Part shown: piece by piece, positions 1 through 36,427 of the stretch
How the letters are laid out: each line of letters begins with the position of its first letter
Position numbering within the stretch: position 1 is the first letter of the stretch
DNA from: a virus
Virus record (IMG/VR): IMGVR_UViG_3300005613_000203
Span: 1 to 36,427 of that record
Reading direction: 5' to 3' (one strand)
DNA: 36,427 nt
Position numbers and translations under genes: made by a program
Notes under the pieces: model-generated
What the model was told of the DNA's origin: nothing
The model's database searches: none
The model's input: the letters and a program-made list of their open reading frames with translations, nothing else

Positions 1-123
1 ATGCGGCAGTTCTATATAAAAGATAAGGTCCATGTGAAGAGGTCCTTTGAAGAAAGGTTTTTCTTGATGTTGTTGTGTAAGAGAAATACCGCTCACGAGT
101 TTAACTTCTTTCTGAGAGTCCCA
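1..123. repeat. Terminal direct repeat, left copy (identical to 36305..36427)
   Basis: Base-by-base reading: atgcggcagttctatataaaag...ctgagagtccca occurs at both window ends. Implies circular closure or terminal redundancy. Confidence 0.95.
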
Positions 124-198
124 TACCCGTCTGTTACCGTATCGTGCACGAGCAAGAGGCGTAGGGTCTCCTGGAATGATATACGTCATCTCTTTCAT
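1..198 (-). CDS. rusA: RusA-family Holliday junction resolvase, 5' part. The ORF continues across the junction into 36101..36304.
   Basis: Minus-strand ATG at 198 gives MKEMTYIIPGDPTPLARARYGNRRVWDSQKEVKLVSGISLTQQ..., which overlaps and extends the 36101..36400 ORF. The IPGxPxPxxRxR N-terminus is typical of RusA. Confidence 0.8.
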   Translation of the reverse strand, partial: MKEMTYIIPGDPTPLARARYGNRRVWDSQKEVKLVSGISLTQQHQEKPFFKGPLHMDLIFYIELPH

Positions 199-233
199 AG
201 TAAGCTTCTCCTTCAAGAAGACCCTATCACAAA

Positions 234-731
234 TCAACCCTTAAGGGGAGTCGTCGTCATGGTTGATATCATTCTTTTTGTTATTTGGTCACGCATAACA
301 AGAAAGCGTTCACCTTGAGAAAAAATTGAGCGTGATATTCTCCCCATGTACATTAAATCCTCTGCTATTGAAGCATTCTCAGTGTTAAGTAGGAAATCTA
401 AATAATCAGCCTCTTTTTCTGTAAAGAGAGAAAAGAGAGACGTAAACGCTATAAGCACATCAAAATAAGCAAGTGCTTTTACTTTTTGTAATGTATCGTC
501 AGAAACAGGAAGTTTAGATTGCTGGGAAAGATTAAGTTCAAGCTCCCCAAAAAAGTGAAGAACATCTCCCACCTCTCTATATATATCATCTTTTGGAAGA
601 TGTTTTTTTAATTGATTTACATCGCTTTCTATGCGACGATAATGCGCAATATCTTGTTTTGTAAGATTATTCTCTTTATTTGCGTGTATATGCTCTAACG
701 TTTCTTCAATTCGCCTAATAATATTAATCAT
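234..731 (-). CDS. Hypothetical all-helical protein (weak MazG/NTP-pyrophosphatase-like EVGDVLhffGELE motif)
   Basis: 165-aa ORF whose start overlaps the stop of the upstream gene (728..731). The motif resemblance is only weak. Confidence 0.45.
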   Translation of the reverse strand: MINIIRRIEETLEHIHANKENNLTKQDIAHYRRIESDVNQLKKHLPKDDIYREVGDVLHFFGELELNLSQQSKLPVSDDTLQKVKALAYFDVLIAFTSLFSLFTEKEADYLDFLLNTENASIAEDLMYMGRISRSIFSQGERFLVMRDQITKRMISTMTTTPLKG

Positions 732-1759
732 TTTAACTCCTGTAATAACTGTTCAATTTCTTTTTGCAATCTCGCGACCGTTTGCAGATGTATATCGCGG
801 TAAAAGGGATTTTTACACGTCTGCGCATCTTTTTCCGCATTTTGAAGGGCCCGCCACTTTTCGTCGACCGTCTCATTTTTTTTATGATCAATCGACGCAT
901 TTATCTTATCCAACTCACCCCTCGTTCTCCGTTCCGCTGCGATCGCACGCTCTTTGGCGCTTTGCTCTAACATCTCTATATACCTTTCCATGGGGACATA
1001 CACATCTCCAACCCACACAAGCTCCCACTCATACCTTCCCATTTTGACACACTCCACCCACACCATTTTTCCATCAATCATGCGTTTCTTTTTGCGAGGA
1101 GGAGGATTTTCAACATCATAAGAAACTTTATTCTCTTTTTTTGGAGATTTTTTATACATATTAAATTTATTAGTATAAAAACTACCTACGGTATGTTTTA
1201 CTTGTGGGACATTATTATCCGACACACCATAAATAGACGCCAAAATAACTAAAGAATAAAACCTAAACGCTGGTATCAAACCCTTTAACCGCTCCCTCAA
1301 ACCAAACGACTTCAACACCTTCTCTGGCACCCGATACACACACGTCTTCTTCACTCCCCTATTCGTCCGCGACATCAACCCCAACCTCTCAAACACCCCC
1401 AATGCCCGAGATACCGTCTTCCTGCACCGACCAACACGACGCCCAACACGACTCTGCGACACATACACCAACGAACACAAATTGTGATACTCCATAAAAC
1501 AACTAAAAACCCCCCGCTCTGTATGACTTAACCCATACACCCCCTTCACAATATCATCTTCACTCATATCATGAAACGCACGATTAATAGCCATTTCACA
1601 GCTAAAAATAGACGCTTTCCCAATTAAACTTGGATAACTTCTTTTATTTAAGACTTGATTTTCTGATAGATATGCTATATTATTCATTATATAATATACC
1701 TCATGAGACATTAACGGGTTATTATGTTTAAAAAGAATGTGTCTGTAAGTATTGCACAT
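728..1759 (-). CDS. Winged-helix DNA-binding protein, putative replication initiator / origin-binding protein
   Basis: 343-aa ORF. The segment SQSRVGRRVGRCRKTVSRALGVFERLGLMSRTNRG resembles a wHTH. It has a basic linker and a coiled-coil C-terminus, and sits in the early module next to the regulator and recombination genes. Confidence 0.5.
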   Translation of the reverse strand: MCNTYRHILFKHNNPLMSHEVYYIMNNIAYLSENQVLNKRSYPSLIGKASIFSCEMAINRAFHDMSEDDIVKGVYGLSHTERGVFSCFMEYHNLCSLVYVSQSRVGRRVGRCRKTVSRALGVFERLGLMSRTNRGVKKTCVYRVPEKVLKSFGLRERLKGLIPAFRFYSLVILASIYGVSDNNVPQVKHTVGSFYTNKFNMYKKSPKKENKVSYDVENPPPRKKKRMIDGKMVWVECVKMGRYEWELVWVGDVYVPMERYIEMLEQSAKERAIAAERRTRGELDKINASIDHKKNETVDEKWRALQNAEKDAQTCKNPFYRDIHLQTVARLQKEIEQLLQELK

Positions 1760-1852
1760 TCTTTTTTCTTCTAAATTTCAAGAATAGTCGGGAACCATTC
1801 CCGGCTATTTGCTTTTACAAAGACTTTACAGTTTTGTAACTAGCCTTATCCT

Positions 1853-1881
1853 ATTATACCACTTCCAAACACCTTTTAAAA
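1853..1881 (-). promoter_or_regulatory. Sigma70-like promoter with extended -10 (TGgTATAAT) upstream of the replication gene
   Basis: Minus strand reads TTTTAA-17 nt-TATAAT, with TG at -15/-14. The perfect -10 is at 1853..1858. The -35 is weak. A G8 tract (plus-strand C8, 1885..1892) lies just upstream. Confidence 0.45.
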
Positions 1882-1957
1882 ACGCCCCCCCCTTACCTTC
1901 CTCAAATAACCATGCTACACTCACAACGTCATTCATATGACATTTTCCTTTCTGCGT

Positions 1958-1983
1958 GGCCGTAGCAATGCGGCCCTTTTTTT
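1958..1983 (+). terminator. Intrinsic-terminator-like hairpin plus T7 tract, oriented on the plus strand
   Basis: GGCCG-tagcaatg-CGGCC followed by C and TTTTTTT. No recognised plus-strand gene lies upstream. Confidence 0.4.
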
Positions 1984-2037
1984 GATATCATTACACTACA
2001 TTTTTTCATGTGTTTCCGGGAACTTGTCTCCCTTTAT

Positions 2038-2250
2038 TCAAGTTCCCACCTTCTTATCCCATACACCCCGATTATCCTCTATAAACTTCGCTATCTTCGC
2101 CATCGTCACAAACCGCGGCGGCCTCTTACTATCCAAAAAATCCATCAACGTCGGACACCCTATCCCTATCTCCTTCGCTAACTGCCTATACGGCATAAAC
2201 CTCCTCATCCTTATCAACATCAACAACGCTTGCATGTTATCTGTTACCAT
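2038..2250 (-). CDS. Cro/XRE-like helix-turn-helix transcriptional regulator
   Basis: 70 aa. YRQLAKEIGIGCPTLMDFLDSKR is a typical HTH. It is divergent from the plus-strand early genes. Confidence 0.65.
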   Translation of the reverse strand: MVTDNMQALLMLIRMRRFMPYRQLAKEIGIGCPTLMDFLDSKRPPRFVTMAKIAKFIEDNRGVWDKKVGT

Positions 2251-2288
2251 TATTATATCCCTGTATTAATATACTATTGCATTAATCA

Positions 2289-2302
2289 TATAACATGTTA
2301 TA
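2289..2302. promoter_or_regulatory. Perfect 14-bp palindrome TATAACATGTTATA in the divergent early intergenic region (candidate operator)
   Basis: Read directly. Lies between the divergently transcribed 2038..2250(-) and 2337..(+). Confidence 0.4.
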
Positions 2303-2336
2303 CTATATATCAATACGTGTTGTGAAAGGAACTATC

Positions 2337-2429
2337 ATGAATAAATGCTCAATCTGTGGAATCTCTATCGAATCTGGATATATGTGTTATCTTTGCTACC
2401 GTAAATGGTACGACTCTTTTAACCAATAA
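2337..2429 (+). CDS. Small zinc-ribbon protein (30 aa, CxxC...CxxC)
   Basis: Manual translation gives MNKCSICGISIESGYMCYLCYRKWYDSFNQ*. GAAAGGA lies upstream. Below the ORF-track length cutoff. Confidence 0.4.
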   Translation: MNKCSICGISIESGYMCYLCYRKWYDSFNQ

Positions 2430-2438
2430 GGACTATCC

Positions 2439-3185
2439 ATGGAACTCAACCTATTCCAACATTTTTCCACACTGTTTGAAGATCTTTACCAAAAGATAGA
2501 AGCACTCGCCAAAACAAAAAACGTCGCTCCTGAGCCAAAACGGTCGCCCGAGATCAATGAATTAACCACCGCTCTCGCTAAAGCTCAGTCCGAAATGAAA
2601 TCAGCTGACCTCAACAAGACAAACCCCTACTTCAAAAGCTCATACGCTGACCTTCAATCAATCGTTAGCGCTTCACGAGGCCCCTTAACCAAAAACGGAC
2701 TATCCGTTACCCAACAACTCTACGACGAATATGACGCATCATGGCTCATCACCACCCTCTGGCATACCTCAGGCCAATGGATCACCTCAAAACGACGCGT
2801 CGTACCCGCTAAAAACGATATTCAAACCATCAGCTCCCATACCACATACCTCAAACGTATGTCTTATGCCTCATTAATTGGTGTCGTAACCGGCGAAGAC
2901 GACGATGACGGAGAAGCCGCTGTCGCCACACAACGCGAAACATACGCCAAAGGCGTTGCCCTTAACACCAAATACAACCCAAAAGAAAATAAAACAGAAA
3001 TTGTGAGCAAAGATCAATTAGACGAACTTGAGTACGAACTCGCCGAATACCCCGATATTGCAGAAATGGTACTCGATGGCCTCAAACTACAAAACCTCGC
3101 CGACATGCCAAAAGAAAAATTTATGACCGCCGTTAAACGTATCCGAGAAATAAAAGATCTCCGCAATAACGGACCCCGAAACTAA
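2439..3185 (+). CDS. erf: ERF-family single-strand annealing recombinase
   Basis: INELTTALAKAQSEMKSADLNKTNPYFKSSYADLQSIVSASRGPLTKNGLSVTQ matches the conserved ERF core (K-x-NP-[YF]F-KS-xYA-xL). An acidic linker and a C-terminal tail follow. Confidence 0.8.
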   Translation: MELNLFQHFSTLFEDLYQKIEALAKTKNVAPEPKRSPEINELTTALAKAQSEMKSADLNKTNPYFKSSYADLQSIVSASRGPLTKNGLSVTQQLYDEYDASWLITTLWHTSGQWITSKRRVVPAKNDIQTISSHTTYLKRMSYASLIGVVTGEDDDDGEAAVATQRETYAKGVALNTKYNPKENKTEIVSKDQLDELEYELAEYPDIAEMVLDGLKLQNLADMPKEKFMTAVKRIREIKDLRNNGPRN

Positions 3186-3194
3186 AGGAACCTC

Positions 3195-3419
3195 ATGGAT
3201 AATGTGATATTTCGTCATTCAATACCCAGCCACCTTGACGAAGCTGCCATCGGAACCCAATGCCACGTCAAACGACCAACCGGATTCACCGACGTCTATA
3301 TACAACTCGGCAAAGAACCCAACCACCCAAAATGGACCTTTATCGACTCCTTCAGCGATCACCTTACCACCAAAAAAATCATAAAACTTATCAAAAATCG
3401 TCTCCTAACACAACACTGA
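3195..3419 (+). CDS. Hypothetical protein
   Basis: 74-aa ORF directly after erf with AAGGAA upstream. The overlapping 3260..3487 ORF is judged spurious. Confidence 0.4.
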   Translation: MDNVIFRHSIPSHLDEAAIGTQCHVKRPTGFTDVYIQLGKEPNHPKWTFIDSFSDHLTTKKIIKLIKNRLLTQH

Positions 3420-3424
3420 GACAC

Positions 3425-3458
3425 GTGGGCTGCTCTGTAATGCTGGAGAGCAGCCCAC
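3425..3458 (+). terminator. 12-bp perfect stem hairpin at the end of the plus-strand early cassette
   Basis: GTGGGCTGCTCT-10 nt-AGAGCAGCCCAC, 6 nt after the stop at 3419. No clear U-tract. Confidence 0.5.
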
Positions 3459-3494
3459 ACCTAAAATCCACTCTCTATACTGCTTAATAGAGAC

Positions 3495-3522
3495 GGGGCC
3501 ATGGCAAAATAACCATGGCCCC
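3495..3522. terminator. 10-bp perfect stem hairpin in the convergent intergenic region
   Basis: GGGGCCATGG-caaaataa-CCATGGCCCC, with an A-rich plus-strand 3' flank (equivalently, a T-run 5' of the hairpin on the minus strand). Sits between the convergent transcription units. Confidence 0.4.
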
Positions 3523-3549
3523 AACAAAAAAGGAGTGTAAATGAAATCT

Positions 3550-3699
3550 CTAATCTACCAATTCTCCAATAAACTCTTTTCCACCTATTTCTATCACAGT
3601 TACCCCCTTTATTCTACTTTTTTTCATCTGCCACGTTAAAACACCCACACATAAACATAATCCTGCAATAAAACAAGCAAGCTTAACCTTTCTCTTCAT
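3550..3699 (-). CDS. Small membrane protein (49 aa, one N-terminal TM segment)
   Basis: Manual translation gives MKRKVKLACFIAGLCLCVGVLTWQMKKSRIKGVTVIEIGGKEFIGELVD*. ATGA start/stop overlap with the upstream ORF. Confidence 0.4.
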   Translation of the reverse strand: MKRKVKLACFIAGLCLCVGVLTWQMKKSRIKGVTVIEIGGKEFIGELVD

Positions 3700-3851
3700 G
3701 CGCTAAACAACCCCGTTTCTGAATCATACGTATTACCAACCTGCGCATTCTCACTCTGCACAACCGTGTGATTGCGCGGAGCCACAAACTCCTGATCAGT
3801 AATAATAACGTTAACTACTTTATTTTCACTATCAATAATCACATATCTCAT
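3696..3851 (-). CDS. Small hypothetical protein (51 aa), paralogue of 3848..4069
   Basis: Manual translation gives MRYVIIDSENKVVNVIITDQEFVAPRNHTVVQSENAQVGNTYDSETGLFSA*. ATGA overlaps at both ends. Shares the NKV[VI]NV motif with its neighbour. Confidence 0.45.
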   Translation of the reverse strand: MRYVIIDSENKVVNVIITDQEFVAPRNHTVVQSENAQVGNTYDSETGLFSA

Positions 3852-4069
3852 ATTTCTTCCTCTTCCTCTGGCTCGGGATCTGGCGCTGTTCTATCAATAG
3901 GCGTGATCACTTCGAGAATCGGATCCCAGTCATCATCTATATTTGCACTATCAGACTGAACCATAATCGTTCCAGCCTTGGGCAGATATTCTCTCCCATC
4001 CCAAAGAGAAACGTTTATAACCTTATTTGTTGTTGTGTTGATATGTGCATATTTTTTGATTTCACTCAT
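3848..4069 (-). CDS. Small hypothetical protein with acidic C-terminus
   Basis: 73-aa ORF immediately downstream of the fibre gene. Confidence 0.5.
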   Translation of the reverse strand: MSEIKKYAHINTTTNKVINVSLWDGREYLPKAGTIMVQSDSANIDDDWDPILEVITPIDRTAPDPEPEEEEEI

Positions 4070-4072
4070 TGC

Positions 4073-5164
4073 TTACCCTAAATATTCAATAATCCATACT
4101 TCACCACGCGCACCAGTACCACCAGCACCAGAATTGGTTCCATTTAATGAACCTCCTCCTCCACCGCCGCTACCGCCGGGAGCACCACCATCACCTCCCG
4201 TTCCAGCAGAACCACCAGTTGATTGACCTCCTCCACCGCCGCCGCCTGAGCCCATTGTAAGAAACTTAATCGTACCATAGGCGGCTGCTGCACCATTAGT
4301 ACCATTAATAGTGCCCGACTCTACACCACCAGTACCGCCGGCAACAAGAGTTCCACTCTCTCCAATAAGCGAAGCTGCGTCTCCACCTGTTTTTTCTGAC
4401 CCGCTATTTGCTCCTGCACCACCACCTGCAACACCTAAGACGCCTCCGTGGCCATAAAAATCATTTACGCTCGTAGCATCCAAATTGCTTCCTGCTCCTG
4501 CTTGCGCAACTTCTGGAGTGTTAGCGCGTGGAAAAATATTCGAAATAACTGCCCCTGCACCTGCTGTAGACGTTGTTGTTGTCCCTCCCAATCCATATAC
4601 ATACCGAGTGCTGGCACCTTGCACTACAGAAGTCATCGTAGAAATAACATCAACCGATGAGGCTCCTCCAGCTGTTCCATTATTCCCATTGGTATCATTT
4701 GCTGTTTGAACTGCTCCTCCAGCTCCGCCTGATCCAACCGTCACAGATTCACTTGCTGAAAAATTAGAAGCAGGCATAGTTACCCCCTTTAAAACAGAAG
4801 TAGATCCTCCGGCGCCACCACCGGCACTTCCACTTGCGCCTCTTCTTCCAGATCCTCCTCCACTGCCTCCTCCAATAAGAATGAGCTCTATCCATTGCGC
4901 ATTAGCGTCTTTTGTCCACGTTCCATTCGATGTAAATTGTGTAACTACTACACCACCACCGCCACCAGCTGCTGCCTGAAACGTTGGCGCACTTCCCGCA
5001 CCATTACTCGTTAATACATGTGTCGCTGTACCAACCGCCGTTGTTACTAAACTCGTGCCATCATAATAAACAACACCATCAGTAGTCGTCATCGACGTGG
5101 CATTCGTGCCACCCTTAGATATCTCTATTGGAATATTGCTATTTATCGCGTTCTTTGTCGCCAT
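4073..5164 (-). CDS. Glycine-rich tail fibre / receptor-binding protein
   Basis: N-terminus ISKGGTNATS...VTTAVGTATHVLTSNGAGSAPTF shares the fibre repeat motif. FTSNGTWTKDANAQWIELILIGGGSGGGSG is the widespread phage glycine-rich-domain signature. Confidence 0.65.
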   Translation of the reverse strand: MATKNAINSNIPIEISKGGTNATSMTTTDGVVYYDGTSLVTTAVGTATHVLTSNGAGSAPTFQAAAGGGGGVVVTQFTSNGTWTKDANAQWIELILIGGGSGGGSGRRGASGSAGGGAGGSTSVLKGVTMPASNFSASESVTVGSGGAGGAVQTANDTNGNNGTAGGASSVDVISTMTSVVQGASTRYVYGLGGTTTTSTAGAGAVISNIFPRANTPEVAQAGAGSNLDATSVNDFYGHGGVLGVAGGGAGANSGSEKTGGDAASLIGESGTLVAGGTGGVESGTINGTNGAAAAYGTIKFLTMGSGGGGGGGQSTGGSAGTGGDGGAPGGSGGGGGGSLNGTNSGAGGTGARGEVWIIEYLG

Positions 5165-5172
5165 TATATCTC

Positions 5173-7740
5173 CTAAGTTACGGTAATATTACCCTGCTCT
5201 GTCTTACAGAACCAACTTGTATCCGCAACGTTACATACCAATGTTACCCAGTCGCCAATACCTGTTGAAGCAAGAGAACCTCCAACTCCAGCTGTTGTCG
5301 AATCGTCACCAATAAATATCTGCTGTCCTGCATTCTGAGCAATCGTCCATCCGCCTGCATTCATCGCACAAACTTCAAACGTATGGCCAACAGATGCTGT
5401 TGCCGGTAACGTCACCGTGACACCACCCGCATTATTACAGAAATATCCAGTGCTATCAGCTGCAGTCTGCCCAGTCGTCACCACAGACCAACTCATGCCA
5501 GCCTGCTCTGTCGCAACCGTTATCGACCCAGCTGCATTCGTTACCGATACCCCTGAACCAGCCGTTAACGTCGCAAGCACAGGGTCTGCCGCGCTGCTTC
5601 CAATCACCAGCTGTCCATCTGTTGCTACACCAAGCTCAGTCATCGCTGCCGCACCCGAACCAACCAACAAACTATGATCAGTCGGATTAGAAACACCGGT
5701 ACCACCATTGGCAACACCAACCGTTCCATCAAGAGAAACTGTTAATGTTGAAGCTGCCGCTGTTGTCGCAATATTTGTTCCACCAGCCACTGTCAATACG
5801 TTTGCCGCCGGAATCGCACTATTTGCATCATCAGCTAAGTACGACGTCGCAACTGCTGCCGCCACATCAAGATCTATCGAGCCCGCACCATTGGTAATTG
5901 CAATCGAACTTCCCGTTGATATTATCGTCGCCAAAACCGGATTGTTTCCTGTGCTGCCAATCGGAATTTGCCCGTCAGTCGCTTCAGCGAGTGCTTGTAT
6001 ATCACCGGCACCATTACCCAATAAAATGCCGTGAGAAGTCAACGTCGTTACGCCTGTGCCACCTTCCGTAACGTCAAGCGCATTAAATAATGAGATAACT
6101 CCCGCACTTGTAATCGTTACAAGGTCGTCGCCCGCACTTGGATTTGAAGAATTTGTCAGTTTGATCGGATCGCCCGCAACAGAGTTGTCTATCCCTAAGG
6201 CGTAATTTGTTGTTCCTGATATTTGCCAATTGACGTACGGATCACCTGCAGCGTCAGGAGTGCCAATAAACAATTCTGCGTGGGACGTCGCGTCGCTATC
6301 CCCATTTGTAACGCCAAGCGATGCTGTCGTTGCTGCAGTAAGATTGCTAAACGTGAAGTCTCCATACGCAATATTGGCAAATGCTGGGTCGGCACCGGTT
6401 GCCCCAACAAGGAGCTCTCCCGTCGTTCCAGCACCAATTACACCAAGCGGATTACCATTACCATTACCAACAACTACACAATTATTAGTTAAATCTTTGC
6501 CAAAATCATCAATTGTCTCCAACGCAGCCTGAACATTCGTATCTGCTCCAGATAATATCCCGTCAAAATTGGTTGTATTTGTAGTAATTAATGCTGCCGT
6601 ATTTGTTCCACCCGTTGAAATGGTTTGCTTTAATGTCGCCTTTTCTATAATGACTTCAACAATAGAACTCGAAGATTCTTCATAAATAATATAACCAAGC
6701 TGCGATATTTCTAAGTTAAATAATTCGTTAGTAGCCTGCGCAATGCTACCATTTGATATTGCAGTATCTGCCGCAGCTTGATTGTTAAATTCTGCCGTAT
6801 TTAATACTGCAAAATATGTTGGATCTGTTGAATTGAGATCATCTTTTGATACATAAAGGCGATATACACCATACTTATTACCCGTTAAAACTGTTGGCGT
6901 TCCACCACTATTAAAATAACCATTAAACGTATCTGATTCCTGATAAAGCGCCCACTTGCCGGCAGCAGTGGTATACATCTGCTTCCACGTAACACCAACA
7001 CCCGCTGAATCTACAATATCCGTATACAGACCATGATCACTTAATACGTCATCACCATTAATTTGAATTTTCTGTGTTCCATTAATGGTTATGTTTGCCC
7101 CGTTATCATTGTTTTCAATAACACAGCCAATAACTTCATGCGCATAGTATGATACTGATGAAGGGAAATCAAATGGATGATTTTCTTTAACTGTGATCTG
7201 ATTATTTGTTATGGGTGTAGAGTCTCTTAAGCACTCAAACAAAACAATATAGTCAGTATAAAGAGATTCAGATGCTGCCGTTGTCGCGCCAATGGTTCCC
7301 GTATCATCTATATAGATATAATATGTGTTACCAGCAACCATTCCCGTATACGTCTGACCGCCAGCCCATGTAACCGGCTTACTCTTAATATATCCTGTTC
7401 CACCGCGCAGCAACTCAAAATCACCAAGAACTGAATCATCGTAATATGCACCAGCGCCTGTCCACGATTCCCAGCCTGTTACTGTTTGCAAGCCATCATT
7501 TACATCAAGCGCTAACGTTCCGGCACCCGTAGTAAACTCAACCGTTCCAACCGTTGATGCTAACGTGCCGAAAACTGGATCTGCCGCGCTGCTTCCAATC
7601 ACCAACTGCCCATTGGTTCCAACAGCTGTAGTAGTTAACGCTGAAGTTCCTTGTCCTAAAACTATGCCATGCTCAGTTAACGTTTCCGCCCCTGTTCCAC
7701 CTTCACTTACAATAATTGGACTTCTTTGTTTATATGCCAT
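5173..7740 (-). CDS. Tail fibre protein (855 aa) with reiterated GGTG...HG.LLG.G...GQ..IGS...PV.ATL motif
   Basis: At least three clear copies of the motif (one N-terminal, two in the C-terminal half). The C-terminal domain ...VTVTLPATASVGHTFEV... resembles that of 7740..8870. Confidence 0.7.
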   Translation of the reverse strand: MAYKQRSPIIVSEGGTGAETLTEHGIVLGQGTSALTTTAVGTNGQLVIGSSAADPVFGTLASTVGTVEFTTGAGTLALDVNDGLQTVTGWESWTGAGAYYDDSVLGDFELLRGGTGYIKSKPVTWAGGQTYTGMVAGNTYYIYIDDTGTIGATTAASESLYTDYIVLFECLRDSTPITNNQITVKENHPFDFPSSVSYYAHEVIGCVIENNDNGANITINGTQKIQINGDDVLSDHGLYTDIVDSAGVGVTWKQMYTTAAGKWALYQESDTFNGYFNSGGTPTVLTGNKYGVYRLYVSKDDLNSTDPTYFAVLNTAEFNNQAAADTAISNGSIAQATNELFNLEISQLGYIIYEESSSSIVEVIIEKATLKQTISTGGTNTAALITTNTTNFDGILSGADTNVQAALETIDDFGKDLTNNCVVVGNGNGNPLGVIGAGTTGELLVGATGADPAFANIAYGDFTFSNLTAATTASLGVTNGDSDATSHAELFIGTPDAAGDPYVNWQISGTTNYALGIDNSVAGDPIKLTNSSNPSAGDDLVTITSAGVISLFNALDVTEGGTGVTTLTSHGILLGNGAGDIQALAEATDGQIPIGSTGNNPVLATIISTGSSIAITNGAGSIDLDVAAAVATSYLADDANSAIPAANVLTVAGGTNIATTAAASTLTVSLDGTVGVANGGTGVSNPTDHSLLVGSGAAAMTELGVATDGQLVIGSSAADPVLATLTAGSGVSVTNAAGSITVATEQAGMSWSVVTTGQTAADSTGYFCNNAGGVTVTLPATASVGHTFEVCAMNAGGWTIAQNAGQQIFIGDDSTTAGVGGSLASTGIGDWVTLVCNVADTSWFCKTEQGNITVT

Positions 7741-8870
7741 TATAACACCTCATATGTGGAGGAATTTCCAATAACGGTAATCGACTCATATGCCACATTC
7801 ATCACAAACGTAGCTGCACCGTCAATATTTGTCGCACCAGTAACTGTTGTAACGGTAATATTATTTGCGTTAGCGGAACCCGTTCTATCTTTTATTCTAA
7901 ATACCTGACCCAACACCGGCACATCCGGAAGCTGAATCGTTATAGGGATACCAGAACAATCAACACTCAGCACATTGTCTGTTGCTAAAACCACATATGG
8001 TGATGCACTGACCGCAGTATACGTATATATACCCGCCCCCGTTCGAGTAATGGTAATCGTGCTTCCCGCGCCACTTGTTGCAATACCTGCTCCACCAAGA
8101 ATGTTAATGTTATTCGCAGCCGGCGTTGCGTTTCCTACATCTGCCGTGAATGTTGTTGCAACAGAATCTCCGACAACCAAGTCTAACGATCCTGGTCCCC
8201 GAGTGAAGGCAACCGTGTTGTCAACTGATGTTAAATGTGCAGCTTTCGGAGGTCCTAGCAGATCTCCGATCATAAGCTCACCATCACCAAGTACGTCGAG
8301 AGACTTAAGTTTTTTATTCGCATCAAAGTAAACTGCAGTATCTGGAGAAGCACTGCTTACGATAACATCCCCTGTTGGATTAAGAGTAAGGTCGGAAGTT
8401 GATGCTATTGTGGTTCCACTTAACGATATAGAATCTATGACAACACTTCCCACGCCCTGTGGAATAAGACGTATGTCTACATTTGCATCTGTTCCTACGC
8501 CTCCAACAGCATTTCCCGTTATTCTCAACCCAGCAGCAGCATCATCGGTGTTCATGCCATTAACAGTAATATTATCATCAAGATTTACCGTTAAATTAGC
8601 TCCAGCACCGGCCGTATTAATATTTGTTCCACCAAGAACATTCAAAACATGTGCAGCCGGTGTCGCGGTTCCCGCATCAGTTACGTAAGAAGTTGCTACC
8701 GTCCCGTCATCTGAGATAGTAAGCGTTGAGGTGGCAGGCGTTCCCGTAACTGTTAAAAACCCTGCACCCAAAATATCAATATTACCCGCGGTTGGCGCCA
8801 CTGCACCACCGGCATTACCAGTTAATGTTGATAAAACATATAACGGTAAATACTGTCCCATTTGACTCAC
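7740..8870 (-). CDS. Tail fibre / tail spike-like protein (376 aa)
   Basis: Thr/Gly/Ala-rich beta-repeat composition. C-terminus ...IPITIQLPDVPVLGQVFRIKDRTGSANANNITV... is similar in pattern to the C-terminus of the 855-aa fibre. Confidence 0.6.
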   Translation of the reverse strand: MSQMGQYLPLYVLSTLTGNAGGAVAPTAGNIDILGAGFLTVTGTPATSTLTISDDGTVATSYVTDAGTATPAAHVLNVLGGTNINTAGAGANLTVNLDDNITVNGMNTDDAAAGLRITGNAVGGVGTDANVDIRLIPQGVGSVVIDSISLSGTTIASTSDLTLNPTGDVIVSSASPDTAVYFDANKKLKSLDVLGDGELMIGDLLGPPKAAHLTSVDNTVAFTRGPGSLDLVVGDSVATTFTADVGNATPAANNINILGGAGIATSGAGSTITITRTGAGIYTYTAVSASPYVVLATDNVLSVDCSGIPITIQLPDVPVLGQVFRIKDRTGSANANNITVTTVTGATNIDGAATFVMNVAYESITVIGNSSTYEVL

Positions 8871-8894
8871 GGTATCTCCTTCTCTTATCTAGAG

Positions 8895-9233
8895 CTAATC
8901 AACTCCGTGAAATGCACTAAAATAGACGCTTCCTAATGTTGGTGCACTCCCTGTGTGTTTTACATATAACCGTTGACCTTCTGCCATAAAAAACCCAGTT
9001 GAAAGCGTTTTGTTCGCGGATATGTCAAGCACAAGATGCCCACGAGTTGGTAACGGAATATGATCATCAATTCCATCAAAGGAGAACATAACTTCTTCAT
9101 CGGTGAGATTCTGAATGACAATCATGCGCGCTGGATAATCAAGAGACGTACCAACACCCATATATGCAATCCCAATAGAAGCAAAGCCAAGAGACCGTAC
9201 CGCCTCGGGAACCATGCGAATAGCTAAACTCAT
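8895..9233 (-). CDS. Small virion-associated protein, paralogue of 9246..9575
   Basis: 112 aa. Shares length and the pattern I.N..D..V..S.DG.......L......F..G..Y........G.V with its neighbour. Confidence 0.45.
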   Translation of the reverse strand: MSLAIRMVPEAVRSLGFASIGIAYMGVGTSLDYPARMIVIQNLTDEEVMFSFDGIDDHIPLPTRGHLVLDISANKTLSTGFFMAEGQRLYVKHTGSAPTLGSVYFSAFHGVD

Positions 9234-9245
9234 ATACTCTCCTTA

Positions 9246-9575
9246 TTACTGGTAATAGCCAGCTAACATTACATACCCGGTTCCACCTGGATTAGCATTG
9301 GCATACACCTTAAAGCCAACAGGAAAGAGCCATTGATCAGATGAAGGAAGTGCCGCAGTTTGAGACGGAAACTGTAATATATCATGCGCCTCTAAATAGT
9401 CATTAATCGTTACTCCACCATCATAGCTAATGCCAACATCAACATCTGAAGCATTAATAATACGAATAACGGAACAAGCATTTGGCAAACCTGTTCCAAT
9501 TTCGCCCCATATCGCTGGGATGGTAGAAACATCAAGCTCTTTAAGCTCTATCGCCTTAACTCTCTGCGTTGCCAT
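9246..9575 (-). CDS. Small virion-associated protein, paralogue of 8895..9233
   Basis: 109-aa ORF adjacent to and colinear with its paralogue. Confidence 0.45.
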   Translation of the reverse strand: MATQRVKAIELKELDVSTIPAIWGEIGTGLPNACSVIRIINASDVDVGISYDGGVTINDYLEAHDILQFPSQTAALPSSDQWLFPVGFKVYANANPGGTGYVMLAGYYQ

Positions 9576-9783
9576 CTTCTTTTACCTCATCAATTACTTC
9601 TTCTTTTTCTGCTTCTTGAGCCTTTTGTTGCTCTTCCATCTTCTTAGAAAAGTCTACGATTTCTTTTGTAACTTCTATTGACGCATCGTAACAATCTTGC
9701 AGAGGAACACCATATGGCATATTAAATACGTATTTCTTGCCGTTTCTCTCTACTTCGATAACTATTGCTGACTGTAATGCCAT
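9556..9783 (-). CDS. Hypothetical protein with acidic Glu/Lys-rich C-terminus
   Basis: 75-aa ORF with GAAGGGA upstream of the ATG. Confidence 0.45.
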   Translation of the reverse strand: MALQSAIVIEVERNGKKYVFNMPYGVPLQDCYDASIEVTKEIVDFSKKMEEQQKAQEAEKEEVIDEVKEDGNAES

Positions 9784-9860
9784 AGAAAATCCCTTCTATA
9801 ATTAATGTTTAACATATATTCACTATAACCTACCTAATTCTGCGAACCAACGCTACAACT

Positions 9861-10508
9861 CTAGATTTTTACATGCTTCCAATTTTTTCCCCTTCTAATG
9901 TCTGCAATAGTCCCCGCTTCAACGCCAAATTCATATCCTAATCTTGTATTGCCCTCTCCAAGGGCTAATCTTTTTTTTATTTCACGCACTTGCACCTCTG
10001 TTAATTTAGACCAACTGCAATCATCACCCGCTACAGCCCTTCTACGCCCCTTTTTTACCATATCATCCCAATTGTCCTTAAATGTTCCCAAGAAGAGATG
10101 CTTATGGTTTACGCACGCTGGATTATCACAATGATGACAAACGCACATTCCCTTAGGAATTGGACCACGATTAATCATCCAAGAAACTCTATGCGCAGAC
10201 ATTGGCTTTCCCTCATATTGGACAGCGCCATACCCCCTCTTTATGAGCTTATTTTTCCACAATATACATCCAGAAACCTTATCTAGTTCTGTGTTTTTTT
10301 TAAATATTTTAAAGATATGTTCTCGCTTTTCTTCAACTGTCGCAGTCGCCCACTTAAACCTCTTCCCATACTTATGATATTTTGCGTTATAACAACTATT
10401 ACACACCTTATTTCGCCCGTAATAACGTCCCTTACAATAACTTCTGCTAAACTTTGTGATCTCTTTTTCTTGTAAGCACCACTTACATATTTGAGTTGAC
10501 ATGACCAT
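9861..10508 (-). CDS. Free-standing HNH homing endonuclease
   Basis: CVCHHCDNPACVNHKHLFLGTFKDNWDDM is an HNH_3-type core. N-terminal Cys-rich zinc motifs and a C-terminal HTH-like ...GTIADIRRGKNWKHV. The start may be M3 (10502), which has better SD spacing. Confidence 0.8.
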   Translation of the reverse strand: MVMSTQICKWCLQEKEITKFSRSYCKGRYYGRNKVCNSCYNAKYHKYGKRFKWATATVEEKREHIFKIFKKNTELDKVSGCILWKNKLIKRGYGAVQYEGKPMSAHRVSWMINRGPIPKGMCVCHHCDNPACVNHKHLFLGTFKDNWDDMVKKGRRRAVAGDDCSWSKLTEVQVREIKKRLALGEGNTRLGYEFGVEAGTIADIRRGKNWKHVKI

Positions 10509-10509
10509 A

Positions 10510-10542
10510 CCCTTGCTAAACGTATTTATTATTTAGCAAGGG
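10510..10542 (-). promoter_or_regulatory. 11-bp perfect stem hairpin covering the Shine-Dalgarno of the HNH gene
   Basis: Minus strand reads CCCTTGCTAAA-11 nt-TTTAGCAAGGG-T-ATG. A TTGACA (10562..10567) -17 nt- TACCCT (10539..10544) promoter-like pair overlaps the 5' arm. Confidence 0.45.
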
Positions 10543-10592
10543 TATGGGCATGCTAAGTTCCTGTCAATAGCGACAGTCTGTCGATAGTTATA

Positions 10593-13500
10593 TTAGTCTA
10601 ACAACCAGAACGATGCCACTATATCTCCGTTTCCTTGTGCTGGACCGTTATTCTTACAATGAAGAATAATATGACCTGCAGTCGCCATATTTACACCATT
10701 AAGCGTAATATCACAGTCGGCCGCACCGCTATAACTCATTGTAACAAATATTGTTTTGCCAGCTGCTGCATAGCTACAGGTAATGTCAAAATCAATGTCG
10801 GCAGCGGCTGCAGGAGTTTGGGAAGTAAATGTTACTTTTCCAACCCGAGCATCAAGTGTCGTTGCAACACCTGCGACGCTCGCAGTTGCTGGAGTCATGG
10901 AAACAATACCGCCTGCATTGATGTCGATACCACCTGTACCTGCATCAAGAGAAATATCGGTTGCTCCTGTTGTATTACCAATGGCAATTGCACGAGCTGC
11001 TGCGCCTGTACCAATATTGATTGCCTGCGCATCTGCATCATTACCAATACCAATTGCACCTGCTGAAGAATTAAGCTCTAATACGCCATCAGCATCTAAT
11101 GTTAATGTTCCCGCTGTATCAAGTGCAATATTGCCCGCAGCTGCGTTACCGATTGTAACGGCACCTGTTGATGTACCCGTATTAATGGATACGTTAGCAT
11201 TAACACTGTCATTAATGAGCGTTGTTGCATCAACATTAACGGTTGTATTTGCGCCGCCGCCAACATTTACGGTTTTTGTGCCGGTTCCTGTTGATACGTT
11301 TGTTGCAACGGTACCTGCTGCTGCGTTACCGCTTTGAATGTTAACGGTATGTGTTCCGGATGTAATTGCACCTGCACCGATATTGGTGATAACTTGACCA
11401 GTTGTTACGCCACCATTATTTACGTTTACGGTTTTTACACTGGTTGCATTTGTTGTTGCACCATCGGGACCAATATCGATCGTATCGGTTACTGCTGCGG
11501 TTACAACGGTTCCACCACCAACGGTTATGGTTCTATTGGCAGTTGGAGCGATATCGCCCATATCTATTGTTGTACAATCCGCCTGATTACCAATCAAGAT
11601 TCCGCCTGTTCCGGCATTTAATTCGATTCCACCTGCTCCGTCAGAAGCTGTAATTTGAATTGCGTCAGATACGGCTTCATCTGAGGTGAGGATAATTGAA
11701 CCTGCTGATGAATCTAATGTTAAATCATTGGTTGCGCTTACATCAATGACACCGCCTGCGAGTAAGGTCAGTGCACCTGTACCAGATTGAAGCGTTGTTT
11801 CAGCTGTTCCAGTTACCGATCCTACTGTTGTGTTATGATCAGCAGCATTACTTCCAATATTAAGATCACCGGTTCCACAATTAACATCAATCGAAGTAGC
11901 ACCTGTAGCGTTACCAATGGTAATTGCTCTTGCGGCTGCACCTGTTCCAATATTAATCGCATTCGCATCAGCACCTGTTCCAAAGCCAAGAGCACCCCCT
12001 GTAGAATCTATTGTTACTGCACCTACCGCATTTACATCAAAAATACCGCCAGCAGTAAAGGTTAACGCCCCTGTTCCTGCTTGAAGGGTTGTTGCTGCTG
12101 CACCTGTTACCGATCCAACCGTTGTGGTATGAGCTACCGCATTTGAACCAATATTTACGGCACCTGTGCCAGAATTTAATACAACTGAAGTTGCACCTGT
12201 TGCGTTACCAATGGTTATTGTTCGAGCAGCTGCGCCTGTACCAATATTGATATTATTTGCATCAGCATCTTCACCAATTCCAATTGTTCCGCCGGTAGAA
12301 TCTAAGGTAATATTTCCTGTTGCATTAAGATCAAATGCGCCACCTGCGGTAAAGGTAAATGCTCCGGTACCTGTTTGCAATGTTAATGCGGAAGCGCCAG
12401 TTGTAGAACCAACAGTTGTGTCATGTTCAGTAGCATTTGCCCCAAGATCAACTGCGCCTGTACCTGCATTAATTACGACTGATGTAGCACCGGTTGCGTT
12501 ACCAACAGTGATCGTTCTGGCTGCTGCCCCTGTACCAATATTTATATCATTTGCGTCAGCATCTTCACCAAGACCTAATGTTCCACCTGAAGAATCGATC
12601 GTTACATTGCCAACAGCATTAACATCAAGTGTATCGCCGGCTGTAAAGGTTAATGCCCCTGTTCCTGCTTGAATGGTGGTATCAGCTGCACCGGTTGTTG
12701 AACCTACCGTTGTTGTATGGGCAACAGCATTTGCCCCAATATCAACGGCGCCAGTACCTGCGTTAAGTACAACAGATGTTGCGCCCGTTGCATTACCAAC
12801 CGTAATTGTTCGTGCAGCTGCGCCAGTACCAATATTGATATTATTAGCATCCGCATCACTACCGATTCCAATAACACCAGCAGAAGAATTAAGTTCAAGT
12901 ACACCATCGGCATCCAAGAGCAATGTTCCTGCTGTATCAAGTGCGATATTACCTGCTGCTGCGTTACCAATGGTTACAGCTCCTGTTGATGTACCGGTGT
13001 TAATGGATGTGGCAACGTCAATGGAATCGTTTATAAGTGTAATACCATCAATGTTAACAGTTGTAAGGCCGTCGGCATTACCAAAGTTAACTGTTTTGGT
13101 TCCTGTGCCGGTTGAGATGTTTGTTGCAACGGTACCAGCTGCTGCGTTACCTGTTTGAATGCTTACGGTATGAGTTCCTGATGTAATAGCACCAGTGGCA
13201 ACATTCGTTAAAACTTCGCCAAGCGTTACGCCACCTGTATTTACATTAACTGTCTTGATACTGTTTGCATTTGTTGTTGCACCGTCTGGACCAATATCGA
13301 TTGTATCGGTTACTGCTGCGGTTACAACGGTTCCACCACCAACGGTAATTGTTCTATTTGCAGTTGGAGCAAAATCACCAACATCAATTGTTGTACAGTC
13401 GGCTTGGTTACCAATAAGAATGCCACCTGTTCCTGCAGCCATGGTAATTCCACCAGCAGCGTCTGAAGCATCTAAGCTAATCGCATTTGCCGCATTTAAG

Positions 13501-14129
13501 GCAGCGTCTAATTCTATACCGCCAGCATTTGAAGTAAGCGCAATAGAAGCAGCATCGGTTGAGTTAGTTGTATTAACAAGAATTTCACCAGCAACTGCAC
13601 GTAACTCAATAGCGTCTGCTGCGGTGCCTTGGGTATTAATAAGTTGAATAGTTTCAGTTGTGCCACCGTTTGTTTGAAGCAAAATTGCAGGGTCAGTATT
13701 AGAGGTAACGGTAATATCAAAAAGAGAAGCACTCGTAATATCAATATCACCATTAAGAGTTGTTGTTCCTGCAACGGTTAAATCACCCGACATAGTGACC
13801 GTTCCGGCACCATTATCAAAGTTAACGGTACCACTGCTTATTGTTGTAGTACTTCCTGCCGCTTGAACATCAAGATCACCGGTTGTTATATCAACAGATG
13901 TAAACGTTCCAACACCGGATGCTGGCGATGTTGACCAGGTTGCTGACCCTGCTGCAATCTTTGCTAATACGTATACCGCTGCGGTAGATTTATTAACCCA
14001 AGTGGTTCCGATTTCAGCAAAGTCATTCGTTGTTGGATTCCTCGTTGCCTGAATTACTAACGGGGCAAGTTGTACGTCTGTTCCATCAGCCGCATAGGTA
14101 AAGCGACTGCGATATTTTCTGTATGCCAT
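10593..14129 (-). CDS. Giant repeat-containing fibre / adhesin-like virion protein (1178 aa)
   Basis: Uninterrupted ORF with AAGGAG upstream. Thr/Gly/Ala/Asn/Ile-rich beta-helix-like repeats and a distinct globular C-terminus (...VTFTSQTPAAAADIDFDITCSY...ASFWLLD). Confidence 0.7.
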   Translation of the reverse strand: MAYRKYRSRFTYAADGTDVQLAPLVIQATRNPTTNDFAEIGTTWVNKSTAAVYVLAKIAAGSATWSTSPASGVGTFTSVDITTGDLDVQAAGSTTTISSGTVNFDNGAGTVTMSGDLTVAGTTTLNGDIDITSASLFDITVTSNTDPAILLQTNGGTTETIQLINTQGTAADAIELRAVAGEILVNTTNSTDAASIALTSNAGGIELDAALNAANAISLDASDAAGGITMAAGTGGILIGNQADCTTIDVGDFAPTANRTITVGGGTVVTAAVTDTIDIGPDGATTNANSIKTVNVNTGGVTLGEVLTNVATGAITSGTHTVSIQTGNAAAGTVATNISTGTGTKTVNFGNADGLTTVNIDGITLINDSIDVATSINTGTSTGAVTIGNAAAGNIALDTAGTLLLDADGVLELNSSAGVIGIGSDADANNINIGTGAAARTITVGNATGATSVVLNAGTGAVDIGANAVAHTTTVGSTTGAADTTIQAGTGALTFTAGDTLDVNAVGNVTIDSSGGTLGLGEDADANDINIGTGAAARTITVGNATGATSVVINAGTGAVDLGANATEHDTTVGSTTGASALTLQTGTGAFTFTAGGAFDLNATGNITLDSTGGTIGIGEDADANNINIGTGAAARTITIGNATGATSVVLNSGTGAVNIGSNAVAHTTTVGSVTGAAATTLQAGTGALTFTAGGIFDVNAVGAVTIDSTGGALGFGTGADANAINIGTGAAARAITIGNATGATSIDVNCGTGDLNIGSNAADHNTTVGSVTGTAETTLQSGTGALTLLAGGVIDVSATNDLTLDSSAGSIILTSDEAVSDAIQITASDGAGGIELNAGTGGILIGNQADCTTIDMGDIAPTANRTITVGGGTVVTAAVTDTIDIGPDGATTNATSVKTVNVNNGGVTTGQVITNIGAGAITSGTHTVNIQSGNAAAGTVATNVSTGTGTKTVNVGGGANTTVNVDATTLINDSVNANVSINTGTSTGAVTIGNAAAGNIALDTAGTLTLDADGVLELNSSAGAIGIGNDADAQAINIGTGAAARAIAIGNTTGATDISLDAGTGGIDINAGGIVSMTPATASVAGVATTLDARVGKVTFTSQTPAAAADIDFDITCSYAAAGKTIFVTMSYSGAADCDITLNGVNMATAGHIILHCKNNGPAQGNGDIVASFWLLD
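10962..11612 (-). repeat. About 650-nt direct repeat, copy 2 (aa 840-1056 of the fibre)
   Basis: Same module as 12780..13433, with one 1-aa indel and scattered substitutions. Confidence 0.8.
11694..12869 (-). repeat. Four in-frame tandem repeats of 294 nt (98 aa) inside the 1178-aa gene
   Basis: Units begin at G421, G519, G617 and G715 (G[ILF]G..ADAN.INIGTGAAAR.IT[VI]GNATGATS...). The period is exactly 98 aa. Confidence 0.85.
12780..13433 (-). repeat. About 650-nt direct repeat, copy 1 (aa 233-450 of the fibre)
   Basis: GTGGILIGNQADCTTID[VM]GD[FI]APTANRTITVGGGTVVTAAVTDTIDIGPDGATTN... recurs about 607 aa downstream. The nucleotide strings are visibly similar. Confidence 0.8.
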
Positions 14130-14214
14130 ATACAGTTCTCCTTATAAATAAAATAACCTACCTTCAGTACACCTCTGCCACCCTATAAAATCAACATTTC
14201 TCTTTAAGTTTTGT

Positions 14215-14230
14215 GTTAACCATGTTAACC
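14215..14230. promoter_or_regulatory. Tandem GTTAACC half-sites (GTTAACCatGTTAACC), candidate RHH operator overlapping a TTAACC-18 nt-TATACT promoter
   Basis: Read directly. Lies 33 nt upstream of the RHH gene start, and the motif recurs at 14675..14690. Confidence 0.4.
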
Positions 14231-14262
14231 TAAGGTTTGTATACTCTAATAGCGGGATAATT

Positions 14263-14448
14263 ATGGGAAATGAACGAAAAGGCTACAAGCGCATGACATT
14301 TTTTTTACAGAACAACATAGCCCTGCAAGTAGCAGAAAATGCATATCAAGAACGTGAAACGTTAACTGAATATATAACAGGCGCTATTTTGAAAAGGATT
14401 AAGGATGAACGACTCCAAAAACTCAACGATGCTCAAAAAAGTGTGTAG
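14263..14448 (+). CDS. Ribbon-helix-helix (CopG/Arc-like) DNA-binding protein
   Basis: KRMTFFLQNNIALQVAENAYQERETLTEYITGAILKRI fits a beta-strand plus two helices. First gene of the plus-strand cassette. Confidence 0.55.
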   Translation: MGNERKGYKRMTFFLQNNIALQVAENAYQERETLTEYITGAILKRIKDERLQKLNDAQKSV

Positions 14449-14662
14449 ACATTGCAAAAAAGAGTTCTCATACGACCCAACCAAGCGACGAGATCCTAAA
14501 TTTTGCAACCTTCAGTGCTACTGGCGCTACCAACAAGAACCAAAGATCTACGTACGCACCAGAAAAGAGTCGCGAATAGACCTTATGAACATTGTTATCG
14601 TAGCATTTCTCATAGTAACAGCATGCATGATGGGCGTATTGCTTTATAAACTTATAGTTTAG
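14405..14662 (+). CDS. Zinc-ribbon protein with C-terminal transmembrane anchor
   Basis: CRHC...CNLQC motif, then MNIVIVAFLIVTACMMGVLLYKLIV. The start is uncertain (M1 at 14405 or M9 at 14429); both overlap the RHH gene. Confidence 0.45.
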   Translation: MNDSKNSTMLKKVCRHCKKEFSYDPTKRRDPKFCNLQCYWRYQQEPKIYVRTRKESRIDLMNIVIVAFLIVTACMMGVLLYKLIV

Positions 14663-14674
14663 CTTGACACTTGT

Positions 14675-14690
14675 GGTAACCGTGTTAACC
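14675..14690. promoter_or_regulatory. Second copy of the tandem half-site motif (GGTAACCgtGTTAACC), preceded by TTGACA at 14664..14669
   Basis: Read directly. Upstream of 14723..15004. Confidence 0.35.
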
Positions 14691-14722
14691 TATAGATATG
14701 TTGTTATTTATAGGGAGTTAAC

Positions 14723-15004
14723 ATGAGCTTTATTAAGCGAGATAAATTATGGGAATCGGTAGCGAAGGAAGCGTATAAGGCGCAGAAAAAGCGTAAAGAG
14801 TATGAAGAAATGGAGCGAGAGCTTTTAAGCAAGTTGAAACAGTTGTCATCTGAGCAAAGTTCAGAGGCTGGAGGTTTTAGATTCCAGCGTATTGAGCGTA
14901 AGGGAGCCGTAAAGTATTCTGCTATTCCAGCTCTCCAAAATATCAATTTAGACGAATATCGAAGTGAGACGCCAGTGGTTAGTTGGAAACTCTTTAGATA
15001 TTAG
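14723..15004 (+). CDS. Hypothetical protein (93 aa)
   Basis: ORF with GGGAG upstream. Charged helical N-terminus. No family recognised. Confidence 0.45.
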   Translation: MSFIKRDKLWESVAKEAYKAQKKRKEYEEMERELLSKLKQLSSEQSSEAGGFRFQRIERKGAVKYSAIPALQNINLDEYRSETPVVSWKLFRY

Positions 15005-15008
15005 GAAT

Positions 15009-15089
15009 ATGATGGCAACAATGCAATATATAATTATAGTTGTTTTACTTATCGCTATTTTAAATTCAATACCTACTGATTATGAGTAA
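15009..15089 (+). CDS. Possible 26-aa hydrophobic peptide
   Basis: Manual translation gives MMATMQYIIIVVLLIAILNSIPTDYE*. Its 3' end overlaps the convergent 15073..17271 gene. Very short, so speculative. Confidence 0.2.
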   Translation: MMATMQYIIIVVLLIAILNSIPTDYE

Positions 15090-17271
15090 ATTTGTCGGCC
15101 TTTTTGTTAAGTTTGTTAAGGGTTGATGCAATGTTTTTAGCGTTATCTTTTGCTGATGCTGCAGTAAGTTCCCATAGCAATTTTTTACCGCTATCGGTTT
15201 TTCCTAGTTCATTTAAAAATTTGACAGCTTTGGTGGCTTTTTCTGCTGCTTTTGCGCCACCATACAAAGCAGCGCCACTTGCAGCAATTGTTCTTGTACC
15301 TGGAAGAATACCACCAAGAACCGCTACCGCTCCCTGTGCAATAGGGTTTTTTACTACTTTACCAAACATTCCACTTTCAGAATTCATCCATCGCTGTAAA
15401 CCTGTTTGCCAGTTTTTTATTTTATAGAGATTATCCGCGTGTTTCCAAGTTTCACCCCATTTAGGGTTTGAAGACGCTATATCATCTAGTCTATTTAAGA
15501 AAATTTTTTGAAGTCGTTTGTTAAATTGATTTTCAACTGATTTTCCGCCAGACCATAATTGATTAAGGTTTTTCTTAATATCAAATACATCGGCTGCTGT
15601 TAAATTAGGCTTTGTGGCAAGATTTTCTGCTACCTTTATATTTTCTAATGTTCGAGACTTTTGGGCCTGAGAAAATCGTGGGCTTGTAAATTTTTTTTCT
15701 ACATCAGAGTAAAGATCTTCAATTGGTTTTCTTATTGGATCCGAATCAACTTTTATCTTTGATCCAAGTTCCTTTTCTGCCTCATACGTCTTATTAATAT
15801 AGTCACCAATCTTTGAAGGATCTTTTTTTATCATTGACGCAAGTTTTCCAAATCCTGCTGATCCTAAAATTCCAGCGCCTATTTGTAACCATGGATTATC
15901 GGTGAGTTTTTCTGATACAGCTAACCCTAAACTTCCTGCTAAATCAGCACCAAGCTTGCCAGCCATAGAACCACCACCTAAAAATAGCATTGGCCAATTT
16001 CCAGCGGTATAATCAAGAGCCTTTTCAAAGACATTTTCAGGCGTTGCACCCCCAAAAGCTTCTTTTATGTTAGAAGCATTATAAAGATTTTCTCTGTCTG
16101 TTGGTTGTGGAATAATTCCCTTAGATGAGAGATATTCCATTCCATGCAAAGGCAATTCTGCTAGTTTGAATGGAGCAGCAGCGGCTGTACCTAATAAACC
16201 TTTTGCTTTTTCAGCGAAAGAAGCATTTTCCTTTTGAGGAATGGCTTCTACTGGGGAAGGTTCCTCTTTCGCTATAGCAGAAGACTCTTCTTCACTTGCC
16301 TGGTTCAAATCTTTTTTTTTTAAAGCATTAATTTTTTCTTGTGCAATATCTTCGATGCGCAATGCCATATCAACTGGAGATAAGTTTTTATTTCCCTTAA
16401 AAGCATCAATAACTGCATCTGCCCGTGCTTTTTTAGCTTGATATAGGCTATCAAAATTGTCATAAATGAGTTGCCTTCCCTCTTCAGATTGCATAAGAGA
16501 TGGAAGCATTTTTTTAAACTCTTCAAACTCTACACCTAGAGGCCGAGCGCCAAACGTATCCTTGAAGCTATCATAGAAACTTTTACTTTCAGACATGAAA
16601 GCTTGACTCTCTGGAGATAAAAGCCAGTCCATTCCTGTTTTTTGAAGCAATTTTACGGTAGCAGGGTGATTTAATTTCCCGCTCGCTGAATATTTTTTTA
16701 TATTATTAAGAGAATTAATCTGCTTATCTAGTTTCGCGCGCTGTTTAACAGCCTCATCAATGTCTTTTTTATAAGCCATCTCGCGCTGTTCTGTCATTTT
16801 TTGACCAGCAAGTCGTTCTCGTTGGCCCATTGCTTGCTTTTTTAGCCCAACTTGTGCAAGTTGCGTTGCTTGTTGCGCAGTAAGATTCGTTGGCATCTGA
16901 GGAGAAAGTTTAGTTTCTGGTGTTGCAACCTGAGGAAGCATTTGCTGCTCTTCTGATGCCAATCCTGCAAGAGATCCTGCTGGCTGTTGTTCGCCTAATA
17001 TTCCTGATAATGCCTGCGCAAATGCTTGTTGCTGTGGAGCTTGCACGCGCTGTTTAACAACTTCTCGCTGAACCATAGGATCAAGTAATGAAACGTTTTG
17101 AGCTTGTTCTGGTGAAAAACCAAGACCCTCTAAGCCGGGAGCTCCTTGTGTGCGAAGCATATTTTGCAGTTTTTGCTGCGCCAACATCCCAAGAGCCTGC
17201 TGAATACCAGACCCAAGTGCATCGCCAAGATTTTTTCCCATTCCAGTATTCGGTAATATTTGCACTGCCAT
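15073..17271 (-). CDS. Internal virion / ejection-like protein (732 aa) with Gln-rich N-terminus and Gly-rich hydrophobic segments
   Basis: Position between the tail and fibre genes. Has coiled-coil and putative membrane segments (GNWPMLFLGGGSMAGKLGADLAGSLGLAV; AVAVLGGILPG...). No enzymatic motif recognised. Confidence 0.45.
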   Translation of the reverse strand: MAVQILPNTGMGKNLGDALGSGIQQALGMLAQQKLQNMLRTQGAPGLEGLGFSPEQAQNVSLLDPMVQREVVKQRVQAPQQQAFAQALSGILGEQQPAGSLAGLASEEQQMLPQVATPETKLSPQMPTNLTAQQATQLAQVGLKKQAMGQRERLAGQKMTEQREMAYKKDIDEAVKQRAKLDKQINSLNNIKKYSASGKLNHPATVKLLQKTGMDWLLSPESQAFMSESKSFYDSFKDTFGARPLGVEFEEFKKMLPSLMQSEEGRQLIYDNFDSLYQAKKARADAVIDAFKGNKNLSPVDMALRIEDIAQEKINALKKKDLNQASEEESSAIAKEEPSPVEAIPQKENASFAEKAKGLLGTAAAAPFKLAELPLHGMEYLSSKGIIPQPTDRENLYNASNIKEAFGGATPENVFEKALDYTAGNWPMLFLGGGSMAGKLGADLAGSLGLAVSEKLTDNPWLQIGAGILGSAGFGKLASMIKKDPSKIGDYINKTYEAEKELGSKIKVDSDPIRKPIEDLYSDVEKKFTSPRFSQAQKSRTLENIKVAENLATKPNLTAADVFDIKKNLNQLWSGGKSVENQFNKRLQKIFLNRLDDIASSNPKWGETWKHADNLYKIKNWQTGLQRWMNSESGMFGKVVKNPIAQGAVAVLGGILPGTRTIAASGAALYGGAKAAEKATKAVKFLNELGKTDSGKKLLWELTAASAKDNAKNIASTLNKLNKKADKFTHNQ

Positions 17272-17972
17272 TATTTTCCTAACAATCCTAAAAGGGGTAA
17301 CGCTGACAATAACCCTTGTGCTCCACCTTCAAGAACACCTGGCTGACGTTGCTGATACGTCGTGTCAAACTGAGGTGTTAATCCCAATCCGAGCAAACTC
17401 ATTAACATTTTTTGTTGATCCATTCCATATTGTGCTTTTTGTGCAGCAAGCCCTTGCTCTAATCCAGCACCAGCTGAACCAAGCGCCTGTCCAAACCCTG
17501 AAGAAGCTAATCTCGTACCAGAACCACCCATTTGTGTAAAACGTTCGGCAAGACCCGGAACTGTTTGTTGCTGGAACTGAGTGCGCGCTTGTTGCGCAAT
17601 AGGCTCAAAATCCATCCCCTGGCCAAGACCTTTTCCACTTAAGGCTTGCTGTAATATTTGGCTAAAAGCGTTTTGCTGCTGTTGATTAAACCGAGGAACT
17701 TGCATAGTTTGTGCAGGCGATCCTCCAAGGACCTCTCCTGCTGAAGTGCCTCTTCCTAATAATCCAGAAAGACCTGCAAGTCCAAGAGCACCTGCGCCCA
17801 TTCCAAGCATGGGGGATAAAGATCCTAACATAGGAGCTAAACTTCTAAGAAATCCGCTCATTCCTCCGCCTGATGAGGCACCTGAAGACAGGCTTTCTCC
17901 TAAGTTAGCAATAGGATACGGTGTGATTCCTTGCGCTCCCTGTTGTAGATTATAATTCATAAATCTCTCCAA
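17271..17972 (-). CDS. Low-complexity Gly/Leu/Gln/Ser-rich internal virion-like protein
   Basis: 233-aa ORF with a start/stop overlap to the downstream gene. Composition is typical of ejection or internal core proteins. Confidence 0.4.
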   Translation of the reverse strand: MERFMNYNLQQGAQGITPYPIANLGESLSSGASSGGGMSGFLRSLAPMLGSLSPMLGMGAGALGLAGLSGLLGRGTSAGEVLGGSPAQTMQVPRFNQQQQNAFSQILQQALSGKGLGQGMDFEPIAQQARTQFQQQTVPGLAERFTQMGGSGTRLASSGFGQALGSAGAGLEQGLAAQKAQYGMDQQKMLMSLLGLGLTPQFDTTYQQRQPGVLEGGAQGLLSALPLLGLLGK

Positions 17973-17995
17973 TATAGTTAACTATTGCCATCAGA

Positions 17996-18541
17996 CTAAC
18001 TTGACTGCTTCAAATACTCAATAATAATCCATGTGGTCGTATATGCACTATAATCTATAGCTGTTTTAATGTTTATATTGGTCACATCAACCCATAATTC
18101 AATCGAATTTGCTGCTGTAGTTGATGCGTATGGCACCGGAAGATACTCTTTCGTGGTAGGTTTCGTAGCTGCCCCATAAATACGAGTAAAATTAAAGTTA
18201 TCTGTGATGGTTAAACCATGAGCAACTGTTTTTGTTGTGGTATTTGGCAATGCACCAAACTTGATAACTTTTCTAAACGCTTGAATTCCCTCTTGTGAGT
18301 TGGAAGTTCCAACAGGAGCCGGGAAAACCTGCCCATTTACAAACTCTTCTTCAACATAATAGCCGCTATCTTTCTTGTTGAGTGCAAGCGCTATATTATT
18401 GACGTTTTGATAAAGCCGAACTAAAAGCTCTTTAAACGAGTCACTTTTTACATCAACATCACGTAACTGATCAAGTTCAAATACAGATGTGGTTGGTATA
18501 AATAATCCGGGGTTAGACTGTGCATTCCATGACATGGGCAC
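17996..18541 (-). CDS. Virion structural protein (tail-associated, fibre-like beta domain)
   Basis: 181 aa. Pattern ...FGALPNTTTKTVAHGL...IYGAA...YLPVPYAS...IELWVD.TNI.I... recurs in phage tail and fibre proteins. Confidence 0.4.
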   Translation of the reverse strand: MPMSWNAQSNPGLFIPTTSVFELDQLRDVDVKSDSFKELLVRLYQNVNNIALALNKKDSGYYVEEEFVNGQVFPAPVGTSNSQEGIQAFRKVIKFGALPNTTTKTVAHGLTITDNFNFTRIYGAATKPTTKEYLPVPYASTTAANSIELWVDVTNINIKTAIDYSAYTTTWIIIEYLKQSS

Positions 18542-18547
18542 CCTTTC

Positions 18548-19081
18548 TCAGTCGGTATAGTGCATTGCTAACGTTGCCGCAATACCCAGAATGGCTGTAA
18601 CCGTGCTGCTTGCAATTGCGTAATACGCCGCTTTTGTTTTAGAGACGCGAGCTTCGGCCTCTTCCCTACTCTCTTGAGCTTCAGATTCGGCCGTTGCTAA
18701 CGCGTCTGTCGTTGCCCTCAAAAGCAACTCCTGTAAGTATCTCTTTAAATAATCATCGTCAAGGCTTTGACCATGAAAGCTTTCTATTGCCCTCAAATTC
18801 TCCCTCTCGTGAACGTTTGGAGACTCAAGAGCTGTTCGTATATGCTGGCACAAAAAGTTGCGCACACGCGATGCTTGTGGTGAATCTGTTATTGAAAATG
18901 ATTGGAATGCGAGTGTACAGATATGGTCGGCGCAATCTTCTTCAACAAAGACTAATGAAGATCTTCTGCGTTGATGGCGAGGAATGATAATCGTAAGATT
19001 TTCTGGTGATTCTCCACTCTCAATATCTTTTTCCATTGGATAGATCAGTGAGGTGATAAGAATAAGGCATAAGATCTTCAT
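18548..19081 (-). CDS. Membrane protein with N-terminal signal/anchor and C-terminal TM segment
   Basis: MKILCLILITSLIYP at the N-terminus, a helical acidic middle, and AAYYAIASSTVTAILGIAATLAM at the C-terminus. No lipobox. Confidence 0.5.
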   Translation of the reverse strand: MKILCLILITSLIYPMEKDIESGESPENLTIIIPRHQRRRSSLVFVEEDCADHICTLAFQSFSITDSPQASRVRNFLCQHIRTALESPNVHERENLRAIESFHGQSLDDDYLKRYLQELLLRATTDALATAESEAQESREEAEARVSKTKAAYYAIASSTVTAILGIAATLAMHYTD

Positions 19082-19093
19082 ACGCGTTCCTCT

Positions 19094-21259
19094 TTATCCT
19101 TGTAGTTGCATTGTTGTAGGCTGACATAAAAATATCAGTGCATGCAATGTAAATGGTAGACCTGCACGGTTAACCATCTGATCAGGAGAATAATAGATGC
19201 GCAATTGGATACATTCTCCTTCGGCTTGTGTATACATAGAATGCCATACGCGCTCTTGCATCTCTTCAAAAGGAGCTAATGCGTATGCATCAAGCTCAAG
19301 AGTGCTGCTTCCAATAAGAGTTCCTGTTATATCTCCTTCTGCCATCATCGAAAAACCGTACGCACTTGAAATATAGTAATCTATGGTTATTTGACCGTTT
19401 GTGATTTTATCAACTAAAAATGCTATCTGAGACAGGTACATATTACGGTTTTTATCGACATAGAAATTGTATTCTTTGGTGCGAATATCTATCTTGCTGA
19501 CACGAGCCAGTGTAAGACCTCCGTTATAAACTGCACCGTAGCTAATACCAAGTTTGACGGTATCTTTATCTACAACTTCTGTAACCCGTAATGCGGTTCC
19601 AGCCCCGTCAAAATTAACGTAATCATTTTCTTTAAGGTTATGATCTATCACCGTATAGGTATAGGCTCCGTCATTATTTGTTACTTGCAGCGATGCGGAG
19701 TTATACGATACGTCAGGGCGCACGATAACAATCCATCCTTGCTGATTACCTGCAACAATGGCGAGTCTTCTTCCAATCAGACCGCTATAAATACCGCCCC
19801 ATGCCCAACTTGCAGAGCCCCATGTCATATCAGCATCGCCCCACGTCAAGCCAGGAGTATCATCAGAAAGTTGATAGTATCCAAACGTAGTAAATGAATC
19901 ATGATTGATAGCCCATGAATTGTTCATGTAGTTATAAACAAGTACTTTGTCACAGTAAGGATTATTTGATGTGCGCGTATTAGAAGGAATAGTCCAATAT
20001 ACCATTTCTGTTTCATAGTCACGGATGCCTGCGACTCTATCGACCGCTTGATTCTGATTATGAATACTAAAAACGAGGTCAGGTATCTTGTTGTCTATTC
20101 TGTCCACATTGGTACCGGTACATGCATGAATACCTGAGTTGCCAAGTCCAAGTACTACCTTGTCAAATGGAACTTGAGAGAATGTGGATTCAGCACCAAG
20201 TTCAGTATTAATTTTTTGCCATACGAATGGTTGAATTTGGTTGCCCGTATAAACGAGTTCCCATGTTGACCGCTCAAAATATACAATTAAGCGATCTTTA
20301 AGTATCTGTGCGGTAACAATTGATTCCGATGTGGCAGCATCAACAAATCCGCCTTTGCCGGGAACACTTACATTCCACGCATCAACCGCTAATGGACCAT
20401 CTGTGCCACAGTAACGACATCGATTCGGATATAAAACTCCCGTAACATTCTTAACGGTTTCTTTGGTGTTAAGTAAGACAAGTCGATTTTTAAATGGAAG
20501 GATAATGCGCGCTGTTTCAACGATATTGGTAGTAGCAGGTGTTGTTGTAGCAGTTGTTAAAAGGGGACTCGTCCACGTTGTATCATTCAAGTAACTAATG
20601 GCGTCTTTATTATTTGTGACCCATAAATCATTAATATTAGCGGTGCTACCGTAATAATTTGTACACCAGAAATAGTTTGTATTATTGCCGCTCCATGTTG
20701 CCAGTCCCAGTTGCTCCCAATAATTTGTTGTTACATCAAAGTAATATGAAAACTGTGTATCGAATGCGACAGTAAGCTCGTTATTAACTGCAAGTTTTTC
20801 GTACTGAGTGATTCCCATGATAGGTTCAGCGGGATAAAAATAAACCGCTGTGGCAGGATTTTCTGTATTTCCGGTAATAACAACTTGTCCTGTTGTTGTA
20901 TCATACGTTCCCGTTGCAGTTCCTGTTGAAAGCATAGCTGCGGGCGTTCCTGTTTGATATACGGTAAAGATCGTCGAACCGATAGAAAACATCTGCCCTT
21001 CTTTAAAGATTGATCCGGGAACAGTTGCCGTAAAATTTCCTGAAACTGCAGCAGTTGTTCCTATATTTATACGCACACGAGAATTAAGCTGTGTCTCACC
21101 CATCAGGGTAGATCCAAATCGTTTCTTGACGCGCCCTCTAAATACGTATGCATTTTCAAGTCTGGCAAACGCATTATCTGGCAAAAGCCATGGCCTTAGA
21201 TTGGTCTGAAGACCTGAATTATTATCGGCATAACCGATCAAAAAACGATCTTTTGCCAT
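19094..21259 (-). CDS. Large tail structural protein (tail tubular B / nozzle-like)
   Basis: 721 aa. N-terminus ...LRPWLLPDNAFARLENAYVFRGRVKKRFG. Size and position after the capsid module. Confidence 0.4.
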   Translation of the reverse strand: MAKDRFLIGYADNNSGLQTNLRPWLLPDNAFARLENAYVFRGRVKKRFGSTLMGETQLNSRVRINIGTTAAVSGNFTATVPGSIFKEGQMFSIGSTIFTVYQTGTPAAMLSTGTATGTYDTTTGQVVITGNTENPATAVYFYPAEPIMGITQYEKLAVNNELTVAFDTQFSYYFDVTTNYWEQLGLATWSGNNTNYFWCTNYYGSTANINDLWVTNNKDAISYLNDTTWTSPLLTTATTTPATTNIVETARIILPFKNRLVLLNTKETVKNVTGVLYPNRCRYCGTDGPLAVDAWNVSVPGKGGFVDAATSESIVTAQILKDRLIVYFERSTWELVYTGNQIQPFVWQKINTELGAESTFSQVPFDKVVLGLGNSGIHACTGTNVDRIDNKIPDLVFSIHNQNQAVDRVAGIRDYETEMVYWTIPSNTRTSNNPYCDKVLVYNYMNNSWAINHDSFTTFGYYQLSDDTPGLTWGDADMTWGSASWAWGGIYSGLIGRRLAIVAGNQQGWIVIVRPDVSYNSASLQVTNNDGAYTYTVIDHNLKENDYVNFDGAGTALRVTEVVDKDTVKLGISYGAVYNGGLTLARVSKIDIRTKEYNFYVDKNRNMYLSQIAFLVDKITNGQITIDYYISSAYGFSMMAEGDITGTLIGSSTLELDAYALAPFEEMQERVWHSMYTQAEGECIQLRIYYSPDQMVNRAGLPFTLHALIFLCQPTTMQLQG

Positions 21260-21260
21260 T

Positions 21261-21899
21261 TTAAACTCCGATAAGCATTACGTTGCCAACTCCAGCAGCA
21301 GCGCCCGTGGTGCTCCGTTTTGAAAAATATACTCTTACTTGTGCTGCACTAACTACATTTACAAAGCTCACACTAAAGTCTTCATCAACTCCGGATGCAT
21401 ACGTAGGACTCACAAAGGCTGCAAAAATATAAGAAAATGCGGGAAATGTAATATCAAGTGTTTTTGTTACGAGACCCGTACCTGAAACTCCTTCCCATTT
21501 TATCAGTATTCCTGATGGTAAATATGTCCATCCTGATTGATTGCTTGATGCTGTGTGATTACTGAGCCATGATGCAGTAAAAGGAACATCAGTACCAGCT
21601 GCTACCCCTTGCCGCTGCTTATGAATATAGAGCTCATTTTTATCTGTATGTCCCGAACCTGCATTAAACAAAAGACTGTAAAAACCGTTCTCATCGATTG
21701 CAAACGTCGGAGCAGCTCCTTGCACAGGCATTTCGATAACGGTGTGTTTTCCAAATCCGTCTGCATTAAATCCAACGTGATTTTCGCCAATAAGTTCATC
21801 GATTGCTTGAAAGTTGGATTGAATTATTGGTTGTGTTGTATTTATTTTATCGGATGATTGTGGAGTATTTTCGTTATAGGTATATGTGGGCATTGCCAT
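21261..21899 (-). CDS. Tail-associated structural protein (212 aa)
   Basis: ORF tightly packed between structural genes. The ...NHVGFNADGFGKHTVIEMP... motif is seen in tail and fibre proteins. Confidence 0.35.
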   Translation of the reverse strand: MAMPTYTYNENTPQSSDKINTTQPIIQSNFQAIDELIGENHVGFNADGFGKHTVIEMPVQGAAPTFAIDENGFYSLLFNAGSGHTDKNELYIHKQRQGVAAGTDVPFTASWLSNHTASSNQSGWTYLPSGILIKWEGVSGTGLVTKTLDITFPAFSYIFAAFVSPTYASGVDEDFSVSFVNVVSAAQVRVYFSKRSTTGAAAGVGNVMLIGV

Positions 21900-21910
21900 G
21901 ATTAATCTTT

Positions 21911-22960
21911 CTAGTAAAGTCCGCCACCTTCATACCATCCGCTTCCATATGCACCGGCGGTATGTGCACTATCACTATAAATGGTCGCAGTTCTTTGGCT
22001 TGTTTGCTGTACCAATGTTCTTCGTTGAATTAAGCGTTCTTGCTCTTTAAGGGCGGGCATCATGGCCTGTAGGCTTTCATAGTCACCGCGATCTTCAAAT
22101 ATTTTTTTAGCACTGGAAAATGCTATATATTGCCACCACTCTTGCAAATAAGGCTCAGTAGCAGCATCAAGAAGTTCTGTTGGTCGTTTATATACTTCAA
22201 ACTGAACTTTGTATGGTTGATCGGGCACCGGCCTAAAAGTAAAGGTATCAGCGTAAAAGAGCATCGCCATTGGCCGTGAAGGAGCGGTAAGTATTGTCTG
22301 ACTATTGATAGTTTCGCCGTCACCGGGAGCAGCAGTAAATGTCACAACGTACTGACCTGTCAAATAGTTAATATAATTATTTGCATCTTGAACAGTTGTA
22401 GAGGTCGGAGCTCCTCCTGGAACGTACAAGTTGCCGAGTGAGCCGCTAATAGGATAATCAATCATTGATAATCCGTCATAGGTAGCATCAACGGAAGAAA
22501 AGAGAACGTTATTTCTGAGTAAGATAGAGCTGCTTGTTGTGCCGCTCATATTGGTGATAGTTCCTGCGAACGCGGTGGTTACTCCATCGCCGGTTGCTTC
22601 AATAGAAGCGATGCTGTTTGTGAGTGGGTATGTACGATAAAATGAGGTTCTATCTTCATAGAACGCTGTTTCGTAGCCCGCAATATATACAGGTTGATGA
22701 ACGGTAATGTATTTATTTCTAAATTCGTAGAGAGGATTGGCTGCGTCAGTGGTGTTGGTGGTATAGGAGTCTATATAGGGATCAACATAAAAAGAGAACG
22801 TTGTTTTGAGGTTAAACAAGCGTAAATGTTCTGGAAAATCGTAGAGGACAAATGTGTTTATGTACTCATCGATTTGATCATTAGTGATTTGTGCCTCGGA
22901 TAATGATCTGGTGAGTCTGCGAATCTTGGTCCGAATCGCGCTCAGAGTAGCTTCCGCCAT
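21911..22960 (-). CDS. Virion structural protein (possible head-tail adaptor / tail tubular A-like)
   Basis: 349-aa ORF. Called from its position between the capsid-proximal and tail genes. Confidence 0.35.
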   Translation of the reverse strand: MAEATLSAIRTKIRRLTRSLSEAQITNDQIDEYINTFVLYDFPEHLRLFNLKTTFSFYVDPYIDSYTTNTTDAANPLYEFRNKYITVHQPVYIAGYETAFYEDRTSFYRTYPLTNSIASIEATGDGVTTAFAGTITNMSGTTSSSILLRNNVLFSSVDATYDGLSMIDYPISGSLGNLYVPGGAPTSTTVQDANNYINYLTGQYVVTFTAAPGDGETINSQTILTAPSRPMAMLFYADTFTFRPVPDQPYKVQFEVYKRPTELLDAATEPYLQEWWQYIAFSSAKKIFEDRGDYESLQAMMPALKEQERLIQRRTLVQQTSQRTATIYSDSAHTAGAYGSGWYEGGGLY

Positions 22961-23024
22961 AACAGTGCTCCTTATTTACTGATGCTCACCCAATCCTAAC
23001 AACTCTTTTTACCCAATTCTACTT

Positions 23025-23396
23025 TTAATATGGTAAAACGTTTCTCGTTGCGGCTGTCAGCATATCATTGTCTTGCGCAACCGGAACAACTTGAGCATAT
23101 TGTGCGTTATCGGGGGGAAGAACCGGCGCTACAAATGCGTCATAGGTTGAGGTATCGATATTGAGTGTAAATTCGGTGCTGCTGGTTACGGTTATTTCCC
23201 CTTTTTTACCGTCGAGTTGTTGCATACCAAATCCGTGAGGAATTTTGATGCGTACAACAAGGCCTGACTCATAGTCATGGTCAAAGGTGGTAGTAATTGT
23301 TACTGGGTTGCCTTGCGTTACGGCGCTTATAATACGCATTGCGGGTTGAAAGGTTGGACTTTCAAAGGCTAATATCGCCATCGGGAACCTTCTCAA
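23025..23396 (-). CDS. Small structural protein with one beta-barrel module (ITTTFDHDYESGLVVRI...GMQQLDGK...FTL)
   Basis: The same module occurs twice in 23854..24903. The start may be M6 (23381) or M20 (23339), because the annotated start overlaps the upstream gene by 35 nt. Confidence 0.45.
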   Translation of the reverse strand: MRRFPMAILAFESPTFQPAMRIISAVTQGNPVTITTTFDHDYESGLVVRIKIPHGFGMQQLDGKKGEITVTSSTEFTLNIDTSTYDAFVAPVLPPDNAQYAQVVPVAQDNDMLTAATRNVLPY

Positions 23397-23781
23397 CGGT
23401 TACAATGTCATCAACAGGTTGCATATCTTCAATATCAACAAATTCAAGACTTTGGAACGTGCAGCGATGCACTTTTTTTCCAATTTTCATGGAAGGTTTA
23501 CCTTGTTCATCAACCGCGTATTCGTGAACGGGGTACCAGCAGTTATTGTTTAAATGTTTTGCCACGCCAAGAGGAATGACGTATACGCCACCATCTATAA
23601 AATCATAGCGTTCGAGAGGATCTTCTTTATATGCTTTATACATAAAGCTCATTGATCCGCCAGGAACTTCATTAAAACGAAATATTCCGCGTACTTTTTC
23701 GCGGTCTTTGTCTCTTCGGTAACGCAATGTTTGTTTAACTTTTGCTGCTGATTCTTTTTTCAGATCTTTTATTTCTGCCAT
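23362..23781 (-). CDS. Hypothetical protein (139 aa)
   Basis: ORF following the strong hairpin at 23802..23836. No family recognised. Confidence 0.45.
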   Translation of the reverse strand: MAEIKDLKKESAAKVKQTLRYRRDKDREKVRGIFRFNEVPGGSMSFMYKAYKEDPLERYDFIDGGVYVIPLGVAKHLNNNCWYPVHEYAVDEQGKPSMKIGKKVHRCTFQSLEFVDIEDMQPVDDIVTVEKVPDGDISL

Positions 23782-23801
23782 AGGTAATACCTTTATAGAG
23801 T

Positions 23802-23836
23802 GACACCCCGGGTACAGGTGATGGACCCGGGGTGTC
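23802..23836 (-). terminator. GC-rich 12-bp perfect stem hairpin after the capsid-proximal genes
   Basis: GACACCCCGGGT-11 nt-ACCCGGGGTGTC, 18 nt downstream of the stop at 23854. No U-tract, so it may be an attenuator or RNA-stability element rather than a terminator. Confidence 0.5.
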
Positions 23837-23853
23837 GAGAGTTAGTAGTTTAC

Positions 23854-24903
23854 TTATTCTGCCAAATTGCTAAATGATTTGCCAGCGGTCCAGTAAATTA
23901 CATCGTTTGCTTGACCTGCAGGAGCGTTTATACCAGCACCTAATTTCATGCCAATGTAACCTGTATTATAGGTTGCATCTGCAAGAATATCTGTGCCAGA
24001 TGAGATTGCTTGCCCCATATCTTCACCAACAGGTATAACCTGCGCAGGTGTAAATGGAACTTCGCCTGCAGCAGGATAAGCTTGGTTAGCGCCTGCTCCA
24101 AACGTATTCCAGTTACCAAGTCCTGAAACATCAACATCAACAACGATGTTGTTTGCAGTTCCACCATTGTTAGGATCGTTACCTGCACGGGCTTCATTAA
24201 CAGCAACAACTGTCGCAATTCTATTATTGAGTTGCGCAAAATTGTTCCAAACGGAGCCAGGGAAGAGTAACCGAACTTTTTCACCAACAATGAAGCTATG
24301 CGTGACAGACATATAAATCTTGGCACGGCCAGCTGTTGCTGAAGATGATACGTAGGTGATGTAACGACGACGTGGATAGTAGAGTGATTCGTAAGGAATC
24401 TTTCTCCAGTAACCGGCAGTCGATGCAGTACTGTTTGCAAGGTTAATATTGCCAACAGTGAATGTGACACCAGCCGCAGTAACGGTGAAATCTATTCCGC
24501 ATATTTGTTCTTGATTATCAAGATCTGTAAAGCGAACGATGTCACCAACAATCAATCCGTGTCCAGCAGATGTTACAACTGGAGGATTTGCATTGGTAAG
24601 ACCGGTAAGCGCTGCACGAGCAGGAAGCGTTGTGCTGCTTGAGTCTATAAGTGTAAATCCGCCACCAGCTGCACCGAGAACTGTCATATCAATTGCTGTA
24701 GATCCAGCGTTAGATTGATATTCAAATCCGTCGCCATCTGACAATCCACGTTGCCAGTAAAACTGGTATCCTGTAGCCGCTGCATTAGCTGCTGTTTGTG
24801 TGTAGTTATATACCCACATCCAGTCAACATCTGAACGCAATGACAGAATCTTAGCAGAACCATCTGCTGTGAAATAGCCTTGTTGAATTATTGTATTATT
24901 CAT
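23854..24903 (-). CDS. Abundant-type structural protein (349 aa) directly downstream of the capsid gene (decoration or second shell/tail protein)
   Basis: Two copies of a beta module (VVTSAGHGLIVGDIVRFTDL...; SVTHSFIVGEKVRLLFPG...). RBS is CTTAAGGAAGG, as for the capsid gene. Confidence 0.45.
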   Translation of the reverse strand: MNNTIIQQGYFTADGSAKILSLRSDVDWMWVYNYTQTAANAAATGYQFYWQRGLSDGDGFEYQSNAGSTAIDMTVLGAAGGGFTLIDSSSTTLPARAALTGLTNANPPVVTSAGHGLIVGDIVRFTDLDNQEQICGIDFTVTAAGVTFTVGNINLANSTASTAGYWRKIPYESLYYPRRRYITYVSSSATAGRAKIYMSVTHSFIVGEKVRLLFPGSVWNNFAQLNNRIATVVAVNEARAGNDPNNGGTANNIVVDVDVSGLGNWNTFGAGANQAYPAAGEVPFTPAQVIPVGEDMGQAISSGTDILADATYNTGYIGMKLGAGINAPAGQANDVIYWTAGKSFSNLAE

Positions 24904-24916
24904 AATGCATCCTTCC

Positions 24917-25510
24917 TTAAGCTAATGTACAACGTAAGTTCATGATCCAAAGGTCATTCGTAATACGAGGGACCTCTGCAAACTTGTAGCCAACAGATGC
25001 ATTAAGTGCTAATGGGCCACTAAATACTGGTGGTAGATAAATGAAGCTTGCTGATGCACCATCTTGTTCGATACATGCATATGCTTCCATACCGACGCAG
25101 AAGATATTATAAACAGTCTTATTCAATAAAGATGCATTATCAGTCTTCGAACCAATTGATGACACGAGGAAACGAAGGTTTCCAATTGCGCCCCACTCAG
25201 AACGTAACGCGTTCATTGGTGATGGATACTGATTCTTTTGAATGAAACCAGCAACATTATCCAAATCTTTCGTTAAATCTGTATGAGCTAATGCAAAATA
25301 TGCATCACGAACCGGTGCGGTACCAAACTTATCTTCACCTTCGATGTTATCCATGATTGTATAGGCATCATTACCCAACAATGCACGAACAACTTCATCG
25401 CAATCATTGCGAGTCAATTCTGTTGGACTGTCGCCGTTGACACCGCCACTTGCATTAATGAAGCCAGCAGTTGCAGCTAACATATCACGTGTTAGTTGGT
25501 CTTCTGTTTG
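24917..25510 (-). CDS. Major capsid protein, exon 3 (197 aa + stop)
   Basis: QTEDQLTRDMLAATAGF...VRDAYFALAHTDLTKDL...NLRFLVSS...VYNIFCVGMEAYACIE... has an HK97-fold major capsid protein C-terminal pattern. The frame is closed by TAA 9 nt upstream of 25510. Confidence 0.75.
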   Translation of the reverse strand, partial: QTEDQLTRDMLAATAGFINASGGVNGDSPTELTRNDCDEVVRALLGNDAYTIMDNIEGEDKFGTAPVRDAYFALAHTDLTKDLDNVAGFIQKNQYPSPMNALRSEWGAIGNLRFLVSSIGSKTDNASLLNKTVYNIFCVGMEAYACIEQDGASASFIYLPPVFSGPLALNASVGYKFAEVPRITNDLWIMNLRCTLA

Positions 25511-25710
25511 CCTTTGTTACTCCCTTACGGGGGGCAAGTCATTTCTGCTTGCCTCAGAACCTTTCGTTGTTCTGACCGGACTATCACATCACCTTTTACA
25601 GTGTCTTCGGGTTTAGTCTCTCACGCTAGCTTTACCCTTGCGCCTTGTCGCCATAGCAAATGCCTTAGGCTTCCAAGTCAATTACCGAAGATTTATACTC
25701 CGCCAAATCA
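25511..25710 (-). ncRNA. Group I intron 2 (200 nt, no ORF)
   Basis: P1 pairs exon CUCCGU with GCGGAG (U.G at the splice site) and the intron ends in G. P3 is UCUUCGG/CCGAAGA. R-like GAGAGACUAAAC pairs with S-like AUAGUCC (P7). Has a CCUAAGGC-AUUU-GCUAUGG 11-nt receptor hairpin and a C-GAAA-G loop. Confidence 0.7.
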
Positions 25711-25752
25711 ACGGAGTGACACACCTAATCTCGCTGCAGCTTCATTGAGAAC
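25711..25752 (-). CDS. Major capsid protein, exon 2 (42-nt micro-exon, VLNEAAARLGVSLR)
   Basis: In frame with both flanking exons after the predicted splicing. DP-VL.E....LG continues the capsid-family pattern. Confidence 0.65.
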
Positions 25753-25995
25753 CATTCTGTTACTTTTGTGACCTATTTCTAGGCGGGTAGATCTTCTCAG
25801 CCTACCTCTCCAGGTTTCCTCTGGAGTTCAGAGTACCGCATACCTTGTTTTCAAGGCCCTTCTCGCTTACTACGTTCACCGTATATTTTTCTGGCATAAT
25901 CATCCTTTGAAAAATACTTCGGCCCTGTCGCCCTCAGCACTACCTGTTAGGGGTTCCAAGTCAATCAGAGAAGGTTTATAGACCCCATTCCTTCT
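25753..25995 (-). ncRNA. Group I intron 1 (243 nt, no ORF)
   Basis: P1 pairs exon GACCCU with GGGGUC (U.G at the splice site) and the intron ends in G. P3 is CCUUCUC/GAGAAGG. P8 is CCUUG-AAAA-CAAGG. P7 is AGUA/UACU plus G-C across a bulge. Has a CCUA-GAAA-UAGG hairpin and shares AUUGACUUGGAA with intron 2. Confidence 0.65.
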
Positions 25996-26307
25996 AGGGT
26001 CTTGATTTTGGAGAACTACTTGTTCATTTAATATTACGTGAGTTCCATACCAAGAGATCTTCGCATCTATGTCGACAGCGGATAGTTGTTGAGCAGGAGG
26101 TGTTACTCCTGTATTTCCTAAAGGCACCATTGCGGTGTCTAAGGAATTGTATCTTCTCATGCGCAACGTGTTACCACCATTACGGGGCATACGTTTTTTC
26201 ATTGCAGGTATTTTCATGATCATATTTGGTGTAGGTACACTCAAAAGTTTGTATGAAAACGACTGCTGAACGGGCGCCGGAAGAGACGTTGTTGTAGTGA
26301 TAGGCAT
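25996..26307 (-). CDS. Major capsid protein, exon 1 (104 aa)
   Basis: ...FSYKLLSVPTPNMIM...NGGNTLRMRRYNSLDTAMVPLGNTGVTPP...SWYGTHVILNEQVVLQNQDP has a capsid N-terminal pattern. The remaining 31 codons of the track ORF are intron read-through. Confidence 0.75.
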
Positions 26308-26495
26308 TATTCTTCCTTAAGTTTACATAAGCCCCAAATCTTGTCAAACTATGATTACTAGTTTGGGTTCGGAGCTGTGTTTTTCCTTAAGAATGACGAG
26401 TTCTTTTTACGTCAGAGCTGGCGAGGCTCAATACGCCGAAGGGTTAAAGGTGACGAACCTTTGATACGTCACCGTCAGTATATAAAGGATTTTAA

Positions 26496-27146
26496 ATGAT
26501 AGGCAAGAAGTTTGGAAAATGGGAAGTTTTAGGTGAAGTAAAAATTGGCAAACCAGGAAAGCAGTACGAGTGTATGTGCGAGTGTGGAAATATTTCTGTA
26601 AAAAGTGGAACCGAGTTAAGGAAGGGAAGGGGCACGCAATGCCGAGAGTGCATGTATGCCACATTATACGATCCACAAAAAGAGATTGGTAAAAAATATG
26701 GGAAATGGACAATTATTAGGTTTATTGAGGTAAGAAGGAAGTTAATGCATTATGAAACCGAGTGTGAATGTGGACGTCGTTCTATACATGCGGCAGCTGA
26801 TCTAAGGTCCGGAAAATCAATTCAGTGTATTTATTGCCACAATAGACAAAACGCTCTTAAAAACACGAAGCATGGCATGCATACCAGTCCTATTTATCGC
26901 ATATGGCAGGCTATGGTACAGAGGTGCACTAACTCTAATGCTACTCACTATTATCGGTATGGTGGGCGCGGAATAAAGGTGTGTGATCGCTGGAGGGAAT
27001 CTTTTGAAAATTTCTATAAAGATATGGGCGATCGACCTGATGGTATGACAATTGATCGCATAGACAACAATGGTAATTACGAGCCAGCTAATTGTAGATG
27101 GATAACCCATAAAGAGAACTGTAGAAATCGTTATTATAAAAAATAA
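26496..27146 (+). CDS. Free-standing HNH-family homing endonuclease (opposite strand)
   Basis: Two N-terminal GKK[FY]GKW...ECxCECG...QCxxC modules. Followed by HG...YRIWQAMVQRC...YGGRGIKVCDRW..FENFYKDMG.RP.G.TIDRIDNNGNYEP.NCRW, a widespread phage endonuclease signature. Confidence 0.7.
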   Translation: MIGKKFGKWEVLGEVKIGKPGKQYECMCECGNISVKSGTELRKGRGTQCRECMYATLYDPQKEIGKKYGKWTIIRFIEVRRKLMHYETECECGRRSIHAAADLRSGKSIQCIYCHNRQNALKNTKHGMHTSPIYRIWQAMVQRCTNSNATHYYRYGGRGIKVCDRWRESFENFYKDMGDRPDGMTIDRIDNNGNYEPANCRWITHKENCRNRYYKK

Positions 27147-27476
27147 CTATTCATCTCGTTGGTAATGGTTGCCGTCAGAAAACCTGCCACCCCATTTATT
27201 TTTAGGATCTAAAGACTCCCAAAATTCGCCGAATACGCGATGAGATTCTGTATCTGATAGATAGTCACCATCAGGCGAGAAAAGATTCAGGTCAACGGCT
27301 AATCGTTTGCAGTGGAGGCTTTCCTTGATGCCTTTACCGGCCTGTTCGTACCACATTGCTTGTTGGAGGGTACGAAAAGCCTCTCCAAAGGTACAGGAGT
27401 AGTTGTTTCGGTAGATGTAGAGAATGAGAAGGGCAATATCTTGGGTGAATTTTTGTTGTTTTTGAGAGAGTTTCAT
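27147..27476 (-). CDS. Endolysin, peptidase M15 (VanY / L-Ala-D-Glu peptidase-like)
   Basis: Zinc-ligand pattern SLHCKRLAVDL (H-x6-D) plus a C-terminal DGNHY. 109 aa with no signal peptide. Confidence 0.7.
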   Translation of the reverse strand: MKLSQKQQKFTQDIALLILYIYRNNYSCTFGEAFRTLQQAMWYEQAGKGIKESLHCKRLAVDLNLFSPDGDYLSDTESHRVFGEFWESLDPKNKWGGRFSDGNHYQRDE

Positions 27477-27544
27477 GGCGGCTTTCAGGTTGGTGCGCAG
27501 AAATCGGAGAAGAAGAGGATCTGCGCACCTGTCTCATGAGAATG

Positions 27545-28363
27545 TTATCTATTTTTCATTGATTCGAGCATTTCACGGTGAAGCTGTTGTCGTAACTCTT
27601 CAGTAAGCCCGCTTGCAAAAGCATTTGCATTGGTTAATGGTGACTCTCCTTGTTGTGGAGATATAGAGGTAAGTGGTCGTGGCTTAGAAACGTTTTTCTT
27701 TGCGCGCTCTCTGTCATCTGAGTAAGTGTCTTCACGATAAATACCCATCTGTTTCACCATTTTGTATGCAAGTGCATGCTGTTTGTAAACGTCTTTAGTT
27801 GAAAGAATCGCATCAGCAAGATCAGGATCTGCTTCACGCAACTTTCTCAGATTGTCATAGTTGGCAACTTTATCAAAATCAGGAAAATCACGCTTAATCT
27901 TGAGCTCAGTTGTTGTCATTTGCGTTTGTTGTGCCGATTCGTCAAGTTTCTTCTCAAGAGTTTTTATCTTGTTGACGAGCTGCATTAAATGTTTGCCTTC
28001 AGCGAGATCCTCGGGATTAAAGTTAAGGTCGTCCTTGATCTCTTGAATCTCTTTTTGGGTTGTTTGCTTCGTGGTGGTGGCTTGCATTTCTTGAAGTTTG
28101 CGCATGAGTTCGTCGCGTTCACGTTCGGCTCGTTCAGAGCGTTCGCGTAAGATGCGCATGTTTTCTTCTTTGGAAGACCTTTTCTCCTCAACGGGCTGTT
28201 CTTCTTGTGGTTCTAAAGTAGTCTCGTTAGGGTCCCCGGCTTCTTCTTCTTGAGCTGGTTCTGGTTGTTGGGGTGCTTCTTCTTGTTCGAGAGTACCAAA
28301 TTGCTCTTCAGCTTTCTTTTTCATAGCCTCAATTTGTGATTGAGATGCGTGTGGAAGATTCAT
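27545..28363 (-). CDS. Scaffolding protein
   Basis: 272 aa, very acidic and Gln/Glu-rich, with long coiled-coil stretches. Lies between the portal and capsid genes. Confidence 0.6.
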   Translation of the reverse strand: MNLPHASQSQIEAMKKKAEEQFGTLEQEEAPQQPEPAQEEEAGDPNETTLEPQEEQPVEEKRSSKEENMRILRERSERAERERDELMRKLQEMQATTTKQTTQKEIQEIKDDLNFNPEDLAEGKHLMQLVNKIKTLEKKLDESAQQTQMTTTELKIKRDFPDFDKVANYDNLRKLREADPDLADAILSTKDVYKQHALAYKMVKQMGIYREDTYSDDRERAKKNVSKPRPLTSISPQQGESPLTNANAFASGLTEELRQQLHREMLESMKNR

Positions 28364-28845
28364 TAATAATCCTCAAGTTTGTTTGATTCTTTAACTTCAT
28401 TGTTAAGTTTTTTAGAGAGCGCGAGAAGGTCACCGTCTCTATCTTTAATGATGAGGCCGAGAAGCCAACGCTCTTCAGGAACAATCTTATCAATATTTTC
28501 TAAAAAGAGTTGGCACGTATCGCGTGAAGGAAGTACCCACAAGAATTCTAATACATCTTCTTTGCGATGAAAGTGGTAAACAGTTTGATCATATTCTGGA
28601 GTTGGGCAGCTTTTCCTTACAAAGAAGTAATTTCTGAGTACTAATTCGAGAAGTCGCTCTTTTTTGGTAAGAACAACAACAAAGAAATCTCCATCAAAAT
28701 CCTTTTTCCCGCGATCAACTGCTTCATACACATGCTTTTCATAATCTTTATGAGCTTCACGCTCGACATCAATAGGGCTTACCGGCTGATGGGCCTGCTC
28801 CATTATTTCTTTAGTAATCTGACCAATGGTTTTATCTTTATGCAT
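28363..28845 (-). CDS. Hypothetical protein (160 aa)
   Basis: ORF with AAGGAG upstream and a start/stop overlap with the scaffold gene. Confidence 0.5.
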   Translation of the reverse strand: MHKDKTIGQITKEIMEQAHQPVSPIDVEREAHKDYEKHVYEAVDRGKKDFDGDFFVVVLTKKERLLELVLRNYFFVRKSCPTPEYDQTVYHFHRKEDVLEFLWVLPSRDTCQLFLENIDKIVPEERWLLGLIIKDRDGDLLALSKKLNNEVKESNKLEDY

Positions 28846-28893
28846 TTCTTCTCCTTAGATCTCTCGTAAGAGTACCATCTCATCAAATTCAGT

Positions 28894-28948
28894 AAAAATC
28901 AAAAAGAACCCACTCTGCAAGAATGTAGGGGGACAACGGCAGAGTGGG
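28894..28948 (-). terminator. Rho-independent terminator
   Basis: Minus strand reads CCCACTCTGC-20 nt-GCAGAGTGGG followed by TTCTTTTTGATTTTT. Lies 25 nt after the stop at 28973. Confidence 0.65.
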
Positions 28949-28972
28949 CTGGAAGTAGCGTAAAGTATATAA

Positions 28973-29236
28973 TTACTTGCTACGCGATTGGGCTTTTTTG
29001 CTTTTCAAATGTTTAATGAAGCCTTTATCTTCTTGTGCTTCTTTATAATATTTTCCAATGTCATCTTTTAAGTGATCTATAATCATCTTGCGTGATGCTT
29101 TACGCTTCAAAAGCTTCTTAATAAGCGCTTCATCTTCGCTGATTTCTTCTTTAAAGCCAGCAATGTCGCCTTTAAGGTGCTTAATAACTTTCTTATGCAC
29201 AGGCTTCTTATTTGCCACTTTTTTTCCTCTTAACAA
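28973..29236 (-). CDS. Lysine-rich basic protein with internal repeat
   Basis: HLKGDIAGFKEEISEDEALIKKL and HLKDDIGKYYKEAQEDKGFIKHL repeat, with K-rich termini. Confidence 0.5.
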   Translation of the reverse strand: MLRGKKVANKKPVHKKVIKHLKGDIAGFKEEISEDEALIKKLLKRKASRKMIIDHLKDDIGKYYKEAQEDKGFIKHLKSKKAQSRSK

Positions 29237-29558
29237 CTTTTTTTGCTACGGGACTTTTGCTGCGCTTTGCGAGCTCAGGATATTTTTTATAGACAGCGCG
29301 TTTAATGCCTTCTGGATTTGGGGCATTATGTGCATATGCTAATGCTGCCTTGGCACGTTTGAGGCTATTAATAGGATACGATCCTTTTGGCGCGCCACCT
29401 TTTGGGCCTGCAAATTCAGCTGCCTTTACGGTTGGATATTTCCCAACGCTTGATCCACCCGGTTTATGCTCCATGGCTCGTTCTTTTTTACGTGTAACCG
29501 TAACACCTTTGGCGATTGTAACTTTTTTAGGTTTTTTTGTGGATGTTTTTTTCTTCAT
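29208..29558 (-). CDS. Lysine-rich basic protein (116 aa from M19)
   Basis: Starts MKKKTSTKKPKK.... Conserved-looking core GSYPINSLKRAKAALAYAHNAPNP. The first 18 codons of the track ORF cover a hairpin, so the start was moved to 29558. Confidence 0.5.
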   Translation of the reverse strand: MKKKTSTKKPKKVTIAKGVTVTRKKERAMEHKPGGSSVGKYPTVKAAEFAGPKGGAPKGSYPINSLKRAKAALAYAHNAPNPEGIKRAVYKKYPELAKRSKSPVAKKVVKRKKSGK

Positions 29559-29584
29559 ACTCAAGCCTTTGTATACATAAAGAC

Positions 29585-29612
29585 GTGCCCGAGATAGGGA
29601 GGACTCGGGCAC
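29585..29612 (-). terminator. 9-bp GC-rich hairpin (terminator/attenuator-like)
   Basis: GTGCCCGAG-10 nt-CTCGGGCAC, followed on the minus strand by GTCTTTATG (weak U-tract). Confidence 0.4.
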
Positions 29613-29621
29613 ACATTGTAA

Positions 29622-29768
29622 CTATCGAACGAGTCGCGTATCTTGCTGGGCAAGTCGTTCGTCGGAATATGATGACTTCTTTCTGCGACGACGCTTCATA
29701 TTGGGAGGTGCCCCTATGATGTCATCGAGAATTCGCTGCGCCTTTTTTGGTCGCGGTGCACAAGGCAT
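29622..29768 (-). CDS. Small Arg/Lys-rich protein (48 aa)
   Basis: Manual translation gives MPCAPRPKKAQRILDDIIGAPPNMKRRRRKKSSYSDERLAQQDTRLVR*. AAGGAG lies 5 nt upstream of the ATG. Confidence 0.4.
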   Translation of the reverse strand: MPCAPRPKKAQRILDDIIGAPPNMKRRRRKKSSYSDERLAQQDTRLVR

Positions 29769-29792
29769 CCTATCTCCTTTGTATGTGGTAAA

Positions 29793-30053
29793 TCAATATT
29801 TTTCTGGATATTTCATCCCTTTTTTGCGGCGTTCGCCACGTACATCGTCATTCATTTGAACGTCGATGCCTTTAATGTTGTCATTAAGATCATAACTATC
29901 ATAATCTACTTTTGGATACTCTTTATAAACAACATTTTGTGGAAGATTTGATGGAGCATTATAATCTTCACTAATCATTGATGGTTCACTGTAATAACGT
30001 TTTCTTTTTGCCATGGTCGGCCTTTCGTAGAAACTGTGAGCTTCATTACTCAC
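29793..30053 (-). CDS. Hypothetical protein (86 aa)
   Basis: ORF just downstream of portal. The start may be the internal MAKRKRYY. Confidence 0.45.
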   Translation of the reverse strand: MSNEAHSFYERPTMAKRKRYYSEPSMISEDYNAPSNLPQNVVYKEYPKVDYDSYDLNDNIKGIDVQMNDDVRGERRKKGMKYPEKY

Positions 30054-30075
30054 AAGGTTAATAAAATACCTCTAA

Positions 30076-32109
30076 CTACTCTATCCGTGACACGTTTTGC
30101 TCCGGATTCATAGTCTCTTGTGCAGTCTGTCTTTCACGCGCTGCAGTCATTTGAGATAGTCTGATCAATTTCTCCAATTGCATCAAGTCAACATCTTCTA
30201 TCTCTTTTAATGCTTGTACAAAATGCAATAACGCAAGTTCACGATCTTTTTGAGCCTCAGCTTTGCGCTCAACTGCAAGTGCTTTATTCTCTTGAATTCG
30301 GCTCATGCGCTCGAGTCCGAGCCCAGTATCCGCAGCGGCGCGAGCCTTACTAAGAACGGCTTTTGCCTCTTTTTCTTCAACAGCTGCTTGAACTTGTGTT
30401 TGTTGCATTTGCATGGCCATTTGTTGTTGTGCGCGTGCGTTTTCGATAATTTTCTTTTTGTTTTGGATGGTGGCAGCTTCGAGAAGGTCGTCTTGAGAGA
30501 TAGGGACGCCTGCTTCGCGAAGTTGTAAGAGCTGTGCAAATTGCATCTGTTTCTGGGTGGTAGTGTTAAGGCCTTCTTCTACTGCAACGTCATAGGTTCC
30601 GAATGCTTTATTGTAGAATTGTGGAGCTGGTTCTTCTTCGATGATTCGTTTGATTTTGCCGGGGGTGAAATTTGTTTGAATGAGGTCTACCATAATTCGG
30701 CCGAGAAGTTTTTGTGAGTAGTCGAGTTGATCGAAGAGTATTTGGAGGGTTGTGAGACCGGCTCCTTGACGAAGCATAGAAAGGATTCCGGCCTTGTCAT
30801 CAATAGCTGAGCCGAGAAGCTCTTCGTTAACGCCTGATATTTCTTGTACTTCGCGTGCTAAGAGCTCTGAAAGCTGAATCATTGATGGTGGCACTTGCGG
30901 AGCCTGTATCTGCTGGACATCCGTCATATTTGCTTCGTCTTTAAGTGCTAGTCCTCTTCCCTGCCCAGATAGGAACACATCTTTTGGATTAACGAGTGCG
31001 CTTTCTTTATATATCCAACCAGAGTTAATTTGGCTTTCCAGTATATCAAGCTCAATAATTCGACGGCGGTTGTATAGATATTGCGCATCGCGCAGACCAC
31101 GCACCACGCCCTGGATCCGGTATGGGAAATAAGGCATTTGAGGATTGTAATATCCAAGAACAGGAACAAAAGGGTAACGATCAATACCCATCGGATTAGG
31201 GCCATCATAAAAAACCTTTCCTTGTACAACAATTGCAAGTTTTACAGTTGGAATCTCTTGTTCTACAACGGTTACTTGTGGGTACATACGCAAAAATTCG
31301 CCAAGAGCATCTTCATCTTGCGAGCGCCATTCAAGTGTTTCTCCAGTCTGCGTGTCGATGAGCATTTTCTGTGTACGATAGTCACGATAATAAAATTCGT
31401 CGTATGTTAAGAGATTTTTGTATCCATAGTTATATGATTCAGGCATGTACTGGAATTTGGCATCTTTCCCAGCACCGCTTACCGATGGAAGTGCGAGAAT
31501 ATCTTCTGCATATGCCGGTAATAAAGACATACATTCGCGCTTACTTAAAAATGATCGCTTCCATAAAGCGTTACAATCAGAGAGATCCTGTTTCTTAAAG
31601 TACGGATCTATTAAAAAAGAGTTATATGAACAGTTATCAACTTTGATGTTTCCGCATACGGGATCAGAGCGGTAATCGATCCAGACTTGAAGAAGGTTCA
31701 TGCCGGTTACCAGTGCTCCATGAAAAGAGTTTGAGATCGTTTCGAGCACTCCTTCTTGCTGCGTAGCCCATAAAAGAACTTTTGAGAACTGGTCAGCTGT
31801 CTCTTCGTCCGCATTATCTACCGGTACCGCAATAATAGACTTACGATTTCGGCGTTGATGGCCAGAAATCATATTTATTACACGTCTAATACGGTTAAAA
31901 TTGAACTGTTTTTGACGATTTGCGGGCAGATTGCCGTATATATCGTTCCATAATGTTTGATCACCAGCCTCAAATCGTGTATCTGTATCGGCTTCACCCC
32001 AAAACGACTGGTTGATCGTTATAGCTTCGGAGTAAAACGCTTCCATCCGCGAAAGGATGGATTTATCGTTTTGGTTATAATATTCAGGTCCAAGGGCTGG
32101 AAATAACAT
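30076..32109 (-). CDS. Portal protein
   Basis: 677 aa. Position after the terminase. Conserved-looking N-terminal half (...FNFNRIRRVINMISGHQRRNRKS...) and a long helical Gln/Ala-rich C-terminus. Confidence 0.75.
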   Translation of the reverse strand: MLFPALGPEYYNQNDKSILSRMEAFYSEAITINQSFWGEADTDTRFEAGDQTLWNDIYGNLPANRQKQFNFNRIRRVINMISGHQRRNRKSIIAVPVDNADEETADQFSKVLLWATQQEGVLETISNSFHGALVTGMNLLQVWIDYRSDPVCGNIKVDNCSYNSFLIDPYFKKQDLSDCNALWKRSFLSKRECMSLLPAYAEDILALPSVSGAGKDAKFQYMPESYNYGYKNLLTYDEFYYRDYRTQKMLIDTQTGETLEWRSQDEDALGEFLRMYPQVTVVEQEIPTVKLAIVVQGKVFYDGPNPMGIDRYPFVPVLGYYNPQMPYFPYRIQGVVRGLRDAQYLYNRRRIIELDILESQINSGWIYKESALVNPKDVFLSGQGRGLALKDEANMTDVQQIQAPQVPPSMIQLSELLAREVQEISGVNEELLGSAIDDKAGILSMLRQGAGLTTLQILFDQLDYSQKLLGRIMVDLIQTNFTPGKIKRIIEEEPAPQFYNKAFGTYDVAVEEGLNTTTQKQMQFAQLLQLREAGVPISQDDLLEAATIQNKKKIIENARAQQQMAMQMQQTQVQAAVEEKEAKAVLSKARAAADTGLGLERMSRIQENKALAVERKAEAQKDRELALLHFVQALKEIEDVDLMQLEKLIRLSQMTAARERQTAQETMNPEQNVSRIE

Positions 32110-32141
32110 TGCTTCACACCTTTCTTAACCGGCCTTATAAG

Positions 32142-32282
32142 ATGTTTCACCCCATCATAAAATTGCTAGGTACAGATATCAAGTTATTTGTGCCATTGCG
32201 AGAGAAATATGCCGAGCATAAGGATGCAATAACAGAGCAGTACAATATTCTGGCTAAAAAAGTTGAACATCGTTCACCTTGA
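32142..32282 (+). CDS. Possible small plus-strand ORF (46 aa)
   Basis: Manual translation gives MFHPIIKLLGTDIKLFVPLREKYAEHKDAITEQYNILAKKVEHRSP*. It ends inside the 32274..32319 hairpin. Speculative. Confidence 0.2.
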   Translation: MFHPIIKLLGTDIKLFVPLREKYAEHKDAITEQYNILAKKVEHRSP

Positions 32283-32319
32283 GCTTAACAACCCCAACAA
32301 TACCATAAGCTCAAGGTGA
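32274..32319. terminator. 14-bp perfect stem hairpin downstream of the secreted-protein gene
   Basis: TCACCTTGAGCTTA-18 nt-TAAGCTCAAGGTGA. On the minus strand a TTTTTT run follows about 12 nt later. Confidence 0.5.
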
Positions 32320-32328
32320 AACAACACG

Positions 32329-32733
32329 CTACGCTGAAAACGAAAACGTTTTATCGCGATTAACGTGTAGTTTTTTCACTGATTCAGCATGCAGATAGTC
32401 ATCAAAAAACTTCTTAAACTGGTCAACTTTTATATCTTCACGGCTTGAAAAGAAATCTATAAAACATGTCCCTGAATCGTTTTCAATGACAATGGTGGCA
32501 TGGCAGCCATCCATCAACACGCAGACGGTGATAGTGCCATGCTTGTCAACAGATGTTGTTACTCCTTTGAATTCAGTGTCAAGGTGTGAGCACGCATAAA
32601 CAAATCCAAAAACAACAGGAGTTCTATTCTCCTCAAGGGCACCGGGGCAGCGGTGGTAATTGATCATTGTATGGGAAACTACGCCACAAAGAGGAAGAAC
32701 GGCAAGAAGGAGCGATAATGTAAACTTGTTCAT
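32329..32733 (-). CDS. Secreted Cys/His-rich protein (moron between terminase and portal)
   Basis: N-terminal signal peptide MNKFTLSLLLAVLPLCGVVS. No family recognised. Has its own downstream hairpin. Confidence 0.5.
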   Translation of the reverse strand: MNKFTLSLLLAVLPLCGVVSHTMINYHRCPGALEENRTPVVFGFVYACSHLDTEFKGVTTSVDKHGTITVCVLMDGCHATIVIENDSGTCFIDFFSSREDIKVDQFKKFFDDYLHAESVKKLHVNRDKTFSFSA

Positions 32734-32751
32734 ATATAAAAAACCCTTTCG

Positions 32752-35196
32752 TTAGAAAAAATGGTTATTATCCTGAAACGCTGGAGGCAAATTCGCTTGA
32801 TTTCCATAAACCGTTTCTCTATAGCGACGCTCCAGAGCTTCAGGGTCAGCTGTATTTCTTAATTTAGGCAACGAAACGCAGAGGTAGCGAACACAATCGC
32901 AAAAATCGCTGTGACTATTGTGTAATGGTTTATTTTTATAAACCTGAAGTTTTGAGTCATATTCTTTTCGATAATCTCTAAGAGCCGTAATAAGCCGCTT
33001 ACATCTTTCTTCGTCAATATGTATACGAGGCAATGTTGTTCGTACGGCTTCAATGCCATCAATAATAGAAATGTTTGGTGCAATCATAAACTTTATTCCA
33101 AGCTGCGCAGCCTTTTCTAGTCGAGTAAGGCCACCAGCAGTAAATTCACGAACTTGTATGTCATGTGGGGCAATATGTTTACCCCAAGTGTAAGGCTTAG
33201 ATTGAATAACATTAATATAATGTTCAAGCCCAACCTCAGATTTATAATACATATCAATAATGTGGACTGCGTTTCCAATTACTTGAAACATGATAATAAC
33301 GGTCTGATCTCTCATGCCAAGATCCCAGGCAGTGTGAACAGGAAAGTTTGGCTCCCAGTCTACGGTGCCAACCTGATGATTAAGCTCCATATTATTAAGG
33401 TATTTAGCATAGTAAGCACCAAGGGCGCCAGTGGAGTAACTACAATAGTATTCTTGTCTGGCCATATCCTCTGATATCTCACCAGACTCAATCTCTCTGC
33501 GTATCTCTTCCTCGGAAATATGCTGTGTATCATTAACTGTTAAGAGGGTTGAATACCATTCATCTGGATTGTCTTGAGCTATCCGGTACAAAGTGTGGAA
33601 GAAGTTTTCCCCGTTAGGTGTACTTATGAAGATTATCCATCCGTTATTAGCCAATAAAATTGGCCGGATTGTTGGGTATACCTGTGGGTGCGAATAAGCT
33701 GCCTCACTCACAACAACTCCAACTGGATTTTGTCCACGCAAAGAATCGAACGATTCGCTGCCTAGAAAGATGATGCTTGATCCATTCTTGAATTCAATAA
33801 GCATCTGCTGTCTGTTAATACGCTTTATAAGTTCATCTGGAATAAAATCAGAAAAACGTCTTCCTTCGGAGGTCATTCCTTCAAATAAAACGCGACGTGC
33901 TTGTACAGCAGTTGGAAGCAGGTAATAGTAAAGGCCTACTCGCTTAAGCGCGGCTCGGATCATAAGGTTAAAACATACTACGTCCTTGCCGGAGTTATGA
34001 ACCAAGTATCCATTGGCAACAAAATTGTGATGGCGTGCCGTTTCTAGATCGTAAAGCTTTTCACGACCTAATTTTTCCACAGTATGACAAGAACGATAAC
34101 ATCCTTTAAAAACCTTCTGAGGATTTTTGGATTGTTTATTAACAAGGTTGAGCAACTCTTCTTGTTTTTTTTCTTTGCCATACACTCTCACCCCCGTTAA
34201 TAGTTTTTTTATTGCCCACCCCTTGCCTATCTTGATCTTCCAGTTACTCCCGCGTTCTAGATAAGGTATTTGCGAAAGAATGCCATACTTTCTCAGGAGC
34301 CAATACATATCCCATGCATACTCATAGGATCGACCGCAACTTAGTGTAACTTCTAATCCAGGGGGCACCTCACGACCTTCTATGGAAAAACCATTTTTAT
34401 GAATATAGATATTGCCATCACACGAGATAATTGCAGCAAAAAATCGCTGTATTGAATAAAAATCTAACGTCCATATATAAGAAGGAAGCCGCTGAATTGA
34501 TTTTTGTATATCGAGACCTTCGTTGCGAAAAAGTTCTTTAATCTCATTGCGAAAGGTTCCGCCTCCGCGCGTACCATTTGAAAAACCTAGGTCAAAGCCA
34601 CTCCCTTTGCGACGCCATAAGGGGATCACGTTAAACAGTTTTTGCGCAAGAAATGCAACCCGCTCAAGAATAACCATATTATTATTAGTAAACTTAGGTT
34701 GCTGGTACCCTACAACATATCCATCAGATAATAAGTATCCCCATAATTCAGCAAGATCGCCATCGCGCTTGTCCGATGATATTCCAGCATAATTAAGAAG
34801 TAAACGTCGCCATGTTATATCTTGAAGTTTATCCCATCGTACACAAGGAGTTGAGCTTGATGTATGCGCAAATTTATGATCATACGAAGTAATAAGTGGC
34901 AAATATCCAGGAGACCGCACCTTATACGTCTCCTTTTCTTCGGTTTGCCAAATATCTTTTACCACATCTTCAACAAACTTCTCACCATCCCAAGAAAGAA
35001 CGCGATCTCCAACCTTAATATCTTTAAGACACTTATAGGACCCGTTACTCATAGTTATATGAGCCTCTCCAGACAAACACCTGCGAGGTGCCACAATAAC
35101 CATTTTCTTATACCCAGACTCAAACGCACGGCAGATCTCGCGTTGGTATATTCTGGGCACGAAGCGATTAAGCTTGATTGTTGTCTCTATTCCCAT
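32752..35196 (-). CDS. terL: Terminase large subunit precursor (intein-containing; 452-aa extein)
   Basis: The exteins join as ...VIVAPRR|SGKDVV... (Walker A). The C-terminal nuclease-like region follows. Position after the small terminase. Confidence 0.8.
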   Translation of the reverse strand: MGIETTIKLNRFVPRIYQREICRAFESGYKKMVIVAPRRCLSGEAHITMSNGSYKCLKDIKVGDRVLSWDGEKFVEDVVKDIWQTEEKETYKVRSPGYLPLITSYDHKFAHTSSSTPCVRWDKLQDITWRRLLLNYAGISSDKRDGDLAELWGYLLSDGYVVGYQQPKFTNNNMVILERVAFLAQKLFNVIPLWRRKGSGFDLGFSNGTRGGGTFRNEIKELFRNEGLDIQKSIQRLPSYIWTLDFYSIQRFFAAIISCDGNIYIHKNGFSIEGREVPPGLEVTLSCGRSYEYAWDMYWLLRKYGILSQIPYLERGSNWKIKIGKGWAIKKLLTGVRVYGKEKKQEELLNLVNKQSKNPQKVFKGCYRSCHTVEKLGREKLYDLETARHHNFVANGYLVHNSGKDVVCFNLMIRAALKRVGLYYYLLPTAVQARRVLFEGMTSEGRRFSDFIPDELIKRINRQQMLIEFKNGSSIIFLGSESFDSLRGQNPVGVVVSEAAYSHPQVYPTIRPILLANNGWIIFISTPNGENFFHTLYRIAQDNPDEWYSTLLTVNDTQHISEEEIRREIESGEISEDMARQEYYCSYSTGALGAYYAKYLNNMELNHQVGTVDWEPNFPVHTAWDLGMRDQTVIIMFQVIGNAVHIIDMYYKSEVGLEHYINVIQSKPYTWGKHIAPHDIQVREFTAGGLTRLEKAAQLGIKFMIAPNISIIDGIEAVRTTLPRIHIDEERCKRLITALRDYRKEYDSKLQVYKNKPLHNSHSDFCDCVRYLCVSLPKLRNTADPEALERRYRETVYGNQANLPPAFQDNNHFF
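33994..35079 (-). mobile_element. Intein (362 aa) with LAGLIDADG homing endonuclease domain, inserted in the TerL Walker A loop
   Basis: Block A is CLSGEAHITM...VGDRVLS and block B is ITSYDHKF. LAGLIDADG motifs are LWGYLLSDGYVV and FFAAIISCDGNIY. C-terminus is YDLETARHHNFVANGYLVHN, followed by the +1 Ser. Confidence 0.85.
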
Positions 35197-35527
35197 CTTC
35201 TTTGCACCCTACGCATCCACATTCCTTATATACGCCATCTTTAAGCGACCTCCGGTATCCATCTTCAATCGCATCAAGAAACTTCGTCTCTGCGGGAAAT
35301 TGAGCACGAGCCATCCCAAAGAACGGAGCCATTACATACGTAAGTAAATTAATATTACCTAAAAGAACCCACGCTTTTTGCGCTTTATCACCCTTCTCAT
35401 CCCACTCCTCCTTGGTTAAATTAAGCCCCTCAAGCTCAACAGATGCCTCATGTATCCCCCTCATGCACGTTATCATTACATGCAACAACTTCTTGCGTAA
35501 ATCACGCGCACTATTTCTCTTTGCCAT
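35168..35527 (-). CDS. Hypothetical protein (119 aa)
   Basis: ORF between the small and large terminase genes. Overlaps the terL start by 29 nt. Confidence 0.45.
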   Translation of the reverse strand: MAKRNSARDLRKKLLHVMITCMRGIHEASVELEGLNLTKEEWDEKGDKAQKAWVLLGNINLLTYVMAPFFGMARAQFPAETKFLDAIEDGYRRSLKDGVYKECGCVGCKEDGNRDNNQA

Positions 35528-35535
35528 ACTATTTC

Positions 35536-36114
35536 CTAAAACTGCTTTGGAACAATCGTTCTTCTCTTAACTTCACGAGCAACTTCCTCCGGACTTTTTG
35601 AAGATCTGAGTGTAACCGACTCAGATTTTGTGAGCGTATCATCATCAAATGGGGCCATAACTACTGTAATATTGCCTCCCTTATCATTCTCTTTTTGTTT
35701 AAGCGACTCTCTCCACTCAATTCCCTGCTTCCATCTCTTGCTATAGTGAGCCATTGACTGGCTTACCAGTCCAGAGTCATATTTACGTGTTAAGCCACCT
35801 CGTTCTCTTCTGTTACCAATGGCAAGCAGTGCAACATCATGAGCTCTCTGAGCCTGTGGGTACTTCTTAACCCATTTATAATAGCTATCAGGTGACAATC
35901 CACGTTTAAGGTAGAAATCTTCAAGGGTAAGCATTTCTTTGTCATTGTAAGCTTCTTTAACGAGGTCAGAAAAGAGTCTATCTATGAACCCCTCTGAAAC
36001 GGGAACTTGTTTAAAATGGAACATGTCGAAGTATTCATCGATAATGCGTATAGGAGGCTTTCTGTCTTTACGTTCGATGGGTTTTTTATTTTTCTTCGTG
36101 CTATTTTGAGGCAT
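35536..36114 (-). CDS. terS: Terminase small subunit (putative)
   Basis: 192 aa with a basic N-terminus. ...YYKWVKKYPQAQRAHDVALLAIGNRRERGGL... is an HTH-like region typical of small terminases. Lies upstream of terL. Confidence 0.5.
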   Translation of the reverse strand: MPQNSTKKNKKPIERKDRKPPIRIIDEYFDMFHFKQVPVSEGFIDRLFSDLVKEAYNDKEMLTLEDFYLKRGLSPDSYYKWVKKYPQAQRAHDVALLAIGNRRERGGLTRKYDSGLVSQSMAHYSKRWKQGIEWRESLKQKENDKGGNITVVMAPFDDDTLTKSESVTLRSSKSPEEVAREVKRRTIVPKQF

Positions 36115-36427
36115 TTATCTCCCTTAGGGTAATGGAGGTACGCGGTTCATAGTCATATATTTTTTTTGCAGATATTGAGGAAATTATGCAGTCGTCAGTA
36201 TAAAGTATTCCATTTGAAATATCTGCAACGAACTTGATCAGGTTGTCCAAATCAGGCTTGTAATAATGGTAATCGAATTGATGTTTGTAAGGTTTTCTGC
36301 GGTTATGCGGCAGTTCTATATAAAAGATAAGGTCCATGTGAAGAGGTCCTTTGAAGAAAGGTTTTTCTTGATGTTGTTGTGTAAGAGAAATACCGCTCAC
36401 GAGTTTAACTTCTTTCTGAGAGTCCCA
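36101..36427 (-). CDS. rusA: RusA-family Holliday junction resolvase, 3' part. Open at the window end; the true start is at 198 after wrap-around.
   Basis: The ORF contains ...HMDLIFYIELP...KPDLDNLIKFVADISNGILYTDDCII..., a RusA-like KPDxDNLxK / DD catalytic region. The joined product is about 133 aa. Confidence 0.8.
   Translation of the reverse strand, partial: WDSQKEVKLVSGISLTQQHQEKPFFKGPLHMDLIFYIELPHNRRKPYKHQFDYHYYKPDLDNLIKFVADISNGILYTDDCIISSISAKKIYDYEPRTSITLREINASK
36305..36427. repeat. Terminal direct repeat, right copy (identical to 1..123)
   Basis: Same 123-nt string as 1..123. Confidence 0.95.

Follow-up and report, generated by a model that had tools for sequence, protein, structure and literature searches.

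Which element separates the two halves of an apparent capsid gene in the window (the whole 36,427-nucleotide stretch of viral DNA analysed here), and do these halves encode one protein? The original prediction was a gene interrupted by a tandem pair of ORF-less group I introns that flank a 42-nt micro-exon; this reading is upheld, down to the exact splice sites, and so are most of the helices assigned. The 135-aa ORF (25900-26307, minus strand) and the 188-aa ORF (24917-25483, minus strand) lie where they had been placed; the capsid-like part of the former ends at ...LQNQDP, and its next 31 codons are, as supposed, read-through into intron 1.

Exons of the capsid gene and the joined product

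Joined in frame at the predicted sites, the three exons (Table 1) encode a 315-aa capsid protein that is collinear with uninterrupted homologues, with no gap in the alignment at either junction. When compared with over 100 proteins that are uninterrupted and 313-316 aa long, the joined protein shows 80-86% identity at 100% coverage; in a 19-sequence alignment, residues 102-108 and 111-122 are invariant, residue 109 is variable and residue 110 is nearly invariant. The capsid gene of the intron-free relative L121 is 948 nt long, i.e. 312 + 42 + 594. The spliced product matches Pfam PF25209 Phage_capsid_4 (32.8 bits, cut-off 27) and PHROG 1357, major head protein (6.9e-31), and the source annotation of its homologues is 'N4-gp56 family major capsid protein'; by these matches, the host gene encodes an N4-gp56 / HK97-fold major capsid protein (MCP).

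The same layout of intron, 42-nt exon and intron was found in six other contigs (L002, L019, L059, L087, L104 and L109), across which the micro-exon shows many synonymous differences and just two amino-acid substitutions (A/C at position 5, and A/I at position 7 in L104). The micro-exon and the flanking exons are under protein-level selection.

Fold and classification of the introns

Both intervening sequences are very probably group I introns. Each accommodates all of the core helices, and P7 crosses P3 to form a pseudoknot, as in group I introns; the bounds, P1, P3, P8 and last base G claimed for intron 1, and the bounds, P1, P3, P7, receptor-like hairpin, C-GAAA-G loop and last G claimed for intron 2, were all located. 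Among 36 family members (28 pairs), P3, P4, P5, P6, P7 and P8 are paired in 97.3% of cases, compared to 36-46% when the partners are slid, and compensatory changes occur in 19 of the 28 core pairs; the P7 pair 170/213, for example, is seen as AU, UA, GC and CG. The covariation score was reached in none of 500 shuffles, a control that overstates significance because the family members are related sequences, for which reason the slid control and the number of compensatory pair types deserve more trust. P4 and part of J3/4 are invariant partly because the motif was used for collecting the family, and these contribute no covariation evidence; the scope of the covariation analysis is P3-P8, as MAFFT loses the register of P9 and of the 3' hairpin strands between the two subtypes. 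A candidate guanosine-binding pair (165/217) is G-C in 36 of 36 members, with a bulged base at column 164, a sequence signature; the invariant G lies at 25873 in intron 1 and at 25619 in intron 2. The family is devoid of P2 and of P7.1/P7.2, and UAUAAA joins P1 directly to P3.

A family covariance model (R1), for which 34 relatives were used and the window sequences left out, matches intron 1 at 25826-25986 (77.8 bits, E = 2.2e-15) and intron 2 at 25574-25703 (110 bits, E = 1.5e-22), whereas the best other match in the rest of the window scores 10 bits, none being better than E = 2.4. Two copies of the shared core motif TATAAA-N7-TRATTGACTTGGAA are present in the window vs. 0 expected (100 shuffles). 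The expectation of a match to the Rfam group I model RF00028 failed, both in the window at the gathering score and in 25400-26100 at E <= 10. We read this failure as a single model not reaching far enough to cover this family, and not as counter-evidence, because in a control on 11 related loci RF00028 at E <= 1 misses every copy of the family; on other introns of the same genes, its scores are sub-threshold (26-32 bits, cut-off 50).

Table 1 Features of the split capsid gene, its two introns and their neighbourhood (RNA helices as strand 1 / strand 2).
Feature	Position	Strand	Sequence or description	Basis
Free-standing HNH endonuclease gene	26496..27146	+		PHROG 374 HNH endonuclease, 1.8e-65
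Capsid exon 1	25996..26307	-	codons 1-104, ends ...CAA GAC CCU	ORF list, homologue alignment, PHROG/Pfam
Intron 1	25753..25995	-	243 nt, group I (very probable)	family model match, covariation
Intron 1 P1	26001-25996 / 25986-25981	-	exon GACCCU / internal guide GGGGUC
Intron 1 P10 strand	25991-25987	-	GGAAU, pairs with first 5 nt of micro-exon, GUUCU
Intron 1 UAUAAA	25980-25975	-
Intron 1 P3	25974-25968 / 25864-25858	-	CCUUCUC / GAGAAGG
Intron 1 P4	25960-25957 / 25927-25924	-	CUUG / CAGG
Intron 1 P5	25953-25931	-
Intron 1 P6	25923-25920 / 25881-25878	-	GCCG / CGGU
Homing-endonuclease gene remnant, P6 loop of intron 1	25891..25909	+	19 nt, encodes ..WHNHPLK
Intron 1 P7	25876-25868 / 25835-25830	-	AACGUAGUA / UACUCU
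Intron 1 P8	25857-25842	-	GCCUUGAAAACAAGGU
Intron 1 P9	25826-25808	-
Intron 1 P9.1	25806-25786	-
Intron 1 P9.2	25783-25772	-
Intron 1 terminal G	25753	-
Micro-exon	25711..25752	-	42 nt, codons 105-118, VLNEAAARLGVSLR	homologue alignment
Intron 2	25511..25710	-	200 nt, group I (very probable)	family model match, covariation
Intron 2 P1	25716-25711 / 25703-25698	-	exon CUCCGU / internal guide GCGGAG
Intron 2 P10 strand	25707-25704	-	UUUG, pairs with first 4 nt of exon 3, CAAA
Intron 2 UAUAAA	25697-25692	-
Intron 2 P3	25691-25685 / 25610-25604	-	UCUUCGG / CCGAAGA
Intron 2 P4	25677-25674 / 25647-25644	-	CUUG / CAAG
Intron 2 P5 hairpin	25670-25650	-	11-nt receptor motif, receptor-like GCCUAAGGCAUUUGCUAUGGC
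Intron 2 P6	25643-25640 / 25626-25623	-	GCGC / GCGU
Intron 2 P7	25622-25614 / 25583-25578	-	GAGAGACUA / UAGUCC
Intron 2 P8	25603-25590	-
Intron 2 P9	25574-25555	-	C-GAAA-G loop
Intron 2 P9.1	25553-25533	-	GAAA loop
Intron 2 P9.2	25531-25522	-
Intron 2 terminal G	25511	-
Capsid exon 3	24917..25510	-	codons 119-315 and stop	ORF, homologue alignment

Pairing at the splice sites

Among the ORF-less copies of the family, 52 of 62 have a six-of-six complement of the guide at most 34 nt upstream, compared to about 8% expected by our own estimate. Exon and guide covary at both sites, namely CUGCGU/GCGCAG vs. CUCCGU/GCGGAG at site 2 and GAUCCU/GGGAUC in L110 at site 1. In every intron-bearing allele, the splice site is preceded by U, with a U.G wobble in P1; in intron-free alleles, CCT is present at site 1 in 29 of 80 (36%) and CGT at site 2 in 53 of 81 (65%). 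For P10 of site 1, the synonymous third base of a Val codon covaries with the extension of the guide (GUA/UAU, GUU/AAU, GUUC/GAAC). The terminal G was found in all 21 site-1 copies (21/21), and it is also kept in the site-2 orthologues, in which the bases before it vary. In these respects, P1, P10 and the terminal G follow the pattern of group I introns.

Homing-endonuclease genes and distribution of the intron family

As had been claimed, neither intron of the window contains an ORF apart from the read-through of exon 1. Relatives carry LAGLIDADG genes, which lie either in P6, in antisense orientation, or in the P1 loop, in sense orientation, and the endonuclease genes of the family are often antisense. 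What the remnant in the P6 loop of intron 1 encodes is the motif found at the C-terminus of antisense LAGLIDADG ORFs in P6 of relatives (L021, ...RWHNHPLKNPSPLSP; L005, ...RFHLHPLKQ*), and the L021 ORF matches Pfam LAGLIDADG_1. Since the window introns have no endonuclease gene, they are non-autonomous derivatives. We considered AAAGGAUGAUUAUGCCAG in P6 of intron 1 as the ribosome-binding site and start codon of a sense ORF, and rejected this reading because the sense ORFs match no family and an antisense LAGLIDADG C-terminus is encoded there.

The family is represented by at least 119 copies in viral contigs, and in 101 of the 119 motif-bearing contigs a copy is located in the major capsid gene. 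The capsid genes that bear it belong to two MCP families without detectable sequence similarity; at least 15 insertion sites occur in one gene of about 950 nt, with up to six copies per gene. This large family has thus invaded phage capsid genes again and again. Uninterrupted genes are over-represented among the capsid loci sampled, since one of the search peptides spans site 1. Conceivably, the window introns might sample a previously undescribed compact, P2-less group I subclass specialising in phage capsid genes, although we rate this as rather unlikely.

The phage itself is without a cultured relative in our searches: a megablast search with the capsid region had no match among cultured phages, and tblastn recovered only homologues with at most 29% identity (at most 26% for the portal protein). 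The window TerL carries an intein. Against the same cultured phages, the introns produced no more than a short blastn match, to Roseobacter phage CRP-118 and a Desulfovibrio phage; in CRP-118, it sits between two ribonucleotide reductase fragments. The intron family is thus essentially unannotated in phage isolates. Among 185,579 species genomes scanned there were 8 matches, all of them in MAG contigs of inconsistent taxonomy, with no host signal.

Proposed splicing pathway and alternative explanations

Both introns are predicted to be catalytic and to splice in vivo, by a mechanism that follows the established group I pathway. After transcription of the capsid gene, each intron RNA would fold into the P3-P8 core with the P3/P7 pseudoknot and three 3' hairpins, and the internal guide would pair with the last six exon bases (GACCCU/GGGGUC in intron 1, CUCCGU/GCGGAG in intron 2), so that U.G falls at the 5' splice site. 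Cleavage after the U would be carried out by a free guanosine that occupies the invariant P7 G-C pair; the terminal G of the intron would subsequently take over the guanosine site, with P10 (GUUCU/GGAAU and CAAA/UUUG, respectively) holding the next exon for ligation. Loss of both introns would yield a continuous 948-nt frame and the 315-aa N4-gp56-type capsid protein. Given that capsid subunits are required in the hundreds, the introns would have to splice efficiently. With respect to history, an ancestor of intron 1 probably carried an antisense LAGLIDADG gene in P6, since deleted down to its last codons, and the introns are probably selfish elements, inherited or gained by homing, in the part of the capsid gene that is conserved best.

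A less benign view is that the introns are non-splicing group I relics and the capsid gene a pseudogene of a defective or dying phage genome. The lack of a homing-endonuclease gene in both introns, the deletion scar in intron 1 and the odd P7 of that intron (an extra bulged U and a swap of C-G to G-C) would all fit such decay. However, the same P7 variant is conserved in at least nine diverse introns at other sites, so that it is a trait of a subfamily, not decay; the extra U (alignment column 166, window position 25872) adjoins the presumed guanosine-binding pair and is common to this subfamily. Moreover, neither intron has lost any core helix, P1, P10 or the terminal G, the exons of the window gene contain no frameshift or stop, and the layout recurs in the six other contigs with selection on the protein encoded by the micro-exon and its flanks, all of which makes decay very improbable. 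Hardly credible at all is handling outside the group I pathway, whether translation bypasses the insertions, a small mobile element is excised from the DNA or the capsid is made as separate polypeptides that assemble, even though no match is obtained with RF00028, the sole curated group I model, and the N-terminal ORF is translatable as a 135-aa product. Gaps of 243 and 200 nt far exceed known bypass gaps (that of T4 gene 60 is 50 nt), the 14-aa micro-exon has neither a start codon nor a ribosome-binding site of its own and so could not be produced as a separate peptide, and only recognition of the splice sites at the RNA level explains a pseudoknotted core together with guides that covary with exon codons. 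Group II introns have 5' GUGYG, 3' AY and six domains, and are usually longer than 400 nt; the claimed boundaries show no such features (the introns, of 243 and 200 nt, start with AGAAGG and UGAUUU and have AAUG and AAGG at their ends), and no Rfam group II match was found in the window at the gathering score or in 25400-26100 at E <= 10.

A third alternative concerns the movement of the ORF-less introns. Under 'collaborative homing', a scheme put forward for F-CphI and the psbA intron of cyanophages, the adjoining HNH endonuclease (26496-27146) would mobilise them. This gene is the sole plus-strand gene of its block, lying between the capsid gene, 189 nt upstream of it on the opposite strand, and an upstream peptidase-like gene, and it is missing at the same position in the intron-free relative L121, as such a role would lead one to expect. 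Yet, an HNH homologue is present at this position in 8 of 80 intron-free vs. 7 of 119 intron-bearing loci, i.e. there is no enrichment and therefore no association with the introns, and the HNH protein shows no similarity to the intron ORFs and is unrelated to the LAGLIDADG genes of the family. Collaborative homing by this enzyme accordingly seems improbable, and we regard the HNH gene as a neighbour, not as a demonstrated part of the intron system.

Implications and comparison with known introns

The capsid gene of this phage and those of at least 74 related viral contigs are miscalled as fragments, the cause of which is not flagged by a standard Rfam scan; the motif and the new model recover the introns and the 315-aa protein. 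As the capsid gene must be expressed very strongly late in infection, its two introns, and the up to six of relatives, imply fast, reliable ribozymes of about 190-240 nt, and these small introns could serve as minimal group I scaffolds. The family also offers a natural set for the study of intron gain, endonuclease loss and choice of insertion site within a single gene. The intron endonuclease of phage PhiPA3 acts in competition between co-infecting phages (PMC11620839); if the family does constitute a subclass, a crowding of introns in the late gene with the highest expression could reflect such competition or, alternatively, a role in the timing of capsid production, rather than neutral parasites. 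Group I introns in phage structural genes are already established, so that the present finding extends known biology and does not change it, the capsid-focused intron family being an interesting extra. The rarity that had been attributed to this arrangement was overstated: phage capsid-gene introns, multi-intron genes and ORF-less introns of about 200 nt have been published, and the layout is present in at least six other contigs.

The closest precedent for the host gene is mycobacteriophage LittleE, whose capsid gene contains a single group I intron, 819 bp in length, that harbours an HNH gene (Pope et al. 2013, PMC3706429) and whose splicing was proven through N-terminal sequencing of the protein and analysis of the RNA (PMC3706429); a capsid-gene intron of lactococcal phage Tuc2009 is cited in the same paper (PMC3706429). 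Both LittleE and the window phage have a group I intron in the major capsid gene, with joined parts that are collinear with intron-free relatives, and the LittleE endonuclease gene is antisense to the capsid gene, as are LAGLIDADG genes in relatives of intron 1. Unlike in LittleE, there are two ORF-less introns here (243 and 200 nt), 42 nt apart and belonging to another intron family and another phage lineage; splicing is proven in LittleE, whereas here we infer it from sequence.

Crass-like phages of the Zeta and Delta groups have intron-rich MCP genes (Yutin et al. 2021, PMC7886860), one of them in five fragments with four insertions, group I intron-type domains being encoded by three of these (PMC7886860). 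Common to these and the window phage are several group I introns per MCP gene, origin from uncultured phages and an intein in TerL. However, the crAss-like introns were recognised via their endonuclease domains, in genomes of 145-192 kb, whereas the window genome is about 36 kb, its introns are ORF-less and were recognised via RNA structure, and the MCP families are unrelated.

Jug jumbo phages carry ORF-less group I introns of about 206 nt in essential genes, with many copies per lineage (PMC12880540); they were found with subtype covariance models, terL, nrdD and DNA polymerase being the split genes named, and metatranscriptome reads supported the splicing of 37 of 76 predicted introns (PMC12880540). 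The window introns are similar in size, absence of an ORF, location in essential phage genes, number of copies per lineage (many in both) and proximity of free-standing homing endonucleases, although the Jug phages, unlike the window phage, are gut jumbo phages of 360-402 kb. In phage Twort, orf142 contains three group I introns and shows exon skipping (Landthaler and Shub 1999, as cited in PMC6669764). The likeness to orf142, several closely spaced related group I introns in one gene, suggests that the small internal exon might be skipped; leaving out the 42-nt exon in this way would preserve the reading frame. The Twort introns belong to subgroup IA2, with P2 and P7.1/P7.2, elements that the window family does not have.

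With regard to structure, the IC3 introns of tRNA genes (Azoarcus tRNA-Ile, 205 nt; Anabaena tRNA-Leu, 249 nt) are similarly about 200 nt long and free of ORFs, with an R/S-like P7 (AGAGACUA / UAGUC) and a fold stabilised by GAAA tetraloops and the canonical 11-nt receptor (CCUAAG...UAUGG). IC3 introns possess P2, have the receptor in P8 and reside in tRNA anticodon loops, whereas the window family is devoid of P2, carries the receptor in P5, has three 3' hairpins and resides in protein-coding phage genes.

The interrupted capsid gene

Around the capsid gene, nearly all of the window's genes are on the minus strand, and the capsid gene itself is split as the original prediction described, into ORFs of 135 aa and 188 aa with a gap of ~0.4 kb between them; the capsid-like portion of the 135-aa ORF stops at ...LQNQDP. 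Joining the three exons gives a 315-aa protein with matches in PHROG (1357, 'major head protein', 6.9e-31) and in Pfam (PF25209). A search among 5.8 billion proteins recovered 2584 relatives of the spliced protein, the best 120 of which are all uninterrupted (313-316 aa, 80-86% identity, 99-100% coverage). When the spliced protein was aligned with 18 uninterrupted relatives, both junctions proved free of gaps, as had been predicted, and in L121, an intron-free relative with 86% identity, the capsid gene is exactly 948 nt long, i.e. 312 + 42 + 594. In the same alignment, residues 102-108 and 111-122, around and within the 14-aa micro-exon (exon 2), are invariant, and position 109 is A, C or S; therefore, the introns interrupt the protein where it is most conserved. 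By the protein alignment alone, each junction can be moved by 1-2 bases, and the tabulated junctions are the sole positions at which a U precedes the 5' splice site and the intron ends in G.

Features of the capsid region and neighbouring selfish elements (window coordinates)
Feature	Coordinates	Strand	Length	Match
135-aa ORF	25900-26307	-	135 aa	
188-aa ORF	24917-25483	-	188 aa	
Exon 1	26307-25996	-	312 nt	
Intron 1	25995-25753	-	243 nt	
Exon 2	25752-25711	-	42 nt	
Intron 2	25710-25511	-	200 nt	
Exon 3	25510-24917	-	594 nt	
Antisense ORF, TTG start	25496-25771	+	91 aa	
Free-standing HNH endonuclease gene	26496-27146	+		PHROG 374, 1.8e-65
Large terminase (TerL) ORF	32752-35196	-	814 aa	

The antisense ORF, which runs across intron 2 and the micro-exon, lacks support and probably arose by chance.

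A covarying group I core

At the gathering score, Rfam gave no group I match in the whole window, and the check proposed originally, a search with the Rfam group I intron model RF00028, was negative in 25400-26100 even at E<=10. Both insertions have in common the string UAUAAA-N7-U(G/A)AUUGACUUGGAA, which occurs twice in the window vs. never in 100 shuffles and was found by an exact pattern scan in at least 119 IMG/VR contigs. The core motif TATAAA-N7-TRATTGACTTGGAA defines the intron family, with at least 119 copies (contigs L001-L119), which share R-/S-like elements (GUGAACGACUAAGU or GUGAGAGACUAAAC, together with AUGCGAUAGUCYG) and a 3' end, ...GUAACA...G, and are variable in P5, P6 and P8.

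For 36 non-redundant ORF-less copies, both window introns among them, we counted pairs in a structure that we had defined from anchor elements, namely P3 (7 bp), P4 (4), P5 (4), P6 (4), P7 (6, crossing P3) and P8 (3). Standard pairs fill 97.3% of the cells; sliding the 3' partners by 1-3 columns lowers this to 36-46%. Changes on both sides are seen in 19 of the 28 pairs. The covariation score was reached by none of 500 shuffles, a control inflated by the relatedness of the sequences; the slid control is a safer measure, as is the number of pair types, and both agree. All seven P3 pairs covary, and in P7 pair 170/213 is AU, UA, GC or CG and pair 163/218 is AU, GC or UA; at 165/217, the candidate pair for guanosine binding, 36/36 sequences have G-C with a bulged base alongside. 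The invariance of P4 is uninformative because the search pattern fixed it. A family-specific covariance model, R1, used in place of RF00028, was built from 34 relatives with the window sequences left out and was run with filters off; it matched both introns (25574-25703, 110 bits, E 1.5e-22; 25826-25986, 77.8 bits, E 2.2e-15) and nothing else in the window above 10 bits. The covarying core, the R1 matches and the clean junctions support the original reading of two tandem group I introns in the capsid gene, and we consider it very likely that the insertions are group I introns that are spliced.

In intron 1, P7 is AACGUAGUA/UACUCU in place of AACGACUA/UAGUCU, the difference being a C-G to G-C swap, which is an additional compensatory change in favour of P7, and an extra U adjoining the invariant G-C pair. 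A variant scan located this P7 in at least 9 further introns with other P3/P8 sequences and other insertion sites; therefore, it is a conserved subfamily trait.

Splice-site pairings and the micro-exon

The P1 pairings, with U.G at both splice sites, are present as predicted: GACCCU with GGGGUC in intron 1 and CUCCGU with GCGGAG in intron 2. Among 62 ORF-less family copies, 52 have a perfect 6-bp guide partner no more than 34 nt upstream (chance, by our estimate, ~8%). At the insertion point of intron 2 (site 2, after codon 118), exon and guide covary, CUGCGU/GCGCAG in L002, L104 and L109 vs. CUCCGU/GCGGAG. The last exon base is U in every intron-bearing allele; intron-free alleles have CCT at codon 104 in 29/80 cases and CGT at codon 118 in 53/81. 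P10 pairs GUUCU, the start of exon 2, with GGAAU immediately 5' of the guide in intron 1, and CAAA with UUUG in intron 2. In 21 copies at the insertion point of intron 1 (site 1, after codon 104), the Val codon varies synonymously at its third base in step with the guide extension (GUA/UAU, GUU/AAU, GUUC/GAAC). The terminal G predicted for both introns was borne out: it also ends all 21 of these copies and is kept in site-2 orthologues, in which the bases before it vary (AAGG, AAUG, AAAAG, ACUG, AUUG).

The identical layout of intron, 42-nt exon and intron is found in six other viral contigs (L002, L019, L059, L087, L104, L109), where the micro-exon has many synonymous differences and encodes VLNE(C/A)A(A/I)RLGVSLR. 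Unless spliced in, a 14-codon start-less segment kept at the protein level between ribozyme-like sequences would be hard to explain, and independent standard group I splicing of each intron is the best-supported explanation. Each intron would use its own guide, so that the 42-nt exon would be held 5' by P10 of intron 1 and 3' by P1 of intron 2. Mis-pairing between the introns would skip the micro-exon and keep the frame; the distinct guide sequences argue against frequent skipping. The canonical 11-nt GAAA-tetraloop receptor noted originally in intron 2 is there, in P5, and with the GAAA loops in P9 and P9.1 is consistent with a predicted tertiary contact of the usual L9-P5 type. The catalysis and speed of the introns, and any protein cofactor, we infer.

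Distribution of the intron family

Among the matches listed, 74 of the 119 motif contigs have a gene of this capsid family (32-86% identity), in most cases split, and in 27 further contigs among the at least 119 the intron sits in another major head protein gene, unrelated to the first (PHROG 9953, 9e-98), so that capsid genes hold 101 of the 119 family matches listed. Counted along the window protein, the insertion points in the N4-gp56-type capsid gene fall at about 15 places, near residues 25, 52, 79, 88, 97, 104, 118, 129-136, 144, 147, 180, 186, 194, 228, 266, 275 and 300. Many of these genes contain two or three cores detected by R1; the capsid gene of L083 has six over about 2 kb (2529-4439), some of the apparent exons that separate them being only ~20 nt long. 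The capsid family is encoded by at least 578 IMG/VR contigs, of which the best 80 have it uninterrupted; therefore, introns are a minority state, although the sample is biased and yields no frequency.

Hardly any copies of the intron family occur in 185,579 species genomes (8 matches, in MAG contigs of inconsistent taxonomy) or in cultured phages, an exception being Roseobacter phage CRP-118. There, a family-core match lies in a 400-nt unannotated gap between two 'ribonucleotide reductase' CDS (OR420741.1, 35056-35455) and probably marks a group I intron that the annotation of this cultured phage lacks. Sub-threshold RF00028 matches (26-32 bits, cut-off 50) occur in L033 (127-1408) and L016 (2748-2958). 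The latter overlaps an R1 core (2789-2941), as does the L033 match at 919-1107 (core 936-1089), so both represent the same family in divergent form; the remaining two L033 matches may be a different intron type, and L033 appears to have four tandem introns.

Endonuclease genes and neighbouring selfish elements

Long family copies encode LAGLIDADG genes, either single-motif ORFs of about 160-180 aa, antisense in P6, or double-motif ORFs of about 330 aa, sense in the P1 loop and continuing into the ribozyme core (...YGVYKPSLIDLEA...; L010, L040, L042, L057, L062, L104). The frame in which the P1-loop ORFs enter the core is also that of the 31-codon read-through from the window's 135-aa ORF. In intron 1, the P6 loop retains CAAAGGAUGAUUAUGCCAG (25891-25909), the reverse complement of which, on the plus strand, encodes WHNHPLK, the C-terminus of antisense LAGLIDADG ORFs that relatives, L021 and L005 among them, carry intact; thus, the endonuclease gene was lost by deletion.

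Just upstream of the capsid gene, between it and a peptidase_M15-like gene, lies the HNH gene, the only plus-strand gene in the block, which is absent from L121. A link between this gene and the introns found no support: homologues occupy the same spot in 8/80 intron-free loci (about 10%) vs. 7/119 intron-bearing loci, and the intron ORFs show no similarity to the HNH gene. In TerL, terminase homology is limited to residues ~400-783, and a match to Pfam Intein_splicing (6.9e-10) covers residues 49-401, together with a LAGLIDADG_3 signal; therefore, TerL appears to bear an intein that includes a homing endonuclease. Within 10 kb, this phage has at least four selfish elements.

Comparison with known systems

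LittleE, like the window, has a group I intron in the capsid gene, with an antisense HNH gene; its splicing is proven (PMC3706429), whereas that of the window introns is predicted from sequence. The same paper cites a capsid-gene group I intron for Tuc2009 as well. In crAss-like phages, one MCP gene is in five fragments (PMC7886860); Twort is reported to have three introns in one gene (cited in PMC6669764); and Jug phages have ~206-nt introns in essential genes, with metatranscriptome support (PMC12880540). Capsid-gene introns, multi-intron genes and introns of ~206 nt having all been published, the window feature is of an already known kind. In the literature searched, this compact family without P2 appears undescribed, as does its concentration in capsid genes. 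The window introns are a clean, well-supported example backed by a notable family, and no surprise in kind.

Follow-up and report, generated by a model that had tools for sequence, protein, structure and literature searches.

Two candidate group I introns in a phage capsid gene: probable distant and mosaic members of one compact family

The window, meaning the whole stretch of DNA that was analysed (36,427 nt), is an IMG/VR phage genome of 36.4 kb, complete and bounded by direct terminal repeats. On its minus strand, three open stretches match a single family of major head proteins, and the 485 nt that lie between exon 1 and exon 3 are closed in all frames (Table 1). Joined together, the three exons encode a capsid protein of 315 amino acids, from a gene of 948 nt. 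Exon 3 shares 79-86% amino-acid identity with its counterparts in 80 related IMG/VR loci, which are the best 80 of more than 590, ranked by an unbroken match to exon 3 and thus a sample biased against genes with introns further downstream. When the gene is compared by blastn to 50,697 phage records there is no match, and a tblastn comparison with the same records yields capsid genes only, at 26-30% identity. On the opposite strand, 188 nt upstream of the capsid gene, is a free-standing HNH endonuclease gene, itself giving no match in a Pfam search.

Other phages tell where the exons end. In the 35 relatives whose capsid gene is free of introns (among 79 genes scored), exactly 42 nt separate the homologues of exon 1 and exon 3, and a protein-to-DNA spliced alignment places the window exons at amino acids 1-104, 105-118, and 119-315 of an intron-free reference. 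The intron-free alleles alone confine the boundaries of the window introns to within 0-3 nt, and the final positions were set by requiring that each intron be preceded by U and terminate in G and that the reading frame be preserved. The spans that an earlier, sequence-only reading had given to the two introns, 25995..25753 and 25710..25511 on the minus strand, are borne out by the spliced alignment and the splice rules taken together. The micro-exon between the introns serves both of them. At its start, 5 nt pair with intron 1 to make P10; at its end, the 7 nt ACTCCGT serve intron 2 as the 5' strand of P1; and the nucleotides put to these two uses do not overlap.

Table 1. Positions of features in the window (plain numbers) and in related loci (numbers preceded by the name of the locus).
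Feature	Coordinates	Strand	Details
HNH endonuclease gene	26496-27146	+	phrog_374, E = 1.8e-65
Capsid exon 1	25996..26307	-	104 aa; phrog_1357 major head protein, profile positions 23-126; colinear with intron-free homologues
5' strand of intron 1 P1	26002-25996	-	AGACCCT, final 7 nt of exon 1
Intron 1	25753..25995	-	243 nt, no ORF, group I, CDS site 312
Intron 1 P10 strand	25991-25987	-	5 bp
Intron 1 guide	25986-25980	-	GGGGTCT, P1 pairing
Intron 1 P3	25974-25968 with 25864-25858	-	
Intron 1 P4	25960-25957 with 25927-25924	-	
Intron 1 P6	25923-25916 with 25884-25878	-	bears hairpin extension
Intron 1 P7	25875-25869 with 25834-25830	-	
Intron 1 P8	25857-25854 with 25845-25842	-	
Intron 1 P9	25826-25821 with 25813-25808	-	
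Intron 1 P9.1	25806-25802 with 25790-25786	-	
Intron 1 P9.2	25783-25780 with 25775-25772	-	
Intron 1 terminal G	25753	-	
Micro-exon	25711..25752	-	42 nt, VLNEAAARLGVSLR
Intron 2	25511..25710	-	200 nt, no ORF, group I, CDS site 354
Intron 2 P10 strand	25707-25704	-	4 bp
Intron 2 guide	25703-25697	-	GCGGAGT, P1 pairing
Intron 2 P3	25691-25685 with 25610-25604	-	
Intron 2 P4	25677-25674 with 25647-25644	-	
Intron 2 P6	25643-25636 with 25629-25623	-	
Intron 2 P7	25620-25615 with 25582-25578	-	
Intron 2 P8	25603-25600 with 25593-25590	-	
Intron 2 P9	25574-25569 with 25560-25555	-	
Intron 2 P9.1	25553-25549 with 25537-25533	-	
Intron 2 P9.2	25531-25529 with 25524-25522	-	CCC/GGG, read directly from the sequence
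Intron 2 terminal G	25511	-	
Capsid exon 3	24917..25510	-	197 aa + stop; phrog_1357 profile positions 146-308
LAGLIDADG genes antisense to their intron (examples)	L032:1876-2379, L002:1107-2063, L029:3269-3847	-	
LAGLIDADG genes in sense orientation	L025:2764-3819, L046:2639-3886, L031:1405-1974		
Long ORF opposite a LAGLIDADG gene (example)	L002:1110-2192	+	no Pfam match
Family copy upstream of the capsid start codon (3325)	L054:2853-3150		
Mini-inserts	L029:3101-3128, L037:2537-2570, L040:2148-2185, L043:3159-3192, L059:3103-3131		
Mini-inserts	L062:3622-3659, L065:2704-2739, L070:3079-3111, L073:1224-1251, L076:2660-2696		also in L108, L128, L152, L164, L174

The capsid genes of the relatives are interrupted often and in many places. 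The 79 scored genes contain 64 inserts or introns, 196-1421 nt in length, at 15 sites, and all of them match one HMM. The set comprises 56 distinct introns. Of these, 24 distinct short ones align from end to end, and the longer members have a large insertion in the loop of either P6 or P1. Capsid genes with zero, one, or both of the introns found in the window were sought among the relatives, and every class is present: 35 genes have no intron anywhere, 17 have an intron at site 312 without one at site 354, one (L012) has the reverse, and two (the window and L077) have both. Sites 312 and 354 are occupied independently. All the target sites of the family are rich in G+C just before the final U.

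A single gene in this set may carry as many as four introns, and an additional locus, L152, carries five full introns plus one of the small inserts described below. Loci outside the top 80 (L108, L128, L152, L164, and L174) have further introns after amino acids 70, 144/146, 221, and 269. Since these loci add sites, the number of positions in the capsid gene used by the family is nearer 19-20. The introns after amino acids 144/146, 221, and 269 also dispose of the notion that all sites fall within the first 354 nt of the gene, and no 5' clustering of sites is claimed here, because the main set was ranked by an unbroken match to exon 3.

Within the related loci, the family model matches almost nothing besides the capsid gene. 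One copy, in L054, lies upstream of the start codon. Its guide, GGGGTC, is of the site-312 type, and it is preceded by ATACCCT, which resembles AGACCCT, the 5' exon of site 312; the usual 3' tail of the family is not seen in this copy. This copy could represent an ectopic insertion into the leader, and one that has perhaps decayed.

What are these elements? Rfam RF00028 gives no match to anything in the window and seven related loci (L008, L012, L025, L030, L037, L046, and L073), either at its gathering score or at E <= 10, and the same model scores introns of T4 and Twort at up to 105 bits. The identification as group I therefore rests on structure. All 24 of 24 introns examined, at 12 sites, form a P1 of 6-8 bp with their own 5' exon, with U.G as the first pair, and all end in G. 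The guides in the window match their own exons, as had been read from the sequence: each pairs with the last 7 nt of its 5' exon in a P1 of 7 bp beginning with U.G. P10 averages 3.9 bp over the family, compared to 3.35 +/- 0.15 bp when exons are swapped, and none of 1000 swaps gives so high a value.

Then there is the evidence from covariation. Left unguided, RNAalifold predicts P3, P4, P5, P6, P8, P9, P9.1, and P9.2 from the alignment of 24 introns, with compensatory changes in 31 of the 38 pairs. If P7 is added as a pseudoknot, 96.8% of cells pair, versus 40-44% when the partners are slid by one to three columns. Changes on both sides are found in 34 of 43 pairs, and the observed values were reached in none of 500 shuffles. 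P7 is 100% paired, with three covarying pairs, and P4 is simply conserved, covariation never being seen there. Within P7, the pair G214-C259 is invariant and column 213 beside it is unpaired, an arrangement that may, after the Tetrahymena model, be the G-binding site.

A covariance model built from the core of the capsid intron family (model R1) gives scores of 100.5 bits to intron 1 and 127.8 bits to intron 2, both of which are among the sequences that went into it. In the 131-kb genome of Twort, R1 finds four matches (E from 3.9e-6 to 6e-3), all four of them also matches of RF00028 and three of them the tandem introns at 16.6-17.5 kb. In T4 it finds only a match with E = 0.22, at a position that has no intron.

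The family is compact. It lacks P2, with only 5-6 nt (AUAAA, for example) between P1 and P3, and P8 begins directly after P3' (columns 230/231). Subgroup IA2, the type of T4 and Twort, is reported by Michel & Westhof (1990) to have P2 as well as the extra helices P7.1/P7.2 between P3' and P8. Understood in this way, IA2 does not accommodate the capsid introns, which have no P2, because P8 follows P3' directly. Neither window intron contains an ORF for an endonuclease, and their antisense ORFs, of 91 and 69 amino acids, have no match in Pfam. Judged by their predicted fold, both window elements are ORF-less group I introns, presumably capable of splicing themselves.

How closely are the two related to each other? 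The sequence-only reading had taken them to be paralogues, the product of spread within the gene, and had pointed to several shared motifs. A global alignment of the pair scores 136.5, compared to 85.2 +/- 7.2 for 500 dinucleotide shuffles (z = 7.1), and a local alignment gives z = 7.5, so that in the comparison set beforehand as a possible refutation of kinship the similarity stands well above the shuffled controls. The lead-in TATAAA(C/T)CTTC, the 12-mer ATTGACTTGGAA, CGACA(A/G)GG, and ATG.G are indeed present in both introns, and the 3' tails agree only roughly (AGTAACAGAATG vs AGTAACAAAGG). The 12-mer is identical in the two, but it is not as a whole a strand of P4, as had been thought: only CUUG pairs, with CA(A/G)G, and the rest belongs to J3/4 and J4/5. 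P7 does show the swap of C-G for G-C, at columns 217/257. The P3 helices are each self-complementary and do show compensation, but to call them entirely different went too far. Comparing CCTTCTC/GAGAAGG (intron 1) to TCTTCGG/CCGAAGA (intron 2), four of seven pairs are the same, with CTTC/GAAG in common, and three differ with compensation.

Most of the motifs cited for the kinship of the pair are widespread in the family. The ATG.G block is found in 54 of the 56 distinct introns, at 15 sites, the tail AGTAA(C/T)A in 53 of 56, at 14 sites, and ATTGACTTGGAA in 28 of 56, at 9 sites. Two are of narrower distribution: CGACA(A/G)GG occurs in 12 of 56 introns, at three sites (290, 312, and 354), and TATAAA(C/T)CTTC in 6 of 56, at just two sites (312 and 354).

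The core of intron 1 is nearest to site-312 introns of other phages (72-80% identity) and that of intron 2 to the two other site-354 introns, those of L012 and L077 (83%). The cores of the window pair are 58-60% identical, and introns at different sites in different genomes are on average 61% identical. Each ranks low among the relatives of the other, 43rd-45th and 31st-32nd of 54. A maximum-likelihood tree of the whole core, built without the guide region, assigns intron 2 to a clade of site-354 introns that also takes in one site-30 intron (support 100/97) and puts intron 1 together with introns of sites 312, 81, 93, and 26 (support 99/97). Sisterhood of the window pair, a hypothesis stated in advance, is rejected by the AU test over the whole core (lnL difference of 91, p = 0.0002).

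Recombination between introns violates the assumption of a single tree, and because the introns are mosaics the analysis was repeated by halves, the 5' half (J1/3 to P6) coming to just 75 columns and the 3' half (P7 to the end) to 124. In the 3' half, sisterhood of the window pair is again rejected (AU p = 0.0005). In the 5' half it is not (AU p = 0.23), and there three site-354 introns and eight site-312 introns, including those of the window, form one clade (support 95/83). This clade of 11 introns was defined after the 5'-half tree had been seen and then tested on different columns, those of the 3' half, where it is rejected (p = 4.5e-5). Even there the two window introns share no more than 69% identity and rank 13th and 24th of 54 for each other in the 5' half, and the clade rests largely on a common P5 module, which is present also in the site-93 intron of L008, and on the block GGCGACA. 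The pattern suggests an old exchange of 5' domains between lineages resident at the neighbouring sites 312 and 354. It is a weak echo, at the level of lineages, of the idea of spread within the gene. The earlier claim of paralogy thus survives in part: the introns are homologous and the family moves between sites, but the claim that one window intron seeded the other in this genome fails, with the pair's identity at background and an AU p of 0.0002. They are not each other's nearest relatives, and as sister paralogues born of a duplication within the gene they are rejected over both the whole core and the 3' half.

For the family at large, spread between sites of the capsid gene is real on the evidence of the trees. 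The site labels change 18-21 times on the intron trees, where the minimum is 14. The site-81 intron of L068 and the site-312 intron of L081 are sisters with support of 100/96, and close pairs occur within a single genome, at sites 290 and 312 of L073 (79%) and sites 26 and 81 of L008 (77%). The mode of this movement I can only infer. Across sites, the relatedness of introns is uncorrelated with the similarity of the hexamers in their 5' exons (r = 0.01, permutation p = 0.44), a result that speaks neither for nor against reverse splicing. Since the link between relatedness and target similarity is absent, reverse splicing gains no positive support.

I propose that the window introns are genuine ORF-less group I introns of one compact, P2-less family that escapes Rfam, that they are distant and mosaic paralogues, each corresponding to the introns that other phages have at the same site, and that each arrived or was kept separately from the other. 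The link between their 5' halves would be the trace of an old exchange between neighbours, not of a duplication within this genome. I consider this account probable. A very different view, that the inserts stay in the RNA and the capsid gene is either a pseudogene or expressed as separate pieces, can appeal to the silence of RF00028. It is too much to believe, though, of a genome that is complete with terminal repeats, with exons that are conserved and colinear with intron-free genes, RNA helices that covary, and junctions that obey the group I rules at 12 different sites, and I give it next to no credence. Equally hard to credit is the view that these are two unrelated group I introns, alike only through the general constraints on a core. 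The common blocks do sit in core elements (J3/4-P4, J8/7, and P7), which are conserved in group I introns generally. Such constraints would not explain why the pair can be aligned over its full length with 54 more introns of the gene, among which identity grades continuously over 50-85% and the helices keep the same order and lengths, nor a z of 7 against shuffles, nor why R1 scores the introns of Twort and T4 far lower.

A more serious alternative is that, in an ancestor, reverse splicing or ectopic homing carried the intron of site 312 (or 354) to the neighbouring site, 42 nt distant, and that recombination later replaced the 3' half of one copy. This would account for the 5'-half clade (95/83), within which sisterhood of the pair stands at p = 0.23, and for the confinement of TATAAA(C/T)CTTC to sites 312 and 354 and of CGACA(A/G)GG to these and site 290. 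The sites are close together, and elsewhere too a genome can have a close pair of introns, such as the 79% pair at sites 290 and 312 in L073. Against it, sisterhood is rejected over the whole core and the 3' half, and the window pair, at 69%, is far from closest (13th and 24th of 54) even where the resemblance is best. L012 has the site-354 intron without the site-312 intron, the supporting clade is drawn from 75 columns and largely from one P5 module that L008 has at site 93 too, and relatedness does not follow the similarity of target hexamers (p = 0.44). On balance I find ancestral seeding improbable, though much less so than the two views discussed above, and favour separate arrival or retention.

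After transcription each intron would fold into a ribozyme made up of P1, P10, P4-P6, P9-P9.2, and P3-P8 with P7 as a pseudoknot. It would then excise itself from the late transcript by two G-dependent transesterifications, leaving the three exons joined to encode the 315-aa capsid protein. Most likely the two reached the genome, or stayed in it, independently, whether through descent or through homing and co-conversion in which co-infecting relatives were the donors. The window introns cannot home by themselves, because they have no endonuclease gene. Help may be near at hand. Long members of the family carry genes for LAGLIDADG endonucleases, of a size fitting a single motif (about 160-190 aa) or a double motif (about 310-415 aa), situated either in the P6 loop, where they are often antisense to the intron, or in the P1 loop, in sense orientation, and such versions exist at site 312 and at neighbouring sites. 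Long ORFs without a Pfam match overlap LAGLIDADG genes on the opposite strand. During co-infection, ORF-less introns could ride on the repair of double-strand breaks begun by LAGLIDADG relatives at site 312 or nearby. The HNH gene next to the capsid gene in the window might, at a guess, act likewise; its protein has no similarity to the LAGLIDADG proteins encoded by the introns.

A smaller kind of insert is seen in 17 of the relatives, though not in the window: 28-38 nt that break the frame after amino acid 88 of the capsid protein. Each comprises a P1-like hairpin in which the exon end takes part (UACGGU with GCCGUA, U.G at the junction), a 3-nt linker, a strand of 8-12 nt that pairs with exon sequence, and a short tail with a final G. 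All the carriers possess a full intron further downstream. The exon partner of the 8-12-nt strand stops, in 11 of the 13 distinct versions, precisely 9 nt short of the 5' splice site at which the next full intron starts, and this spacing is kept whether that intron follows amino acid 97, 105, or 117. In two examples the fold of lowest energy contains both helices. A scan of viral contigs for the pattern gave mostly chance matches, capsid genes accounting for 9 of 80 among the loci listed. Translational bypass is an unlikely explanation, because there is no landing triplet to match the GGU take-off codon. An apparent 40-nt insert after amino acid 112 in L174 is an artefact of the spliced aligner.

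The mini-insert looks like a mini-intron without a core, one that would be tethered to the substrate helix of its neighbour and borrow the neighbour's ribozyme. From fungal rDNA, small and degenerate group I introns (56-81 nt) have been described in which there is pairing with the 3' exon (PMC3160393). One may go further and imagine that the family still moves by transposition at the level of RNA from one position in the capsid gene to another, needing only 4-7 nt of complementarity to the guide, that the 5' and 3' domains of the ribozymes are shuffled between neighbours, and that the family is perhaps the source of the 28-38-nt mini-introns (P1 hairpin, tether helix, terminal G), excised by the ribozyme of the next intron downstream. 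This is a speculation, and I would sooner bet against it than for it.

This capsid gene is a much richer natural case in which to pursue the question of how group I introns arrive at new sites: at least 15 sites in a gene of 948 nt, versions with and without LAGLIDADG genes, switches between sites, and the shuffling of domains, all in hundreds of sampled phage genomes. There is a caution here as well. Common core motifs in two introns of the same genome do not show that one seeded the other; populations must be sampled. And because both Rfam and annotation by ORFs miss the introns, capsid genes such as these are annotated as fragments.

Few of the individual features are without precedent. In the description given in PMC10136302 of the work of Landthaler & Shub (1999), orf142 of phage Twort has three group I introns in one late gene, the second and third (subgroup IA2) 'highly similar' and separated by a short exon, with exon skipping. 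Like orf142 as described there, the capsid gene of the window is a late gene in which several ORF-less group I introns follow one another closely, with very short exons between them and with kinship between at least two of the introns. The three orf142 introns are the tandem ones that model R1 finds in Twort. By the same description the two cases part where similarity is concerned: the window pair is about 58-60% identical and mosaic, not 'highly similar'. They part too in architecture, the family of the window lacking P2 and having P8 directly after P3', and in visibility, since RF00028 gives the Twort introns 64-101 bits and the window introns nothing. Here, moreover, many phages share one family that occupies at least 15 sites within a single gene. 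Group I introns in capsid genes are known from Lactococcus phage Tuc2009 and mycobacteriophage LittleE, where splicing was demonstrated by RT-PCR and N-terminal sequencing (PMC3706429). There as here, a very highly expressed major capsid gene is interrupted, a U precedes the intron and a G ends it, and some of the introns have an endonuclease gene. Those, however, are single introns at one site, whereas the window gene has two, its relatives have up to four or five, and the alternative sites are many. In fungal nuclear rDNA, related group I introns at different sites have been read as the result of spread by reverse splicing (PMC1299323; reviewed in PMC3984707). The likeness is in one lineage at several positions of one gene, with guides adapted to each site, and it is circumstantial evidence for ectopic transposition. 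The difference is that the host here is a protein-coding gene of phages, not rRNA, and that versions bearing endonucleases coexist with those that do not. What sets the capsid introns apart from all of these is the scale at which a single family is at work and its invisibility to Rfam.
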